A DNA stretch of 64,000 nucleotides from an uncultured Pseudomonadota bacterium. GTDB lineage: Bacteria > Oederibacteriota > Muellerivitia > Muellerivitales > Muellerivitaceae. Position numbers and translations under genes: made by a program. Every line of letters starts with the position of its first letter. Position 1 is the first letter of the stretch. Positions 1-64,000 of this stretch are shown piece by piece. Below the pieces are notes generated by a model. That model saw only the letters and a list, made by a program, of their open reading frames with translations. It ran no database searches and was not told the DNA's origin. Location: contig CAWIIP010000002.1 of the NCBI GenBank assembly GCA_963836235.1, positions 512,001-576,000 on the forward strand, written 5' to 3'.

Positions 1-3000
1 AGGGGTTTCATTTGGGATTTGGGCGGTGCCGTATCGATCAAGATAGGATAATGGGCCGCTTCCTTCCCCACGTTTCCCACCAAATCCTTCACGGTGACGT
101 GAAAGAACCATTTTCCGTCTTTCAAGGCCGGAGCCGCGAGGGATGTGTCCGTCACCCACTTGCCGTTTCCTGGTCCTGGAATAGTGTGGGGTTGAGCGTC
201 AAGTCCTAGGTAATAACCTTCCACGCCTGATTGCTCCCGGGGTGGATCCCACATGAATTTTGGAGACGTCGTCTTGACCCACTGATTGGAGGGATGTGTG
301 GAACTTTTGATAAAAGCCACTCCCGCTTCACTGTCCACCCTTACCTTGAAATAGGCGCAAGCACTGACATTGCCTGCCTTATCCTTGGCGCAAACATGCA
401 GAAACCAGGTCCCGTCTTCGGCGACCGTGGCTACGGTTCCTCGGCCCGTTGTCCAGGTCATGGATTTCAAGTCGGCGGTCCAATTTTCCTCTCCATTAAC
501 GGCGTAGTAATAGCCATCAATGCCTGAAAGATCTCCCGGGTCCTTCCAAACAAACTCCACCCGTCGGGTACCGTACCATTTTTCCAATTGAGGATGGCTA
601 GGGGAGGAAATGACCGGGCTTTCAGCCATCGTGTCAAGCCGTACCCGGAAAGTGGCTACTTCCTTGGAAATATTCCCCGCCACATCCTGGCAAACCACCG
701 AAAGGATATGTACCCCGTCCCGGGGAATATCCAAAGTGATCTCGTTTTTATCCGTAAAGGAAGAAGCTTTCGGGTCGGGTGTTATCTTCGGGTCTTCGGA
801 AAAGGTGTAGTAAAAGCCGGTGATACCCGAAAGATCATCGGGTGAAGCCAGCTTAAAAACCGCCTTGGGCTTCGAATACCACTGTTCCTGCTCTGGGTGG
901 CTGGAAGAGGAGACAAAAGCCCGCCCTACCTCCGTATCCACATGCAGGGGGTAATGCACCGCTTTCCAGTCCACGTTTCCCGCCTTGTCCTTGGTGGTGA
1001 TGTGGAAATACCAGAGCCCGTCGTCGGTAAGTTCGAAGGAAACCATACGCTGGCTGGTGAACAGCGAGTTTTTGTCGTTGGGCACCGTATCGGCCTTGCG
1101 GTCGATGTTGTAGTAGTAACCCTCGATACCGGAATGCTCAAAGGGGTCCTCCCAATTCAAAACCACCCGGCGGTCCCGGTACCAATGGGCGGTTTCCGCG
1201 TGGGTGGAGGAGGACACCTGGGGCGGGCTAACTAATGTATCAATGCAGATTTTGATGTGCCCCGCCTGGGGCGAAATGTTGTCGGCCTTATCCTTGGTGC
1301 GGACATGCACGAACCATTGGCCGTCGTTGATTTCGTCAAAGGTAATCTTGGTCTTTTCGGTCCATTGGGTGGCCTGCGGTGAGCTTGTCGAAACCGTCGA
1401 ATGGGCTTCGGGATCGGGAAGGGTCATGGGATCGTGGTCGATGCAGTAATAATAACCTTCCACTCCCGAGAGATCGTGGGGAGTGTTAATGAGGACTTCC
1501 ACTTTGTTGTTGGAATACCACTGGTCGCTTTGGGGATGGCTGGTGGAAGTAAGCGTGGGAGCCAAAGCCTTGGTGTCGATGCGGATGGGATAATGGGCGG
1601 CCTGGTTGCCCAGATTACCCGCTTCATCCTGGGTAGCGATATGGAGGTACCAAAAGCCGTCCTCGAAAGGCCCCAGCGTCTTGCGGGTCTCTTGCGTGAA
1701 TTCCCCCGCTCCCGGCCCCGGTACGGTGGTCGGCTCGTGATCAGCCTTGATGAAGTAACCCTTCACCCCGGAAAGGTCCTTGGGGGTTTCCCAAGCGATC
1801 ACCGACGTGGGGTTGGCGACCCACTTTTCGCTTTCCGGATGGGTGGAACTGGTTATCTTGACTGGCGGTGCCGCTTCAGTATCTACCAGAATTTTGTAAT
1901 GGGAGGCTTGGCCCCCAATGTTTCCAGCCTCGTCCACTCCCACGACATGGAAGTACCAGGTTCCTTGGGGGGTCGAGGAAAGGGCTACCCGCTTGTCTTC
2001 AGTATAAGAAGCTTCCGGCGGCGCGGGCACGGTTCCCGGATAATGGTTTAAAAGATAATAATAACCGGAGAGCGCTGCCGGTGGATGGAGAAGGATTTCA
2101 ACATCGCTCGACTTCTCCCATTTTCCCGGCTGGGAATGGCTGGGAGACGTGATGGAGGGCGGCGGTACCGGCGGTGTTTTAAAGGATGAGGTCTCACTCA
2201 CCGTCAGGGAGGAAGTCCGATAGGCGCTAACGGCCTTGAATTCATATTCGGTTTCGGATTTCAAATCGGTCAAATGAACGCGGTGCCGTAAATTCATTCC
2301 TTTGTCGATGATCACCTTCCGTAAATCTTGCGATTCTTTTTTCTCACCGTAATGGATTTCGGAAGTGGCGGAGATGTCGGTGATCCAGGTCAGAAGCGCG
2401 CTGGAGGAAGTAAGCCTTTCGACCGTCAAATCCGAGATCGTGGGCATACGGGCCATATCGAATGTGGATCTTAAAAGAGTGCCGCCGTTTTCGGTGCAAG
2501 CATAAAGATAGTCCCCAAAGAGGCCGAAAGAGCGGACTCCTTCCGCGTCCCCCGCGAAGACAGTTTTCCAATCGGTACCATCCTGGGTTTTGAGGACTCT
2601 TCCCGAATTACCCGTCCCGGCATAAAGGGCGTTCTCAAAGACTTCCATGCAATAAAGGTTTAGTTCACGGGCGGTCTCGTAAACGCAAAGCCAATCCAGG
2701 CCGTTCTCGGTACGGTAAATTTTCACTCCCTTGGGGCTGGAAGTCCCGGCGTAAAGGGCCCCATTGAATTCTTGGAAACATTGAATGAAGTTCTGTCCCG
2801 TCGCGGTCATTTCCTCCCAATTGAGCCCGTCGGAGGAGGCAAAGATGAGCCCGCTGGGATAGGTGCCCGCAAAAATCTGGTTCTGGAAAGTTCCCAAACA
2901 GGTAACGGCCACCTCACTCAAGGAACCAACCGTGTTCCATTGCACCCCGTCAAAGGCAAATATTTTTCCTTTGGAGCTGGTTCCCGCGTAAAGCCTGCCC

Positions 3001-3578
3001 TTGAATTCGAGGAGGGAATGAATGCGGTCCTCGTCGGTGGTAAAGGCTTCCTTCCAATTTTCCCCATCGGTGGTTTGGTAGATGCCCCCGTTCAGGTTGG
3101 TTCCGGCGTAAAGAACGGCTTCCTTGCCGGGCGGAGCGTAGACGCAAAGGCAATAAATCTGGGTGACGTAATCCCCCGTCCCTTCCTTGGCGTCTCCCGT
3201 CGAAGAAAAGAACTTGGGGTTCATTTTGGTGAGCAGGATTTTTTTCCAGGAACCAGGAGCGCCACTGCTGGAACGAAGGATGAGGTCCTGTCCCGTGGCG
3301 GCATAGAGATAGCCCCGGTACTCAGCAAGGTCGTAGAGGGTGGAAATATCCTTGAATTCCTCAAGGCTCTCAAAAAAAGCGGGTGTGGCGGAGGTGAAAT
3401 AAAGGTCAATAACGGTTTTAAGCTGTTCCAGGGCTTCTTTAGCCGTCTTGCCCTGTGCCTGACAGCCGGGCAAAAGCGGACAACGGGCCACGACATTGCC
3501 GTGGGCGCGGGTTTCCAATTCAATGGGAAACTCGTAAGCAAAGGATTTCTTTTGGATTTTATCGTCTTTTTTCGACAC
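1..3578 (-). CDS. Giant multidomain protein (>=1192 aa, 3' end off-window): HicB-like domain + beta-propeller + FN3-like + >=7 tandem Ig-like repeats
   Basis: Hand translation from GTG 3578 (AGGTGG SD-like upstream) gives no stop down to base 3. Starts MSKKDDKIQKKSFAYEFPIELETRAHGNVVARCPLLPGCQAQGKTAKEALEQLKTVIDLYF; then seven LYAGT-type repeats; an FN3-like segment (about 2444-2175); then ~95-aa repeats SSTHP..W...DLSG..GYYY...DG.W.FH...D.AGN......IDT. Confidence 0.9.
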   Translation of the reverse strand, partial: MSKKDDKIQKKSFAYEFPIELETRAHGNVVARCPLLPGCQAQGKTAKEALEQLKTVIDLYFTSATPAFFESLEEFKDISTLYDLAEYRGYLYAATGQDLILRSSSGAPGSWKKILLTKMNPKFFSSTGDAKEGTGDYVTQIYCLCVYAPPGKEAVLYAGTNLNGGIYQTTDGENWKEAFTTDEDRIHSLLEFKGRLYAGTSSKGKIFAFDGVQWNTVGSLSEVAVTCLGTFQNQIFAGTYPSGLIFASSDGLNWEEMTATGQNFIQCFQEFNGALYAGTSSPKGVKIYRTENGLDWLCVYETARELNLYCMEVFENALYAGTGNSGRVLKTQDGTDWKTVFAGDAEGVRSFGLFGDYLYACTENGGTLLRSTFDMARMPTISDLTVERLTSSSALLTWITDISATSEIHYGEKKESQDLRKVIIDKGMNLRHRVHLTDLKSETEYEFKAVSAYRTSSLTVSETSSFKTPPVPPPSITSPSHSQPGKWEKSSDVEILLHPPAALSGYYYLLNHYPGTVPAPPEASYTEDKRVALSSTPQGTWYFHVVGVDEAGNIGGQASHYKILVDTEAAPPVKITSSTHPESEKWVANPTSVIAWETPKDLSGVKGYFIKADHEPTTVPGPGAGEFTQETRKTLGPFEDGFWYLHIATQDEAGNLGNQAAHYPIRIDTKALAPTLTSTSHPQSDQWYSNNKVEVLINTPHDLSGVEGYYYCIDHDPMTLPDPEAHSTVSTSSPQATQWTEKTKITFDEINDGQWFVHVRTKDKADNISPQAGHIKICIDTLVSPPQVSSSTHAETAHWYRDRRVVLNWEDPFEHSGIEGYYYNIDRKADTVPNDKNSLFTSQRMVSFELTDDGLWYFHITTKDKAGNVDWKAVHYPLHVDTEVGRAFVSSSSHPEQEQWYSKPKAVFKLASPDDLSGITGFYYTFSEDPKITPDPKASSFTDKNEITLDIPRDGVHILSVVCQDVAGNISKEVATFRVRLDTMAESPVISSPSHPQLEKWYGTRRVEFVWKDPGDLSGIDGYYYAVNGEENWTADLKSMTWTTGRGTVATVAEDGTWFLHVCAKDKAGNVSACAYFKVRVDSEAGVAFIKSSTHPSNQWVKTTSPKFMWDPPREQSGVEGYYLGLDAQPHTIPGPGNGKWVTDTSLAAPALKDGKWFFHVTVKDLVGNVGKEAAHYPILIDTAPPKSQMKP
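1371..1403. repeat. 33-nt REP-like palindromic insertion, in frame within Ig-like repeat 3
   Basis: GGCCTGCGGTGAGCTTGTCGAAACCGTCGAATG; CGGT/ACCG stem around GAGCTTGTCGAA; adds HSTVSTSSPQA relative to sister repeats. Confidence 0.65.
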
Positions 3579-3660
3579 AACCCACCTGACTTAACGCAGT
3601 GTAGTAAAGGTATCGTCGCCGGATTCAACCAAGGGGGCTATTTTAATCAAAGGTGAGAAG

Positions 3661-3681
3661 GTTGACAGTAACATTATCAAC
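3661..3681. promoter_or_regulatory. Imperfect palindrome upstream of the giant gene, possible operator
   Basis: GTTGACAGTAACATTATCAAC (GTTGA...TCAAC arms), about 80 bp upstream of GTG 3578. Confidence 0.35.
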
Positions 3682-3792
3682 AGGAAACCCATAAAAACGA
3701 GGGCTCTTGCAGGTCTTCTTTTCTTATCCCGATTGGCAAAAGAGGTTCCATGGAGTCAAGGGTTAGATGGTAAGTCTGCAATTCAAAGGTTG

Positions 3793-4200
3793 TTAATGGG
3801 CATTCATCACCTCATCGTCCAACTGTTTCGCCTTATCCTGCCACTCCGCCTGGCTCGCGTACTGGTTCATCACTATGTCCAGGTAAGGCAGGGCCTGCTT
3901 TTTTATGACGACGATATAAGTTCCATTCGCGAAGTTATAGGCCAAATGATAAAGCGCCGGGGCGCACAAATCCGCCCGTTCCGGATACTGTTGGTACAAT
4001 TGCAAATAGAGGACCCTGGCCTTGTCGGTGTTTCCCATCAAATCGCACCAACGGCCCATGTCATAAATAACATCGGGAGCGTCTGAATCTTTTGGATTGG
4101 CCGCGACCCAAGCCAAAGCCTGGTCCGCGACGAAAGAAGTATTCAAAACCAGGATGAAAACCAGGATTACAGCGCCCGCGATTAAAACTATTTTTTTCAC
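3793..4200 (-). CDS. Exported/membrane-anchored TPR-like protein
   Basis: Hydrophobic N-terminus; TPR/BamD-like helices (ARVLYLQLYQQYP, ALYHLA, VMNQY). Confidence 0.75.
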   Translation of the reverse strand: MKKIVLIAGAVILVFILVLNTSFVADQALAWVAANPKDSDAPDVIYDMGRWCDLMGNTDKARVLYLQLYQQYPERADLCAPALYHLAYNFANGTYIVVIKKQALPYLDIVMNQYASQAEWQDKAKQLDDEVMNAH

Positions 4201-4311
4201 CCGTTCCGCCTTTATCCGGGTTTACCGGATGACTCTCCCTATTAACCTGATCAACTTACGGACTATCTGAAGCCAAATCCAGTGTATCCGGTTTCAATCG
4301 CGAAAAAGCCC

Positions 4312-4365
4312 TCAAAACCTCACCAGCGCCAAACCCATGCACCCCATCAACCAATAGTATTTCAT
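4312..4365 (-). CDS. Putative 17-aa peptide MKYYWLMGCMGLALVRF (small protein or gene remnant)
   Basis: AGGAGG SD 7 nt upstream of ATG 4365; TGA at 4312-4314. Confidence 0.35.
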   Translation of the reverse strand: MKYYWLMGCMGLALVRF

Positions 4366-4404
4366 CGGATAACCTCCTGGATTTTTGTTAAACCGTGCTT
4401 CCAA

Positions 4405-4463
4405 ACCCGCTGGAAAACTGGAGCGATCCAGTTTTCCAGCGGGTGCCCCGGGAAACCCCGGGG
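4405..4463. repeat. Tandem hairpins (perfect 18-bp stem plus 7-bp stem)
   Basis: ACCCGCTGGAAAACTGGA-GCGA-TCCAGTTTTCCAGCGGGT followed by CCCCGGG-AAAC-CCCGGGG. Confidence 0.8.
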
Positions 4464-4477
4464 TCCGTTCAACCCTT

Positions 4478-4663
4478 TTACTTCGCCGCGGGCGTGGAGC
4501 TGGCTTTCATGCTCTTCGTTCCCTTTTTCTTATGTGTTTTCTTCTTGTGTTTCATGGTCTTGGTTCCCGACGTTGGGCCCGGCGTGGCCGGCGCCGCGAA
4601 AATAGGCCCCGATACCGCCACCAGGAATAACACCGCAACCATTGAGGCTAACCACTTTTTCAT
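4478..4663 (-). CDS. Small secreted Lys/His-rich protein
   Basis: AGGAG SD, signal peptide ending IFA, basic tail KHKKKTHKKK. Confidence 0.75.
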   Translation of the reverse strand: MKKWLASMVAVLFLVAVSGPIFAAPATPGPTSGTKTMKHKKKTHKKKGTKSMKASSTPAAK

Positions 4664-4725
4664 AACCTTCTCCTTTTTCTATTTCAAAATATACGGAAGG
4701 GGAAGCCGGCCCTTGGGCAGGCGGA

Positions 4726-4850
4726 CCGGACCCCTTTCCGGACTGCTATTTCCAACTCCCGGCTGGGGCCGGGAACGGATAAATCGCCCGGCCTTTGGGG
4801 GCCGGGCCAGGGCCCGGTGCTGCAACCGGGCCCTTTATCGGGAGGTTAGG
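4726..4850. other. Multi-hairpin structured intergenic element (candidate ncRNA/leader)
   Basis: Stems at 4757-4774, 4786-4807 and 4810-4833; GATAAA (4778-4783) / TTTATC (4834-4839) closes a three-way junction. Confidence 0.5.
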
Positions 4851-4853
4851 AAC

Positions 4854-5285
4854 TCAGAAATAATCGAGCGGCAGGGTCTCCCGGGGTTTGGAATGGGGCA
4901 CATACTTCGGCGTCGCCATGGCCATTCGCTTCGCGTTGTTTACTTCTTCCATGGATAAGTCTTTGTCCACTCGTAAATCCTGGCGCGGGTAGATCAAATC
5001 CGGATCCTTGATCTCATCCCGATTGGCCTTAAAGAGCATGGGCCACTCGAAAGAATCCCCGTAAACCCGTGATTTGCCCGCGATCATCCAAAGGCAATCG
5101 TGCTTTTCGACGAGGTAGTGGCTCAAAGGCTTCAAACTGGCCCTTTGCGCCGGAACCCGCTCGTTCGACATCGTCTTATCCGGCAAGGCGGAGCTATCGA
5201 TCCGCTTAGCGCTTCCGCAGCCGCAAACCCATTCGGTCAAAAACAACAAACCGCAAAGCCAAATGACGTTTTTTCGGTTCAACAT
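4854..5285 (-). CDS. LysM-domain lipoprotein
   Basis: Lipobox-like VCGC; YLVEKHDCLWMIA...KANRDEIKDPDLIYPRQDLRV is a LysM motif. Confidence 0.9.
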   Translation of the reverse strand: MLNRKNVIWLCGLLFLTEWVCGCGSAKRIDSSALPDKTMSNERVPAQRASLKPLSHYLVEKHDCLWMIAGKSRVYGDSFEWPMLFKANRDEIKDPDLIYPRQDLRVDKDLSMEEVNNAKRMAMATPKYVPHSKPRETLPLDYF

Positions 5286-5310
5286 GGTATATCTCCTTTT
5301 CTTTCCAAAT

Positions 5311-5640
5311 TTAAAATTTGAGGGTTTTTAAACGGCTTTTGCCGTAAACCTCGACAAAATCCCGCACCCTCGCCGCGAGAAAATGCCGTTCCGATTCAGA
5401 AAGACTCCTCTCCAAAGTGGAGCAGAAATCTTTCGTCGCGACCTTCAAAACAATTCGAGCTGTCAGTTCGGCCCAAGTTCCCCAATTCCCAACTTTGACT
5501 TTATCGACGGCGTTTAACCAGCTTTTTAACTGGCTGTCGGAATCCATGGCCTCCCTCCATAAAAATTCCTTCATCAAAAGAGAAATCAAACAATAAGGAT
5601 TAAACTTGGGTTCCAGTTCATTCTTTAAAGTGGCTTGCAT
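5311..5640 (-). CDS. Hypothetical protein (alternative start 5547)
   Basis: SD-like motifs before both ATG 5640 and ATG 5547; same orientation and tight spacing with neighbours. Confidence 0.6.
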   Translation of the reverse strand: MQATLKNELEPKFNPYCLISLLMKEFLWREAMDSDSQLKSWLNAVDKVKVGNWGTWAELTARIVLKVATKDFCSTLERSLSESERHFLAARVRDFVEVYGKSRLKTLKF

Positions 5641-5662
5641 AGCTCTTCCTTTCGGGTTGAAT

Positions 5663-6097
5663 TTAACCTTTCAGTGGTTCTTCAACGCCGGAAGCCTTTT
5701 TATCAGGCAGGACGGATTTTGCTTTTGAACCCGTTTTTGTACCCAAAAGCGGCGGGGCATTGCCGGTGGATTCGGTTTCCTGTCCCAAACCCATCGGATG
5801 GGACGCCATCTTTTCCCACCTCCCCGCGAGGTTTTGCCGGATCGACTCTTGAGTCGTTTCCGAAACTGAAACAGCGTGGTCAGGCGTTAAAATTCGCCGG
5901 ACTGTCGAAGCCACCAAAACCTTTTGAACCTGTGGGTTGGATACCGGAACCGATGGATGCGAATGGTCCCGGAAAAACGAGTAAATCGGCTTATCCCAAG
6001 GGACACTTCCGATTTTTTCCCTGATTGGCTGGTAAAAACCGGCCCCGATGATGAGGGTGTAAACTAAGGCGCCTAAATAGAATTCATCACGTTTCAT
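5663..6097 (-). CDS. Hypothetical protein with N-terminal membrane anchor
   Basis: AAGGA SD; hydrophobic FYLGALVYTLIIGAGF followed by a polar region. Confidence 0.65.
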   Translation of the reverse strand: MKRDEFYLGALVYTLIIGAGFYQPIREKIGSVPWDKPIYSFFRDHSHPSVPVSNPQVQKVLVASTVRRILTPDHAVSVSETTQESIRQNLAGRWEKMASHPMGLGQETESTGNAPPLLGTKTGSKAKSVLPDKKASGVEEPLKG

Positions 6098-6196
6098 GGA
6101 ATTTCCTTTCGTAAATATTTTCGGGCGTTAAAGGAACGCGCGAATGACCGGCCGGGTTAAAAAAGAACCCGGCTGGGAATTACACGAAAGGAATTT

Positions 6197-6523
6197 TCAG
6201 ATTCTGAGGACGAGGAAACTCTTGGGGGAGGAAACAACGGAGGCAAAAGCAACTCTTAAATGGTTCTCCAAAAGCGAAGGAGTCTTCACCTTGGAAATCC
6301 GGGCAATCAGGGTCGTTACATCCGGGGCTTCCCTTTCAACATTTCGAAGGGCCGAATGGGGAGCTGAAAGCTCCTGTGAATGAGTGGAAACGGTTTGAGT
6401 TTCTTGTTGATGGGCGGAATGGAGTGAGCCGTTATGAACCGCGACTACGACAGGACGCATGACAAAAGCCGGTAACAAGGCTAAAGCGAGAATTTTGAAG
6501 TAGATTTTGAGCTTTTTGCGCAT
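6197..6523 (-). CDS. Small exported His-containing hypothetical protein ending in LVLRI (candidate leader ORF)
   Basis: Signal-like N-terminus; several His; C-terminus SSPKSFLVLRI. Confidence 0.6.
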   Translation of the reverse strand: MRKKLKIYFKILALALLPAFVMRPVVVAVHNGSLHSAHQQETQTVSTHSQELSAPHSALRNVEREAPDVTTLIARISKVKTPSLLENHLRVAFASVVSSPKSFLVLRI

Positions 6524-6743
6524 CGTCGAGATCCCAATATTTGCTGTTAAAACCTGGAATAATTATTGAATCCCGAGCCCGGTAAAATCAAGAGGGTCCA
6601 ATCCATAATTCTAAACCAGCGAAAGTCCTATGTATTCGACGAATGGACTCAATGGAAAGTTTCTTGAGGAACCTTTTTAGGGAGGGCAAAAAACCTTTTC
6701 TAAGTTCGATCCGCAAAAGCTGAAATGGGACTAGAGACGGGTT

Positions 6744-9368
6744 CTATTCTTCGATCTTTTTCTTCCACTCCCCCAATAGGTTCAAGGCATCCCGAGGGGT
6801 AAGGCCGTCCACATCCAGGCCCTTTAGTTCTTCCAGGATGGGATGCTTGGCCCCGGTGCCAAAGAAGGACAATTGGGGCATCGCCGGTTCTTCCGTTTCG
6901 GTCTTGGAAGGCGCCGGGGCTTCGGCGGTTTTGGAAAGGAAGGTTCCCGTTTCCAGGCTGGCCAAGATCTTCTTGGCCAGGGCCACGACTTCCTTGGGAA
7001 CTCCCGCCAAACGGGCTACCTGAATGCCGTAGCTCTTGTCCGTGCCGCCTTCCACGATCTTGCGCAGGAATAGAATCTGTTCGTTCCATTCCCGTACCGC
7101 GATATTAAAGTTCTTCACATTAGGGAATGTCCCTGACAATCGGGTCAGCTCATGGTAATGGGTGGCAAAAAGAGTGCGGGCCTTTAGCTTTTGGGCGATA
7201 TATTCCACCACCGCCCAGGCGATGGAAACCCCGTCGTAGGTGGAAGTACCCCGCCCCACCTCATCTAGGATGAGCAGGCTCTTGCTGGTCGCGTGGTTCA
7301 GTATATTAGCTGTCTCCACCATTTCGACCATGAAGGTGCTTTGGCCCTGGGTTAGGGCATCGGAAGCCCCCACCCGGGAAAAGATACGGTCCACGATACC
7401 CGCTTTCATCTGCTTGGCAGGCACATAAAATCCCACCTGAGCCATGAGGGAAAGCAGGGCCACTTGGCGAATGTAAGTGCTTTTGCCCGCCATATTGGGG
7501 CCTGTCAGGACGATGATTTCAGTGCCTTCCACACCCAAGTGGGTGTCGTTGGGAACGAACTTGTCCGAGGAAAGGATGCGGTCCAAAACCGGGTGCCGCC
7601 CATCCACAATCGAAAGCTCGGTGGAATCATCCACTTCGGGCCGCACATACCGGCCCCGGTCGGCCACCGCCGCCATACAGGAGAATGTGTCCAGTTCGGC
7701 GATGATGCGGGCCACCCGCTGAAGCCGGGAAAGTTCCTTGGCCACCTGGGAACGGATGCCCTCGAAGATTTCATATTCCAGGCGGTCGGCCTTGTCCTGG
7801 GCCCCTAAAACCTTGCCTTCCATTTCCTTGAGCTCAGGCGTAATAAAACGCTCGGCGTTGACCAGAGTCTGTTTGCGGTGGTAATCCTTGGGCACCTTAT
7901 CCAGGTTGGCCTTGGAAATTTCAATGTAATAGCCGAAGACCGAGGTATAGCGGACCTTGAGGGAGCCGATACCCGTGCGGGCCTTTTCCTTTTCTTCCAA
8001 TTGGGCGATCCAACTTTTGCCCTCGAGGGAGGCGCTCTTTAGCCCATCCAATTCCTTATGGTAACCCGCCTTGATCAGACCGCCTTCCTTGAGGGCCAAA
8101 GGAGGCTCATCGTGGATGGCTTTTTCCAACAATTGTTGGACTTCCTTCAGGTTGTCCCAAACCTCCACCCTTTCCTTGATGGCCTGGGCCTTGAAACCCG
8201 AAAGCACATGGTGAATCTTGGGCAAAAGTGAAAGGGTCGTGCGAAGAGCCACCATGTCCCGGGCGTTAGCCGTTCCACACCCGATGCGCCCCGACAGCCT
8301 TTCCAAATCCGACACCTCCCGGAAATGGTCCCTCAGGGTTTCCCGATCATCCTTGCGGGCCAAAAGCTCCTCAACCGCGTCCTGGCGCCGCTTGATCTGG
8401 GAAACCGAGGTCAAGGGGGTGATGAGCCATTGCCGCAAGAGGCGCCCTCCCATGGAAGTGACCGTCTCATCCAGCACGGAAAGAAGGGTGCCCTCCTTGC
8501 CGTCGTCCCTCATGGGCTTGATGATTTCCAGGTTCCGCTGGGTGGTGGCGTCTAGCACCATGCCCTCCCCCACTTGGAAGGTCGAAAGGGACACAAGGTG
8601 TGATAGGACGCTGTGGGTGGTCTCCTTGAGGTATTGCAGGATGGCCCCCGCCGCCCGCACCGCCTGGTCCTGCCCCGATAGGCCGAACCCGTCGAGGGAC
8701 TTGACCTGGAAATGCTCCTCGAGGATTTCCTTCCCTTCGTCGGTTGAGAACTTCCAATCCTCCATATGGGACCGTTTGGCCCCATTCACGGACTTCAAAA
8801 GCCGGCCCCACTCCTCAACCTCGGGTTGGGTTTGGGGCATGAGGATTTCGGAGGGGTTGAATTTCGAGAGTTCATTGGAAGCCACGGAAAATCGGTCGGG
8901 CCCTTGGAGTTCGCAGGCCTTGAATTCCCCCGTCGTCACATCCACCACGCCAATACCCAGGCCCTGGGCCGACGGCGCGAGGGCGACCAGGTAATTGTTG
9001 GACTTTTCTTCCAGCATGGAAGCCGACAGTATGGTGCCCGGAGTGATGACCCTCGCGATCTCCCGCTTCACCAGGCCCTTGGCCAAAGCCGGGTCTTCCA
9101 TTTGCTCGCAAATGGCGATGGAAAAGCCATTTTTGACCAGTTTCGAGATGTAATTGTCCGCCGCGTGGAAAGGGATGCCCGCCATGGGGACTTTCTGGTT
9201 ATTGCCCCCGGACCGGGCGGTCAGGGTGAGATGGAGAACCCGGGCCGCTGTTTTGGCGTCGTCGAAAAACATTTCGTAAAAATCGCCCAAACGAAAAAAG
9301 AGGATCTCCTCTTTATGGATCCTCTTCAAGTCGAGGTACTGCTTCATCATGGGCGTCAAATCATCCAT
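6744..9368 (-). CDS. mutS: DNA mismatch repair protein MutS
   Basis: TPMMKQY, FFRLGDFYEMF, GPNMAGKST, DEVGRGTST motifs. Confidence 0.98.
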   Translation of the reverse strand: MDDLTPMMKQYLDLKRIHKEEILFFRLGDFYEMFFDDAKTAARVLHLTLTARSGGNNQKVPMAGIPFHAADNYISKLVKNGFSIAICEQMEDPALAKGLVKREIARVITPGTILSASMLEEKSNNYLVALAPSAQGLGIGVVDVTTGEFKACELQGPDRFSVASNELSKFNPSEILMPQTQPEVEEWGRLLKSVNGAKRSHMEDWKFSTDEGKEILEEHFQVKSLDGFGLSGQDQAVRAAGAILQYLKETTHSVLSHLVSLSTFQVGEGMVLDATTQRNLEIIKPMRDDGKEGTLLSVLDETVTSMGGRLLRQWLITPLTSVSQIKRRQDAVEELLARKDDRETLRDHFREVSDLERLSGRIGCGTANARDMVALRTTLSLLPKIHHVLSGFKAQAIKERVEVWDNLKEVQQLLEKAIHDEPPLALKEGGLIKAGYHKELDGLKSASLEGKSWIAQLEEKEKARTGIGSLKVRYTSVFGYYIEISKANLDKVPKDYHRKQTLVNAERFITPELKEMEGKVLGAQDKADRLEYEIFEGIRSQVAKELSRLQRVARIIAELDTFSCMAAVADRGRYVRPEVDDSTELSIVDGRHPVLDRILSSDKFVPNDTHLGVEGTEIIVLTGPNMAGKSTYIRQVALLSLMAQVGFYVPAKQMKAGIVDRIFSRVGASDALTQGQSTFMVEMVETANILNHATSKSLLILDEVGRGTSTYDGVSIAWAVVEYIAQKLKARTLFATHYHELTRLSGTFPNVKNFNIAVREWNEQILFLRKIVEGGTDKSYGIQVARLAGVPKEVVALAKKILASLETGTFLSKTAEAPAPSKTETEEPAMPQLSFFGTGAKHPILEELKGLDVDGLTPRDALNLLGEWKKKIEE

Positions 9369-9399
9369 TTAGCACCAAAAGAAAAGTCATATTTAAAAT

Positions 9400-9912
9400 T
9401 TATTTCTTGGGAGATTCATCGGAAGGATTATTTTTAACTGTGGGAACATTATTATTGCTTTCCGATTGAGTCGAAGGGGTCGGCTGTAGGTGATTTAAGG
9501 CGTTTTCCGCGCCTTTAAATCCCAGTTGGGCGGCCGCTTGATAATATTTTTTAGCCTCATCTAGATTTAAAGGCACGCCCCACCCGTTTTCATAACAACT
9601 TCCCAACAGAAATTCACTCCGTGGTTCCCCTTGATCCGCCGCCTTGTGGAACCACTTCGCCGCCTGTTCCTCGTCTAGCCTTACTCCCTGTCCGGTCAAA
9701 CAACAATAACCGGCGTGATATTCCCCTTCGGCGCTGCCGGCCTCGGCCGCGATCCGGAACCATTGGAACGCCTCGCCATATTTACCCATCTTTTGGGCAT
9801 CTAATCCTTTTTGAAGCATGCCGTCGGTCCCGCTTCCGGCGAAAACCACGGTTTTTCCTAAACCCATCAGGCAGACTGCCAAAATCAACACCAAAAATGC
9901 TCGTTTCATCAT
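9400..9912 (-). CDS. Secreted Sel1-repeat protein
   Basis: Signal peptide; AFQWFRIAAEAG, AAKWFHKAADQG, LGSCYENGWGV repeats; GGAGG SD before ATG 9912. Confidence 0.92.
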   Translation of the reverse strand: MMKRAFLVLILAVCLMGLGKTVVFAGSGTDGMLQKGLDAQKMGKYGEAFQWFRIAAEAGSAEGEYHAGYCCLTGQGVRLDEEQAAKWFHKAADQGEPRSEFLLGSCYENGWGVPLNLDEAKKYYQAAAQLGFKGAENALNHLQPTPSTQSESNNNVPTVKNNPSDESPKK

Positions 9913-10010
9913 TGCTTCCTCCATTCCTTGGCTAAGGCCGTCCACTAAAATTCCGTCGATCGAGTCCGTGATTCGCGTTTGACGGTTTAAAACTGTCGCT
10001 CAACTCACTC

Positions 10011-11189
10011 TTAGTCTTCAATCACAATGGCTTTTTCTTTGGTCTTGCGTGCCAGTTCCTTGGCGACTTTTTCGGCGGATGCGCGATCGGAAAAATGCCC
10101 CACCCTCACTTTATAGTAAGTGTAAGGGACGCCTACCTGTTTATCCGCAACCACATAAGAACCGTATCCGGCTTTCTTGATAAGTTTTCGGGTCTTATCC
10201 ACGTTAAATTTCTTCGAATAAACCCCCACTTGTACATGGAAAGGCTTGGAAACCATATCCGTTGGGATATTGTCCGAATCGGCCGTTGGAACCGATTCGA
10301 CGGTTTCGACCGTGGGAGTTGGTTGGACTAGAGCCGAAACAACCGTTGCGGTCGGCGCGGGAGCCTCGGCTTCCGTGGCATGCGGCAAATCCGCGTGCTG
10401 GCTTTCCAAGTCTCTCAGGCGTTCGCGGGCTTCGGCCACCTCAAAAGACTTGGGATATTGATCGATCAAAGTCTGGTAGGCGGCATGGGCTTCCTTCCAT
10501 TTCTTCTCCGCCTCATAGGTTTGCCCCAGCCTCAGGTAAACCAAATTCAATTCATCGTAAAGATGATATTGGTCGAGAATTCTCAAATATTGGTTCCGCG
10601 CGTCGGAATATTTTTTCATTTTGAAATAGGCGGTTCCCATTCCCAGGAGCGACTTGGGAGCCCAGGGGCTGTCTTTGGCGCCGTTCATAACTTTTTTAAA
10701 CTGGTCGGCCGCTTCCTTATTTGCGTCTAAGGCCAAGAGAGAAGAAGCGTACCAATAGTGGATCTCAGGCAAAGAGGCGCTTTTGGGATAATTGTCGAGG
10801 AACTCCTTATAGCTTTCGGCGGCATCCGCGTACTTATCCGCCAGGTAATAACGGGCCCCCAAATCCTTTTGGGCCTCTTCCCCTTCCGGTCTCGCGTTAT
10901 ATTCAGCCGCCAGATCCTTGAATTGGACGATGGAAATGTTGAAATCCTCTTGAAGGTTGGCCAAAAGCAAGCGGGCCTTGGGGATGAAATCATCCATGGG
11001 GTGCTTGGCCACCAATTGATTCAGGATATCCTTGGATTCCTGGTAATTCTTTTGGTCGAATAGTTTTTGGGCTTTTTCAAAGAGGGAGTGGGTATCCTCC
11101 GGGGTGGCGGTAGGGTCCGGCATCCCTTCCGAAGCCCGGAGGAGACAGGGACCGGCGCAAAACAAAAGAACTAAAATATTTTTTTTCAT
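10011..11189 (-). CDS. Secreted TPR protein with C-terminal SPOR domain
   Basis: Multiple TPRs (FLDNYPKS, LIDQYPKS); SPOR motif FHVQVGVYS...YYKVRVGHF. Confidence 0.9.
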   Translation of the reverse strand: MKKNILVLLFCAGPCLLRASEGMPDPTATPEDTHSLFEKAQKLFDQKNYQESKDILNQLVAKHPMDDFIPKARLLLANLQEDFNISIVQFKDLAAEYNARPEGEEAQKDLGARYYLADKYADAAESYKEFLDNYPKSASLPEIHYWYASSLLALDANKEAADQFKKVMNGAKDSPWAPKSLLGMGTAYFKMKKYSDARNQYLRILDQYHLYDELNLVYLRLGQTYEAEKKWKEAHAAYQTLIDQYPKSFEVAEARERLRDLESQHADLPHATEAEAPAPTATVVSALVQPTPTVETVESVPTADSDNIPTDMVSKPFHVQVGVYSKKFNVDKTRKLIKKAGYGSYVVADKQVGVPYTYYKVRVGHFSDRASAEKVAKELARKTKEKAIVIED

Positions 11190-11201
11190 GAACCCTCTCG
11201 A

Positions 11202-12557
11202 TTATCGGGAATGAACAATGGAGCCGAAGAGATTAGCGACCTTGTGGCTTTCAATCTTCACAAAAACTTTATCCCCCGCTTTGTACCCGGCTCCTGGAAA
11301 GACAACCGTCCGGTTTTGGCGGCTTTTGCCGTAAAAAGCGTCGGGCGTCTTATCCGCCGGTCCTTCCACCAGCACTTCCTCAACCTTGCCGAGACGGGCC
11401 TCACAGCTTTCTGAGGCATGCTTCCAAGCCTTTTCGTTCAGCCGGGATAATCGCTCGTCTTTCACCTCTTCCGGTACTTGGTCCAGCATCCGAGCCGCTG
11501 GGGTACCGATACGGGGTGAGTATTTAAAACTGTAAACGGCGTCGTAATGAACTTGGTCCAACAAATCCAATGTGCCCTGGAAATCCTCTTCGGTTTCTCC
11601 GGGGAACCCAATAATGAGATCCGTCGTAATAAAAAGATCCTTAATACAGGATTTGAGTTTTTGGACCCTTTCCAAGTAATGGGCTACGCTGTATTTGCGG
11701 CTCATCCGTTTCAACACTTTGTCCGATCCGCATTGCACCGGCAGGTGGATGGATTCGCAGATCGATGGCAGTCTCGACATCACTTCGACTAGCTCATCGG
11801 ATAAATCCAATGGGTGGGAAGTCATAAAACGCACTCGCTCAATCCCTTTCACCCCGCCGACTTGCTTCAGAAGTTCAGGGAAGGTGATGACCTTTCCCTT
11901 GGTCTTCAACCCCAGCCCATAGGAATTCACGTTTTGGCCCAAGAGCATGACTTCTTTCACTCCCGCTGCGGCAATCCTTGTGATTTCATCAAGAATATTC
12001 TCCGCGGGGCGGGAAACCTCGCGGCCCCGGGTAAAGGGAACCACACAAAAGGTGCAAAACTTATCACAGCCCTTCATGATTTCAATAAAGGCCCGGTGGG
12101 GTTGGGATAGCCGAGAAGGATCATTTTCCGGAAAATAAATCGGGTCAAAATCCGCCAACACCTGGCTCTTACCTGTTCCAGAAGCCGCTCGGATTACTTG
12201 GGGAACTTTCAAATACTGGTCCGGCCCGACCACCATGTCCAGGTGGGGCGCCCTTTCCATCAATTGGTCTTTGTAGCTGGTGGCCATACAGCCCAGGACG
12301 CCGATAACCCGTCCCTCTTTGCCACGCTTCCATTCGGCCAACTGGCCCAGGCGGGAAAAGACTTTGTGCTCGGCGTGCTCACGGATAGAACAGGTGTTGA
12401 AGAGGATGACGTCCGCGTCCTCCAACGTTCGGGTGAACGAAAAATCGTCTTTCAGGAGCAGTCCCGCCACATGGTCCGACTCCAGGACGTTGGATTGGCA
12501 CCCGAAGGTTTCCATAAAAACCTTCTTTTCTTTTGTTTTTCCGATCAAAGCTTCCAT
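11202..12557 (-). CDS. miaB: tRNA methylthiotransferase MiaB
   Basis: TFGCQ, NTCSIRE, GCDKFCTFCVVP radical-SAM motif, C-terminal TRAM domain. Confidence 0.97.
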   Translation of the reverse strand: MEALIGKTKEKKVFMETFGCQSNVLESDHVAGLLLKDDFSFTRTLEDADVILFNTCSIREHAEHKVFSRLGQLAEWKRGKEGRVIGVLGCMATSYKDQLMERAPHLDMVVGPDQYLKVPQVIRAASGTGKSQVLADFDPIYFPENDPSRLSQPHRAFIEIMKGCDKFCTFCVVPFTRGREVSRPAENILDEITRIAAAGVKEVMLLGQNVNSYGLGLKTKGKVITFPELLKQVGGVKGIERVRFMTSHPLDLSDELVEVMSRLPSICESIHLPVQCGSDKVLKRMSRKYSVAHYLERVQKLKSCIKDLFITTDLIIGFPGETEEDFQGTLDLLDQVHYDAVYSFKYSPRIGTPAARMLDQVPEEVKDERLSRLNEKAWKHASESCEARLGKVEEVLVEGPADKTPDAFYGKSRQNRTVVFPGAGYKAGDKVFVKIESHKVANLFGSIVHSR

Positions 12558-12708
12558 GTTTTTCCTGTTCTTAAGTGTAAAGGGGTTTGATTTTACAGGA
12601 TGAGGTAAAAGTCTTAAAGGAGGACTTTACATCAATGTTCAGTAAATTCCCTTATTTACCTGTTTTGGGAAACAGCCCAGCGTTTCTCCAAGCTACGGAA
12701 ACAACCGG

Positions 12709-13005
12709 TTATCGGTGATGCATGATCAACAAAGCAAGCAATAGGGCAAAGAGGATGACGCAAAACCGAAGGACCCACCGGGCGTTGTTCGGGGAAAAGC
12801 GGGCTCCCCGGAAACCAGGCTTTCCAGATATTCGAGTTTCCAACCGGTCTTTCAGCTGAAAAACGTTTCCTTCCTCATCATAAACCAGGGGTAGGTTGGC
12901 GCCGCAACGGCCGCAAATTTTGTTGTCGGGTATATTCATGGCCCCGCACCGAAGGCACTCCACATCATTATTCCTGCGGGGTTTGGAAAGAATCGTTTCC
13001 GGCAC
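12709..13005 (-). CDS. Zinc-ribbon protein with C-terminal TM helix
   Basis: CLRCG...CGRCG; hydrophobic C-terminus. Confidence 0.8.
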   Translation of the reverse strand: MPETILSKPRRNNDVECLRCGAMNIPDNKICGRCGANLPLVYDEEGNVFQLKDRLETRISGKPGFRGARFSPNNARWVLRFCVILFALLLALLIMHHR

Positions 13006-13010
13006 GGGTT

Positions 13011-14267
13011 TTATTTGAGCGTCGAAAGACGGGTGAGGACCAACCCCACTTTCTTCGCTTCTTCGATCATTTTTTTCTGGGTGAAAACCGCCTGAAGTTT
13101 TTTGTAGAGATCGATGACTTCCTGCTTTTTTCCCAATTTCAAATAAATCTCAGCTTTTTTCTTCAGGACTTCGATATTGTCCGGCTCCAGGGCCAGGATG
13201 GAATCAAAATAACCGAAAGCCAAATCCACCTTATTTTCCTTCAGCGCACCCATCGCCAGGTTTAAATAAATTTGCAGTGCCTCGGACCTTTTACCCACTT
13301 GCAATAGTATCCGGGCCAAACGAGGCTGGAGTTTAGCGTCATCGGGACGCTTCTGAAGGAGGCTCGCAATGTGGCTTTGGGCAGCGTTCCAATCTTTAAT
13401 TTCTTCCGAAAGAGCCAATAATTGTTCCAGCAAGGCGTCATCGTCCGGCTTTTCTTTGAAGAGCGCCTCTAATTGTTGCTTAGCCTCGGCGGGCTTCTTC
13501 AGGGCCATGAAAGTCTTCGCCAAAAGGAGTTTTAAATCCTCTCGGCCTGCTTGGCTAGCCGCCTCAATGGCGTTTTTGGCTTCCTCGTACTGCCCAGCAT
13601 CGAAAGCTAGCTGGGCAAGTTTTCCGTAATATCGGGCGACGGCCTCCAACTCCCCCTTCTGCTTGGCTAAAACCGCCAGCAAACGGAGAGTATCGATACC
13701 TTCCGGGTCGACAAGGGAGAGCTTCCCCGCGTAGTTTTGCGCCATGTCCAGGCGCCCCTCGGAAAGGTGGATATCCGCGACAGCCTTCAATTGGCCTGCC
13801 GCTTCTGAAACCATGGCGTTCTCCAAAAACAAGTTGGCCAGCTTATCCCGATAGGAAAAATTGATGGGTTCCGCCGCGATCAACTGTTGGTAAAAAGCAA
13901 CGGCCTCGTCCAAGCGGCCTTCGGCGGCCAAACGGTCGGCTTCCTGGGTCTTCGTGATGGAAAGGAAAAACTGCTTTTGCTTGATGTCCATGCGATCGGG
14001 GGATAATTTGGCGATCTTTCTCTCGATGGAAGCGATTTTGTTGGATTGGCCCTGCTTTTCGTAGATTTCTTTGGACTTCAAGTAAGCCTGAAAGGCGTCA
14101 GCATCGTCCTTTTTCTTGGCATAGGCGTCGCCCATCATATTGTGGACATGGGCATCTTGGGGATCGAACGTTAATAGTTTTTTGTATTCTTCAATGGCTT
14201 TATACCATTCCTCACCTTGGACGTAGAGAAAAGCCATCTTGACGATCATCACTTTATCATCTGACAT
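13011..14267 (-). CDS. Cytoplasmic TPR-repeat protein
   Basis: TPR repeats throughout; no signal peptide. Confidence 0.9.
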   Translation of the reverse strand: MSDDKVMIVKMAFLYVQGEEWYKAIEEYKKLLTFDPQDAHVHNMMGDAYAKKKDDADAFQAYLKSKEIYEKQGQSNKIASIERKIAKLSPDRMDIKQKQFFLSITKTQEADRLAAEGRLDEAVAFYQQLIAAEPINFSYRDKLANLFLENAMVSEAAGQLKAVADIHLSEGRLDMAQNYAGKLSLVDPEGIDTLRLLAVLAKQKGELEAVARYYGKLAQLAFDAGQYEEAKNAIEAASQAGREDLKLLLAKTFMALKKPAEAKQQLEALFKEKPDDDALLEQLLALSEEIKDWNAAQSHIASLLQKRPDDAKLQPRLARILLQVGKRSEALQIYLNLAMGALKENKVDLAFGYFDSILALEPDNIEVLKKKAEIYLKLGKKQEVIDLYKKLQAVFTQKKMIEEAKKVGLVLTRLSTLK

Positions 14268-14383
14268 GTAAAGTCCTTATGAACCACCAGGAACCTGAGT
14301 TGTAAAGTAAAGAAACGTTACTTAAAACCATTTTTCAACCTTCCTGTACTTGCATCTTAATGGCAAGGTTTGCGCTTGGAATA

Positions 14384-16000
14384 TCAAGATTTCAACCCTT
14401 GAACACTGTAGGCCACTACCTTGTCTGTCTTGCCTTTGACTTTAATAGGATCCAGCATGACGACGTCCACTTTGTGTTTAACTTTTTCATAAGTCGAAGC
14501 CGAAATCAGGATTTGTCCCTTTTCCGCGACCGATTCGAGTCTCTGGGTCAGGTTGACGTTATCGCCGATGGCTGTATATTCCATCCTCTCGTTGGATCCG
14601 ATATTGCCCACGACGACTTCACCCGTGTTGATACCGATCCCAATGTTCACTTCCCGCTTTCCTTCCATCTTCCACTTGGCCTGGAGTTCCGTCATTTTTC
14701 GGCTCATTTCAATCGCCGCTAACACCGCCCGCTCCGCGTGGTCAGGCATTTCGATGGGCGCCCCATAGACAGCCATGATAGCGTCGCCCATGAATTTATC
14801 CAATGTCCCTTCGTATTTAAAGATGATCGCGGTCATGGCCGTGAAATACTCATTCAGCAATTGGACCACTTCCTCGGCGCTCAAGACCTCGGACATCGGG
14901 GTGAACCCCCGAATGTCAGAAAAGAAAACTGTCACCACTTTTTTCTCGCCACCCAGTTTCAAACCATCCCGGTGTTGTAGGATACGGTCCACCACGCTTT
15001 TGGTGACATATTTGGAGAAAGCGCCCTTGATGACTTCCTTTTCCCGGAGGGACTTAGCCATGTCGTTGAAGGCGTCGGTAAGGTCACCCAACTCATCGGA
15101 GCGCCTGATATTGATTTTTTGGTCGAAATTGCCCGCGGCGATGGCGGATACGCCTTTCACCAAAAGGCGAATCGGCTTGATCAAAATCGTTACGAAAACC
15201 ATCATAACGAGAATGCCTAAAATCAGGACACCCAGGGTGCTGAGAATGATGGCCACCGCCACGTAACGCACAACCCGCGTAATAATATTTTGGTTCATCC
15301 CCAAATGAACTTCGCCGATTTTGATGGCTTTCCCGTCTCCCGTGACATTGATGGGCGCGGCGATGTCATAAATCAGGCGGCCATGATCCTGGAAAGTCTG
15401 GACGAGGATGGAATCCGAGTCGGCCATGGCACGGACCCCTTCGGGCGGCATATAGGTATCATGCTGAATGTATTTTTGGATATCGCCCTTAAGGTCGGAA
15501 TAAGCCTCGTATTTATTGTTCCTATCGAGAACAAATGAATACTCGGTATTGCCGCGCTTGGTATTTTCACCGTCGGGCCAGAGATATTTTTGGACATCTT
15601 CATTATAAGTATTGATAAAACCCAGTATTTGTTGCTCCCAGGGGGTCAAATCCGATGGGATATTCTGGTCGGACTGGCTGGACTCCATCTTGACGGCATC
15701 GTTCACGAATTGCATCAAGGTCAGAGAAGGGTCGCTCGTTTGGGAAACCGGCTGATTGAGTTGGAGGACCAAATCCCCGCTATTTAATGCCAGGCTTCGG
15801 ACCTGCGACTCTCCGCCGTAAACCACTTGCTGGACGAGTGTTTGTTTCATTTGGCTGAGAACCAACCAGGTCACACCTACCATGACCACGAAGATCAACA
15901 AAGTCATTACCAGGATAAATTTTACGCGGAGGGAAAAAAGGTGGTGCTTATGCCCCATCATCCCTGAAGAGCCTGGATTCTTAAGTGCAAACTGGCTCAA
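14384..16000 (-). CDS. Membrane class III adenylate cyclase with extracytoplasmic sensor and HAMP domain
   Basis: Two TM helices; HAMP DELGDLTDAFNDM; FSDIRGFT, DKFMGDAIMA, YTAIGDNVNLTQRLES (Lys/Thr specificity residues typical of adenylyl cyclases). Confidence 0.93.
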   Translation of the reverse strand: MSQFALKNPGSSGMMGHKHHLFSLRVKFILVMTLLIFVVMVGVTWLVLSQMKQTLVQQVVYGGESQVRSLALNSGDLVLQLNQPVSQTSDPSLTLMQFVNDAVKMESSQSDQNIPSDLTPWEQQILGFINTYNEDVQKYLWPDGENTKRGNTEYSFVLDRNNKYEAYSDLKGDIQKYIQHDTYMPPEGVRAMADSDSILVQTFQDHGRLIYDIAAPINVTGDGKAIKIGEVHLGMNQNIITRVVRYVAVAIILSTLGVLILGILVMMVFVTILIKPIRLLVKGVSAIAAGNFDQKINIRRSDELGDLTDAFNDMAKSLREKEVIKGAFSKYVTKSVVDRILQHRDGLKLGGEKKVVTVFFSDIRGFTPMSEVLSAEEVVQLLNEYFTAMTAIIFKYEGTLDKFMGDAIMAVYGAPIEMPDHAERAVLAAIEMSRKMTELQAKWKMEGKREVNIGIGINTGEVVVGNIGSNERMEYTAIGDNVNLTQRLESVAEKGQILISASTYEKVKHKVDVVMLDPIKVKGKTDKVVAYSVQGLKS

Positions 16001-16050
16001 AAAGGCTCCCCTGAGGATGTTTGAACGAATAGGGTTGACAAGATTGGCCT

Positions 16051-16079
16051 ACTATAAACAAGCGATTTTAGCCTGTCAA
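16051..16079 (-). promoter_or_regulatory. Sigma70-type promoter of the cyclase gene
   Basis: TTGACA-17 nt-TATAGT on the minus strand. Confidence 0.7.
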
Positions 16080-16110
16080 ATGTAACGGAATATACTGGAG
16101 TGAAATCGTT

Positions 16111-16788
16111 CTAGGAAGTGGACTCAGGAACAGAACTGGGATCCACAGGAGGTTCGGTATTGGATAAATCATTTTCCATCGCAGGAGCCAATCCTAATTT
16201 AGTCTCCCGACGGCGCAATTCCCCCTCCATTTCTTTCAGGAACTCGGGAGAAGGTTTATCACCGGCCAATTCCTGGATTTCCGAAATTTTGGGTAGGTCG
16301 GATAAATCTTTCAAACCAAAATGAATCAAAAACTCATGGGTCGTCGCGTAAAGCAAGGGCCGGCCTGGAGTCTCTGCCCTTCCCAAAATTCGGATCATTT
16401 TTTTCTCCAAAAGCGATTGGATCAAGTTGCTCACTTCGACCCCACGAATTGCCTCCACTTCGGCCCGGGTGACCGGCTGCTTATAAGCGATGATGGCCAG
16501 AGCTTCCAAGGCGGCCTTGGAAAGCCGGGTTTTCGAAATAACCTTGTAAAGTTCCTTGGCCCACTTATGAAACTCAGGGCGTGTCACGAGTTGGAACCCT
16601 TCGGCAATTTGGATGACTTGGAAACTGCGGTTCATCCCATTGATCTCTTCTTGGAGCGTGGCTAAGGCCTGTTGGACTTCTTCGAGAGTTGTGTCCTTCA
16701 CAAATGAAAAAATTTTCTTTGGCGTAAGCGGGATTTCACTCACAAAAAGCAGGCTCTCGAGAACTTTTTTAAGTTTGTCTAATTCCAT
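16111..16788 (-). CDS. scpB: SMC-Scp complex subunit ScpB
   Basis: LSKAALEALAIIAYKQPVTRAEVEAIRGV; GRPLLYATT. Confidence 0.97.
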   Translation of the reverse strand: MELDKLKKVLESLLFVSEIPLTPKKIFSFVKDTTLEEVQQALATLQEEINGMNRSFQVIQIAEGFQLVTRPEFHKWAKELYKVISKTRLSKAALEALAIIAYKQPVTRAEVEAIRGVEVSNLIQSLLEKKMIRILGRAETPGRPLLYATTHEFLIHFGLKDLSDLPKISEIQELAGDKPSPEFLKEMEGELRRRETKLGLAPAMENDLSNTEPPVDPSSVPESTS

Positions 16789-16842
16789 AGGTCCGATTTT
16801 CCTCCGTATTACTTATTATTGATAACCTTCAGTTGAACTGGA

Positions 16843-17697
16843 TTAAGACCCGCCTGAAGGATTCCCCGGTGTTTCTGTCAGGATCAAATGAACTTCAATT
16901 TCTCCGAAAACCTTGTCTTGAAAAACCCGCACTAACTTCAATCGAATCATTTCCAGCAAGGCCAAAAGAGCCACGATCTTTTCGATTTTAGTCCGACAAG
17001 CGGTCAAAAATGGGCGAAAAACGATCTTTTGATCGCTTTGAAGTAAATCCATTAAATCATTGATCTTTTGACTGACGGTTATTTCTGGCCGGGTCAATTC
17101 GGCGGTCACATCTTCCTGGGTGTGAATGAGGACGTCTTTAAAGGCCGCCAAAAGGCCAAAAAGCGTAACCTCTTCCAAGTGTTCTTCCTCTCCCACTTCT
17201 TTCATGTCAATCGGCACATTCCGGGGAAAAAGATGATGCTTATTTTTTTCCATGTCCAAAAGTTGGTCTGCGGCGTCCTTAAACTTTTTATACTCGATCA
17301 ACCGCCGCATCAATTCCAAACGGGGGTCCTCTTCGGGTTGGTCGGGGGTAGGATCCACGGGTAGAAGCATTCGGCTCTTGATTTGCATAAGTGTGGCGGC
17401 CATCACCAGGAAATCACCGGCAATTTCTAAATTGAGAGACTGCATAATTTCAATGTAAGCTAGGTATTCTTTGGTGATTTTGGAGATCGGTATATCGTAG
17501 ATATCCAGTTCATGCTCCTTGATAAGATGAAGGAGCAAATCCATAGGCCCGTCGAAATAGGGCAAGGTGATTTGATAAGTGGGACGTTGGTCTTCCTGGT
17601 TGATGATTTCCTTAATCGTAACGTTGGTGATAGAAGCGGAAGCGGAAACAGCTACCGGTTCAATGGCGCTGTGATTCTCCGAGTTGATTTCAGTCAT
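16843..17697 (-). CDS. scpA: Segregation/condensation protein ScpA
   Basis: FDGPMDLLLHLI; FLVMAATLMQIKSRMLLP; ATG 17697 overlaps the end of trpS. Confidence 0.96.
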   Translation of the reverse strand: MTEINSENHSAIEPVAVSASASITNVTIKEIINQEDQRPTYQITLPYFDGPMDLLLHLIKEHELDIYDIPISKITKEYLAYIEIMQSLNLEIAGDFLVMAATLMQIKSRMLLPVDPTPDQPEEDPRLELMRRLIEYKKFKDAADQLLDMEKNKHHLFPRNVPIDMKEVGEEEHLEEVTLFGLLAAFKDVLIHTQEDVTAELTRPEITVSQKINDLMDLLQSDQKIVFRPFLTACRTKIEKIVALLALLEMIRLKLVRVFQDKVFGEIEVHLILTETPGNPSGGS

Positions 17698-18742
17698 GAT
17701 AAGCTCGATCAAGGCCGGTATTTAAAAGGGCCTTCTTTATTTTAGACAATGGCAGTCCGGTGGCTTCATAAACTTGTTCCATCGTTTCAGCCGCAACCCG
17801 CCGGGCCTTGCGGGCCCCATCAACGAGGACATCTTCCACCTGACCCGGCTTTTCCTCCAGCTTTTTCCGTCTTTCACGTATTTCACCGCCAAAAACTTCT
17901 TCTAATTTGGCGATCAATAGTTTTTTGGCGTCCCCATAACCCATTCCCCCTTGCCGAAACCCCTTTTCCATTTGAATGGTTTCCTCAGGTTTGGCCATCA
18001 ACCGGTATAAAAGAAAGATGACATTTTGTTCTGGGTCTTTGGCTTCATTCACCCCTTTGGAATCGGTCACGATACTCATCACCTTTTTCTTTATTTCCGA
18101 CGGTTCGCCGAAAATGGGAATCACGCTGGCCTCATCGCTCTTGCTCATCTTGCCGCCGGTCAGTCCCACAACTTTGGGAGCCTCGCTCAAAACTCCCTCG
18201 GGCAGTTTGAAAACTTCTTTTTTAAAAGCGTGATTAAAGTAACCCGCCATATCCCGGCACATTTCAATATGCTGGATTTGGTCTTGACCCACCGGCACCC
18301 TATCACTTTGATAAATTAGAATATCCGCGGCCATCAAAGCGGGATAAAAAAACAAACCCAGATTGGGGGAAATTCCTTTGGCCACCTTATCTTTATAAGA
18401 ATGGGCCCTCTCCATAAGACCCATCCCCGTGACTGTGCTTAAGAGCCAAGCCAATTCAGTGACTTCTGGTACATCGCTTTGTCGAAAAAGAAATGCCTTC
18501 ATAGGGTCCAGCCCCATGGCCAAATAGTCAGCCGCCGCCATAAAGGTGAATTGGTTGAGTTGTTTCGGGTCCTGGACAGTAGTTAGGGAATGGTAGTTGG
18601 CGATAAAATAAAAACATTCTCCTTTATCCTGTAGCTGGATATGGTTGTGAATGGCCCCGAAATAATTGCCCAGGTGTAGGCGGCCACTAGATTGGACGCC
18701 TGAAAGGTAACGGGTTTTTTTTTGGATTGGTTCTTGTGACAA
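17690..18742 (-). CDS. trpS: Tryptophan--tRNA ligase
   Basis: HLGN and KMSKS motifs; YPALMAADIL; probable TTG start at 18742 after GAGGA. Confidence 0.97.
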   Translation of the reverse strand: MSQEPIQKKTRYLSGVQSSGRLHLGNYFGAIHNHIQLQDKGECFYFIANYHSLTTVQDPKQLNQFTFMAAADYLAMGLDPMKAFLFRQSDVPEVTELAWLLSTVTGMGLMERAHSYKDKVAKGISPNLGLFFYPALMAADILIYQSDRVPVGQDQIQHIEMCRDMAGYFNHAFKKEVFKLPEGVLSEAPKVVGLTGGKMSKSDEASVIPIFGEPSEIKKKVMSIVTDSKGVNEAKDPEQNVIFLLYRLMAKPEETIQMEKGFRQGGMGYGDAKKLLIAKLEEVFGGEIRERRKKLEEKPGQVEDVLVDGARKARRVAAETMEQVYEATGLPLSKIKKALLNTGLDRAYHD

Positions 18743-18773
18743 GAAAATCCTCAGTTTTAAAAATTTAAAGTCC

Positions 18774-19370
18774 TCATAAATATTGAAGCAAAAAAAAGAC
18801 CGCGAAGAGAATAATAACGCCATAACGGTCTAATCGGGAAACTTGATAAGACCATTTGGGCGGCAGAATAGATTTCAATATCCAAGAGCCATCCAGGGGA
18901 TAAATGGGAATCAAGTTAAACAAAGCTAGGGCCGCGTTCATATAAATAAAAAATTGAACGAGGTTACCAATGGTCATGAATGTAGCCTCATCCCCAAAAG
19001 AGGAAAAGGTCCCCAATAAAACCAAAAGGCCAAAGGATAGCAGCGCCAACAGTACATTCATTGCGGGCCCGGCCAATGCCACCAAGGCCCCATCCCGCCT
19101 TGGTTTGCTTAAATTTTCAACCGTTACTGGCACAGGCTTTGCCCATCCAAACAAGAAAAGTCCGGGATAAAGGAACATCATGAGGGGAAATAGGATGGTT
19201 CCAATAGGGTCCACGTGGGCCCTCGGATCAATGGTCATACGGCCGAGCATTTTAGCGGTGGGATCACCCAGCCGATAGGCGGCATAAGCGTGGCCGAACT
19301 CATGAAGGCATAGTGAAAAAACAAGGACACCGAGTTTCATGAGGGCATCCAGAATTCGAGCTTCGTCCAT
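18774..19370 (-). CDS. Site-2 protease family (M50) protein
   Basis: HEFGH, AGPAMN, FNLIPIYPLDGS. Confidence 0.95.
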   Translation of the reverse strand: MDEARILDALMKLGVLVFSLCLHEFGHAYAAYRLGDPTAKMLGRMTIDPRAHVDPIGTILFPLMMFLYPGLFLFGWAKPVPVTVENLSKPRRDGALVALAGPAMNVLLALLSFGLLVLLGTFSSFGDEATFMTIGNLVQFFIYMNAALALFNLIPIYPLDGSWILKSILPPKWSYQVSRLDRYGVIILFAVFFLLQYL

Positions 19371-19512
19371 TTTCCATCCATTTTGAATGCGGGGTTAAAA
19401 GCCGGACAACTTTAACGGATTAATTGATTGTAAAAAACAAAATAATTTCGTGTTGTCGGCCACCTAAATTTAAATTCTAACCGGATATGGGCCACGGCCC
19501 GGTTTTCCCGTA

Positions 19513-20790
19513 TCAGGAAACAAAAGATTTTTTGACCCAATCTAAAGCCTCTTTGCGCGTTTTGAACTTTTCATCCAATTGCCCATTCAAAGCTTCCAAC
19601 AAAATGAAGGTGTAACGGAAACCCGGAGGGATTCCCATGGCTTGAAGATCGCGGCCACGTATCCAGGGTACGGATTTTTGAATCTTCGTGAAATAATGTT
19701 CCATTTTTTTACGCAAACCATTGGAAGCGGCGGCCATAACGAAACACTGAACCTCGGCTTTTAAAGGACAAAGAAGTTTGTACATCCGGCTGACCGTCAT
19801 CTCCGGTTTGTCCAATTCTTTCAACAAGGTCGGAAAGACTTTGGCGGATTGGGAAACGATCTTTTGTTCGGACCGGGAAAGCGTCAACCTTTTGGTAAGG
19901 CTAGCTGTGACTTTTTCGTCCACTGGTTTTAAAAGGGCCTGGAACCAAACCATTTTTTCATCTTCCAATCCGATCTTGTTCTTTTCAAAAAAAGAGATAC
20001 TTTCAGCGATATTCGGAAGTATCTTTTTGGACGCCGGTAAAACGCTAAGAGAGGGATGGATATGAGGCAGAACGCCCAATTCATCCAGCCGCCAAACCGC
20101 TCCTTCCGGATGCGCTTCTTGGAAGATAAGTCGTAACTCGTTTCGAAGCCTTTCGCCCGATACCCGCTGAATATAATCACCCTTGACCGCTTCTAGCAGC
20201 CATCTCTGGGTCTTTTCCTCAATCTTTTTTTTGAACCGTTGTTCGAACCGAACCGCCCGGAAAATGCGGGTTGGATCATCTATGAAGCTTTTTTCGTGCA
20301 ACGCCCGGATCCTTCCCTTTTTCAAATCTTCAAGCCCTTCGAACGGATCCAACAATCTCAGGAAATAGCCCGGGGAAAGGCTTAAGGCCATGGCATTGAT
20401 GGTGAAATCTCGGCGGTAAAGATCCTGGACGATTCCACCCTTTTTCACTGAGGGGAGGGCGCCTGGATGATCGTAGCTTTCAGTACGGGCTGTAGTCACG
20501 TCCACTTTCCCGAAACCCGGCACAATCACAATGGAGGTACCAAAACGGGTAAAAGCTTCCACTTCCGATCCGGTCATTTTCGCAAGTTTTTCGGCGAAAG
20601 TTATTCCATCCCCTTCCACAGTAATGTCGATATCCACACCCGGGTGTTTCAAGACTAGATCCCGGACAAACCCACCTACGGCATAGGCGGCTTCACCCCG
20701 TTCATCGGCTAAATGGCCAATTTTTTTGAGGAGACCGATTGTTTTCGACGGAACTTTAAACCTAACGTTTTTCATAAATGCCTTTCTCAA
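19513..20790 (-). CDS. cca: Class II tRNA nucleotidyltransferase (CCA- or A-adding)
   Basis: VGGFVRD, DIDI, RRDFTINAMA, SFIDDPTRIFRAVRFEQR; actual start may be 20775. Confidence 0.9.
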   Translation of the reverse strand: MRKAFMKNVRFKVPSKTIGLLKKIGHLADERGEAAYAVGGFVRDLVLKHPGVDIDITVEGDGITFAEKLAKMTGSEVEAFTRFGTSIVIVPGFGKVDVTTARTESYDHPGALPSVKKGGIVQDLYRRDFTINAMALSLSPGYFLRLLDPFEGLEDLKKGRIRALHEKSFIDDPTRIFRAVRFEQRFKKKIEEKTQRWLLEAVKGDYIQRVSGERLRNELRLIFQEAHPEGAVWRLDELGVLPHIHPSLSVLPASKKILPNIAESISFFEKNKIGLEDEKMVWFQALLKPVDEKVTASLTKRLTLSRSEQKIVSQSAKVFPTLLKELDKPEMTVSRMYKLLCPLKAEVQCFVMAAASNGLRKKMEHYFTKIQKSVPWIRGRDLQAMGIPPGFRYTFILLEALNGQLDEKFKTRKEALDWVKKSFVS

Positions 20791-21188
20791 ACATTAAAGT
20801 ACTCCTCTACCGAAAAAGCATTCTCAAAATGACGAATTTTCGCCAGTCCCAGCCAGCTTTTATCAGGCCCTATCGTAACCACGTCAAAACGACAGGATAG
20901 TGTTGGATTGGGATGTTGGCCCAAATAAACCGCAGCCGCCGCGGATAAGCGCCTTACCTTATGGATTGAAACCGCCTCCAAGGGCGTACCTTGGGCTTGG
21001 CCCCTTCGGCTTTTGACTTCCACGAAAACCAATGTTTCACTCTTACGGACAATCAAATCGATTTCCCCTTGGGGGACTCGAAAATTCTTCTCGAGTACTT
21101 TGTAACCCCTCAATCTTAAAAAAGCAGCGGCCATTTCTTCCGCCTTCTTTCCCCTTTGATGGGTGCTTACTTTTTTTGGCTGTCCCAT
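20787..21188 (-). CDS. yraN: YraN family (UPF0102) nuclease-fold protein
   Basis: GEIDLI, LVFVEVK, RFDVV, HFENAF. Confidence 0.93.
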   Translation of the reverse strand: MGQPKKVSTHQRGKKAEEMAAAFLRLRGYKVLEKNFRVPQGEIDLIVRKSETLVFVEVKSRRGQAQGTPLEAVSIHKVRRLSAAAAVYLGQHPNPTLSCRFDVVTIGPDKSWLGLAKIRHFENAFSVEEYFNV

Positions 21189-22168
21189 TCATTCCTCTTG
21201 GCTCGGAATAAATCCCGGAGAACTTCCAATTCCGATTCCTTCAGATGGGAAAGGGCCACTCGTTTGATTTGAACCCCAGCTTGTTGCAGCTCCCTCAAGT
21301 TTTTAGAACGATTCAATTTTTCCTTCCAGTAGCACAAAGGTCCCCCGGGCGACTTTTGGGCGAGGGTCTCCATGACAGGACCAAAACTCAACCGATGTTC
21401 GGGACAAATACCATGAACTCCCAAAGCCTTTAGGTGTTCCTCCGTCCCGTATCCCTTATGACTTTCAAAACCATAAGCGGGGTATTGCTGATGAAGCTGT
21501 CCCATGAGCCGGTCCCGGGTAACTTTCGCTATAATCGAAGCCGCAGCGATGGTTGCGGACAAGGCATCCCCATGAATCAGGGGCTTTTGGGTGATGGAAG
21601 AAAAGCGTGGAAGAGGCATAGCGTCCGTCAGCAAATAATCTGGTTTTTGGCTTAAGGCTTCGATGGCCCGTTCCATGGCTAATTGGGCAGCCCGATAAAT
21701 ATTCAGCTCGTCGATTTCGGTAACGCTGGCCTGGCCCACTCCAACCCCAACAGCCAATTGTTGTATCCGAGCAAAAAGTTCTTCCCGCTTGAGAGCCGTC
21801 AACTTTTTGGAGTCATCCACACCCGTCAATGCAACGCCAGGAGACAGGATGACCGCTGCGGCCACCACCGGTCCCGCCAGTGGTCCACGGCCCGCTTCAT
21901 CAACTCCGGCAATAAGCTGAAAACCCTTTTCTTCAGCTAATTTTTCATATTTCCAAAGTTCCTGAAGTCTTTTAATTTCCCGTGTGTCTTTGGTGACCCT
22001 TTTCTCGAATTTTTCAAGGAGTCGAAAGGCGCCAGTCCGGGTGTCATCCTTCAATCGAAGCCTCAAAAACTCCAAGGCTTCGGAGGCTGATCCATGTCTT
22101 AAGGCTTCGGCTTCAATGTCCGGTAGTGGGGCTAGACTGGGCACTCGGCGTACCGCTTTCTGAAGCAT
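21167..22168 (-). CDS. rnhB: Ribonuclease HII with N- and C-terminal extensions (start uncertain, 22144-22183)
   Basis: IAGVDEAGRGPLAGPVV, DSKKL, AASIIAKVTRD, HKGYGT. Confidence 0.93.
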   Translation of the reverse strand: MLQKAVRRVPSLAPLPDIEAEALRHGSASEALEFLRLRLKDDTRTGAFRLLEKFEKRVTKDTREIKRLQELWKYEKLAEEKGFQLIAGVDEAGRGPLAGPVVAAAVILSPGVALTGVDDSKKLTALKREELFARIQQLAVGVGVGQASVTEIDELNIYRAAQLAMERAIEALSQKPDYLLTDAMPLPRFSSITQKPLIHGDALSATIAAASIIAKVTRDRLMGQLHQQYPAYGFESHKGYGTEEHLKALGVHGICPEHRLSFGPVMETLAQKSPGGPLCYWKEKLNRSKNLRELQQAGVQIKRVALSHLKESELEVLRDLFRAKRNEWDSQKK

Positions 22169-23873
22169 CTTCATCCTCGTCAACTTCTTGTGGGGTTGGG
22201 TTCTTCACGGGGACTTTTGAAACCGTCGCTTTAGCGGCAGGCCCCGGCGTCGGCGTTGTTATGATATCGGCGGTTTCGTTTGCCTTTGGTTCCGAAGCTA
22301 ATAAAGTCACTGGCGCCGCTTCAGCCAGCACCTTATCGATTGAAACGAGGAATGCCTTTAGCAGAACGGGATATTCTTTCTTCTCACTTTTTTTCTCCTG
22401 CAACAAAACCGTTACCGCCTTGAGTTCCGAGGAGGCGACATTCCCGATTTCCCACTCTAAATTGTCGCCTTTCATTTTCCAAAAACCTGTGATGCCCGTG
22501 GCTACTTTGGAGGAATTTCCTCCGCTTTGAGGTGTTCCCGACAAAGAAGGGCCTGAACCAGATTTGTCGGAACCAGTCGTGGTCACTCCCGATTGAACTG
22601 TATTGGTAGGGCCAACAGTAGCTATAGCCGCTGTCGGTATTGCACCGCCTGAACTGGTTGTCAAAGCAGTCCCACTCGGCGTGGGTGTGGCTTTTGGCTG
22701 ATAAGCCTCAAATCCTTTGGGAATCGCCAAATCATAGGTCATCAGGGGAGAAGCTTTCGGGCTTTGGTTCATTAAAGTATAAGTTACAGTCCAATAAGGG
22801 TTTGCCTTGGAAGCCTGTTTGGCCACATTGCCTTTGAAAAGGAACGAAAACTTGGTCATTTCCCCGTTCGGTTGGAATTTCAGTATTGTTCCGTTTGTTC
22901 CGACGATAAAACCCAAGTCCTTATAAAATGCGATGGAGTTAAGGGAAGGTTTTCCTTCGGGTTTTTGATGTGAAATCCATCGGCTTCCATCGTAATAAAT
23001 CAACGTTCCGTCCTGGCCGGTTGCCCAACCATCGTCATCGCTTTTCATGAAAATTTGGTAGAGATCAAAACCGGAAAAAGCGCTTGTTATTTTACTCCAG
23101 GCCGTCCCATTAAAACGAAGAATGGTCCCATAGGCACCTACTATCCATGCCTGCACAGAGTTGATGACCGACACGGAATTGAGTCGTTCGGTTGAGGGAC
23201 TTGCGGCATAAGTCGTCCATTTCTGGCCGTCATAGCGCAGAATGAGCCCCAAGTTACCGACTGCCCAACCGTTGTTTTGGTCAGCCATGCCAATGCTGTA
23301 AATATCGCTGGTGACCGTGGCGGCGGCCCCGGCAGCGGAGGAAACCGCACCAATGGCGCCCCAAGAAAGACCGTTATAAGTGAGAATGACGCCATTAGAG
23401 CCAACAACCCAAGCGGTATGAGCCGCGGTAACGATAATGTCATATAGTGTCTCCTCAGTGGGGGAGGTATCCAAACTCCAGCTTCCATTTAGATAATGGA
23501 GAATCACCCCGTGAGTTCCAACAATCCAGCCTTCCGTTTCATTGGCGAAAGCCAATGCCATCAGGTTTTCATTTTGAGCCAAACTCGTATTCACTTTTTC
23601 CCAGGTATCACCATCATACTTTAAGACAACACCATTATTTCCGCAGGCCCAGCCCACCTTCTTATTCAAGAGGAAAACCCCATTTAAAGAGTCGGTCAGG
23701 GTAAAAGTGACTGGAAAAGAAGTCCAATAAATCACATCCGAATCAGTAGTAGTGGACGAATCAGCCTGGGAAGCTTTGGCAGGGGTAAGAGGCGTTACCG
23801 CTCCGCTACCGGTACAACTGGCCTCAAAACTAGCGGTTAAAAGGAGGGCAAAGACAATAAATATTTTTTTCAT
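22113..23873 (-). CDS. Exported (probable lipo)protein with YCF48-like beta-propeller and interrupted DUF11-like Ig domain
   Basis: Signal ending ASC; repeats WxVGxxGxILxYxGxxW; Thr/Ser/Gly-rich linkers. Confidence 0.8.
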   Translation of the reverse strand: MKKIFIVFALLLTASFEASCTGSGAVTPLTPAKASQADSSTTTDSDVIYWTSFPVTFTLTDSLNGVFLLNKKVGWACGNNGVVLKYDGDTWEKVNTSLAQNENLMALAFANETEGWIVGTHGVILHYLNGSWSLDTSPTEETLYDIIVTAAHTAWVVGSNGVILTYNGLSWGAIGAVSSAAGAAATVTSDIYSIGMADQNNGWAVGNLGLILRYDGQKWTTYAASPSTERLNSVSVINSVQAWIVGAYGTILRFNGTAWSKITSAFSGFDLYQIFMKSDDDGWATGQDGTLIYYDGSRWISHQKPEGKPSLNSIAFYKDLGFIVGTNGTILKFQPNGEMTKFSFLFKGNVAKQASKANPYWTVTYTLMNQSPKASPLMTYDLAIPKGFEAYQPKATPTPSGTALTTSSGGAIPTAAIATVGPTNTVQSGVTTTGSDKSGSGPSLSGTPQSGGNSSKVATGITGFWKMKGDNLEWEIGNVASSELKAVTVLLQEKKSEKKEYPVLLKAFLVSIDKVLAEAAPVTLLASEPKANETADIITTPTPGPAAKATVSKVPVKNPTPQEVDEDEDASESGTPSAQSSPTTGH

Positions 23874-23925
23874 GCCCGTATCCTACCTATGAAATGAAGG
23901 GGGTGCAAGGTGGCCCTCTGGAAAT

Positions 23926-23956
23926 AAAAAAACCGCTCCGGAAGCCCGAAGCGGTT
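23926..23956 (-). terminator. Rho-independent terminator after rplS
   Basis: AACCGCTTCGG-GCTT-CCGGAGCGGTT followed by a T-run on the minus strand. Confidence 0.85.
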
Positions 23957-23981
23957 GATGAGACACCTTCAAATAGGCCTA

Positions 23982-24452
23982 TTAAGCTTTTTCACCCTTG
24001 GACTCGGAAGCCGTCGGGACAGCAGTCTCAACCGGAGTCGAAGCGGATTCAACATTAGCGGCCGAAACCGTCTCAGCAACGCCTTCACTGGGAACCTGCA
24101 GTGCTCTTTTACTTTCCTGAATCCTCGCGTCTTTCTTGTTGAGCTTGCCACGTAAGTAGAACAGTTTCGCGCGGCGAACCTTTCCGGAACGAGTACTCTT
24201 GACCTCTTTAATCATGGGTGATTGATAATAAAATGTTTTTTCGACGCCAACCCCATAGGAAATTTTCCGGACAGTGAACTTCATTTTGCCGCAAGCGCCT
24301 TGAATCCCGGTGACGACGCCTTCGTAAATCTGGATACGTTCTTTTTCGCCTTCTTTGATTCTGACGGAGACTTTCACCGTATCGCCCACTTTAAAAGGGA
24401 CATTTTTCCGGATGATTTGGCTTTCTTCAATTTTTCGAATCGTCGCGTTCAT
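23982..24452 (-). CDS. rplS: 50S ribosomal protein L19
   Basis: FKVGDTVKV, EGEKERIQ, GKVRRAKLFYLR; acidic C-terminal tail. Confidence 0.97.
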   Translation of the reverse strand: MNATIRKIEESQIIRKNVPFKVGDTVKVSVRIKEGEKERIQIYEGVVTGIQGACGKMKFTVRKISYGVGVEKTFYYQSPMIKEVKSTRSGKVRRAKLFYLRGKLNKKDARIQESKRALQVPSEGVAETVSAANVESASTPVETAVPTASESKGEKA

Positions 24453-24495
24453 GACTTTAACTACTCCTTCTCTCTAATCTCCAAGGAACCTTGGA

Positions 24496-25245
24496 TTACT
24501 CACCTGCTTCAATCTCTTTTTGGGCTTCCATTAAAAGCTTTTGGTCTTCCTCGGTTAAGTGAACCCGGTCCAACAGATCGGGTCTTTTCGCCAAGGTGTT
24601 CTTCAGCGATTCCTTTTTTCTCCAACGCTCAATCCGGGCATGGTTGCCTGATAACAGAACCTCCGGCACACCCATTCCCCTAAAGAAGCGGGGACGAGTA
24701 TAGTGCGGATAATCCAATAATCCATTAAAAAAGCTGTCCTTTTCCACCGATTCCCGTTGCCCCACTACACCCGGTAGGAACCGGACCAGAGCATCCACTA
24801 TCACGGCGGCGGCGGGTTCCCCACCCGTCATAACAAAATCCCCCAGGCTCACTTCCCCGTCGATGGATTTCATGGCCCTTTCATCCAAACCTTCATAATG
24901 CCCGCAAACCAGGAGAAGATTCTTCTCCCGGGAAAGCTCCAATACCATCGCGTGGTCTAATCGCTTTCCTTGGGGGGACATTAAAAGAGTCTTCACTTTT
25001 TTACGGCCTTTTTTTAGGGCCGCCAAGGCCTTCGCCAACGGTTCGGGCTTCAGGACCATTCCCGCCCCGCCCCCGTAAGGAACATCATCCGCCATATGAT
25101 GTTTGTCCGTCGCGAATTTCCTTAAATCATGTAGACGGATATCAATTGCTTTTTTGGCCAGGGCCCTCTTCACCATGCTGACCGTGAAGGGTCCCTGAAA
25201 GTAATCGGGAAAAAGGGTTAGGATGTCAATCCGCGGTGTCCGCAT
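24496..25245 (-). CDS. trmD: tRNA (guanine37-N1)-methyltransferase TrmD
   Basis: DILTLFP, DDVPYGGGAGM, CGHYEGLDER, SLGDFVMTGGE. Confidence 0.97.
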   Translation of the reverse strand: MRTPRIDILTLFPDYFQGPFTVSMVKRALAKKAIDIRLHDLRKFATDKHHMADDVPYGGGAGMVLKPEPLAKALAALKKGRKKVKTLLMSPQGKRLDHAMVLELSREKNLLLVCGHYEGLDERAMKSIDGEVSLGDFVMTGGEPAAAVIVDALVRFLPGVVGQRESVEKDSFFNGLLDYPHYTRPRFFRGMGVPEVLLSGNHARIERWRKKESLKNTLAKRPDLLDRVHLTEEDQKLLMEAQKEIEAGE

Positions 25246-25786
25246 CGATCTCTTCCGGCAGGTCAACAACCATCCGCCGGCCTTTCAAATCCACTTCTCG
25301 AATAACGGATTTTAAGACTGGAATAAGAAGTTCTTTTTCCCCGTTCCGAATTACGCAAACTCCGTTAGCCAAGTTCTCCATAATTTCAGCGATTTGACCC
25401 AGCGACTCACCTTTGTCATTGACTACCGTCATTCCTATCAAGTCATCTAAATAATAATTATCCGGCGGCAGTTCCGGTTTTTCTCCGGATAGAATCGCCA
25501 ATTGCGTACCCCGTAAAGCTTCCGCTTCCTCGATACCAACCACTTCTTTGAGGCGAACTACCGCATCTCCATCCGGGTGCTGGAACGAACGAATAATTGT
25601 AACTTTTTTTAACTCTTTCCCGTCTTTTACCAGTCTTAAATTCGCGCAGGAAGCTAAACGATCCACTCCCGAACAAGACAAGGAAACTTTGACTTCACCC
25701 TTCAGTCCATGAGACCTCACGATAGTCGCCAGGACGATAAAGTCGTTCGACTGGTTTTCCGGTTTCGAACCTTCGGGGTTACTCAA
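25226..25786 (-). CDS. rimM: Ribosome maturation factor RimM
   Basis: HGLKGEV, YYLDDLIG, ELLIP; conserved operon position. Confidence 0.95.
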   Translation of the reverse strand: MSNPEGSKPENQSNDFIVLATIVRSHGLKGEVKVSLSCSGVDRLASCANLRLVKDGKELKKVTIIRSFQHPDGDAVVRLKEVVGIEEAEALRGTQLAILSGEKPELPPDNYYLDDLIGMTVVNDKGESLGQIAEIMENLANGVCVIRNGEKELLIPVLKSVIREVDLKGRRMVVDLPEEIDADTAD

Positions 25787-26009
25787 CGACTTCGAGGGAA
25801 TACTTCAGTCCATGTTTGGCACAAGAAGCCGAAACTAAGGTACGAAGAGCCTTGATCGTGCGGCCTTGCTTTCCAATGATCTTACCGTAGTCTTCCTTGG
25901 AAACTCGAAGTTCCAATACGGTCAAATTGCCTTCCAATCTTTGTTGAATCGCCACATTCTCGGGCTTGTCTACCAGCGACTTAGCCACGTACTCAATGAG
26001 TTCTTTCAT
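25779..26009 (-). CDS. khpA: KH-domain RNA-binding protein KhpA
   Basis: GKIIGKQGRTIKALRT; lies between rpsP and rimM. Confidence 0.93.
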   Translation of the reverse strand: MKELIEYVAKSLVDKPENVAIQQRLEGNLTVLELRVSKEDYGKIIGKQGRTIKALRTLVSASCAKHGLKYSLEVVE

Positions 26010-26047
26010 GTTGCCCTTCTTTCAAATCGATTATCCGTGGAGGGGTA

Positions 26048-26299
26048 TCAGACTTTTACTCCAGCTTTTTTCATGATCCCATGAACGGTATCAGAGGGAA
26101 TAGCCCCTTTTTTCACCCATTCAATGAATGATTCTTTTTTTAAGTTCAAAACTTGGTTTTCTTCCTTGGCTCGGGGATTGTAGGTTCCCAGATCCTCCAC
26201 CCGGCGTCCTTTGCCTGACATTGTGGAGTTCAATACCACAATCCGGTAACAGGCTTTTTTGTTGCTTCCCATACGCTTTAAACGAATCTTAACTGACAC
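26048..26299 (-). CDS. rpsP: 30S ribosomal protein S16
   Basis: VKIRLKRMG...YRIVV...LGTYNP...GAIPSDTV. Confidence 0.97.
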   Translation of the reverse strand: MSVKIRLKRMGSNKKACYRIVVLNSTMSGKGRRVEDLGTYNPRAKEENQVLNLKKESFIEWVKKGAIPSDTVHGIMKKAGVKV

Positions 26300-26395
26300 A
26301 AGTCCTCCTCAGGCGAACGTCAAAATGATGTTGATTAGGTTAACAGCGGGCTAGAAGCCCGGCCTTTTTTTCCCAAAGGGATAAAGGGAAGGTGG

Positions 26396-26424
26396 ATTTT
26401 AAAAATCCCCCCCGCCTTTGTCAA
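26396..26424 (-). promoter_or_regulatory. Sigma70 promoter of the rpsP operon
   Basis: TTGACA-17 nt-TAAAAT on the minus strand. Confidence 0.75.
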
Positions 26425-26566
26425 GGAAATAGGCCAAAATCAATGGAAAAACGCTATCTATCGAACGAAAGAAGGGAAAACCGACTCCAAGCCGTGTCTT
26501 TCCAAACCCATCTGTGACCTATCCCCTAAGCTCAATTTAAAATAGTTTATTATGACCCACAAAAAA

Positions 26567-26642
26567 TGGAGCTGGGGACCGGGATCGGACCGGCGACCTG
26601 CTGTTTACGAAACAGCTGCTCTACCAACTGAGCTACCCCAGC
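26567..26642 (-). tRNA. tRNA-Thr(CGT), CCA encoded
   Basis: GCTGGGGTAGCTCAGTTGGTAGAGCA-GCTGT-TTCGTAA-ACAGC...CCCCAGCTCCA forms a 76-nt cloverleaf. Confidence 0.97.
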
Positions 26643-26667
26643 GTTCCAGAAGTATGAGAGGAGGCAA

Positions 26668-26696
26668 AGTTTACTCATCGTCTTGTCTATCGTCAA
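26668..26696 (-). promoter_or_regulatory. Promoter of tRNA-Thr
   Basis: TTGACG-17 nt-TAAACT on the minus strand. Confidence 0.65.
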
Positions 26697-26704
26697 TCGT
26701 GAAT

Positions 26705-26740
26705 AAAAAAATCCCCGGGTTTCTTTTGAAATCCGGGGAT
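26705..26740 (-). terminator. Rho-independent terminator after the CBM11-like gene
   Basis: ATCCCCGGATTTC...GAAACCCGGGGAT followed by a T-run. Confidence 0.85.
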
Positions 26741-26767
26741 CAGGGTAAGTCAAACTCTTAAAATGGG

Positions 26768-27904
26768 TTACTTGGCAATCACGTTATCCACTGCCACCGT
26801 AAACTTCCCAACGGTCTTAGGTTGGATATTAAAGGTGGCCACCTTACTGAAATCTTGGGGAGCTCCCTTTTTCGCGTCGGGAGGAGTGTAATAAGGGTCC
26901 AACTTGAAATCGCTTAAGGAAACCGAAACGGTCTCCCATTTTCCGCCCTTGTTTGCGGGAGTCTCCGCGACATATTGGTTGTTGTTATTGTCCTTAAGGG
27001 CTAAACCAAGAACCACAGGATCCTTGGAGTAAATCATCAAGCTAATAGTCTTGAGCCCCGTGAGATTAGCTCCCTTCCAATCGGCCCCACCTGCCCGGCA
27101 CCACATTCCGCAATATCCGCCCTGCTTTAATTCGTAAGCGATGGAAAGATATTGTTGGCCCTTCTTATTAGGATTGTCCTTAGCTGTGAAAGTAAAGGAA
27201 GATCCCTGGCTGTCTTGAAAGGTACCCCCGTTTTTAGGATCAGTGATACCAGTACAATCGAGTATCGCCGTGGAAGTTCCAGAAGAAACCATTGATACAG
27301 CGGGAGTGGCGGAAGAAACCGTACTGGCTGTTCCGGCGGAAGCAGCGGTAGATGCTGAGGCGTTCCCCGCGGTTTCAACCGGCCCGATCAATACGACGGA
27401 AGCTCCCTGCATTTGAGGCGAGAAATTCAGGTTTCCCACCTTGCTCAAATCCATAGGGTGGCCCGCGATAGCGTCCGGCGGAGTGTAATAAGGGTCCTTC
27501 GCGAATGATGATAAATTAACCGTCACCAGGGTCCAATCGGCGGAAGGAATCGTGACCTTTGTAATGTATTGGACGTTAAATGCGTCCTTGATGGCAATTT
27601 GGAGATCGCCCGGAATGGTGGCTTTAGCCATAAATTTCAGGGAAGCTGCTTTTGAAAAATCCCAGGCGCCACCGGTATAGACTCCGGCGTAACCGTTCGC
27701 CACAATATTGCAAGTCATCTTGAGAGCCTTGTCACTGCCTTTGGGACCGGCGTCATAAGTAAAATCGATCTTGGAACCGTTACTATCCTGGTAGGTTCCC
27801 GCCATGCCGGCTTGGACGGAAGTCCAATCTTGGACCACATCCGCGAAAGCGGCGGATGCTTGCAGTAAAAATCCCGCCACCAATAAGCTCAGAAATCTTT
27901 TCAT
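26768..27904 (-). CDS. Secreted protein with two CBM11/CIA30-like carbohydrate-binding domains
   Basis: Signal peptide ending AFA; two homologous halves (GTY/FQDSxGS, DPYYTPPDA..G.P.D.SKV) joined by an Ala/Ser/Thr linker. Confidence 0.8.
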   Translation of the reverse strand: MKRFLSLLVAGFLLQASAAFADVVQDWTSVQAGMAGTYQDSNGSKIDFTYDAGPKGSDKALKMTCNIVANGYAGVYTGGAWDFSKAASLKFMAKATIPGDLQIAIKDAFNVQYITKVTIPSADWTLVTVNLSSFAKDPYYTPPDAIAGHPMDLSKVGNLNFSPQMQGASVVLIGPVETAGNASASTAASAGTASTVSSATPAVSMVSSGTSTAILDCTGITDPKNGGTFQDSQGSSFTFTAKDNPNKKGQQYLSIAYELKQGGYCGMWCRAGGADWKGANLTGLKTISLMIYSKDPVVLGLALKDNNNNQYVAETPANKGGKWETVSVSLSDFKLDPYYTPPDAKKGAPQDFSKVATFNIQPKTVGKFTVAVDNVIAK

Positions 27905-27938
27905 CTTGTTTCTCCTTAAATTTTTTCGGCTTCCAAAA

Positions 27939-28121
27939 TTAAAACTTATCTTCAATCAAACCCAAAAATGTCAATTCCACCACAACCCAAATTGTGGCAT
28001 AAACAATGAAAGTTGAAATTTCATGGCGAACGCTCCATCCCACATAGCTGAAAAGTGAAAAAATGGAATAATTCAAGAACCAAAGAATCAGCGCCATTCG
28101 TGGAAGACTAAAGTTTTTCAT
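27939..28121 (-). CDS. Small two-TM membrane protein (60 aa)
   Basis: AGGAG SD before ATG 28121 (MKNFSL...); two hydrophobic stretches. Confidence 0.55.
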   Translation of the reverse strand: MKNFSLPRMALILWFLNYSIFSLFSYVGWSVRHEISTFIVYATIWVVVELTFLGLIEDKF

Positions 28122-28154
28122 CGAGCATCTCCTGAAATATAGCCGGTCTTTCAA

Positions 28155-28763
28155 CTAGGGAACGGCGATAGATTTTAAGCTAGACCTTAAAATTTCTTCA
28201 ACTGTTGATTTCTCCCCAAGCACATGAATCGAGGCCAAAACCGCCCTGCGTGACTCCGCTACCGAATATCCCAAAGTCATCATGGCTTGAATCGCATCCG
28301 AAATGTTCTTGGTTTCAACGTTAAAAACACTTTCCTCGAATAATACTCCACCACCCACCAATTTAGTTACCTTATCTTTCAGTTCCAAAACAACATGTTG
28401 AGCCGTTTTCTGTCCTATTCCGGGAATGGATTTAAGCAAAGTCAAATCATTACGAAGAATCGCCTGGTAGAAGGTTTCCGGGTCAAATGCGGAAAGGATG
28501 TTCATGGCAGCCCTAGGCCCGATACCGGAAACGGATAAGGCCAAGAGAAAAGTCTGTTTTTCAGAATCTTTCAAAAACCCGAAAAGCTGGAGTATATCCT
28601 CCCGAACATGGAGATAGGTTTTCAAAAGAACATTTTTACCGGCTGGGGGAAGGGCTTGCAGGGTTTTCTGCGACACAAAAAGTTCGTAGCCTACCCCATT
28701 AACGTCAATTTCCACCCGATCGGGAAACTTCCCGGTTAAGACTCCCTGCAAAAAGGCGATCAT
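28155..28763 (-). CDS. ruvA: Holliday junction branch-migration protein RuvA
   Basis: DVNGVGYE, VSGIGPR, IPGIGQKTA. Confidence 0.97.
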   Translation of the reverse strand: MIAFLQGVLTGKFPDRVEIDVNGVGYELFVSQKTLQALPPAGKNVLLKTYLHVREDILQLFGFLKDSEKQTFLLALSVSGIGPRAAMNILSAFDPETFYQAILRNDLTLLKSIPGIGQKTAQHVVLELKDKVTKLVGGGVLFEESVFNVETKNISDAIQAMMTLGYSVAESRRAVLASIHVLGEKSTVEEILRSSLKSIAVP

Positions 28764-28874
28764 TACCCCTCCGAAAATCGTCGGGAGCTATTCTTTTAAT
28801 TTCCGAGTTCTCAAGTAAAAATCTCTTCAACCAAAATCTCAAAACCAAGGACCCAAAACTTTCCCTAGCGCGGT

Positions 28875-29444
28875 TTAGTCCTCTAAGAATTTAAGGTGAA
28901 CCAAGATATGCAAGAGTTCCTCGACCTGGGTTAAAGCTGGAGCTTCCTTGTTTTGAGTAGCCGCATACCAAAAAGAAATGATGTTTTGATCCAGCCAAAT
29001 ACCTTTGGTCTCGAAATCTTCATCGATGACCAAAGCCTTGTAATAATGCTCATCCAGTTCATTATCGGAAATGGGGCTTTTCAAACCCGAGGAGCGAAGC
29101 TTGATATGTTCTTTGGCTTGGTTAAAATATTTCTGGTCATCTTCGTTCAGGTTTTCAAACACCACCTGGGCCGCTTCACGGTCAATTGCTTCCAAAATGC
29201 TCTTATCAATCCAAACACCCATGGATTCCTCATCCCAAAGGTATTCATGGCCTTGGTGCTCCATAATGGTCATAGGTTGGCTGCTATCCGGACTGAGTTT
29301 TTCCGATTTTCCTTTGTTAACCGTATCCTTCGAAAAATCTTCGGCCACAACGTTGAATTTCTCGTCCGCGGGATACCCGCACTCCGGACAATAGCGGGCG
29401 TTCTCAAAAAGCTTGTTTCGGCAATTTTTACATTTCATAGACAT
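28875..29444 (-). CDS. Zinc-ribbon protein with two Cys-free zf-TFIIB-like repeats
   Basis: CKNC...CPECG; then SPDS...MGVWID and SPIS...KGIWLD. Confidence 0.75.
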   Translation of the reverse strand: MSMKCKNCRNKLFENARYCPECGYPADEKFNVVAEDFSKDTVNKGKSEKLSPDSSQPMTIMEHQGHEYLWDEESMGVWIDKSILEAIDREAAQVVFENLNEDDQKYFNQAKEHIKLRSSGLKSPISDNELDEHYYKALVIDEDFETKGIWLDQNIISFWYAATQNKEAPALTQVEELLHILVHLKFLED

Positions 29445-29451
29445 AAGTCTC

Positions 29452-30024
29452 CTATCGTTTCAAAATCATTGAACCGGCAACCGGATTGCGGGAAAGCTTT
29501 TTAATCGCTTCCGATAAACGGGTCCCCGAGCATTGCGCATGCGTAATGGCAATCGCCAAGGCATCCGCCGTATCGTCAGGTTTTGGGACCTCCGTCAGTC
29601 CCAACAGCAACTTCACCATCTTTTGAATCTGCTCCTTGTCCGCGCCGCCATAGCCGGCCACGGCTTGCTTCACTTCAACCGGCTTATATTCGTAAACCGG
29701 AAGCCCGGCCAAACCACAAGCCAAAAGGGCTACTCCCCTCGCCTGCCCGACCACAATGGCCGTTTTCACGTTGCGGGAGAAAAACAACTCTTCCACGGCG
29801 ACCATTTCCGGCTTTACCTTTTTCAAAACCTTTTGCACCTGTTTGAAAATCACGGCCAGTCTTTGTTCCAACGGCTGGTGGGCTTCGGTGGTTAAGGTTC
29901 CATAAGCCAAAGCCTTCATTTGGCTTCCCTGCTGAATCACCGCTCCATAACCCATCCGGGCCAATCCTGGGTCAATTCCCAAAATCACTTTTTTCCCGGC
30001 TTGCGGAAAACTTTTATCTTTCAA
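29452..30024 (-). CDS. ruvC: Holliday junction resolvase RuvC
   Basis: ILGIDPG, VEELFF, GQARGV, DDTADALA. Confidence 0.97.
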   Translation of the reverse strand: MKDKSFPQAGKKVILGIDPGLARMGYGAVIQQGSQMKALAYGTLTTEAHQPLEQRLAVIFKQVQKVLKKVKPEMVAVEELFFSRNVKTAIVVGQARGVALLACGLAGLPVYEYKPVEVKQAVAGYGGADKEQIQKMVKLLLGLTEVPKPDDTADALAIAITHAQCSGTRLSEAIKKLSRNPVAGSMILKR

Positions 30025-30763
30025 GCTTCGCCATGATTTCGTCGCTCACCTCGAAATTCGCGTATACGTTTTGGACGTCGTCATGCTCATCCAAGGCATC
30101 ATAAAGTTTAAAAACCGATTCGGCTTTTTTCTCGTCCAGGGGAACGGTAGTCTTGGGGATCAGAGTCACTTCCGCGCTTTCGGGAGTGATTTTCTGGTCT
30201 TCTATGGCCTTTTTTACTTTCTCAAAAGCCTCCGGCGGAGTCGTGATCTCATAAACATCAGATTTATCGGTTTTTAAATCTTCCGCCCCGGCCTCCAAAA
30301 CCAAACCCATGAGGTCATCTTCGCCTATGGCTTCTTTTTTGACGATAATCAGTCCCTTTTTGTCGAACATAAAACTAACCGATCCCGATTCACCCATATT
30401 TCCACCGTATTTTGAAAAAACAGAACGGATATCGGCCGCGGTCCGGTTGCGGTTATCTGATACGGCTTCCACCAAAATGGCCACTCCCGCCGGGCCATAG
30501 CCCTCGTAAAGCATTTCCTCCAGAGCCGCCCCGCCTTCGGCCCCGGTTCCTTTATTGATAGCCCTTTTGATGGTGTCCGCGGGCATACTGACTTCCTTAG
30601 CCTTTAAAATAATGGTGCGCAACCGAAGATTCGTATCCGGATCGCCACCGCTCTTAGCCGCCAATTGAATTTCCTTGGACAGTCGGGAAAAGACCTGGCC
30701 GCGCTTCTGGTCCAGCGCGCCTTTATATCTTTTGACTTTCGCCCATTTACTGTGGCCGCTCAT
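30014..30763 (-). CDS. yebC: YebC/PmpR family protein
   Basis: MSGHSKW, YEGYGPAGV, DNRNRT, DDVQNVYANF. Confidence 0.97.
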   Translation of the reverse strand: MSGHSKWAKVKRYKGALDQKRGQVFSRLSKEIQLAAKSGGDPDTNLRLRTIILKAKEVSMPADTIKRAINKGTGAEGGAALEEMLYEGYGPAGVAILVEAVSDNRNRTAADIRSVFSKYGGNMGESGSVSFMFDKKGLIIVKKEAIGEDDLMGLVLEAGAEDLKTDKSDVYEITTPPEAFEKVKKAIEDQKITPESAEVTLIPKTTVPLDEKKAESVFKLYDALDEHDDVQNVYANFEVSDEIMAKLER

Positions 30764-31018
30764 ATCCTCATCCCATCAAATTAAAATTTTCAAACTATCT
30801 TCGTTTTTAATTTTTTAGTGGTCTTCGTTAGCTTTGTCGGCCAGAAAAACAAAGGTTTTTCGGGGATAAATTTAGTCCTAAAACGACAAAAGGCCGTTTT
30901 CTTGAAATCACCTCAAGAAAACGAACCTTTGTTGGACGAAATTATAACTGATGTTAAGACGCCAAGGCTAGAAAAAACCAGCCTTGTTTTCAAAAAAGTA
31001 ACAGTAATTTCAATTAAT

Positions 31019-32770
31019 TTAGTTCATTTTTTTCAAGGGAAGTTCTTTATCTTCCGGCAAAACTCCTGCCAAAAGAAGAACCAAAGGCGCATTCCAATTA
31101 ATCGCCACTTCATTGGAGGAATAAGAACCCTGTTCATCCAAGTAAAATCTAGCTGGAGGGCCTTTGGACAATTGGCTAAGAACCGGATCCCCAGGATGTT
31201 GATTAGGCCCTCCCGCCAAAAGCCCTGGCCATGGCTGGGGCAGCCCCAAGGCCGCACTGGGACGGTGGTGGGGATGTAGGACCGAATGGCTTCCCAATTG
31301 GGTTACAAAACAAAGAGCAAAGGTATTCCGCCCAAAAAGGTAATGAAGATTCTCCAATGCGGTGGAAAAATAATCCGGATTCAGTTTGATGCGATAGGCG
31401 GCCAAAAGCATCACGCCGAAATTGGCGGCCACAGCGTTGGAACCCCAAATATAATTATCCGCCCGGAGGCTGTGGTGGTAACCGATTTTACGAGAAGCTT
31501 CCACCACCTTATCGGCGGCATCCAGGGTTTGTTCCTGGATATCCTCGATCGTTTTGGCATCAGCTTCTTCACTATCTGAAAAGGCATAGTCCCAAAGTCC
31601 CAAATTGGCCACCGTACCCCAAGCCTGGGGCCAAAGATCGGAAACAGGATAGCGTTTATAGTTTTCAACGAAATAGCGGCCATATTCTATTTTGTCTGTC
31701 AGCCGGAACAATTCGGCCGAAGCCCAGAGGATTTCATCTCCACAATCGCCGTCCCCATAACCTCCGGTGGAAACACCCGGGGGATTTGAAAAAATCACAT
31801 TAGGATGAGCTCTCATCCACTTCCACGCCCTTTCCGAGGCCTCTTGGCATTGCTTGGCATATTGGGGAAGAAACGGTTTGTAAATACGGGCCGCCATAGC
31901 CATAACCGCCGAGAAATCGGCCGTTGCGCCAGAACTTTTAAAGGGCTCTTTACCCGTACCGATAATATAGCGTGTTCCCCCGTCATCTTTTTCCGGGGCC
32001 ACAAAGCTGCAAAACTTTTCCGTGGTCAGCTTGTGCCAGACGCCACCGTCCCCATCCTGCATGGTCAACATCCAATCCAGGTTCCATTTGACCTCGTTCA
32101 GGATGTCGGGCAGGCCGTTGCCGGATTCAGGGATATCTAGTCGGATAGCGCCGATTTTTTCGGGGTACCACTCATAAGCCCAAAGCAAGGTTCCACAAGA
32201 AATGCCTGAATTCACCACATACTTGCCGTAATCCCCAGCGTCATGCCAACCTTTGGTCGCGTCCTTCCTGCCCTTCTTGCCCGAAGATACGTGGAACACA
32301 CCATCCTCTGTGTGACAGGCTTCGTGGTGGTATTGGGGAAACCGAGGGCTGAGGTCGACCCTAATCCCGCACCGCTGGCCGTAATAGGACCGCATGCAAA
32401 GATAGTAGGCGTCGGAATAAACATCCGGCGCAACATGAAAGTGAAAGCTCTCCCCGACTCCTGGAACAGTAATATAGAACTCGCCGGTTTCTTGGAGCGT
32501 GGAAAAGTTGGCCTCCCGCAAACTATCCCCCGAATCAGGATCGCCAGCCGGTAATCCCAGCCGCCCCGTGAAGACAATTGAATGGTCCGAAGCGCGGCGC
32601 ACTTGGAAGGAACCTTTGGCTTTTACGGATGTGATGAAAGCGCTTTTGGCTTGGCTGGGGAGGTATCCAACTTGGTCCACTTTGATGTCCAAGCTGGGAT
32701 CGGGAAAAACTCGGCAAGTAACCAGAATTGCCCAGAGGAAAGAAAAACCAGTTATTCTCTTCAATCGCAC
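31019..32770 (-). CDS. Secreted glycoside hydrolase family 9 (Ig-like + GH9)
   Basis: DQVGY Ig-domain start; GWHDAGDYGKY, HPHHRPS, YSSNEVAINWNAPL catalytic motifs. Confidence 0.95.
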   Translation of the reverse strand: MRLKRITGFSFLWAILVTCRVFPDPSLDIKVDQVGYLPSQAKSAFITSVKAKGSFQVRRASDHSIVFTGRLGLPAGDPDSGDSLREANFSTLQETGEFYITVPGVGESFHFHVAPDVYSDAYYLCMRSYYGQRCGIRVDLSPRFPQYHHEACHTEDGVFHVSSGKKGRKDATKGWHDAGDYGKYVVNSGISCGTLLWAYEWYPEKIGAIRLDIPESGNGLPDILNEVKWNLDWMLTMQDGDGGVWHKLTTEKFCSFVAPEKDDGGTRYIIGTGKEPFKSSGATADFSAVMAMAARIYKPFLPQYAKQCQEASERAWKWMRAHPNVIFSNPPGVSTGGYGDGDCGDEILWASAELFRLTDKIEYGRYFVENYKRYPVSDLWPQAWGTVANLGLWDYAFSDSEEADAKTIEDIQEQTLDAADKVVEASRKIGYHHSLRADNYIWGSNAVAANFGVMLLAAYRIKLNPDYFSTALENLHYLFGRNTFALCFVTQLGSHSVLHPHHRPSAALGLPQPWPGLLAGGPNQHPGDPVLSQLSKGPPARFYLDEQGSYSSNEVAINWNAPLVLLLAGVLPEDKELPLKKMN

Positions 32771-32776
32771 CTTTAA

Positions 32777-34024
32777 TTACTGCTTTGCAATTATCTTCAC
32801 AAAAATTTTTCCGGCACGAATTATGCCGTGACCATTAGCTGTCATTAAAGTCGTATGATTGAAAGATTCTATTTTTATCTTCACGCCATTATCGGCAACC
32901 CAGTCAACTGCACCTTGATCTATTAACCTTTTGGCATCACTTTTTGTTTTTGTGGCACCAATTTCCACTAACAAATCCACTATTTTATGTACTCCGGCTT
33001 CAACCTCAACCACGGGATAATCTACAGTTGTATTTAAATTATGTCGGTTATCGAAATAATCCCAAGCTTCCTTGGCTTTAACTTCCCCATAAAACCTTTG
33101 GGTGATTTCCTTGGCCAGTTCTTGCTTGGCTCGTTTGGGGTGATATTCACCCTTCCCAACCTTGTTTTTCCTGTCTTCCCAAGCGGCCGTCGGCAAATCG
33201 GAAAGAAGTTCGTAATATTTCCACATAAGGTCGTCCGATACGCTCATCAGCTTCGAGAACATCTCGTTGGGAATATCCGTCACGCCCACGTAATTACCCA
33301 GGCTCTTGGACATCTTTTTGACTCCATCCAACCCCTCAAGAATAGGGACACTGATAATAGCCTCGGGCTTCTGGCCCGCTTCTTCCTGTAACGCCCGGCC
33401 CACAAGGCAATTGAACTTCTGGTCGGTGCCACACATTTCCACGTCGGACTGAAGCACGACTGAGTCGTAGCCTTGGATAAGGGGGTAAAGCAACTCGTGG
33501 AGGCTGATGGGCCTTTGTTCTTTCATACGGTTAGTAAAATCGTCTCGTTCGAGGATACGGGCCACCGTATATTGAGAAGCCAAGCGGATGACCTCCTCAA
33601 AGCTCATCGGGCGGCACCATTCGCTGTTGTAACGGATTTCAACTTTAGCCGGGTCTTTATCAAGAACCTTGAATACCTGTTCCATATAAGTTTTGGCGTT
33701 GGCTTCGACCTCTTCACGAGTTAAGGGTTTTCGGGTAGCCGATTTGCCAGTGGGGTCACCAATCATAGCGGTGAAATCGCCAATGAGGAATTGCACCTTA
33801 TGGCCCAAGTCTTGGAACTGGCGGAGTTTGCGTAAAACTACCGTGTGGCCCAGGTGAATATCCGGAGCTGAGGGATCAGCACCCCATTTCACTTTAAGGG
33901 GCTTTCCTTCTCTATACGATTCCTTAAGTTTATCCAGAAGCTCGTGACGGGAAATGACTTCAGCGGTTCCCCGGGAAAGTTCTTCCAGTTGTTGCTCAGG
34001 CGTTTTCGGAAAATTCGTTTTCAT
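32777..34024 (-). CDS. tyrS: Tyrosine--tRNA ligase
   Basis: [19 protein letters not shown]-terminal S4 domain; probable start ATG 34024. Confidence 0.97.
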
Positions 34025-34112
34025 AGGGCCCATATCATAACAAAAGTGTTTTGAACGGGCTGTTGAAAAAGAGGGTGGCTGGCTATAATGAGCCCCTTCG
34101 AAAACCAAGTTC

Positions 34113-36347
34113 ATGAGGAATGATTTGCCCATCGAAAAAATCGAGAAAGCCAACCGGCCTTTTCCCACTTTCCTAAAGGTCGCCTTCGCCATTTTTTTCG
34201 CCCTGGCGGGCATCGGCATAGGCTGCCTTTACGCCCAGTTGCAGGACCTGCCTGACATTAAACTCCTTCAAACCACCAGCCCTTCCCAGGCCACCCGTAT
34301 TTATGACATCAACGGCGAGGTTATCAGCCAGCTCTGGCTGGAACAACGGACACTGGTATCCCTGGATAAGATTCCCCTAACCCTGCAAAACGCCCTCATC
34401 GCCATCGAGGACGACCGCTTTTACCGCCATATCGGCATTGACCCCATTGGTATTGCCCGCGCCTTCATTCAAAACATCCGGCACGCAGGCCAAAAAGTGG
34501 AAGGGGGGAGTACCCTCACCCAACAACTGGCCCGGAATCTTTTTTTAACCCATGAAAAAACATTCACCCGCAAAATCCGCGAAGCCCTTCTAGCCCTTCA
34601 AATTGAGAGGAATTATTCGAAGAAAGAAATTTTGGAAATGTACCTGAACCAAATTTACTTTGGGGAAGGCGCCTATGGGGTGGAATCGGCGGCCCGGAGC
34701 TATTTTGGGAAGCACGTGGAGGAATTGACCCTGCCCGAATGCGCCATGCTGGCCAGCCTGCCCAAAGCTCCGACCGATTACGACCCTTATAAACATCCTT
34801 TGGAGGCCCTGGGCCGCCGAAACCTGGTCTTGAACGCCATGGCCGAGCACGGATTTATTAGCCCGCAAGACGCTATCGACGCCCGGAACGTTCCAGTTGA
34901 GCTCAAGAAAATTGAGGTCCAAAATGCCCCTTACTTCGTGGAATATGTCCGTCAGCAATTGGAAGCCCGTTACGGAACCAACGCGGTTTATAAGGGAGGC
35001 CTTTCGGTTTACACCACCCTCGACCTGAAGATGCAGGAAGCGGCCCAACGGGCCCTTTCCCGGGGCGTGGAAAACGCCGAAATCGTGGCCCGCAAGAACC
35101 GGCTGACCAATATCCCCGTGGACCAGCCTATCCAGGGGGCCCTTTTGGCCATGGATCCCCATACGGGGGCTATCCGCGCCATGATCGGCGGGATCGACTT
35201 CCGTAAGAGCGTCTTTAACCGTGCCATCCAGGCCCGACGCCAGCCTGGGTCCGCTTTCAAGCCTTTCATTTACGCGGCGGCCATCGAAAACGGCTATACC
35301 ATGGCCGATGTTTTCCTGGATTCCCCCGTGGTTTATCCAGACCCGATCACAGGCCTACCCTGGCGTCCCACGAACTTTTCTGGAAAATTCAAGGGCCCCA
35401 CAACCCTCCACACAGCCCTGATGTATTCCATCAACGTGGTCACCATTAAACTTTTGGAAAAGCTCGGTATCCAGCCGGTAGTCAGCGTGGCCCGCCGCCT
35501 AGGGATAACCACACCTATTAAGCCCAACCTTACTCTGGGGTTGGGAACTTCCGAGGTGAATTTGGAGGAAATGGTCCAGGCTTTCTCGGTTTTCGACAAC
35601 CAGGGTGTGCGGGTAGAGCCCTTCGGGATCTTAAGCGTCAAGGATTCTTCAGACCATGTTTTGGAAAGCAATACGCCCGTAGCCCAGGAAGTATTGGACC
35701 CGCAAGTGGCTTATATCATGACTAATACCATGCGGGACGTCATTGACCAGGGAACCGGCCGGATCATCCGCCGGTTGGGTTTCACCTATCCCGCCGCTGG
35801 TAAAACCGGAACCACCAACGACAACGTGGACGCTTGGTTTATCGGCTTTACGCCTAGCCTCACTTGCGGGGTCTGGATCGGCTATGACGAACGCCAAAGC
35901 CTGGGAAAAAAGCAAACGGGCGGAGAAGCCGCTGCCCCTATTTGGGCCGAATTTATGAAAGAAGCCACCGAGGAAAAACCAGCGGAGAATTTTCAGCCCC
36001 CAAAAGGTTCGGAGGATGAATTTGTGCATAAGAAAATCTGCCTGGATTCCGGGCTCTTAGCCACGGCCTTTTGTCCCCGCACCCGGGATGAGATTTTCAA
36101 GAAGGAAACCGCTCCCACCAAGCTTTGCAACTTGCATTCCGGAGCGGGGGAAACCTCCCCAGGAACAGACGAAACGGGAAATAGTAATGCTTCCGCCCAA
36201 CCCAACAGCGACATCCTAGAAATGGGAGGCCCAGCGGTAGTAAAAACCGCTCCGACGACTGCGGCCACACCGGGCGAGGAAGAGGATCAAGGCACGGAAA
36301 AGAAACCCGTAAACGGACAGGAAGCCTATCCTGACGAGGGTTTTTAA
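34113..36347 (+). CDS. Class A penicillin-binding protein (PBP1A family)
   Basis: TM anchor; EDDRFY and GGSTLTQQL (transglycosylase); SAFK, SIN, KTGT (transpeptidase). Confidence 0.96.
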
Positions 36348-36389
36348 ACCGCCTTTTCAAAATTAAAATTCTAATTAGAAATTCAGGCT

Positions 36390-37148
36390 TTATTCGACGA
36401 TTTTATACTTTTTCCGAATTTCCGGTTCGGGTAACGCGTCGTAATGCCACCATTCATGCGAAAGTTGAATGAATCCCGCGCCGGTCATAGCTTTTCTCAA
36501 GATCAATCGGTTATCCATTTGTTTTCTATTCAATTTTCCTTCCTTCAAAAACTTCTCCTCCAACTTCGGCTCCGAGAGTTCGGAAAAAGAATCAAAGCCC
36601 GTACCCATGTCAATTTCCTTGCCCTTGCCATCCAACAAGCTCAAATCCACCGCCATGCCATAGTTGTGAGGAGAACCGATTTCTGCGTTGGCCACATACT
36701 TGCGCTGGGGCGTGTCTTTCACCCGGTTCCACATGACCCACTGCACCGAGTGCAGCCGCAAGGCGTCAAAAATAACGAAGGACCAACCTGGTTTTTTCTT
36801 TTTCAAGAGTTCTACGGCTTTTTTGAATTTTATCGCTGCGTCCTTATGAAGAAACGCCCTATTGAACGACCCGTACATATCGATGCCCATGAAATTATCC
36901 GTGGTGGCGTATTTCAGGGAAATAACGACGTTCGATAGGGTTGAAAGATCGATGTAATCAGGATCATGCTCGAGTTTGTTCAATGAGTCCGCCGGTGAAC
37001 TTTGTTTTAAAAATGTGTTGGATTTTAATCCGGGATCGGCCAAAACAAATGAACTGAAAAATAAAATCAGGAGAACGAAAAACTGGGTTCCGGCTCTGCT
37101 TACCGTCACAACCGGACCATTAAGCGGGCGTTCCCTTGATCTGATCAA
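36390..37148 (-). CDS. D-Ala-D-Ala dipeptidase (M15D, VanX/DdpX-like), probably exported; start uncertain
   Basis: YATTDNF, SPHNYGMAVD, DMGTGFD, EWWHY. Confidence 0.9.
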   Translation of the reverse strand: MIRSRERPLNGPVVTVSRAGTQFFVLLILFFSSFVLADPGLKSNTFLKQSSPADSLNKLEHDPDYIDLSTLSNVVISLKYATTDNFMGIDMYGSFNRAFLHKDAAIKFKKAVELLKKKKPGWSFVIFDALRLHSVQWVMWNRVKDTPQRKYVANAEIGSPHNYGMAVDLSLLDGKGKEIDMGTGFDSFSELSEPKLEEKFLKEGKLNRKQMDNRLILRKAMTGAGFIQLSHEWWHYDALPEPEIRKKYKIVE

Positions 37149-37599
37149 CCGCCAAACGGAGTACCGGCCTTAAAACTTCCATCGAATCCTTAATGGCGGT
37201 AGGGGAGCCAGGCATGTTGATAATCAGAGTCCTTCCCCTTACTCCCGCCACTCCACGGGTTAAGGCCACCACAGGGGTCTTTTCGTAAGCCTTGTTGCGG
37301 ATAAGCTCGGGTAACCCCGGGATCCATTTCTCACAAACCTGGTACATGGCCTCCGGCACCCGGTCCTTGGCTTGAACCCCTATTCCATCTACGGTAAAGA
37401 TAATATCGATTGTCCCGCTATCGGCGGTTTGAATCAGGTGGGCAGCTAGATCCTGTTCGTTATCCCCCAAGGCTTGGCGAATCACAACTTCCCATCCCAT
37501 CTTCAGGGAAGAAGCATTGAGGTTGTCCCCCGCCTCATCTTTGGCGCCCCCGGTAATGTATTTCTCCCCGACGGTGAATAAGGCGACTTGGATGGGCAT
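37120..37599 (-). CDS. MogA/MoaB-family protein with a divergent GGTG motif
   Basis: D.VPEA, RGVAGVRGRTLIINMPGSP; TVDGIG in place of TTGGTG. Confidence 0.85.
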   Translation of the reverse strand: MPIQVALFTVGEKYITGGAKDEAGDNLNASSLKMGWEVVIRQALGDNEQDLAAHLIQTADSGTIDIIFTVDGIGVQAKDRVPEAMYQVCEKWIPGLPELIRNKAYEKTPVVALTRGVAGVRGRTLIINMPGSPTAIKDSMEVLRPVLRLAVDQIKGTPA

Positions 37600-37691
37600 A
37601 AAGATCCTTAAAACTGGGGATTAAAAGCCAAACGATATTGGTATTTGGGATTTTAAATCGGAAATAGGGTTTTTACAGCGGTCGAAATGAA

Positions 37692-39722
37692 CTATTTTTT
37701 CGAATCAATGTTGGCGTTGCCCAAGTCGTCGGTCGGGGGCAAATCCAAATCCTTGGGAGGCGCCACGTCCGCGTCTTTCAAGGGTGGCAAAGCCAAGCTG
37801 GAATCGCTTGGTGGATTCGTTGTGGGACTACTGGTAGCGGGACTGCTAGTGGAACCGTTGGCTGTGGTAGGGCTGGATAGATCGGGCCCCAAATCCAAGG
37901 GCGGAGCCTGCATGCCATCGATATCTCCGCCAACTCCATCTAAGGATTGAACGGCCTTTTGTTGGTCTTCCGCGCTGACGGGCGGCGCCACTGGAGCAGC
38001 GGGAACAGATGGATTCGGGGTAGTGGTGTTAGCCGTTGCTGAAGTGGTGGCTGGAGCCGGTTGGGTAACAGCGACTGGTGAAGGAGGAGGCGCTAAACTA
38101 TTATCCGTGGAACTAGCCGGGGCCGGCGGAACTGGAGGAACGGAAACAGCGGGTGGATTTGTAGCCGTAGTGTTGGACGTTGGGGGAGCGGCAGCCGGAG
38201 CCGGGGGTATTTGATCGGTTAAATCGGGTGGAGGTGGAACGCTGGAGGTGGGCACAGTGTTTTGACCAGCACTGGAAGCCGGAGTAGTTGCGGTTTCAAC
38301 TTCTGGTGGGGCGATGACATCCCCTGCGGGCGGAACGGGCGGCGGACTTGTGGAATTAACCTCGGTGGAAGGAGGCACTGGAACGGTGGAAGCCGCCGTA
38401 TTTTCGGTTGGAAGTGCTGGTGGGAGCGTTACGTCAGAAGTGGGTAAAGATGGGGGAGCCGAAGCATCTGTTGCCGGAGGAACGGGGGGAACTGTCGAGG
38501 AAACAGCCGCGGGCGGTTCAGGAACGGAGGGCATCGCGGGAGCCGCGGCCGAAGGTTGAACCACAACTGGCGGATTAGATGGACTGGCCATTGGCACGGT
38601 TTCAGCCGAGGCGGATGGCACCACCGCAGCTACTCCCGACAGGTCACCTTGGTCCGGCGGCAGGTTGGCAAGTGGCTTTAAAGCATGGGGAGCAGCGGGT
38701 AGTTCTTTAACTTTGGCGGTCATGGTTCCAGGGGACTCCGGCTCGGTAGCTTCCACGGCCTCCGGAGTGGCTTCGGCAGGCTCAGGGGTTGCTTGTTCGA
38801 CAGCAGGAACGGAAGCTTCAGCGGCAGGAGCCTCGGTGGTTGCGACTGATGCGGACGGTTGTTTCTGTGGATTTTGACGGGCTAATGCCTCTTGCTTCTC
38901 TTTTTTCTCCTGGGTCTTGAGCGCCGTTTCCATTTGCTTGGTGATCAAGGGCAACTGGGTTCGGATATAAATCCGAAGAACTTCTTTCAGGGTTTTCAAG
39001 GGAGCCAATCTCACTGATCCCTGGATTTTGGCCTGGACTGTTTTCTCGTCGGAATTTCCCCAGTAATTGTTCCCCAGGTTCGCCGACGGGGTGTTGTTGA
39101 TAACCTCTTTGTCATTATCATGAATGCTGTTGTTGGTGAAATCCAAGTCCGTAAAACTTTTCAGGTAAAGCCCGTAAGTGTTTTCCGTAATCGTGTTAAA
39201 TTCCAAGTTTGCCTTGACTTGACCGTCCAACACAACGCCGGTGGCATTTCCATAAATTTTGCCGTTTTCCATGCTGGCCGTCGTGTTACCACGCAAATAA
39301 AGTCCGCTCCCCTTGGTCATTTCAAACCATTGCAAATGGAGTTGGGAGTCTTGAACCAGGAATACCCCGCTCAGGACCCGAACATTGGTCATGTCCACGG
39401 TTCCACCATTGATAAAAAGCTCGTTTTGGAGCCCGCCTTCGGTCATGCGGAAAACCGCCGGGGCTGCGGCCGAGCCTTCCACATCCAAGGTTCCGTTCAC
39501 TTCCATGGCGGCGGGGCCCTGAAAAATCACTTGGACGCCGGAGCCAATGTGCAAGGTGGCTCCTTTAGCGACGACGACTTTACCTTGGATTAAATAAGGA
39601 CTGCCGGAAGCGTCCCATTGAGTGTCCGTTGTAATGGAAGCGGGAACATTGGTGGAGGCGAAAGTAGGGATAGTAAGCGTTGAAAAAGCAAGGAAGAGAA
39701 GTAATCGAGTCTTGTGTTTCAT
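37692..39722 (-). CDS. Secreted parallel beta-helix protein with a long Pro/Ala/Thr-rich tail
   Basis: Signal peptide; W...GSPYLI..VVVAKGATLHI; NTITENTYG, NNSIHDN, NNYWG; about 390 aa of low-complexity sequence. Confidence 0.85.
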   Translation of the reverse strand: MKHKTRLLLFLAFSTLTIPTFASTNVPASITTDTQWDASGSPYLIQGKVVVAKGATLHIGSGVQVIFQGPAAMEVNGTLDVEGSAAAPAVFRMTEGGLQNELFINGGTVDMTNVRVLSGVFLVQDSQLHLQWFEMTKGSGLYLRGNTTASMENGKIYGNATGVVLDGQVKANLEFNTITENTYGLYLKSFTDLDFTNNSIHDNDKEVINNTPSANLGNNYWGNSDEKTVQAKIQGSVRLAPLKTLKEVLRIYIRTQLPLITKQMETALKTQEKKEKQEALARQNPQKQPSASVATTEAPAAEASVPAVEQATPEPAEATPEAVEATEPESPGTMTAKVKELPAAPHALKPLANLPPDQGDLSGVAAVVPSASAETVPMASPSNPPVVVQPSAAAPAMPSVPEPPAAVSSTVPPVPPATDASAPPSLPTSDVTLPPALPTENTAASTVPVPPSTEVNSTSPPPVPPAGDVIAPPEVETATTPASSAGQNTVPTSSVPPPPDLTDQIPPAPAAAPPTSNTTATNPPAVSVPPVPPAPASSTDNSLAPPPSPVAVTQPAPATTSATANTTTPNPSVPAAPVAPPVSAEDQQKAVQSLDGVGGDIDGMQAPPLDLGPDLSSPTTANGSTSSPATSSPTTNPPSDSSLALPPLKDADVAPPKDLDLPPTDDLGNANIDSKK

Positions 39723-39887
39723 AAAGTGGCTTACAACCTCATGAAATTATTTTTTGAAAAACGATACCTGATGTTTTCGAGAAGAACCGCAAAGCCCCGT
39801 TACTATAACACAAAAGTTTATTCGTTAAATGACAAAGACGATGTCTTGAGGAAAGCACGGGAAACGTTAAAGCGTTGGATAAGGAAT

Positions 39888-39923
39888 AAAAAAGAGGGAC
39901 GGAAGTTTCCTTCCGCCCCCCTC
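39888..39923 (-). terminator. Rho-independent terminator after ppdK
   Basis: GGGGCGGAAG-GAAA-CTTCCGTCCC followed by TCTTTTTT. Confidence 0.85.
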
Positions 39924-39931
39924 AAATTGTT

Positions 39932-42718
39932 TTATTTCGAGGAATATTCCTTCCCCTTACCCGAATGCCGGATGGCAGCTTGCGCTGCGGCCAAACGGGC
40001 GATGGGCACCCGGTAGGGTGAACAAGAGACGTAATTCAATCCCACCATATGGCAGAACTCAACGGAGTTAGGATCCCCGCCATGTTCCCCGCAAATGCCG
40101 ACTTTGAGCTTGGGTTTCACGGAACGGCCCTTTTCCACGCCCATCCGCACCAATTGGCCCACGCCATTGCGGTCAAGGACCTGAAAGGGATCTTTTTCGT
40201 AAATCCCGTTGTCTTGGTAATAACGGATAATCTTCGCGGTGTCGTCGCGGGAGAAGCCAAAGGTAGTTTGGGTCAGATCGTTGGTGCCGAAACTAAAGAA
40301 GTCGGCTTCCTCGGCAATTTTGTCCGCCGTAACCGCCGCCCTCGGCAACTCGATCATAGTTCCGATCAGGTATTCCAGCTTGACCCCGTATTTCTTGATG
40401 GTTTCCTCGGCGATCTTAATCACAATGGCCTTCTGGTTTTTCAATTCGGCCGTGTCGCCCACCAGGGGAATCATGATCTCGGGGACGATTTTCTTCCCGC
40501 TCTTCACCAGTTCACAGGCCGCGCTGATGACAGCTTCGGTCTGCATTTCGGTGATCTCCGGATAGGTAATCCCCAACCGGCAGCCCCGATGACCCAGCAT
40601 TGGGTTGAACTCGTGGAGTTCCTCCACACGGTGCAGGAGCTTCTTGGCCTTATGCAAATCCGAGCCCTCTTCTTTAACCAATTCGAGGGCTTTCTTGATC
40701 ATCTCGTTGGAAGTGGAGTTCTTCCCTGAAGCTTCCATCCGGGCGATCTCCACCATCAACTCTTCCCTCTTGGGAAGGAATTCATGCAGCGGCGGATCTA
40801 GGAAACGCACGGTAACGGGATATCCTTCCATGGCCTCAAAAAGACCCAAGAAGTCCGATTTTTGCATCGGCAATAGTTTTTTCAAGGCTTCCCGGCGGGA
40901 GGCTTCATCGGTGGCCAGAATCATGGCCTGCATATAGGGTAGGCGGTCTTCGGCGAAAAACATATGCTCGGTGCGGCAAAGGCCGATGCCTTCAGCGCCG
41001 AATTGGCGGGCTACCTTAGCGTCACGCGGAATATCGGCATTCGCGCGGACTTTGAGGGTCCTAAAAGAATCCGACCAGCTCATTAATGTGGCAAAATCGC
41101 CGGAAAGCTCAGCTTCCATGGTGGAAACCTTGCCGTTAATGACTTCCCCGGTGGAACCGTTGAGTGAAATCCAATCGCCCTCTTTAATGGTAACACTGCC
41201 TACAGAAAACTTCCTGCCGTGCTCATCGACTTTAATGGATTCGCAACCAGCCACGCAGGTCTTGCCCATTCCACGAGCCACAACGGCAGCGTGGGAAGTC
41301 ATTCCTCCGCGGGCGGTCAAAATACCTTCCGCCGCGTCCATTCCATGGATGTCATCAGGTGAAGTCTCCAGGCGAACCAGGATGACTTTCTTGCCCGCTT
41401 CTTTCCACTCAACGGCCACATCCGCCGTGAAAACAGCTTGGCCCGTCGCCGCGCCCGGCGAAGCCGGCAATCCCTTAGTAATGACATCTTTCTTGGCCTT
41501 AGGGTCAAATACCGGATGGAGCAGCTGGTCTAATTGAATGGGCTCTACCCTTTGGAGCGCTTCTTCTTTAGTGATCAGTTTTTCGGCCACCAAATCGATG
41601 GCGATCTTCACCGCCGCGGCCGCCGTGCGTTTACCCGTTCGGGTCTGCAACATGAAAAGCTTATTTTTCTCGATCGTGAACTCGAAATCCTGAATGTCGC
41701 GATAGTGCTTTTCCAGTTTTTTAGTTGTGTCGTAAAGCTGTTTGTAAACCTTTGGCATGTCCTTTTCCAGGTTCGAAATGGGAAGCGGTGTGCGAACACC
41801 GGCCACCACGTCCTCGCCTTGGGCGTTCAAGAGATACTCGCCGTAGAACTTCTTTTCGCCAGTGGCGGGATTACGGGTGAAGCCCACGCCTGTTCCCGAA
41901 TCATCGCCCATGTTGCCGAACACCATGGACTGCACGTTGACGGCCGTCCCGATATTGGCGGGAATGTCATTTTGCTTGCGGTAATAAATGGCCCGATCAT
42001 TCATCCAAGAACGGAAAACAGCATCACGGGCGCCGCGCAATTGGGCCATGACATCCTGGGGAAAAGCCTTGCCGGTTTTTTCCTTGATGAGATTCTTGAA
42101 TTTTTCGACCATTTCTTTCAAATCGGAGGCTGACAAATCGGTGTCCAGCTTCACATTTTTTTCTTCCTTCATGTGGCCGATCACGTGTTCGAAAACTTCC
42201 TTACCCATTTCCATGACCACGTTGCCGTACATCTGGATGAAACGGCGGTAGGAATCCCAGGCAAAACGCTCATTATTGGTGGAGGCCACCAAGCCCTTGA
42301 TGGTCTCGTCGTTGAGCCCCAGGTTGAGGATGGTATCCATCATTCCCGGCATGGAGAATTTGGCGCCTGAACGGACTGAAACCAGGAGGGGATTATTACG
42401 GTCGCCGAATTTTTTACCGAGGGACTTTTCCAGGCGGGCCAAGTGGATCTGCATTTCCTTATCAATGGACTCGGGAACCTTCTTGCCGCTTTCGTAATAA
42501 ATGCGGCAGGTTTCGGTCGTGATGGTGAAACCCGGGGGAACGGGAACACCGGCGTTGGTCATCTCGGCGAGGCCCGCGCCCTTACCGCCCAATTCCGCCT
42601 TCATCGTGCCTTCGCCTTCGGCCTTGCCGTTTCCAAAGAAGTAAACAAATTTTTTGGATTTGGAGCTTCCAGCGGATTTGGACTTCGTGGACGACTTTTT
42701 CTTGGCGACTTTCGACAT
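39932..42718 (-). CDS. ppdK: Pyruvate, phosphate dikinase
   Basis: LGGKGAGLAEM, GGMTSHAAVVARG, EGIGLCRTEHMF, FFSFGTNDLTQ. Confidence 0.98.
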   Translation of the reverse strand: MSKVAKKKSSTKSKSAGSSKSKKFVYFFGNGKAEGEGTMKAELGGKGAGLAEMTNAGVPVPPGFTITTETCRIYYESGKKVPESIDKEMQIHLARLEKSLGKKFGDRNNPLLVSVRSGAKFSMPGMMDTILNLGLNDETIKGLVASTNNERFAWDSYRRFIQMYGNVVMEMGKEVFEHVIGHMKEEKNVKLDTDLSASDLKEMVEKFKNLIKEKTGKAFPQDVMAQLRGARDAVFRSWMNDRAIYYRKQNDIPANIGTAVNVQSMVFGNMGDDSGTGVGFTRNPATGEKKFYGEYLLNAQGEDVVAGVRTPLPISNLEKDMPKVYKQLYDTTKKLEKHYRDIQDFEFTIEKNKLFMLQTRTGKRTAAAAVKIAIDLVAEKLITKEEALQRVEPIQLDQLLHPVFDPKAKKDVITKGLPASPGAATGQAVFTADVAVEWKEAGKKVILVRLETSPDDIHGMDAAEGILTARGGMTSHAAVVARGMGKTCVAGCESIKVDEHGRKFSVGSVTIKEGDWISLNGSTGEVINGKVSTMEAELSGDFATLMSWSDSFRTLKVRANADIPRDAKVARQFGAEGIGLCRTEHMFFAEDRLPYMQAMILATDEASRREALKKLLPMQKSDFLGLFEAMEGYPVTVRFLDPPLHEFLPKREELMVEIARMEASGKNSTSNEMIKKALELVKEEGSDLHKAKKLLHRVEELHEFNPMLGHRGCRLGITYPEITEMQTEAVISAACELVKSGKKIVPEIMIPLVGDTAELKNQKAIVIKIAEETIKKYGVKLEYLIGTMIELPRAAVTADKIAEEADFFSFGTNDLTQTTFGFSRDDTAKIIRYYQDNGIYEKDPFQVLDRNGVGQLVRMGVEKGRSVKPKLKVGICGEHGGDPNSVEFCHMVGLNYVSCSPYRVPIARLAAAQAAIRHSGKGKEYSSK

Positions 42719-42821
42719 TTGAACCCTCCTCGAGAATGTTAAACAGGAATAACGTCAAAACGTCGGGATGTCCGGACCACCGACTTTTAGGATTTTCGCA
42801 AAAGGCCCGGAAAGGGGGCTT

Positions 42822-42849
42822 ATTGTAGCAAACCCCCTTTTGAATGCAA
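42822..42849 (-). promoter_or_regulatory. Promoter of ppdK (extended -10)
   Basis: TTGCAT-16 nt-TACAAT with a TGn extension. Confidence 0.55.
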
Positions 42850-42916
42850 CGAAAGCGCTAAAAATAAGGGGCTTGCAAAACAAGGAAATTTCAAAGTTTT
42901 AGAACGATTCAACGGG

Positions 42917-45037
42917 TTAATGGGAAGGGTTAGCAGGAGTTTCCGAAGCATAGACCAGCTTCCTGAAATCACACAGGATTAAAAGGAGATCGGCGGTCTG
43001 ACGAAGTAGGGCCAAGCGGTTATTGCGGACTTTCGCGTTCTTATCCATGACCATCACCTTTTCGAAAAAGGCGTGGATGGGTTGGATTAGGGTTTCCAAA
43101 TGTCCCACGATATCCTCGTAATAACTTTCGCTTCGGCGGTCGGCATCTTTGATCAACTCTTTAGCAAATTGGACTTTTTCAAATAGATCTTTCTCCTCTT
43201 CAAATCTTAATAAAGGTTTGGAAACCTTATCGGAAACCTTCTTTTCGGGAAGAATCCTCAGTACGCGACCAGCCGCGGTCGCCAGTTCCTGGAATTCCTT
43301 TTCCATTTTCTGGCGCTGTACCGTTTCAGCCTTCTCAATCAGTTCAATAAAGGTGGCGGCATTTGTCGCGGCGACTGCGTTTACCACATCGTAAGAAATG
43401 TTTTTGGACTCCACAACGGCCTGAAAGCGGCCCTTGAGAAACTCCAAAACATCATCCTTTTCCTTTGGTTTAGCTTTTCCTGCAAAACCGCTAAGAGCGC
43501 TTTTGACCAGGTCTTCAAGTGAAACAGGGTATTTATTCGATAAAAGGATTTGCAGAATGCCGAGTGCCTGGCGGCGAAGACCGAAGGGATCCTGGGACCC
43601 GCTTGGAATTACGCCTGCCCGGAAGCAACCTACGATGTTGTCCAACTTGTCGGCAACGCTCAAAATGGCGGACCCTATCGTTTCCGGAAGTTTGTCCCCC
43701 GAAAAGCGCGGCCAATAATGTCTTTGGATGGCCACACCTACTTCTAGTTTACCCTCTTGGATAGCGTAAAAACCACCCATGTAACCTTGTAAGCTATTAA
43801 ATTCCTTCTCGCGAATGATATTGGTGGCCAAGTCAGATTTACAAAGACCGGCCGCCTCTTCGGCAATTTTGATGGCCTCATTCGAAATATTGCAAAGAGG
43901 TCCTATCTTTTTCACCAACTTCTGCAGACGGACCGACTTGTCCGCCATCGTTCCCATGCCTTCCAGCCAGGTTATGCCAGAAAGCTTCTCTCCCCAGCCT
44001 TTCAGGGAAATTTTCATGTCTTCCGCCACGAAGAATCTTGCGTCTTCCAGGCGGGCCTTCAGAACCGCCTCGTTCGAACGGATAACCACCGCATTATCCT
44101 TTGGAGTGCCGTTGATAACGCCGATAAAATAAGGGGCAAGATTTCCCTGGGAATCCCGGACCGCAAAGTATTTTTGGTGTTCCCGCATGGCCGTGACGAT
44201 GACCTGTTCAGGTAGATCCAGGTAATGGGGGTCGAAAGAACCCATGATAATGTCCGGTGATTCAATCAAATTGTTCACGTCATCCAAAAGCTCGGGATCG
44301 GGGATTACCGTAGTGTTCTTCTCAGCGGCGGCCTGCTGGACCTTGTTCCAAATGGCCTGTCGGCGCTCATCGGGGGCCGCAGTCACCCCCGCCTGCCTTA
44401 AGACTTCCAAGTAATCGCCTGCTTCCACCACATCTAAAGGCCCCTGCTTCAAAGCCCGCAAACCCCGCGTTTCTCGGCTGCTGTAAAGACCGGCGATTTC
44501 AAAAGGAATAACCGCCCGAGAGAAAACCGAACAAATCCAACGAATGGGCCGAGCGAAGAGAAAATCCCCATTACCCCAGCGCTGGACCTTGGGGAAACGG
44601 ACCTTCCTGATCACTTCGGGAAAAACTTCGGCCATGATCTCCGAAGTAAGCCTCCCACCACCCTTCTTAAGAGCCACCACCACCTCGCCCTTGGGCGTCA
44701 TTTTGCGCTTTAAAGAAGCCGCTGAAACGCCCTGGGCTTTGGCGAAACCTTCTCCGGCCCGCGTGGGCAAACCATGCTGATCAAAAGCTATCGAAACCAG
44801 CGGGCCCGTGACTTCTTTGCTGGAATCCTGTTGCATTTCCGGTAGGCCCTTGAAGAAAAGGGTCAATCGTCGAGGCGTGTAATAGGTATAAAGATGCTGA
44901 TACGAAATGCGGTGGTCGCGCAAAGACGCTTCCGCCGCGGCAACCATCTGGTCAATGGCCGGGCGGATATAGGAGGAAGGAAGTTCCTCGCATCCGATTT
45001 CAAGTACGGCATCCTTCAGGATCATTAAAAACCCCAA
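42917..45037 (-). CDS. glyS: Glycine--tRNA ligase beta subunit
   Basis: LEIGCEELP, TPRRL, HQKYF, ARLEDARFF, GSQDPFGLRR, RNNRLALL. Confidence 0.97.
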   Translation of the reverse strand: MGFLMILKDAVLEIGCEELPSSYIRPAIDQMVAAAEASLRDHRISYQHLYTYYTPRRLTLFFKGLPEMQQDSSKEVTGPLVSIAFDQHGLPTRAGEGFAKAQGVSAASLKRKMTPKGEVVVALKKGGGRLTSEIMAEVFPEVIRKVRFPKVQRWGNGDFLFARPIRWICSVFSRAVIPFEIAGLYSSRETRGLRALKQGPLDVVEAGDYLEVLRQAGVTAAPDERRQAIWNKVQQAAAEKNTTVIPDPELLDDVNNLIESPDIIMGSFDPHYLDLPEQVIVTAMREHQKYFAVRDSQGNLAPYFIGVINGTPKDNAVVIRSNEAVLKARLEDARFFVAEDMKISLKGWGEKLSGITWLEGMGTMADKSVRLQKLVKKIGPLCNISNEAIKIAEEAAGLCKSDLATNIIREKEFNSLQGYMGGFYAIQEGKLEVGVAIQRHYWPRFSGDKLPETIGSAILSVADKLDNIVGCFRAGVIPSGSQDPFGLRRQALGILQILLSNKYPVSLEDLVKSALSGFAGKAKPKEKDDVLEFLKGRFQAVVESKNISYDVVNAVAATNAATFIELIEKAETVQRQKMEKEFQELATAAGRVLRILPEKKVSDKVSKPLLRFEEEKDLFEKVQFAKELIKDADRRSESYYEDIVGHLETLIQPIHAFFEKVMVMDKNAKVRNNRLALLRQTADLLLILCDFRKLVYASETPANPSH

Positions 45038-45053
45038 TTTTTAATTTTGAATT

Positions 45054-45935
45054 CTAGGATTTCCGCATCAACGGAAATCCCAGTCCTTCACGCTCTTTCA
45101 CGTAAGCCGTGGCCACCGCTTTAGCCATTCCCCGCACCCTGGCGATGTAATTGGTCCGCTCGGCCACCGAGATGGCCCCCCGAGCGTCCAACAAGTTAAA
45201 AGTATGTGACGCCTTAATAACGTAATCATAGGCTGGGGCAGTCAGTTGGAGTTCTAACAGACGCCGCGCCTCTCCCTCGTAATCTTTGAAATGCCTCAAG
45301 AGCATATTGGTATTCGCGTGCGCGAAATTAAAAGCCGAGAACTGTTTTTCGCTTTGAAGAAAGATGTCGCGGTAAGTAATACCTTTTCCGCCGTAATTCA
45401 AATCCCAAACGCTGTCCACTCCCTGGATGACGGTGGCTATTCGTTCCAGACCAAAAGTGATCTCCCCGGATACGGGCTTCAGTTCCAACCCGCCGGTCGT
45501 CTGGAAAAAGGTGAACTGGGTGATCTCGATTCCATCCATCCAAACTTGCCAACCCAACCCGGAAGCTCCCAAAGTGGGTGATTCCCAATCGTCCTCTACA
45601 AAGCGGATGTCGTGCTCGTCCTGCCGAATGCCAATCTGTTCCAGACTTTCCAGGTAAAGCTCAACCATGTTCTCGGGCGAAGGCTTGAGGATGATTTGAT
45701 ACTGGTAGTAATGCTGCATGCGGTTGGGGTTTTCCCCGTAACGGCCGTCTTTGGGCCGGCGGCAAGGGTCCACATAGGCCACATGATAGGGCTCGGGGCC
45801 CAAGACCCGAAAAAAAGTGGCGGGGTTGAATGTACCGGCGCCCTTTTCCAAATCGTAAGGCTGTTGAACGACACAACCTTGTTGGCTCCAATATTGGTTG
45901 AGGGTAAAGATGAGTTCCTGGAATGAAAGCGCCAT
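45054..45935 (-). CDS. glyQ: Glycine--tRNA ligase alpha subunit
   Basis: [32 protein letters not shown]. Confidence 0.98.
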
Positions 45936-46082
45936 TAGGGTCCTGTCGCGGAAATCTTGGTCGATTTGAAAAAAATACGGGATTTACACCTTATTCGCAA
46001 GCTAAAAACGGCATAAAAAGGGATGATTTAAAATCTTTTCGCCGGTAAAACGACCAGTTCTGGTGAATCAAGCCTAAAAGGC

Positions 46083-46113
46083 AAAAAAAAAGCCCCGAAG
46101 ACTCGGGGGCTTT
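46083..46113 (-). terminator. Rho-independent terminator after the cold-shock gene
   Basis: AAGCCCCCGAG-TC-TTCGGGGC followed by nine Ts. Confidence 0.9.
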
Positions 46114-46132
46114 GAAAGATTGCTTAAATCTT

Positions 46133-46333
46133 TTAGATTTTGCGGACGTTTTCAGCCTTCAGACCCTTCTGGCCTTGGGTGACTTCGAATTCAACGCGGT
46201 CCCCTTCGTTCAAAGTCTTGAAGCCATCGTTCTGAATCGACGAATAATGTACGAATACATCCTCGCCACCGTCCTGGGAGATAAAACCAAAACCTTTTTC
46301 GTTCTTAAACCACTTCACGGTTCCTTGAGCCAT
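46133..46333 (-). CDS. Cold-shock protein (CspA family, 66 aa)
   Basis: GTVKWF, KGFGFI, DVFVHYS. Confidence 0.97.
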
Positions 46334-46380
46334 TTCGACTAACCTCGCATTTAAAATTTGCACAGTTCATCTATTCAACA

Positions 46381-46503
46381 GGAGCCTTCAGCCCCAATGC
46401 GGAGAACTGCGTAACCCTTATTTCCTTACATTGGGCTTCGCCCAATTGCCAAATGGAAAATAAGGGTAGCTTCCTTCCGGGGATGGGCCCCAAGAAGGCT
46501 CTC
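46381..46503 (-). promoter_or_regulatory. Long rod-like structured 5' leader of the cold-shock gene
   Basis: Nested complementary blocks GAGCCTTC/GAAGGCTC, ACCCTTATTT/AAATAAGGGT, ATTGGGC-GAA-GCCCAAT. Confidence 0.6.
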
Positions 46504-46582
46504 ATATTACTGAAAAGCCACGGCTTTGAAAACTTTTTTCAAAGAAAATAAATATTTTTAAAATGATTGGACTTCAGGAAGG

Positions 46583-47071
46583 TTAAGCGACCGTCAGGGC
46601 CAGGAAAGCAAATTCCAGCAGGACCAGTCCCACTACAAAAATGGTTCCCAAAATAAACCAGCCCCATCCGTCGATTAAAGGCGCACCGAACAGGGGCTTT
46701 TTGGCGGGCCAAACACGGATGATATCCCCGCTTTGGGGCTCCAATTGATCCGGCCAAGCTGGATAGAGGCAATAGATTTTGTCGGCTGAAGATCTTAAGT
46801 TGTACTCGCTCTTCTTTTTTTGTTCTAAAATTTTTTGGTTTTCAACGCTGACTTGGAATAAGCCTCCGACTCGACAGCCGGTTTTCACTTTTCCAATATG
46901 ATTGAAGACCGATGCCACTTTGGCATCTATCCCGCCCTGGCTGGTGACTAAGGAGATCAAGGGGTAGGCCAGGAAATAGGCCGATATACAAAAGAAAACA
47001 ACGGCCAAAACAATACCAAATGATTTCACAAGGATAAGACGCAAAAGAGATTTCCAATTAGAAGAGGACAT
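46583..47071 (-). CDS. Hypothetical two-TM membrane protein
   Basis: N- and C-terminal hydrophobic helices flanking a soluble loop. Confidence 0.75.
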   Translation of the reverse strand: MSSSNWKSLLRLILVKSFGIVLAVVFFCISAYFLAYPLISLVTSQGGIDAKVASVFNHIGKVKTGCRVGGLFQVSVENQKILEQKKKSEYNLRSSADKIYCLYPAWPDQLEPQSGDIIRVWPAKKPLFGAPLIDGWGWFILGTIFVVGLVLLEFAFLALTVA

Positions 47072-47239
47072 TCATAACCCCGTGCTCGGAATATTAAAAA
47101 GAAAGCGGATTTATTCTATGAATAATGACAAAAAGTTCCCACACTTTTCATTCAAACGCAGGGATAGGCCTTTTCCCTGATTTTTTTTTGAGATTCTAAT
47201 AAAAGGCTTTTAGATGAAAAGATGGAGTTTGATCAAAAC

Positions 47240-47806
47240 TCACATCATTCCTAATTGAAGCCGGGCGGCTTCGGTCATGAGAGATTGGTTCCAGGGCGGT
47301 TCGAAGGTGACTTCCACATAAGATTCCTTAACGCCTTGTATTCGGCTGAGTTTTTGCTCAATCTCGGCTTTCAAGACAGTGGACATGCCACAACCGGGCG
47401 CGGTCAATGTCATGACGACATCCACTTTCTTTCCACCTTTTGGATGGGGCGTAATCTTACAGCTGTAAATGAGTCCCAATTCGACGATATCCACCGGAAT
47501 TTCCGGGTCATAGCAGGTCTTAAGCTGCTTCCAAACATCTTCTTCGACTTCCTTGTCGTCCCGGGGGGTCTCATCGCCGTATTCGATTTTAAAAACCTTA
47601 GCTTCCTCCGGAATTTCCTTTCCCAATGCGTCCGCGTCGCGTCCATCGATACGTACCAATTGGCCGTTGTCCCTTTGAACGGTGAAACTACCGCCCAAGG
47701 TTTGGGTGATATAAACTTTCTCATCCTTGAACAGGAGAGTTTCCGTTCCGTAAGGGATGGTAATGGCCTTCGCGTCCTTGGTAACCGTTACGAGTTCCTG
47801 GCTCAT
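47240..47806 (-). CDS. sufT: Fe-S assembly protein SufT (DUF59)
   Basis: ITQTLGGSFTV, YDPEIPVDIVELGLIY, MTLTAPGCGM. Confidence 0.95.
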   Translation of the reverse strand: MSQELVTVTKDAKAITIPYGTETLLFKDEKVYITQTLGGSFTVQRDNGQLVRIDGRDADALGKEIPEEAKVFKIEYGDETPRDDKEVEEDVWKQLKTCYDPEIPVDIVELGLIYSCKITPHPKGGKKVDVVMTLTAPGCGMSTVLKAEIEQKLSRIQGVKESYVEVTFEPPWNQSLMTEAARLQLGMM

Positions 47807-48267
47807 GGATCAACTCCGTCGTCGGTGGAAACTACCGCCTTTTCTTCGTGAAGTGCCGCTTCCATCGTGTGCCAGGCTAGGCTGGCGCATTTGACACGGG
47901 CGGGATAATCCCGAACACCCTCGAATACCTTCAGTTTTCCTAATTCCGCCGGTTTGGCCCCTTCTTTTCCCATGACCATGTCGTGGAATTGATTAAACAT
48001 CTTCTCCGCCTCGGCGGTTTTTTTGCCTTTCAAGGCCATCGTCATCATGGAAGCCGAAGCCTTGGAAATAGCGCATCCCGAACCCTTGAATTTTAAATCC
48101 TCAATGACACCTTCCCCATTCACCTTGAGGTCCAAGGCGATCTTATCGCCGCAAAGGGGATTGAAGCCGTCGGCGTGGTGGTTGGCGCCCGGCAATTCCC
48201 CGAAGTTTCGGGGGTTTTTCTGATGGTCCAGGATCAAGTCCTGGTAGAGATCGCTGAAGTCGGACAT
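47803..48267 (-). CDS. sufU: SUF NifU-like protein SufU
   Basis: ILDH..NPRN, NPLCGD, GCAIS, RVKCA. Confidence 0.96.
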   Translation of the reverse strand: MSDFSDLYQDLILDHQKNPRNFGELPGANHHADGFNPLCGDKIALDLKVNGEGVIEDLKFKGSGCAISKASASMMTMALKGKKTAEAEKMFNQFHDMVMGKEGAKPAELGKLKVFEGVRDYPARVKCASLAWHTMEAALHEEKAVVSTDDGVDP

Positions 48268-49532
48268 TACTTAAAAACCTCCAAAACTTTACGAATCGCC
48301 TTGGCTAAGGCGTCTATTTCATCCTGAGTGTTATAAAGCCCGAAAGACGCCCGGGCCGTGGCGGGAATTCGAAAGCGTTCCATGACCGGTTGAGCGCAAT
48401 GGTGCCCTGCTCGAATGGCAATTCCCTGTCGGTCTAGAATGGTTCCGATATCGTGGGGATGTATCTCGCCCAAGGTAAAGGAAAGTACGCCCGCTTTATG
48501 CCCAGCGGTTCCCACCAACTGAAGTCCGGGGATTTCTTGAAGTTTTTTGGTGCCATAAGTGAGCAAATCCTGCTCATGGGCCGCGATGTCATCCAGGCCG
48601 ATATTCAAGACATAATCAAGTGCCGCACCTAAGCCGATGACGCCAGCAATGTGTGGCGTTCCCGCTTCAAATTTATGAGGTGGTTTCTTATAAAGAGTCT
48701 TCTCAAAAGTGACTGAGGAAATCATGTCGCCCCCACCCTGGTATGGGGGCATCGAATCCAAAATGGAATACTTGGCGTATAAAATTCCGATCCCAGTGGG
48801 ACCATAAATTTTATGCCCCGAAAAGGCGTAAAAGTCGCAATCCAGTTGTTGAACATCGACCGCTTTGTGCGGAACCGACTGGGCCCCATCTACCAGCACC
48901 TTGACGCCTTTTTCATGGGCCGTCTTCACGATTTCAGCAACGGGGTTGACCGTTCCCAGGGCATTCGAAACATGAGTTAAAGCTAGTAATTTAGTTTTGG
49001 TGGTAAAAAGTTTCCAAAACTCTTCAAGGATCAATTCTCCGGAATCATTAATCGGGGCGACTTTTAAAACCGCTTGTTTTTCTTCACAAAGAATCTGCCA
49101 GGGGACAATATTAGAATGATGTTCCATGTGGGTCACGATGATTTCATCACCCACTCCCACGTTCTTCCGGCCCCAGGTTTGTGCTACCAGGTTGATTCCC
49201 TCGGTCGTGCCCCGGGTAAAGATAATTTCCCTGGAATCGGCGGCGTTCAGGAATTTTTGGATTTTCACTCTTGAGCCTTCGTAAGCCGCGGTAGCCTTTT
49301 CGCTCAGGAGATGTAACCCCCGATGAATATTGGAATTGTATTCTCGATAGTACTCGTCCAAGGCCGCAATCACCGAAAGGGGTTTGTGTGTGGTGGCTGC
49401 GTTATCCAGATAAACCAGCGGCTTGCCATGCACCTTTATCTTAAGGATAGGAAAATCCTTACGGATTTTTTCCACATTTAAAGCGGTTCTTTTCAGCTCG
49501 GCCTTTTTTCGGGGACGTGTTTTGGTTTTCAT
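48267..49532 (-). CDS. sufS: Cysteine desulfurase SufS
   Basis: YLDNAAT, FSGHK, RAGHHCAQP. Confidence 0.97.
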   Translation of the reverse strand: MKTKTRPRKKAELKRTALNVEKIRKDFPILKIKVHGKPLVYLDNAATTHKPLSVIAALDEYYREYNSNIHRGLHLLSEKATAAYEGSRVKIQKFLNAADSREIIFTRGTTEGINLVAQTWGRKNVGVGDEIIVTHMEHHSNIVPWQILCEEKQAVLKVAPINDSGELILEEFWKLFTTKTKLLALTHVSNALGTVNPVAEIVKTAHEKGVKVLVDGAQSVPHKAVDVQQLDCDFYAFSGHKIYGPTGIGILYAKYSILDSMPPYQGGGDMISSVTFEKTLYKKPPHKFEAGTPHIAGVIGLGAALDYVLNIGLDDIAAHEQDLLTYGTKKLQEIPGLQLVGTAGHKAGVLSFTLGEIHPHDIGTILDRQGIAIRAGHHCAQPVMERFRIPATARASFGLYNTQDEIDALAKAIRKVLEVFK

Positions 49533-50848
49533 AATTTCCCCTCCATCCATTCCCCGACCATCCGGCGGATAGGAACTTTGAGATAATCATCCGAAAGTCG
49601 GTCCACCATTTCCCCCGCGAAAGCGTTCACCAGTGTGCGCTTAGCTTCTTCCCGGCTGATGCCCCGGGATTGGAAATAAAAAAGGGCTTCTTGGTCCAAC
49701 TGGCCTGTGGCTGATCCATGGGAACACTTCACGTCATCCGCGTAAATCCGCAATTGGGGTTTGGAATAAATCTTGGCTTCCCCGGAAAGTTCCAGGTTCT
49801 TGTTGGATTGCCTGGCGTCGGTTTTCTGCGCGTTTTCCCGCACCAAAACCTGGCCGTCGAAAATGGCGGTACCGGTTTTGTCCGCAACCGCCTTGAAAAC
49901 CTGTTCACTTTTGCAGGAGGGGGCAAGATGATCCACAAAGGTGTGGATATCCAGGTTTTGCTTACCGGTAGAAAGGGTCAAGCCTTCCAGCAAGCATTCG
50001 GCTTTCTTCTCAGCCAAAACCGTTTCCACTTCGCTTCGTCCCAGCGCCCCACCCAGTGAGAAAACACGGGATACCAGGCGGCTGCCCTCATTTTGCTGGG
50101 TGGCGAGTACACCGATATGGTAGGCCAAATCACTTTCTTGCTGAATTTTGGTGTGTTCCAGAAAAGCGCCTTGGGCTAGGGAAACTTTCGTGATGGCATT
50201 GGTGAAATAGGGGTTCAAATTATTTCCCCAGTAATGCTCAATGACCTTTGCCTGGCTGTCCTCTTCCATGAGGATAAGATTTCGAATATGGGATTGGGTC
50301 GGCTTGCCCGAATTGCTGGAAAGGTAGACGACATGCAAGGGCTTTAGGAGATTCTTTCCCCGGGTAACATGAAGGAAAAGGCCATCCGTGAAATAAGCAT
50401 AGTTCAAGGCGACAAAAGGGCGGTTTTCGGGAGATAGAATATGCCCGAAGTATCGCTTCAAAGGGCCATCGGACAGGCTTTCGATGAGGCTTCGAAGCTT
50501 AACCCCCAAGGTCGGTTCAGTGAGATGAGAAAGGGTTCTAGAAAAATGGCCGTTCACGAAAACCATCAAGTCGGCTTTATCGATGTCGAATCCCAGGGAT
50601 TTGAGCTCGGCGACTACCGCTTCCTTCGAAGGTTTGTCAGCCGTCAGGTCGAAGGGAATCCGGTAAAAGGAATCCAGCGGCGCGTATTTCCAAGTCTCAT
50701 CCGTTGAATCGGGGAAACCCTTCTTGTCAAACAAGGCCAAGGCTTGTTTCCGGGTTTCTTGGATCCAAAAAGGGTCCTTCGTAAGCGCTGTTTTTTCCCA
50801 ATCAGAAAAAATTTCCAGGTATGAGTTTTTTACCTCGGCGGCGTTCAT
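49529..50848 (-). CDS. sufD: Fe-S assembly protein SufD
   Basis: ETWKY, AQKTDARQ, KPQLRIYADDVKCSHG. Confidence 0.96.
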   Translation of the reverse strand: MNAAEVKNSYLEIFSDWEKTALTKDPFWIQETRKQALALFDKKGFPDSTDETWKYAPLDSFYRIPFDLTADKPSKEAVVAELKSLGFDIDKADLMVFVNGHFSRTLSHLTEPTLGVKLRSLIESLSDGPLKRYFGHILSPENRPFVALNYAYFTDGLFLHVTRGKNLLKPLHVVYLSSNSGKPTQSHIRNLILMEEDSQAKVIEHYWGNNLNPYFTNAITKVSLAQGAFLEHTKIQQESDLAYHIGVLATQQNEGSRLVSRVFSLGGALGRSEVETVLAEKKAECLLEGLTLSTGKQNLDIHTFVDHLAPSCKSEQVFKAVADKTGTAIFDGQVLVRENAQKTDARQSNKNLELSGEAKIYSKPQLRIYADDVKCSHGSATGQLDQEALFYFQSRGISREEAKRTLVNAFAGEMVDRLSDDYLKVPIRRMVGEWMEGKL

Positions 50849-51612
50849 CGGATAGTTGCTTCTTTCTTTTCGATACCGGTTATCCAGCCATAACCCTTTT
50901 CTTCCAGTTCCAGAGCCAGTTCTTTACCGCCTGATTTCACGATGCGGCCTTGGGCCAGAACATGGACTTTATCCGGAACGATATAATCCAAAAGGCGTTG
51001 ATAATGGGTTACTAAAAGAAAGGAACGGTCCTTGCTCTTCAGGGCGTTGACCCCGTCAGCGACCACCTTCAAGGCGTCGATATCCAGCCCCGAATCCGTC
51101 TCATCCAGGATCGCTAGCTTGGGTTCCAAGACTGCCATCTGGAGAATCTCGTTTTTTTTCTTTTCCCCGCCCGAAAATCCCTCATTGACCGCGCGTTGAA
51201 GCATGGTCTCGTCCATCTTGAGGGGTTTTAATGTGGCCTTAACCAATTCGAGGAAGTCCACCGCGTCTAGTTCTTCTTGTCCTTTAGATTTACGAATGGC
51301 GTTTAAAGCCGCTTTCAAAAAATAGGTGTTGTTCACTCCAGGAATTTCCACAGGGTATTGGAAAGCCAAGAATATCCCTGCCCGAGCCCTTTCCTCCGGT
51401 GATAAGACAAGCAGGTCTTTACCCTCAAAAAGGACTTCCCCACCTGTAATTTGGTAACCCTCCCGGCCCGCCAAAACATGGGCCAGTGTGCTTTTACCCG
51501 AACCGTTGGGTCCCATAATGGCATGTACTTCGCCGGGCTTGATTGTCAGGCTGATCCCTCGCAGAATTTCCTTTTCTTCGACTCTCGCTTGTAGGTTTTT
51601 GATTTCCAGCAT
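50845..51612 (-). CDS. sufC: Fe-S assembly ATPase SufC
   Basis: GPNGSGKST, FQYPVEIPGV, FSGGEKK, DETDSGLDIDA. Confidence 0.98.
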   Translation of the reverse strand: MLEIKNLQARVEEKEILRGISLTIKPGEVHAIMGPNGSGKSTLAHVLAGREGYQITGGEVLFEGKDLLVLSPEERARAGIFLAFQYPVEIPGVNNTYFLKAALNAIRKSKGQEELDAVDFLELVKATLKPLKMDETMLQRAVNEGFSGGEKKKNEILQMAVLEPKLAILDETDSGLDIDALKVVADGVNALKSKDRSFLLVTHYQRLLDYIVPDKVHVLAQGRIVKSGGKELALELEEKGYGWITGIEKKEATIR

Positions 51613-51668
51613 TTTCAATCCTTTTTTTATCCGAGTTCATTTGGGTCATTTATGGCTGCTTCACCCCT

Positions 51669-53114
51669 TTATCCCACGCTTCCTTCTAAGCTGACTCCCA
51701 AAAGCTTCTGCGCTTCCACCGCGAATTCCATGGGCAGTTTGCGAAAAACTTCCTTGCAGAAACCGTTCACGATCAAATTGACGGCATCCTCGTTGGAAAG
51801 ACCCCTCTGGCGACAGTAATAAACCTGGTCTTCGCTGATCTTGGAAGTAGATGCTTCATGGCCTACCTTAGAACTGTTGTTTTTCACCTCAATATAGGGC
51901 ACCGTATGGGCCCCGCACTTGTCCCCCATGAGAAGGGAGTCACACTGAGTGTAGTTTTGAGCGTTTTCAGCCGCCGGCTGTATACGCACAAGGCCTCGGT
52001 AGGTGTTCTGCCCGTGGCCCGCCGAAATCCCTTTGGAAATGATGGTGCTTTTGGTGTTTTTTCCCACATGGATCATTTTGGTTCCGGTGTCGGCCTGCTG
52101 GTAATTGTTGGCGACCGCCACAGAGTAAAATTCACCGACGGAATTGTCTCCTTGCAGAATACAACTGGGATATTTCCAAGTAATGGCCGAACCCGTTTCA
52201 ACTTGGGTCCAGGAAATTTTGGAGTTCACGCCCCGGCAGGCACCCCGCTTGGTGACAAAGTTATAGACCCCGCCCTTGCCTTGCTTGTCGCCCGGATACC
52301 AGTTTTGCACGGTGGAATACTTGATCTCGGCGTCATCCAGCGCGATCAGCTCCACTACCGCCGCGTGTAACTGGTTTTCATCCCGCATGGGAGCCGTACA
52401 ACCTTCCAGGTAGGAAACATAGGAGCCCGCATCGGCGATCAAAAGAGTGCGCTCGAATTGTCCGGTCTTAGCCGCGTTGATGCGGAAATAAGTGGAAAGT
52501 TCCATGGGGCACCGAACGCCCTTGGGCACGTAACAGAAGGACCCGTCGGTAAAAACCGCGCTGTTTAAGGCCGCGAAAAAATTGTCGTTATAAGGTACTA
52601 CCGAGCCCAGATACTTCTGGATCAGCTCGGGATGTTCCTGCACGGCTTCGGAAAAAGAGCAAAAAATAATGCCCATCTCGCCAAGTTTTTTCTTGAAAGT
52701 CGTTCCTACCGAAACGCTGTCCATGACCGCGTCAACTGCCACGCCAGCCAAAACTTCCCTTTCCTGCAATGGAACACCCAGCTTGTCGAACATCTTCAAT
52801 ATTTCCGGGTCAACCTCGTTGAGGCTCTTGGGTCCCTGCTTGGGAGCCGAATAATAAATGATGTCCTGGTAGTTAATAGCCGGATAATGGACGCTTTGCC
52901 AATCGGGCTCCTTCATTTTGGTCCAATGGCGGTAGCACTTCAGGCGCCATTCCAAAAGGAAAGGTGGTTCATTTTTCTTTTTCGAAATAAAGCGGATGAT
53001 GTCTTCGTTTAATCCGGGCGGGGCCGAATCCGCCTCGATATCGGTCGTGAACCCGTATTTATATTCTTCCTGGGTGACTTTTTCGACCGGTTGTTCCTGC
53101 ATTTTAGGTTTCAT
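51669..53114 (-). CDS. sufB: Fe-S assembly protein SufB
   Basis: [33 protein letters not shown]. Confidence 0.98.
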
Positions 53115-53122
53115 GTTTTCTC

Positions 53123-53626
53123 TCAAGCTTTCTGGTTTTCAACGGCGCCACGGGCTATAGGGGCTAAGGTTGGTGATGTTTTTTGGCTGATCCATTTTTC
53201 CATTTCCGGTTCGGTTACGATCAAATCGGAGAGCTTGCATTTCTTCAGGTAGCTGGTCATAGCGAAGGAAAGGCCAGTCCAAAGAGAGCGGAGGGAACAA
53301 TCCATTGTATGAATACAAGTCTCATGTTCACCCGAGGGCGAAGAACAATATTCCTCACGGGAAAAAAACTTTCCTCCCAGGACCTCCAAGACTTCATTCA
53401 CGTTGATCTCTTGGGGCAGCCTGGAAAGCTGATAGCCGCCGCTTTGGCCTCGAAGACTTTGAACCAAGCCGCCCTTACGGAGGATACCCATGATTTTGGC
53501 CACGTAAGCGGGAGTGAGATCCTCTTTTTGAGACAATTCGAGGATGGTTGTTGTGCCTTTATGGCCCTTTTTAGCCATTTGCAACATGCAACGCAGTCCA
53601 TATTCCTCGGTGGACGAGAACTTCAT
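53123..53626 (-). CDS. Rrf2-family transcriptional regulator (Fe-S type) heading the suf operon
   Basis: [17 protein letters not shown], three C-terminal-domain Cys. Confidence 0.93.
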
Positions 53627-53680
53627 TTTGAAATCTCCTTAGAATTCACGCCAAAATTCAACAATGTCACTTTGCGCAAT

Positions 53681-53698
53681 CTTGACAAGAAAGTCAAG
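53681..53698. promoter_or_regulatory. Inverted repeat, probable Rrf2 operator
   Basis: CTTGAC-AAGAAA-GTCAAG, 55-72 bp upstream of the rrf2 start, containing a TTGACT -35-like hexamer on the minus strand. Confidence 0.7.
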
Positions 53699-53778
53699 TA
53701 TAGGCAGAAAGCCCTTCAAATCAAGCTTTTTTGATTTTTATTGGTATTTAAATGATAATCGGGGGACTGCAACGACCT

Positions 53779-53967
53779 TTAGAAGGGCCAATGTTTGGAG
53801 AAATTCTGAAAAAGTTCCTTAATGGAGGGGAGAAAATTAAGGACGAGCAAATCCCATAAAAATTTCAGGATAAAAAGAACCTGCTGTGGATAACAAAGAG
53901 TGATGACCAAAAGAACAGCGAAAAAAATGGAAAACACCCACTTTCCGCTACCTCCGGAGGCAATCAT
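53779..53967 (-). CDS. Small hypothetical membrane protein
   Basis: ATGA overlap with the gluconokinase stop; hydrophobic. Confidence 0.5.
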   Translation of the reverse strand: MIASGGSGKWVFSIFFAVLLVITLCYPQQVLFILKFLWDLLVLNFLPSIKELFQNFSKHWPF

Positions 53968-54452
53968 GGTGTTCCTTTCAAATCTTCAACCAATTGCTTC
54001 ACGATACTATCGAGATCTTTTCGAATATCGACAAGAAGAACGTTTGGAGGTTCTTCTAAAGCCGAAAACTGGCTTTCTAACAAGTCCGGCCCGGCAAAAT
54101 GATCTCTTCGACTTTCAAGTCTTTGTCGAACGACTTCTTTGTCCCCTTTCAAGTAAACCCATTGGACTGAAAGTTCCTCTGACAATTGATTTCGGTATTT
54201 TTGTTTCAAAGCGGAACAGGCCAAAATCACGCAGGGACTTTCTGCCGCCCATTTTTTCATCGCGATTTGAAGCGTTTGAAGCCAGTCCATCCGGTCCGCA
54301 TCCGTCAAAGGAACCCCACGTCCCATCTTCTCCTTGTTGGCTTGTGAATGATAGTCATCCCCATCGTAAAAAGCACAATCCAAGGCCTGGGCTAACTTCC
54401 GGCCAATGGTTGTTTTCCCGGATCCCGCGACTCCCATCAGAATTACGATCAT
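53964..54452 (-). CDS. gntK: Gluconokinase (GntK/IdnK type)
   Basis: GVAGSGKT, DGDDYH, ACSALK, SQFSALE. Confidence 0.93.
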   Translation of the reverse strand: MIVILMGVAGSGKTTIGRKLAQALDCAFYDGDDYHSQANKEKMGRGVPLTDADRMDWLQTLQIAMKKWAAESPCVILACSALKQKYRNQLSEELSVQWVYLKGDKEVVRQRLESRRDHFAGPDLLESQFSALEEPPNVLLVDIRKDLDSIVKQLVEDLKGTP

Positions 54453-55213
54453 GGCTGGACAGGCACAACTTTAAGGTAATATTCGATCGTCTTCAGCGGC
54501 CTTTCAATCGTACGCTCCAGATAGTCCAAGACGGCAAGAAAAAGTTCTCTCAAAAAAGCCGGGCGCAGTTTCAATATGTGAACTTTTTCCATGGATAGAT
54601 TCATTAGTTTTTTCATGACTTCCAATGCCGCCGGTGAAACTTTTAACCGGGATGGTCCCGAAGGACAGCAATTTTCGCACAAAGCTCCGCCCCGATGCGG
54701 AATGAGATGAACTTGTTTTCTTTCCAGGGATGATTCGCACTCGGCGCAACAGGACAGCTCCATCGGGTAACCGGAGAGTTTAAGGAATTTAATTCCAAAG
54801 GCTGTTAAATAGAGTTCCGGAGAAGCCGACTTTTCCCCCAGCGCCGCCAAAGTCTCTTTAAGCAAGGAGTAAATCTCCGGGTGCGGTTCCGTGTCGTGAA
54901 TGGCTTGGATGAGGATATCCGCCAACAACTGCAAAGCCGTGATACCGGGTAGATCTTTTTTTAACTCCGCATAACCATTCAAGAGCTTCGCCTGACCCAG
55001 AACGTAAAGTTCCCCCGATAGCCTTTTATGGAGTGAAAAACTGGATTCGGTGAACAGCTCCAGTATGGAGGCCAATTTGCTTTTGGGCTTGCGCACTCCC
55101 TTAACAATGGCCCGCACGCGCCCCAATTGAACCGTATAAACCTGGGCGATCTTATCGGCCTCAGCGTAAGGATGGGCGGAAAGAACAAAACCACGGGCGG
55201 AGATGGACTGCAC
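54449..55213 (-). CDS. recO: DNA repair protein RecO
   Basis: EADKI, KGVRKPKSK, CAEC...CENC zinc finger. Confidence 0.95.
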   Translation of the reverse strand: MQSISARGFVLSAHPYAEADKIAQVYTVQLGRVRAIVKGVRKPKSKLASILELFTESSFSLHKRLSGELYVLGQAKLLNGYAELKKDLPGITALQLLADILIQAIHDTEPHPEIYSLLKETLAALGEKSASPELYLTAFGIKFLKLSGYPMELSCCAECESSLERKQVHLIPHRGGALCENCCPSGPSRLKVSPAALEVMKKLMNLSMEKVHILKLRPAFLRELFLAVLDYLERTIERPLKTIEYYLKVVPVQP

Positions 55214-55215
55214 GC

Positions 55216-56175
55216 TTACATTTCCTCTTCCGAAAGGTAGGCAACCGATAGGGCAGGCATATAGTTCATCAATAAAACCACCAAGCCAATGCCCACAACG
55301 AGGTCCGCGAGGTCAAACAAGATTCCAATATAGGGAAGGTGCCCCATCAGCCCCAGGAAAAAACGCAGGACAAAACTCATGACGACGTAAACCAGAAAGG
55401 CAACGGTGAGACCAATGCCGATTCGCCACCGGTTTTCCCGGAAATTACGGCCGGCCTTCCACATAGAATCCCATGCGATTCTCGAGGCCCCCGACAAACC
55501 GGACCAAGCGTCCTTCGTTCGAGTGATCTCCGCCTTCCAAAGAAAGATATAGGCTCCAAAAGCGATTAAAAGCAGGACGGCCATAATGGCAACTGGGATT
55601 CCCACGATCGATAACAAAATCCCCATGACAATGGAATGGGTAAAAAGAATTCCCATCACAAATGCTCCAACAAAAATCGCGATTATAGCGGTTACGAAAA
55701 AAAACAAAGAAACGATGCATAGTAACGTTTGTAAAAAAAGAATGGGGAGTAGAAATTTCGCGCCGTTTTTAAAAAATTCCCTCAAAGAAAACTTCTCGTC
55801 GTTTCGAAAACTTTCCCAAAAAACCTTGTAAACACCCCCATCGGATAGCGCCGACAAAAGGCTCCACCAAAGCAGATAAAGGGTGACAACCCCTAGGAAA
55901 ATGAGAATCCAATTGGCATTGATAAAATAAGCGGCCGCGTCGGCACCCACCGAGGTCCAGTCAAAATTCTTGGGGTCCTTAAAACCCTCTGCCATCTGGG
56001 ACCAATCCTTTTCCAGAAAAGGTCCCACCAGGAGAAATAGGCAAAAAAACAAAGTAACGTATTGAAGAAGGACAAAGCCAAGTTGAACTAAGAAAAGCGG
56101 CCAAAGAGAGAAACAAGTCCTCCAAGCCGAGCTAAAGCAATCGGAATGGGGCGGATAGATTTTTTCTTTCGCCAC
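55216..56175 (-). CDS. Polytopic membrane protein of unknown function
   Basis: About six hydrophobic helices. Confidence 0.8.
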   Translation of the reverse strand: MAKEKIYPPHSDCFSSAWRTCFSLWPLFLVQLGFVLLQYVTLFFCLFLLVGPFLEKDWSQMAEGFKDPKNFDWTSVGADAAAYFINANWILIFLGVVTLYLLWWSLLSALSDGGVYKVFWESFRNDEKFSLREFFKNGAKFLLPILFLQTLLCIVSLFFFVTAIIAIFVGAFVMGILFTHSIVMGILLSIVGIPVAIMAVLLLIAFGAYIFLWKAEITRTKDAWSGLSGASRIAWDSMWKAGRNFRENRWRIGIGLTVAFLVYVVMSFVLRFFLGLMGHLPYIGILFDLADLVVGIGLVVLLMNYMPALSVAYLSEEEM

Positions 56176-56189
56176 TAAAACTCCAGGAA

Positions 56190-56690
56190 TTACCGGTAAT
56201 TATTGAACTGAAGAGCTACCTTAATATCGGATGCGGACCTTAGCAACTGCATGGCGGCCTGGAGATCGTCCTTAGCCTTGCCCGAAATCCGGACCTTCTC
56301 ATCCACGATCGAAGCTTGAACTTTGAGTTTGGAATCCTTGATGCGCCGAACGATGTCTTTACAGTCTTCCATGGGCATTCCGCTAATAATCTTAACTTTT
56401 TGGTTCACCGTACCGCTAAAGGCCGCATCGGCCTTTTGAAAATCCAAGGCCTTGGGGGATATATTGCGTTTGATGAATTTCCCTTTGAGAACGTCCACCA
56501 CAGCCCGAAGCCGGTTTTCATCGTCCGATACAATTTCCAATTCCTTAGTGGTTTTATTGAGCGTGACCTTGCTGATACTTCCCTTGAAATCATAGCGCTG
56601 GGAAATTTCCTTCATGGACTGGTTGACCGCGTTATCCACTTCCTGCAAGTCCACTTCTGAAACCACGTCAAACGAATAGGTATCCGCCAT
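56190..56690 (-). CDS. yajQ: YajQ family nucleotide-binding protein
   Basis: SFDVVS, NAVNQ, RYDFKG, KDDLQ, QFNNYR. Confidence 0.97.
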   Translation of the reverse strand: MADTYSFDVVSEVDLQEVDNAVNQSMKEISQRYDFKGSISKVTLNKTTKELEIVSDDENRLRAVVDVLKGKFIKRNISPKALDFQKADAAFSGTVNQKVKIISGMPMEDCKDIVRRIKDSKLKVQASIVDEKVRISGKAKDDLQAAMQLLRSASDIKVALQFNNYR

Positions 56691-56734
56691 AAATGGCCTC
56701 CTTCGACTCTAAAGGATGAGTTTTGAATTTTAAT

Positions 56735-57622
56735 TTATGTTCCACTATCCGCGTCATCTGAGCCACCGGGTCCAGGAGGCAATTGGATTTCAACCACCTG
56801 CCCAATGGTCCCCAATACTCCGAAGGGCTTACCGTTGAATTGAACTTGTACCCCTCCGGCGTTACCCAGTTTGAGTTTGAAACTTTTGAGGGCTTTATAA
56901 GTTTTGGTTTCACCTTGATCCAGATCGACTTCCGAGCTGGTTTGGCCATCGTCCATCGTGACCAAAACCCAGGACTTATCCAGTCCCTTCAAAATAAGAT
57001 GCTGATATTTGTCTCCCACCACGATGGGCTGGTAAGCTTGAGTCTCCTCTGTTGACGTTGGGGATTTGGGGCTTCCCCATTTCATTTTGGATACTTTCCG
57101 TGCCCCATAGAACACTAAAGCCCCTAAAAACACCGCCACTAATAGACCCAAAAAGATACGACCAACCCATGCCCCCCACCTTCCACGCCGCAAGGCAAAA
57201 GCCCTTTGGCGCATCACGGAAGGTTCATGCTGAATAGGCTCAGCGTATCCTTCGTCCAGCATCTCCAGATTGAGCGGGTTTTCTTCAGCGTCTTGACGAC
57301 GGAAAACAGGGGGACGATCCAGAGTCGGGCGCCATCCCAGGTTTTTTTCCAATTCCGCTTCGGCGTTCTTGGGTTCGATGCGAACTTCCACCGGTTGGAT
57401 TTCGGCATTGAACTGGCGGGTCAAAACCATGGGGTCAACCCCCACGATTTTGGCATAGGCACGGATGAACCCTTTGGCGTAGGTATGCGAGGGAAATATG
57501 TCGAATCGGTTCTCCTCAAGAGCTTCCAAATATTTCACTGGAATTTTGGTGCGCTGGGAAATAATTTCCAAGGTGATTTTCCGGGATAGTCGGGCGGCTT
57601 TCAGTTCCGATCCAATGTTCAT
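56735..57622 (-). CDS. rodZ: RodZ-like protein (HTH + TM + C-terminal domain)
   Basis: IGSELKAAR...YLEALEE...YAKGFIRAYA; TM helix; LGNAGGV. Confidence 0.9.
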   Translation of the reverse strand: MNIGSELKAARLSRKITLEIISQRTKIPVKYLEALEENRFDIFPSHTYAKGFIRAYAKIVGVDPMVLTRQFNAEIQPVEVRIEPKNAEAELEKNLGWRPTLDRPPVFRRQDAEENPLNLEMLDEGYAEPIQHEPSVMRQRAFALRRGRWGAWVGRIFLGLLVAVFLGALVFYGARKVSKMKWGSPKSPTSTEETQAYQPIVVGDKYQHLILKGLDKSWVLVTMDDGQTSSEVDLDQGETKTYKALKSFKLKLGNAGGVQVQFNGKPFGVLGTIGQVVEIQLPPGPGGSDDADSGT

Positions 57623-58332
57623 TAAAAAACCGCTCCTTCCACCACTTGAGCGCTCTTGGGCGGGGTGAACTGGAACAGGCTATCCTTTAATCCCCCGTTA
57701 AAGGAAATATTTGAAAAATCGGCTTTCGTCGTCATTGCCGGCGTCTCGACTTCCATCCGGTAGGGCCACCAGTCTTTCTTATGGATATAGACCCTCATCT
57801 TGTCGAACCCGGCATCTTGGACCAGGGGTATAAAAAGCAGGCCGACTTGGCTGTCTGAGTTCTCAATGATGGAAACCCGGCTGATGCCGATATATTTCTT
57901 TAGTTCCTTTCCCACTCCTAGGTAAATCGGCGCGTTAGCGCTTTGGCCTTTGCCGCTGTGCTGTTGATAAACCATCTTCTGGGCCGGTTGGTACATTTGT
58001 ACTAGGTCCCCATCCGAGTAAAGGTATTGTTCGGAAGGCTGGGTGTAATGGACATAAATCATATCCGGGGACTTAATTTTCACCTTGCCCGTTAACTTTT
58101 GTTGGGTACCCGAAAGAGAATCCTTCATTTCCATTTTGAGGTCCATTTGAACATCCTGGATGGCCGACTGGGCCTGCTCGACGTTCTTGGAAACCTGGTC
58201 GACCGACAAGTCTTTTGTTGAATCCGCCCAAAGCGTGGATGAGCCTATCAAAAAAATCATCGCAGCCAGAACGGTTTTACCGCCAGCAGCTAACTGACAG
58301 CCGCGAACTATATTTTTAGTCCTGTTTTTCAT
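57622..58332 (-). CDS. lolA: LolA-family lipoprotein carrier
   Basis: Signal peptide; GKVKIKSP..., C-terminal LFQFTPPKSAQVV; directly downstream of ftsK; start uncertain. Confidence 0.8.
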   Translation of the reverse strand: MKNRTKNIVRGCQLAAGGKTVLAAMIFLIGSSTLWADSTKDLSVDQVSKNVEQAQSAIQDVQMDLKMEMKDSLSGTQQKLTGKVKIKSPDMIYVHYTQPSEQYLYSDGDLVQMYQPAQKMVYQQHSGKGQSANAPIYLGVGKELKKYIGISRVSIIENSDSQVGLLFIPLVQDAGFDKMRVYIHKKDWWPYRMEVETPAMTTKADFSNISFNGGLKDSLFQFTPPKSAQVVEGAVF

Positions 58333-60766
58333 CCAGAGTTTCCTCATCTTCTTCTAAAGGCCCGCCCGAACCGCCTGGGATTTGGACGAGTATCTTACGG
58401 GGTTTATTGCCATCAGCGGGACCCACCACTCCGCGCAGTTCCATGTCATCCAGAAGCCGGGCTGCCCGGCTATAGCCCACCTTGAGGCGCCTTTGGAGTA
58501 AAGAAGTTGAAGCCTGCTTAGCCCTGATGACGATTTCCATTGCTTCTTCGTAAAGTTCGTCTTCGGGGGCTTCGGTGACCGCATCCTTAGAGGATTTTGC
58601 CTCAGATAAGTCCGCGGTGTACTGGGGCCCGCCTTGAGACGTCCAAAAGTCCACCAAACGCTCGATTTCTTCCAACGTAACATAGGCCCCCTGAAGCCGC
58701 AAGGGTTTGGGGGCGCCTGAGGGAAGGTAAAGCATGTCTCCTCGTCCCAAAAGCGCTTCCGCCCCATTCATATCGAGAATGGTGCGGGAATCGACTTTGG
58801 AGAAAACCTGAAAGGCAATACGGGCCGGGAAGTTAGCCTTGATAATCCCCGTGATGACCTCAACGCTAGGGCGTTGGGTAGCCAGCACCAGGTGAATACC
58901 AACCGCCCTAGCCATTTGGGCTAGGCGGGTAATTGAATCTTCCACCTGATCTTTGGCTACCATCATCAGGTCCGCCAATTCGTCCACCAAAACCACGATG
59001 TAGTACATAGGCAGGACTTGTGTTTCCCCCGCTTCCCTCTTTTGTTGCAACTTGCTGTTATAGCTGTCGATGTCACGCGCGCCGATGTGGGCCAACATTT
59101 GGTACCTTTCTTCCATTTCCCGCACCAGCCACTTCAGGGCGAAGTGGGCTTCCTTAGGATCATTGACCACCGGCAGGGCCAAGTGTGGCAGGCCTTTGTA
59201 AATGCTCATTTCCACCCTTTTAGGGTCGATCAAAACCATGCGCAGTTGTTCGGGATCGTATTTGAAAATGAGGCTCGCGATAAGGGTGTTCACGCAGACG
59301 CTTTTCCCGGAACCGGTGGAACCCGCGATCAGAACATGCGGCATTTCCTTAATGCTGGCGAAAGCCGTTTCCCCCGCGATATCGCAGCCCAAAGCCACCA
59401 GCAATTTTTTGGAGGAGGACAGAAAGGCTTCCTGGGCGATGAGTTCCTTCAAAGTCACGATCCGGCCCTTGAGATTTGGCACCTCAATCCCGACTGTCGC
59501 CTTGCCCGGTATGGGCGCTACCACCCGAACCTGCCCGCACTTTAAGGCCAGAGCTAAATCGTCAGCCAAGGAAGCGATCCGGTTGATTTTCACCCCGGCA
59601 GCCAGTTGGATTTCATATTGGGTCACGGTAGGTCCGGGATTGACCCCCACCACATTGGCATCTACCCCGAAATTGGTCAGGCTTTCTTTAATGGTCCGGC
59701 TGATACCCTCGAAATTATCCATGGGCTTGTCCTTGGAATCGTCCAAGGTCTTTAAGATATGCGCGGGGGGCAATTGCCACTGGCGAACGACTCGGGCCGG
59801 TTTCTTTTCTTCTTCCGGTTCCTCCTCGTCCTCGACCATCTCGATACTGGCGGCTTCCATCTTTTGTTTCAGCGTCATGGGGTCTCCCCCCTTGGCCTCG
59901 GCCATGGCGGCGGCAACTACGTCTTCCTCTACTACATTATCGGAAGCCATTGGCTCTTCCGCCTCACCCGTAAAAAGAGGTCTGGATAGGGCTGTCGTCC
60001 TAGAAGGCTTTAAAGTTTTCGACACGGCTGGAATAGAAGCCAGCACCGGCGCCGGACCAGGGTCCACGGATGCCCTTTTTCCCTTGGGCTCTTCACGAAC
60101 CCCTTTATCACCCTTTTCCAGTTTTTTGCGGGCTTCATCCCCGATCTTTTTTTCCCTTTGGCGGTCCTTCCAATCCGAGAAAGTCTTCAAGATTTTCTCG
60201 TGGATCAATACAAAGGCCTCAAACCCATGCTCCTGGAACCAACCCGCTCCCTTTTGAAAGCCTTCCAGAGCGCTCTTGGCGGCCTTGACCAAGTGTTCTT
60301 CCTTTTCCAAAAGCCAAGCCGCCAAAACAAGGACAATGAGGGAAATAATGACAGTCCCCGGACGGCTGAAAATCGCTTCCATCCGGTCGCCCACCTGTAT
60401 TCCCAGCCACCCGCTCCATTCCACCCCTTCACGCATTTGGGCTGCAGAGAACATTTGGGAATTGGGCCAAATGACTCTCGTCATGGCGCCAAGGGAAACC
60501 AGGGAAAGAAGGAAGCCCAAAATCTTAAATCCAGGCTCCACCATCGGATGGTTGCGGAAACGGCCAATGGCGAAACGGATGAAAACCAGAGGGAAAAGCC
60601 AAGCCCAAAGACCGAAACCGTAATAAAGTAAAAAGGCAAGATCCGAACCCGCTTCACCTAGAAGGTCGCGGTTCGCGCCTGTGGGGATGAGGGAAAGGGC
60701 GATCAAGAGGCTGAAGCTTCCGGTGAGAAAAACCACCAGGAAATGGTGGCGTTTATTTTCGGCCAT
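58316..60766 (-). CDS. ftsK: DNA translocase FtsK
   Basis: N-terminal TM helices; GSTGSGKS, DELADLMM, ATQRPSV; gamma domain SLLQRRLKVGYSRAARL. Confidence 0.97.
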   Translation of the reverse strand: MAENKRHHFLVVFLTGSFSLLIALSLIPTGANRDLLGEAGSDLAFLLYYGFGLWAWLFPLVFIRFAIGRFRNHPMVEPGFKILGFLLSLVSLGAMTRVIWPNSQMFSAAQMREGVEWSGWLGIQVGDRMEAIFSRPGTVIISLIVLVLAAWLLEKEEHLVKAAKSALEGFQKGAGWFQEHGFEAFVLIHEKILKTFSDWKDRQREKKIGDEARKKLEKGDKGVREEPKGKRASVDPGPAPVLASIPAVSKTLKPSRTTALSRPLFTGEAEEPMASDNVVEEDVVAAAMAEAKGGDPMTLKQKMEAASIEMVEDEEEPEEEKKPARVVRQWQLPPAHILKTLDDSKDKPMDNFEGISRTIKESLTNFGVDANVVGVNPGPTVTQYEIQLAAGVKINRIASLADDLALALKCGQVRVVAPIPGKATVGIEVPNLKGRIVTLKELIAQEAFLSSSKKLLVALGCDIAGETAFASIKEMPHVLIAGSTGSGKSVCVNTLIASLIFKYDPEQLRMVLIDPKRVEMSIYKGLPHLALPVVNDPKEAHFALKWLVREMEERYQMLAHIGARDIDSYNSKLQQKREAGETQVLPMYYIVVLVDELADLMMVAKDQVEDSITRLAQMARAVGIHLVLATQRPSVEVITGIIKANFPARIAFQVFSKVDSRTILDMNGAEALLGRGDMLYLPSGAPKPLRLQGAYVTLEEIERLVDFWTSQGGPQYTADLSEAKSSKDAVTEAPEDELYEEAMEIVIRAKQASTSLLQRRLKVGYSRAARLLDDMELRGVVGPADGNKPRKILVQIPGGSGGPLEEDEETLDEKQD

Positions 60767-60954
60767 TAGAAGTGGGGCCTGGAGGGCTTGAAATGGCCCC
60801 GGAAAGTGGATCGTTCAGAAAAAAGTGTGGATGAATTCATCTTGGAATCAAAGTATAGCTGATGGGACGGAAAATTCCGAAAATAAATCTTTCCCGTTTC
60901 ATTTCAGGCCTCTTGTAAAATACCGATGTCCAAAGGCCATTCCCTGGAGTCCTC

Positions 60955-61866
60955 TTGTTTTTTAATATTGCCGCCAACGTCATCCTCCCGATTTTCCTCG
61001 TCATGTTCCTGGGTTACTTGGTGGCGAAAAACTTCAAGTTGGATCTGGCTTCCCTTTCTAAACTCAACTTTTATATTTTTATCCCCGTCTTCATGTTTTA
61101 CAGCCTGCTGATTTTCAAACCCGGTGCCAAGGAAATGGCCGACACGGTTCTTTTTAACTTTCTTTTAGCTTTTGTGACCTTCCTATCCATGCTGGCCTTA
61201 ACCCGCTGGCTGAAATTCTCTCCCGGCCTAGCCTCCGCCTCCACCTTAGGCGTCATGATCTTCAACTCGGCCAATTACGGTATTCCGGTGGTGCAACTGG
61301 CTTTCCAAGGAGAGGGTGTAGCGATCCAAGTGATCACCATCACGGCCATGAACGTCCTGACCTATACCCTGGGCATCCTCATCGCGGGAGGATGGAGCGA
61401 ATGGCGGAAAGGAATGGTGATTATCCTGAAGCTTCCGATCCTATACGCCTTAGCAGGAGCCCTCATCCTGAGGGGTTTAAGTTGGGATTTACCCTACGCC
61501 GTCATGACTCCCCTTAAATGGACTTCCGATGGAATGCTGCCCATCGCTCTTCTCACCCTGGGCGCCCAGTTGGGCCAAGGGGGCATCTCCTTGAAACATC
61601 CCAAGGAAATTTGGATAACCGTCACCGCCCGCCTGCTTTTATGCCCTCTATTGGCTTTTAGCCTGATCCACCTGATAGGCCTTGAGGGGATGCTAGCCCG
61701 GGTTCTCTTTGTTTCCAGCGCATTCCCCACGGCTGTCGCAACCGTCCTTTTCGGTATTGAATATGATAAAGAACCTACTTTTGCCGCCGATGTGGTGTTT
61801 CTAACGACTCTTCTTTCCGCTATCACCGTTACGGGCGCGATCAGTCTTTCAGCAACACTCTTTTAG
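60955..61866 (+). CDS. AEC (auxin efflux carrier) family transporter
   Basis: About ten TM helices; FNSANYGIP, SSAFPTAV. Confidence 0.92.
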   Translation: MFFNIAANVILPIFLVMFLGYLVAKNFKLDLASLSKLNFYIFIPVFMFYSLLIFKPGAKEMADTVLFNFLLAFVTFLSMLALTRWLKFSPGLASASTLGVMIFNSANYGIPVVQLAFQGEGVAIQVITITAMNVLTYTLGILIAGGWSEWRKGMVIILKLPILYALAGALILRGLSWDLPYAVMTPLKWTSDGMLPIALLTLGAQLGQGGISLKHPKEIWITVTARLLLCPLLAFSLIHLIGLEGMLARVLFVSSAFPTAVATVLFGIEYDKEPTFAADVVFLTTLLSAITVTGAISLSATLF

Positions 61867-61874
61867 GAAACGGG

Positions 61875-62009
61875 ATGAAACGAAAGACAAACAAACCTAA
61901 GAAAAATGCGCAAAAAGAAAAAGACCTTTGGAAAAACCCTTCCTATCGCAACATGATCAATCCTTACGAAAGCAAATATCCCCAACCAAAGAAGAAGAAA
62001 AACTCTTAA
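61875..62009 (+). CDS. Small basic hypothetical protein (44 aa)
   Basis: AGGA SD; MKRKTNKPKKNAQKEKDLWKNPSYRNMINPYESKYPQPKKKKNS. Confidence 0.45.
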   Translation: MKRKTNKPKKNAQKEKDLWKNPSYRNMINPYESKYPQPKKKKNS

Positions 62010-62014
62010 ATGCC

Positions 62015-62125
62015 GTCATTGCGAGGAGGACGAAGGACGACGTGGCAATCTAAATATTCCAGAAACTGCAGTTTGTTTGAGATTTTGGATCACCACGTCC
62101 TCCCTTTGGTCGTCCTCGTGATGAC
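62015..62125. repeat. MITE/REP-like long inverted repeat (GTCATTGCGAG...GCAATC type)
   Basis: Left arm GTCATTGCGAGGAGGACGAAGGACGACGTGGCAATC; right arm GATCACCACGTCCTCCCTTTGGTCGTCCTCGTGATGAC. Confidence 0.75.
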
Positions 62126-62149
62126 AACAAAACAATTCATAAGGACTCC

Positions 62150-63881
62150 ATGATCTACCCTCAATCCAATTCATATCGCCAAGTTAGAAGTCTTTCTGGC
62201 TCTTGGGATTTCCGGGCCGATGCCCAAAATCAGGGTTTGAAAAGAGGATGGTTTCAGGGCTTTGCAAAAGAACGAACTATCCCCGTACCCGCCAGTTGGA
62301 ACGAGCAGTTTCCTGACTTATTCAATTATCTGGGTGCCGCCTGGTACCAAAAGAAATTTCGCTGGATTGGGCGGAATGAAAAAGCCTTCTTAAGATTTGA
62401 TTCGGTCAATTACTTCTCAGAAGTATGGCTCAACGGAATCAAACTGGGTTCCCACGAGGGGGGACATCTTCCTTTTGTATTTGAAGTCACCCCTCACCTA
62501 AAGAAAACCAACAACTGCTTAGTCGTCCGGGTGGAAGGCCTTTTGAAACCGGATCGGGTGCCTCCAGGCAATGTCCCCTTCGACCCCAAGGACGCCTTTG
62601 CCAACAGCTTTAACCCACCTGCTTCCTTTGACTTCTTTCCCTATTGCGGCATCCAAAGGCCCGTGATGCTATTCACTACTCCCAAGGAATTGATCCAAGA
62701 CGTAACCATCACCACCGAAATCCAGGACAAAAACGGGAAGGTTCGAATCCAGGTAAAGACAAACGCCACCCGAGACACCTCCCTACAAGTTTCACTCAAG
62801 GGCTTCGGATGGGCAACCTCAGCTGGAAGTCAGCTAACCTTCGGTTCATCTGAAACCTTATTAACCGTTCCCGAAGCCAAACTCTGGGCCCCAGGTTCAC
62901 CCCATCTTTACGATTTACAATTGCAACTCCAAAGAAACGGGCGGGTCGTCGATCAAGTGCGAATGCCGGTAGGTATTCGGACGATTGCAGTAAAAGGAAC
63001 CAACCTACTTCTCAATGGGAAGCCGGTATTCCTCAAAGGCTTTGGCCGTCATGAGGACTATCCGGGAACCGGACGGTACCTTCCCCCGACCGCCCTCAAG
63101 AATGATTACCAAAACCTGAAATGGATCGGCGCCAATTCCTTCAGAACCAGTCACTACCCTTATTCCGACCAGGACTTAGCGATGGCCGACCGGCTGGGCT
63201 TTTTGGTCATTGACGAGACCCCCGCCGTGGGGCTTTTCTTCAAGAAAACAGGACTTAAAGAAACGACTTCAGCTTTGCCGCCAATTCACCCAGGAAATGA
63301 TCGAACGGGATAAAAACCATCCCAGCGTAGTCATGTGGAGCCTAGCCAATGAGCCCCATTCCAAAAGACCGGGGGCCGCTGCCTTCTTTAAAAATCTTAC
63401 CCAATTAGCCCGAAATCTGGATAAAACCCGCCCCATCACCTTAGTCAGCTACCTGGGAACCGCTGAGGAATCCTTCAGGTTTCTAGACGTAGTCTGCGTA
63501 AATCGCTATTTCGGCTGGTACAGTGAACCCGGCGATCTAGATAAGGCTATTCCCCGGCTCTCAAAAGATTTGGACGCCATTCACCGGAAGTTCAAAAAGC
63601 CCATCCTGGTAACGGAATTCGGCGCCGACGCCGTTCCGGGAAGCCATGCCGACCCGCCCACGATGTTCAGCGAGGAATACCAGGCCGAGATGATCGAAAG
63701 GTACCTGAAAGTCATCGGTCAAAAGCCCTATGTTTCCGGAGCCCATGTTTGGAACCTGAATGATTTCAGGACCGCCCAGGCCACCCACCGGCCCAACGGG
63801 ATCAACTATAAGGGCGTCTTCACCCGGGACCGAAAACCCAAGCTGGCTGCCCATACCTTGCGAAAGATTTGGGCCAAATAA
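62150..63881 (+). pseudogene. uidA: GH2 beta-glucuronidase split by a +1 frameshift near 63244-63263 (may be a sequencing indel)
   Basis: ORF1: HEGGHLPF, GFGRHED, NSFRTSHYPY, DETPAVG. ORF2: RDKNHPSVVMWSLANEP, NRYFGWY, TEFGAD, NYKGVFTRDR. Confidence 0.85.
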
Positions 63882-63894
63882 AAAAGACTACCTT

Positions 63895-64000
63895 CTAAGC
63901 GGTTTCGTATTTCCTGATTCCTGCCGAATAAGAAATGATCATCTTGGCGTCCTCCGCTCCGAGGTTCCGGGCGCCGTGGAACGTTCCGACGGGGATCAAA
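63895..64000 (-). CDS. 3' end of a cupin-domain protein (5' part off-window)
   Basis: ...LIPVGTFHGARNLGAEDAKMIISYSAGIRKYETA* matches cupin motif 2 (IPxGxxHxxxN). Confidence 0.7.
   Translation of the reverse strand, partial: LIPVGTFHGARNLGAEDAKMIISYSAGIRKYETA

Follow-up and report, generated by a model that had tools for sequence, protein, structure and literature searches.

HicB/UPF0150 domains are small cytoplasmic antitoxin modules and are otherwise found in cytoplasmic proteins. The HicB proteins of B. pseudomallei (6g1c, 6g1n) and E. coli (6u0i, 6hpb) and the stand-alone UPF0150 proteins TTHA0281 (2dsy) and TTHA1756 (2yzt) share a fold of three strands followed by a helix, and are marked by a common motif consisting of a hydrophobic-Pro-Gly stretch before strand 3, an invariant Gly, and an acidic residue plus Ala at the helix start. 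Big_13, FN3, CarboxypepD_reg, FlgD_ig-like, and Asp-box propeller domains are overwhelmingly extracytoplasmic. The cargo proteins of the type IX secretion system (T9SS), which carry C-terminal FlgD_ig/Por_Secre_tail domains, require a Sec signal peptide for their export. RTX adhesins of type I secretion systems (T1SS), such as LapA and MpIBP, are giant proteins without a signal peptide; their described parts include a small folded module at the N-terminus and, behind it, many tandem Ig-like extenders (10.1101/2025.09.30.679566).

The protein studied here shares the fold and motif of the HicB/UPF0150 proteins at its very N-terminus. Its gene enters the window (the whole 64,000-nucleotide stretch analyzed, G000:C2:512001-576000) at the left end, where the original prediction, made from the sequence alone, had described an uninterrupted minus-strand frame of at least 1192 codons. 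This frame was found as a single ORF starting with GTG and open at the left end, and the proposed leftward extension recovered the rest of the gene on the same contig (G000:C2:509969-512002, corresponding to L007 13969-16002), giving a full gene of 1869 codons (L007 13969..19578, minus strand). The features within the window are as follows.

3..3578, minus strand: giant gene, first 1192 codons; the remainder lies left of the window
3576..3578, minus strand: GTG start codon, read from the sequence
3390..3542, minus strand: HicB/UPF0150-fold head, residues 13-63 (profile searches, phmmer, model, structural matches)
3342..3389, minus strand: linker, residues 64-79 (models)
2463..3341, minus strand: seven-bladed beta-propeller, residues 80-372 (model, LYAGT-type strands)
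2175..2438, minus strand: FN3 domain, residues 381-468 (Pfam, model)
3..2147, minus strand: seven of the ten Big_13/OmpL47-type Ig-like repeats of about 100 residues, residues 478-1192
6744..9368, minus strand: mutS, an upstream neighbor conserved in the clade, given as context and not as a functional partner

An AGGTGG sequence lies ahead of the GTG at 3587-3582, and an in-frame TAA (3593-3591) is located five codons upstream. The closest relative, P0003 (93% identity over residues 1-400), has M at the same start position, which is common to the relatives. A true start downstream of the head was ruled out by the conservation of this position in 38/38 orthologues, and a chimeric assembly by the presence of the head in the same 38 proteins, which derive from many independent assemblies. 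The head is therefore a constant feature of a conserved family, and neither a chimera nor the product of a mis-called start.

The motif residues in the head are A31, P37-G38, G43, E48, and A49. When the N-terminus was checked against HicB profiles, the curated Pfam models gave a negative result and the family's own profile a positive one. With PF15919 (HicB_lk_antitox), the 1192-aa fragment reached 17.7 bits, the full-length sequence 17.0, and residues 1-98 alone 22.7, below the gathering cut-off of 27; scores with PF21748 (UPF0150) were 15.2 to 19.1 bits, likewise below its cut-off of 27.3. Among 15 N-termini of the family, eight obtained an E-value of 0.01 or better with PF15919 and nine did so with PF21748, the lowest value being 5.4e-7. 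The profile built from these N-termini retrieved from the PDB, as its best four matches, TTHA1756, two HicB entries, and TTHA0281 (E 6e-4 to 1.2e-3); in the protein's own genome it matched a HicB encoded next to hicA (E 1.3e-12; 41% identity to the head over 39 residues) and a UPF0150 orphan (E 1.2e-11; 39% identity over 46 residues). A phmmer search of residues 1-99 against 1.84 billion representatives returned 136 matches at E ≤ 1e-3, mostly of 63-125 aa; 23 of the 25 sampled matched PF15919 or PF21748 (E ≤ 1e-3), 20 of them above the curated Pfam cut-off. A search for look-alikes of residues 1-80 in the protein atlas gave no usable match.

The AlphaFold2 model of residues 1-480 (pLDDT 88.7, pTM 0.84) predicted a beta-beta-beta-alpha arrangement at residues 20-62; the models assign residues 20-23, 29-32, and 40-43 to strands and residues 46-62 to the helix. 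In Foldseek, the top nine matches of the modeled head were all HicB/UPF0150 structures with probabilities of 0.93-1.00, at weak E-values of 0.05-0.16. The highest VIA-align score went to TTHA0281 (Z 6.7), followed by the HicB structure 6g1c (Z 6.6; 54 residues superposed at rmsd 1.8). As the Z-scores of dsRBD folds differed from those of the HicB structures by no more than 1, the two folds are not separable by structure alone. A two-copy complex prediction of residues 1-375 scored 0.21 against a mark of 0.42 and gave no verdict on self-association. On the combined grounds of profile homology, predicted fold, and occurrence in every orthologue examined, the earlier assignment of the N-terminus to the HicB/UPF0150 pattern was correct: residues ~13-63 are a genuine but divergent HicB/UPF0150-fold module.

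Unlike in HicB antitoxins, this module makes up only the first 3% of the 1869 residues, and a short linker connects it to a beta-propeller. A linker strand at residues 69-74, present in the model of residues 1-480 and absent from that of residues 1-98, would close the last blade of the propeller. The seven LYAGT-type repeats described earlier are located at residues 91, 156, 196, 235, 275, 318, and 358 and were modeled as seven four-stranded blades with five xxDGxxW (Asp-box-like) turns, an organization shared with the BNR/Asp-box, Ycf48-, and sortilin-type propellers. The Pfam/NCBIfam matches of the propeller were weak (DUF6242 at 28.5-29.0 bits versus a cut-off of 29, and BamI); among the lower-scoring homologues retrieved, PF15902, PF14870, and PF02012 are present. 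Unlike the propellers assigned to the BNR, Ycf48, and sortilin types, this one lacks a specific family match above cut-off.

The FN3-like domain that had been noticed behind the propeller was recognized by Pfam fn3 (residues 381-455, E 4.6e-7). It is followed by the Ig-like repeats, at least seven of which had been predicted; those in the window start at residues 478, 577, 678, 790, 891, 992, and 1092, and the whole protein contains ten, with Big_13 scores of 82 to 93 bits. The part of the stalk beyond the window comprises the three remaining repeats and additional Ig/FN3 domains, together with a CarboxypepD_reg domain (1687-1758) and, at the very end, a beta-sandwich. The last ~90 residues show weak resemblance to FlgD_ig (E 0.04) and CHU_C (E 0.2), and the C-terminal 110 residues had only three weak matches in their own genome (E 0.003-0.009). 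A subfamily of 2415-2443 residues has a different C-terminal end. With its propeller, FN3 domain, about ten Ig-like extenders, CarboxypepD_reg domain, and beta-sandwich, the protein has the domain content of a surface fibre or adhesin.

The gene was detected in 65 of the 99 genomes of the phylum, whose MAGs are labeled candidate division FCPU426 or Firestonebacteria, including 39 of the 60 high-quality genomes and 17 of the 23 families. Nearly every positive genome gave one match, and three gave two pieces. Among the 120 relatives listed, 49 cover 94-100% of residues 1-400, with identities down to 32%. Within the head, which all 38 distinct orthologues examined contain, G43 is conserved in 38/38 and P37 in 37/38; its mean pairwise identity is 38.5%, versus 35.6% for the FN3 domain and 47.0% for the propeller. 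This giant multidomain protein is specific to the lineage, its gene being single-copy and vertically inherited. A search for long proteins with the same N-terminal module returned 17, all of them full-length or truncated members of this family; scoring covered the 8000 candidates with the most words in common, so that the uniqueness of the fusion is weakly supported. No such HicB/UPF0150 fusion appears among the titles and abstracts listed for the literature on UPF0150, on FCPU426, and on HicB in connection with beta-propellers or Ig-like domains, and the FCPU426 papers among them are all surveys. The sequencing runs with matching words were three soil-metagenome DNA runs of one study (shares 0.18, 0.08, and 0.07), with no RNA run listed among them.

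The homology of the head to the HicB domain raises the question of whether it acts as an antitoxin. The original prediction had proposed a cytoplasmic sensor-antitoxin, in which the head would hold a HicA-like toxin until the propeller or stalk binds a trigger, for example a phage protein; the toxin to be neutralized and released would then be a HicA-type RNase encoded elsewhere. Besides the homology itself, this proposal can draw on the acidic residue (E/D) at position 48, the helix start, in 33/38 orthologues, on the two HicA proteins encoded in the genome, and on the statement of one report that the HicB domain alone is sufficient for HicA inhibition (PMC13621843). The genomic context argues against it. 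The absence of a hicA gene near the giant gene, noted before for the upstream side, applies to the entire window, and PF07927 (HicA) matched the genome only at C2:1901334-1901501 and C2:276153-276317, the nearer being ~234 kb away. Each of these hicA genes has its own small HicB directly upstream. Homologues of the same architecture do exist, as the proposal had envisaged, but the conserved hicA-like neighbor expected with them was absent from the loci scanned: none was present at the 12 close syntenic loci, and in the Pfam scan of 15 distant loci, all 108 flanking ORFs were negative for HicA.

The close loci have mutS upstream (12/12) and the tRNA-Asp region downstream (8/12), and the neighbors are housekeeping genes that differ between clades. 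A conserved operon partner was considered and rejected, as neighborhoods vary by clade and none is common to the whole family. The giant protein further differs from HicB antitoxins, which have an adjacent hicA and an RHH/HTH DNA-binding tail, in that no DNA-binding domain was found after the head, where the propeller comes next. PADLOC gave no match for the head, the whole protein, or five upstream small ORFs, and the single-copy, vertical inheritance and fixed length across the phylum are unlike those of toxin-antitoxin or defense genes, as is a surface-type domain make-up. The sensor-antitoxin proposal thus found no support and is very unlikely; we infer that the head does not function as a type II antitoxin.

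If the protein is placed on the surface, its route is not evident from its N-terminus. The lack of a signal peptide or TM helix, first noted for the part within the window, extends to the whole protein (best 19-residue Kyte-Doolittle mean 1.21), and a hydrophobic N-terminal segment or TM was found in 0/38 orthologues by this crude measure. In contrast, a hydrophobic stretch at the N-terminus (12-residue mean ≥ 1.74, versus 1.28 for the giant gene) is present in 15 of the 17 ORFs of at least 1787 aa in the genome, and signal peptides occur in the other giant Ig-repeat ORFs.

A T1SS-style adhesin would be exported in one step with its C-terminus first and held by the head and propeller as a retention plug as in LapA, and the layout, including the missing signal peptide, matches three of the parts given for RTX adhesins (10.1101/2025.09.30.679566). 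However, the giant protein lacks the C-terminal RTX beta-roll and the T1SS signal of LapA and MpIBP, and the searches turned up no T1SS-specific genes: the RTX nonapeptide GGxGxDxUx has no match anywhere in the protein, and the C-terminal 189 residues, comprising the CarboxypepD_reg domain and beta-sandwich, are basic (pI 9.06). In the 99.4% complete genome, PF03412 (C39), for which the controls matched in seven genomes, found neither a C39 nor a C39-like domain, and the best HlyD-type match (TIGR01843) reached 36 bits versus a cut-off of 208.65. No transporter genes were present in any neighborhood examined. The large globular domain, here the propeller, is N-terminal, whereas in RTX adhesins it lies near the C-terminus; no retention-module family was among the Pfam/NCBIfam matches, and the searches revealed no homology between the head and known retention modules. 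We therefore regard T1SS-style export as very unlikely.

As for T9SS, the C-terminal beta-sandwich resembles that of cargo with FlgD_ig/Por_Secre_tail domains, at a level below any threshold, and the Sec signal peptide of such cargo is absent. Domains of these two types gave 76 and 36 matches in the genome (E ≤ 0.01), many in large ORFs, with the giant gene not among them. A search with SprA_N gave no match; the control genomes were silent as well, making this result uninformative.

Since neither an export signal nor dedicated export machinery was identified, a cytoplasmic rival stands, in which the protein is a giant scaffold that is never exported and serves as an intracellular structure or sensor, the head providing a protein-protein (or RNA) contact. 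The uniform lack of a signal peptide or TM among the orthologues, the cytoplasmic setting of other HicB/UPF0150 domains, the negative searches for T1SS-type machinery, an ordinary Cys content (17 residues, 0.91%) with a pI of 5.5, and a cytoplasmic GNAT gene directly upstream at 7/8 loci of one clade are all in line with such a scaffold. Against it stand the overwhelmingly extracytoplasmic domain types behind the head, the signal peptides of the genome's other giant Ig-repeat ORFs, and the envelope proteins encoded downstream in one clade (a Zn-ribbon single-TM protein at 8/8 loci, a Wzy_C/TPR protein at 6/8). The Zn-ribbon neighbor had no tblastn match in the window's genome. Taken together, we consider the scaffold unlikely.

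The explanation that we favor, with moderate confidence, is a surface-type protein with a HicB-fold head repurposed for docking, retention, or targeting, rather than a toxin-antitoxin system. It follows the second suggestion of the original prediction, that the fold had become a docking or export module, which agrees with all of the findings and stays a proposal. Under this model, the HicB fold would have come from a small antitoxin-type gene and would now serve as a compact domain for protein docking, which folds independently and is tied to the propeller by a short linker. Most likely, the head would secure or direct the N-terminal end of the giant protein, which it may retain at the cell or bring to a partner for export or anchoring, and it could take the place of the signal peptide found in the organism's other giant Ig-repeat proteins. 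More speculatively, and with low probability, the giant fibre may reach the surface by an undescribed Sec-independent pathway, with the head as its element for recognition or retention; an antitoxin fold would in that case have become a secretion or anchoring signal. The absence of a signal peptide from all 38 orthologues, and its presence in the other giant Ig-repeat proteins, would then be explained.

A HicB/UPF0150 domain is thus a fixed part of a giant surface-type protein kept across most of a phylum and, if the favored explanation holds, would be a clean case of an antitoxin fold put to another use. It also calls for caution in annotation: at least 11 such proteins are publicly labeled 'predicted RNase H-like HicB family nuclease', a name that covers 3% of the protein and probably does not describe its function. 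Moreover, this large, conserved surface-type protein, with neither a recognizable export signal nor a known secretion system to match it, points to a gap in our knowledge of the envelope of this uncultured soil and peat lineage.

In the ORF listing, the giant gene occupied window 3..3578 on the minus strand as one uninterrupted frame of 1192 codons, starting at GTG and open at the left window end, just as the original prediction of a minus-strand frame of at least 1192 codons had it. In the sequence, an in-frame TAA was read five codons 5' of the GTG and AGGTGG three bases ahead of it, and the flank fetched from the same contig (L007) supplied the complete gene of 1869 codons (L007 13969..19578, minus strand). 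The genome (hereafter G000) comprises 3.97 Mb in five contigs and is 99.4% complete; the window corresponds to G000:C2:512001-576000. The lack of a signal peptide or transmembrane helix, noted initially for the visible part, was found to hold for the whole protein, which has no hydrophobic segment (top 19-residue Kyte–Doolittle mean, 1.21).

The domain order listed below was derived from Pfam, NCBIfam, and an AlphaFold2 model of residues 1-480 (mean pLDDT 88.7, pTM 0.84).

Domain order of the giant protein (minus strand; residue numbers of the complete product)
1-12: disordered stretch
20-23, 29-32, 40-43 (strands) and 46-62 (helix): beta-beta-beta-alpha module
69-74: strand in the short linker after the head
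80-372: seven-bladed propeller with seven LYAGT-type strands and five xxDGxxW turns
381-468: FN3 domain
Starts at 478, 577, 678, 790, 891, 992, 1092, 1389, 1490, and 1591: ten Big_13/OmpL47-type Ig-like repeats of ~100 residues
Between Ig-like repeats seven and eight: block with another FN3 (1284-1370)
1687-1758: CarboxypepD_reg domain
C-terminal end: final beta-sandwich with faint likeness to FlgD_ig (E 0.04) and CHU_C (E 0.2)

The seven LYAGT-type repeats, the FN3-like domain, and the Ig-like repeats (at least seven) recognized from the sequence alone were all recovered, the first as propeller strands and the last numbering ten in the whole protein. The linker strand 69-74 was seen only in the model that includes the propeller (1-480 versus 1-98), and we therefore infer that it completes the last blade.

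Scored against Pfam, the window's own sequence remained below the cut-offs, with 17.0-22.7 bits against 27 for PF15919 (HicB_lk_antitox) and 15.2-19.1 bits against 27.3 for PF21748 (UPF0150). Despite these sub-threshold scores, four independent lines, namely phmmer, a family profile, the match to a hicB of the same genome, and structure searches with a model, argue that residues ~13-62 (the head), initially read as HicB/UPF0150-like, are a genuine HicB/UPF0150-fold domain. Residues 1-99, searched exhaustively with phmmer through 1.84 billion representatives, returned 136 matches at E <= 1e-3, which, giant relatives aside, were mostly proteins of 63-125 aa. Among 25 of the 136 that were scanned with Pfam, 23 carried PF15919 or PF21748 at E <= 1e-3 (20 of them over the curated cut-off), and the database proteins P0140 and P0181 gave no match. 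The best four PDB matches of the profile A2, built from 15 N-termini of giant family members only, were TTHA1756, two B. pseudomallei HicB entries, and TTHA0281 (E 6e-4 to 1.2e-3). Taken singly, 8 of these 15 N-termini matched PF15919 and 9 matched PF21748 at E <= 0.01, so that the proposed comparison with HicB profiles, sub-threshold for the window itself, gave E-values down to 5.4e-7 for members of its family. Over the G000 contigs, A2 found three places: the giant gene itself, a 74-residue gene (E 1.3e-12) which lies directly upstream of a HicA gene and is therefore a bona fide hicB, and a 71-residue orphan UPF0150 gene (E 1.2e-11). In pairwise BLASTP, the head was 41% identical to the former over 39 residues and 39% identical to the latter over 46 residues.

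The structure prediction likewise proved consistent with this assignment. A model of residues 1-98 (pLDDT 79.5) displayed the beta-beta-beta-alpha topology, and the best nine Foldseek matches were all HicB or UPF0150 structures, with probabilities of 0.93-1.00 and E-values of only 0.05-0.16. VIA-align put TTHA0281 at the top (Z 6.7), followed by HicB 6g1c (Z 6.6, with an rmsd of 1.8 across 54 residues) and, less than one Z unit behind, by dsRBD folds; structure alone would therefore not separate HicB from dsRBD, whereas the sequence evidence does. In its topology, and in the acidic residue that opens the helix, the head also agrees with a published description of the HicB N-terminal domain (PMC13621843). 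Among 38 orthologues, position 48 is acidic (E or D) in 33, P37 is found in 37, and G43 does not vary.

A search with residues 1-400 retrieved 251 proteins at E <= 1e-3, and at least 49 relatives among the 120 listed cover 94-100% of the query, at identities from 93% down to 32%. By length, full-length members group around 1850, 2160, and 2430 residues, and the related loci are labelled candidate division FCPU426, Firestonebacteria, or unclassified bacteria/proteobacteria. Within the phylum, the giant gene was detected in 65 of 99 genomes (39 of the 60 of high quality) and in 17 of 23 families, nearly always in single copy; with the query used, it was not found in 28 genomes of families f4-f9. 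After removal of three duplicates from 26 database proteins and 15 genome loci, 38 distinct orthologues were examined. In all 38, the head stands at the very N-terminus, and none of them exceeds 1.51 in any 19-residue window or begins like a signal peptide. The mean pairwise identity of the head (38.5%) is close to that of FN3 (35.6%) and somewhat below that of the propeller (47.0%), which argues, at the sequence level, that the protein maintains the head as a functional part. The 38 orthologues examined thus all retain the domain, and an assembly chimera or a mis-called start was rejected on this ground. The same head and propeller also occur in four shorter proteins on contigs of ~9-79 kb, P0254 (802 aa), P0257 (343 aa), P0256 (300 aa), and P0015 (1275 aa), which may be natural short forms or else copies that are split or frameshifted.

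One reading offered at the outset was that the protein could be a cytoplasmic sensor-antitoxin holding a HicA-like toxin until the propeller or stalk binds a trigger. No hicA-like ORF had been seen upstream, and this observation was extended: none of the 108 ORFs within 3 kb of the giant gene at 15 more distant loci matched HicA in Pfam, and the conserved hicA-like neighbour that had been sought in homologues was not found. G000 has two HicA genes, at C2:1901334-1901501 and C2:276153-276317, each with its own HicB-type gene directly upstream, leaving no orphan toxin, and a sensor-antitoxin is accordingly highly improbable.

In the window's clade, the giant gene lies between mutS and tRNA-Asp; in some genomes about 200 bp separate it from mutS. 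When 12 of 15 related loci were compared (the short fragments L011, L020, and L022 excluded), mutS was upstream in all 12 and the tRNA-Asp region downstream matched in eight, the other contigs ending first; farther upstream are Sel1, TPR/SPOR, MiaB-type, zinc-ribbon, TPR, adenylate cyclase, and ScpB genes. A second clade (eight loci: L030-L034, L036, L037, and L044) has another fixed context, in the order 2-oxoacid:ferredoxin oxidoreductase subunits, GNAT, giant gene, Zn-ribbon protein, Wzy_C/TPR protein, and PurN. There, the GNAT acetyltransferase is directly upstream in seven of eight loci (stop/start overlap in three), a single-TM Zn-ribbon protein of ~280 aa is directly downstream in all eight, and the Wzy_C/TPR membrane protein follows in six; these three are candidate clade-specific partners. 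Since the contexts differ between the clades and the Zn-ribbon protein gave no tblastn match in G000, no partner gene is conserved across the family.

Several other features of these loci were recorded. Six small ORFs (window 3793-6523, minus strand) separate mutS from the giant gene in G000 only: one of 135 aa with a signal peptide, a Lys-rich one of 61 aa with a signal peptide, a lipoprotein-like one of 143 aa, and three of 109, 144, and 108 aa. They gave no tblastn match in the 12 related loci and no Pfam match, and PADLOC found nothing in the giant protein or in five of them (all except the 61-aa ORF). The tRNA-Asp gene (L007 13674-13751 = G000:C2:509674-509751), directly downstream of the giant gene and just beyond the left window end, has the appearance of a hot spot for integration: past it lie a tyrosine integrase, a group II intron RT/maturase, and a 766-aa WG-repeat protein in G000, and a split integrase together with a TraG-type coupling protein (L042), AbiEi/AbiEii (L041), or BrnT/BrnA (L043) at the same spot in relatives. 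At one locus of a subfamily, a 441-aa ORF with FN3 and weak FadL/UPF0164-type outer-membrane barrel matches (L035 6471-7793, plus strand) precedes the gene of a 2155-aa family member by 175 bp, in the same orientation. The 71-aa orphan UPF0150/HicB-like gene (G000:C1:564108-564254; L025 1447-1662, minus strand) has no adjoining hicA; it adjoins an ORF pair read by eye as a putative PIN/VapC toxin and RHH antitoxin, and lies upstream of a putative BirA-like gene, likewise read by eye.

A crude hydrophobicity measure gave a hydrophobic N-terminal segment (12-residue mean >= 1.74) for 15 of the 17 G000 ORFs of at least 1787 aa. The giant gene, at only 1.28, is therefore an exception in its own proteome, the second being C1:238620-243983 (1.37). 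Two of the known routes by which giant or signal-less proteins reach the surface, RTX/T1SS and T9SS, were tested. The Ig-like extenders recall RTX adhesins, but the RTX nonapeptide is absent, the C-terminus is basic, and neither a C39 domain nor an HlyD-type T1SS protein over cut-off was found in G000; a T1SS-like route is hence very unlikely. At E <= 0.01, G000 contains 76 matches to FlgD_ig and 36 to Por_Secre_tail, most of them terminal in large ORFs of up to 4460 aa, which suggests that the lineage makes heavy use of a C-terminal sorting/anchoring domain; the terminal domain of the giant protein is too divergent to be among them. T9SS cargo requires a signal peptide, which the giant protein lacks, and a search for SprA_N in G000 gave no match, the control genomes being equally silent. 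That the protein, with its surface-type domains and no export signal, is a wholly cytoplasmic scaffold appears unlikely.

Across most of the phylum, a HicB/UPF0150-fold domain with neither a hicA partner nor a DNA-binding tail is conserved in a single-copy giant protein with surface-type domains. We lean, with modest confidence, towards a captured fold reused as a docking head: the HicB fold would have been taken from a small antitoxin-type gene, such as those in G000 with about 40% identity, and would now be a compact head for protein docking, by which the N-terminal end of the giant protein is held or targeted. That the head serves an undescribed, Sec-independent route of surface display, as its element for recognition or retention, is a doubtful further step. 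No published description of a HicB fold fused to a propeller and Ig stalk was found in a literature search on titles and the starts of abstracts, and such a head on a giant Ig-repeat surface-type protein without an export signal appears unprecedented. Public databases already contain the family proteins, with an automatic name that is misleading: at least 11 are called 'predicted RNase H-like HicB family nuclease' by JGI. The finding is of interest with regard to how TA-derived folds evolve and to the biology of the envelope in an uncultured phylum.
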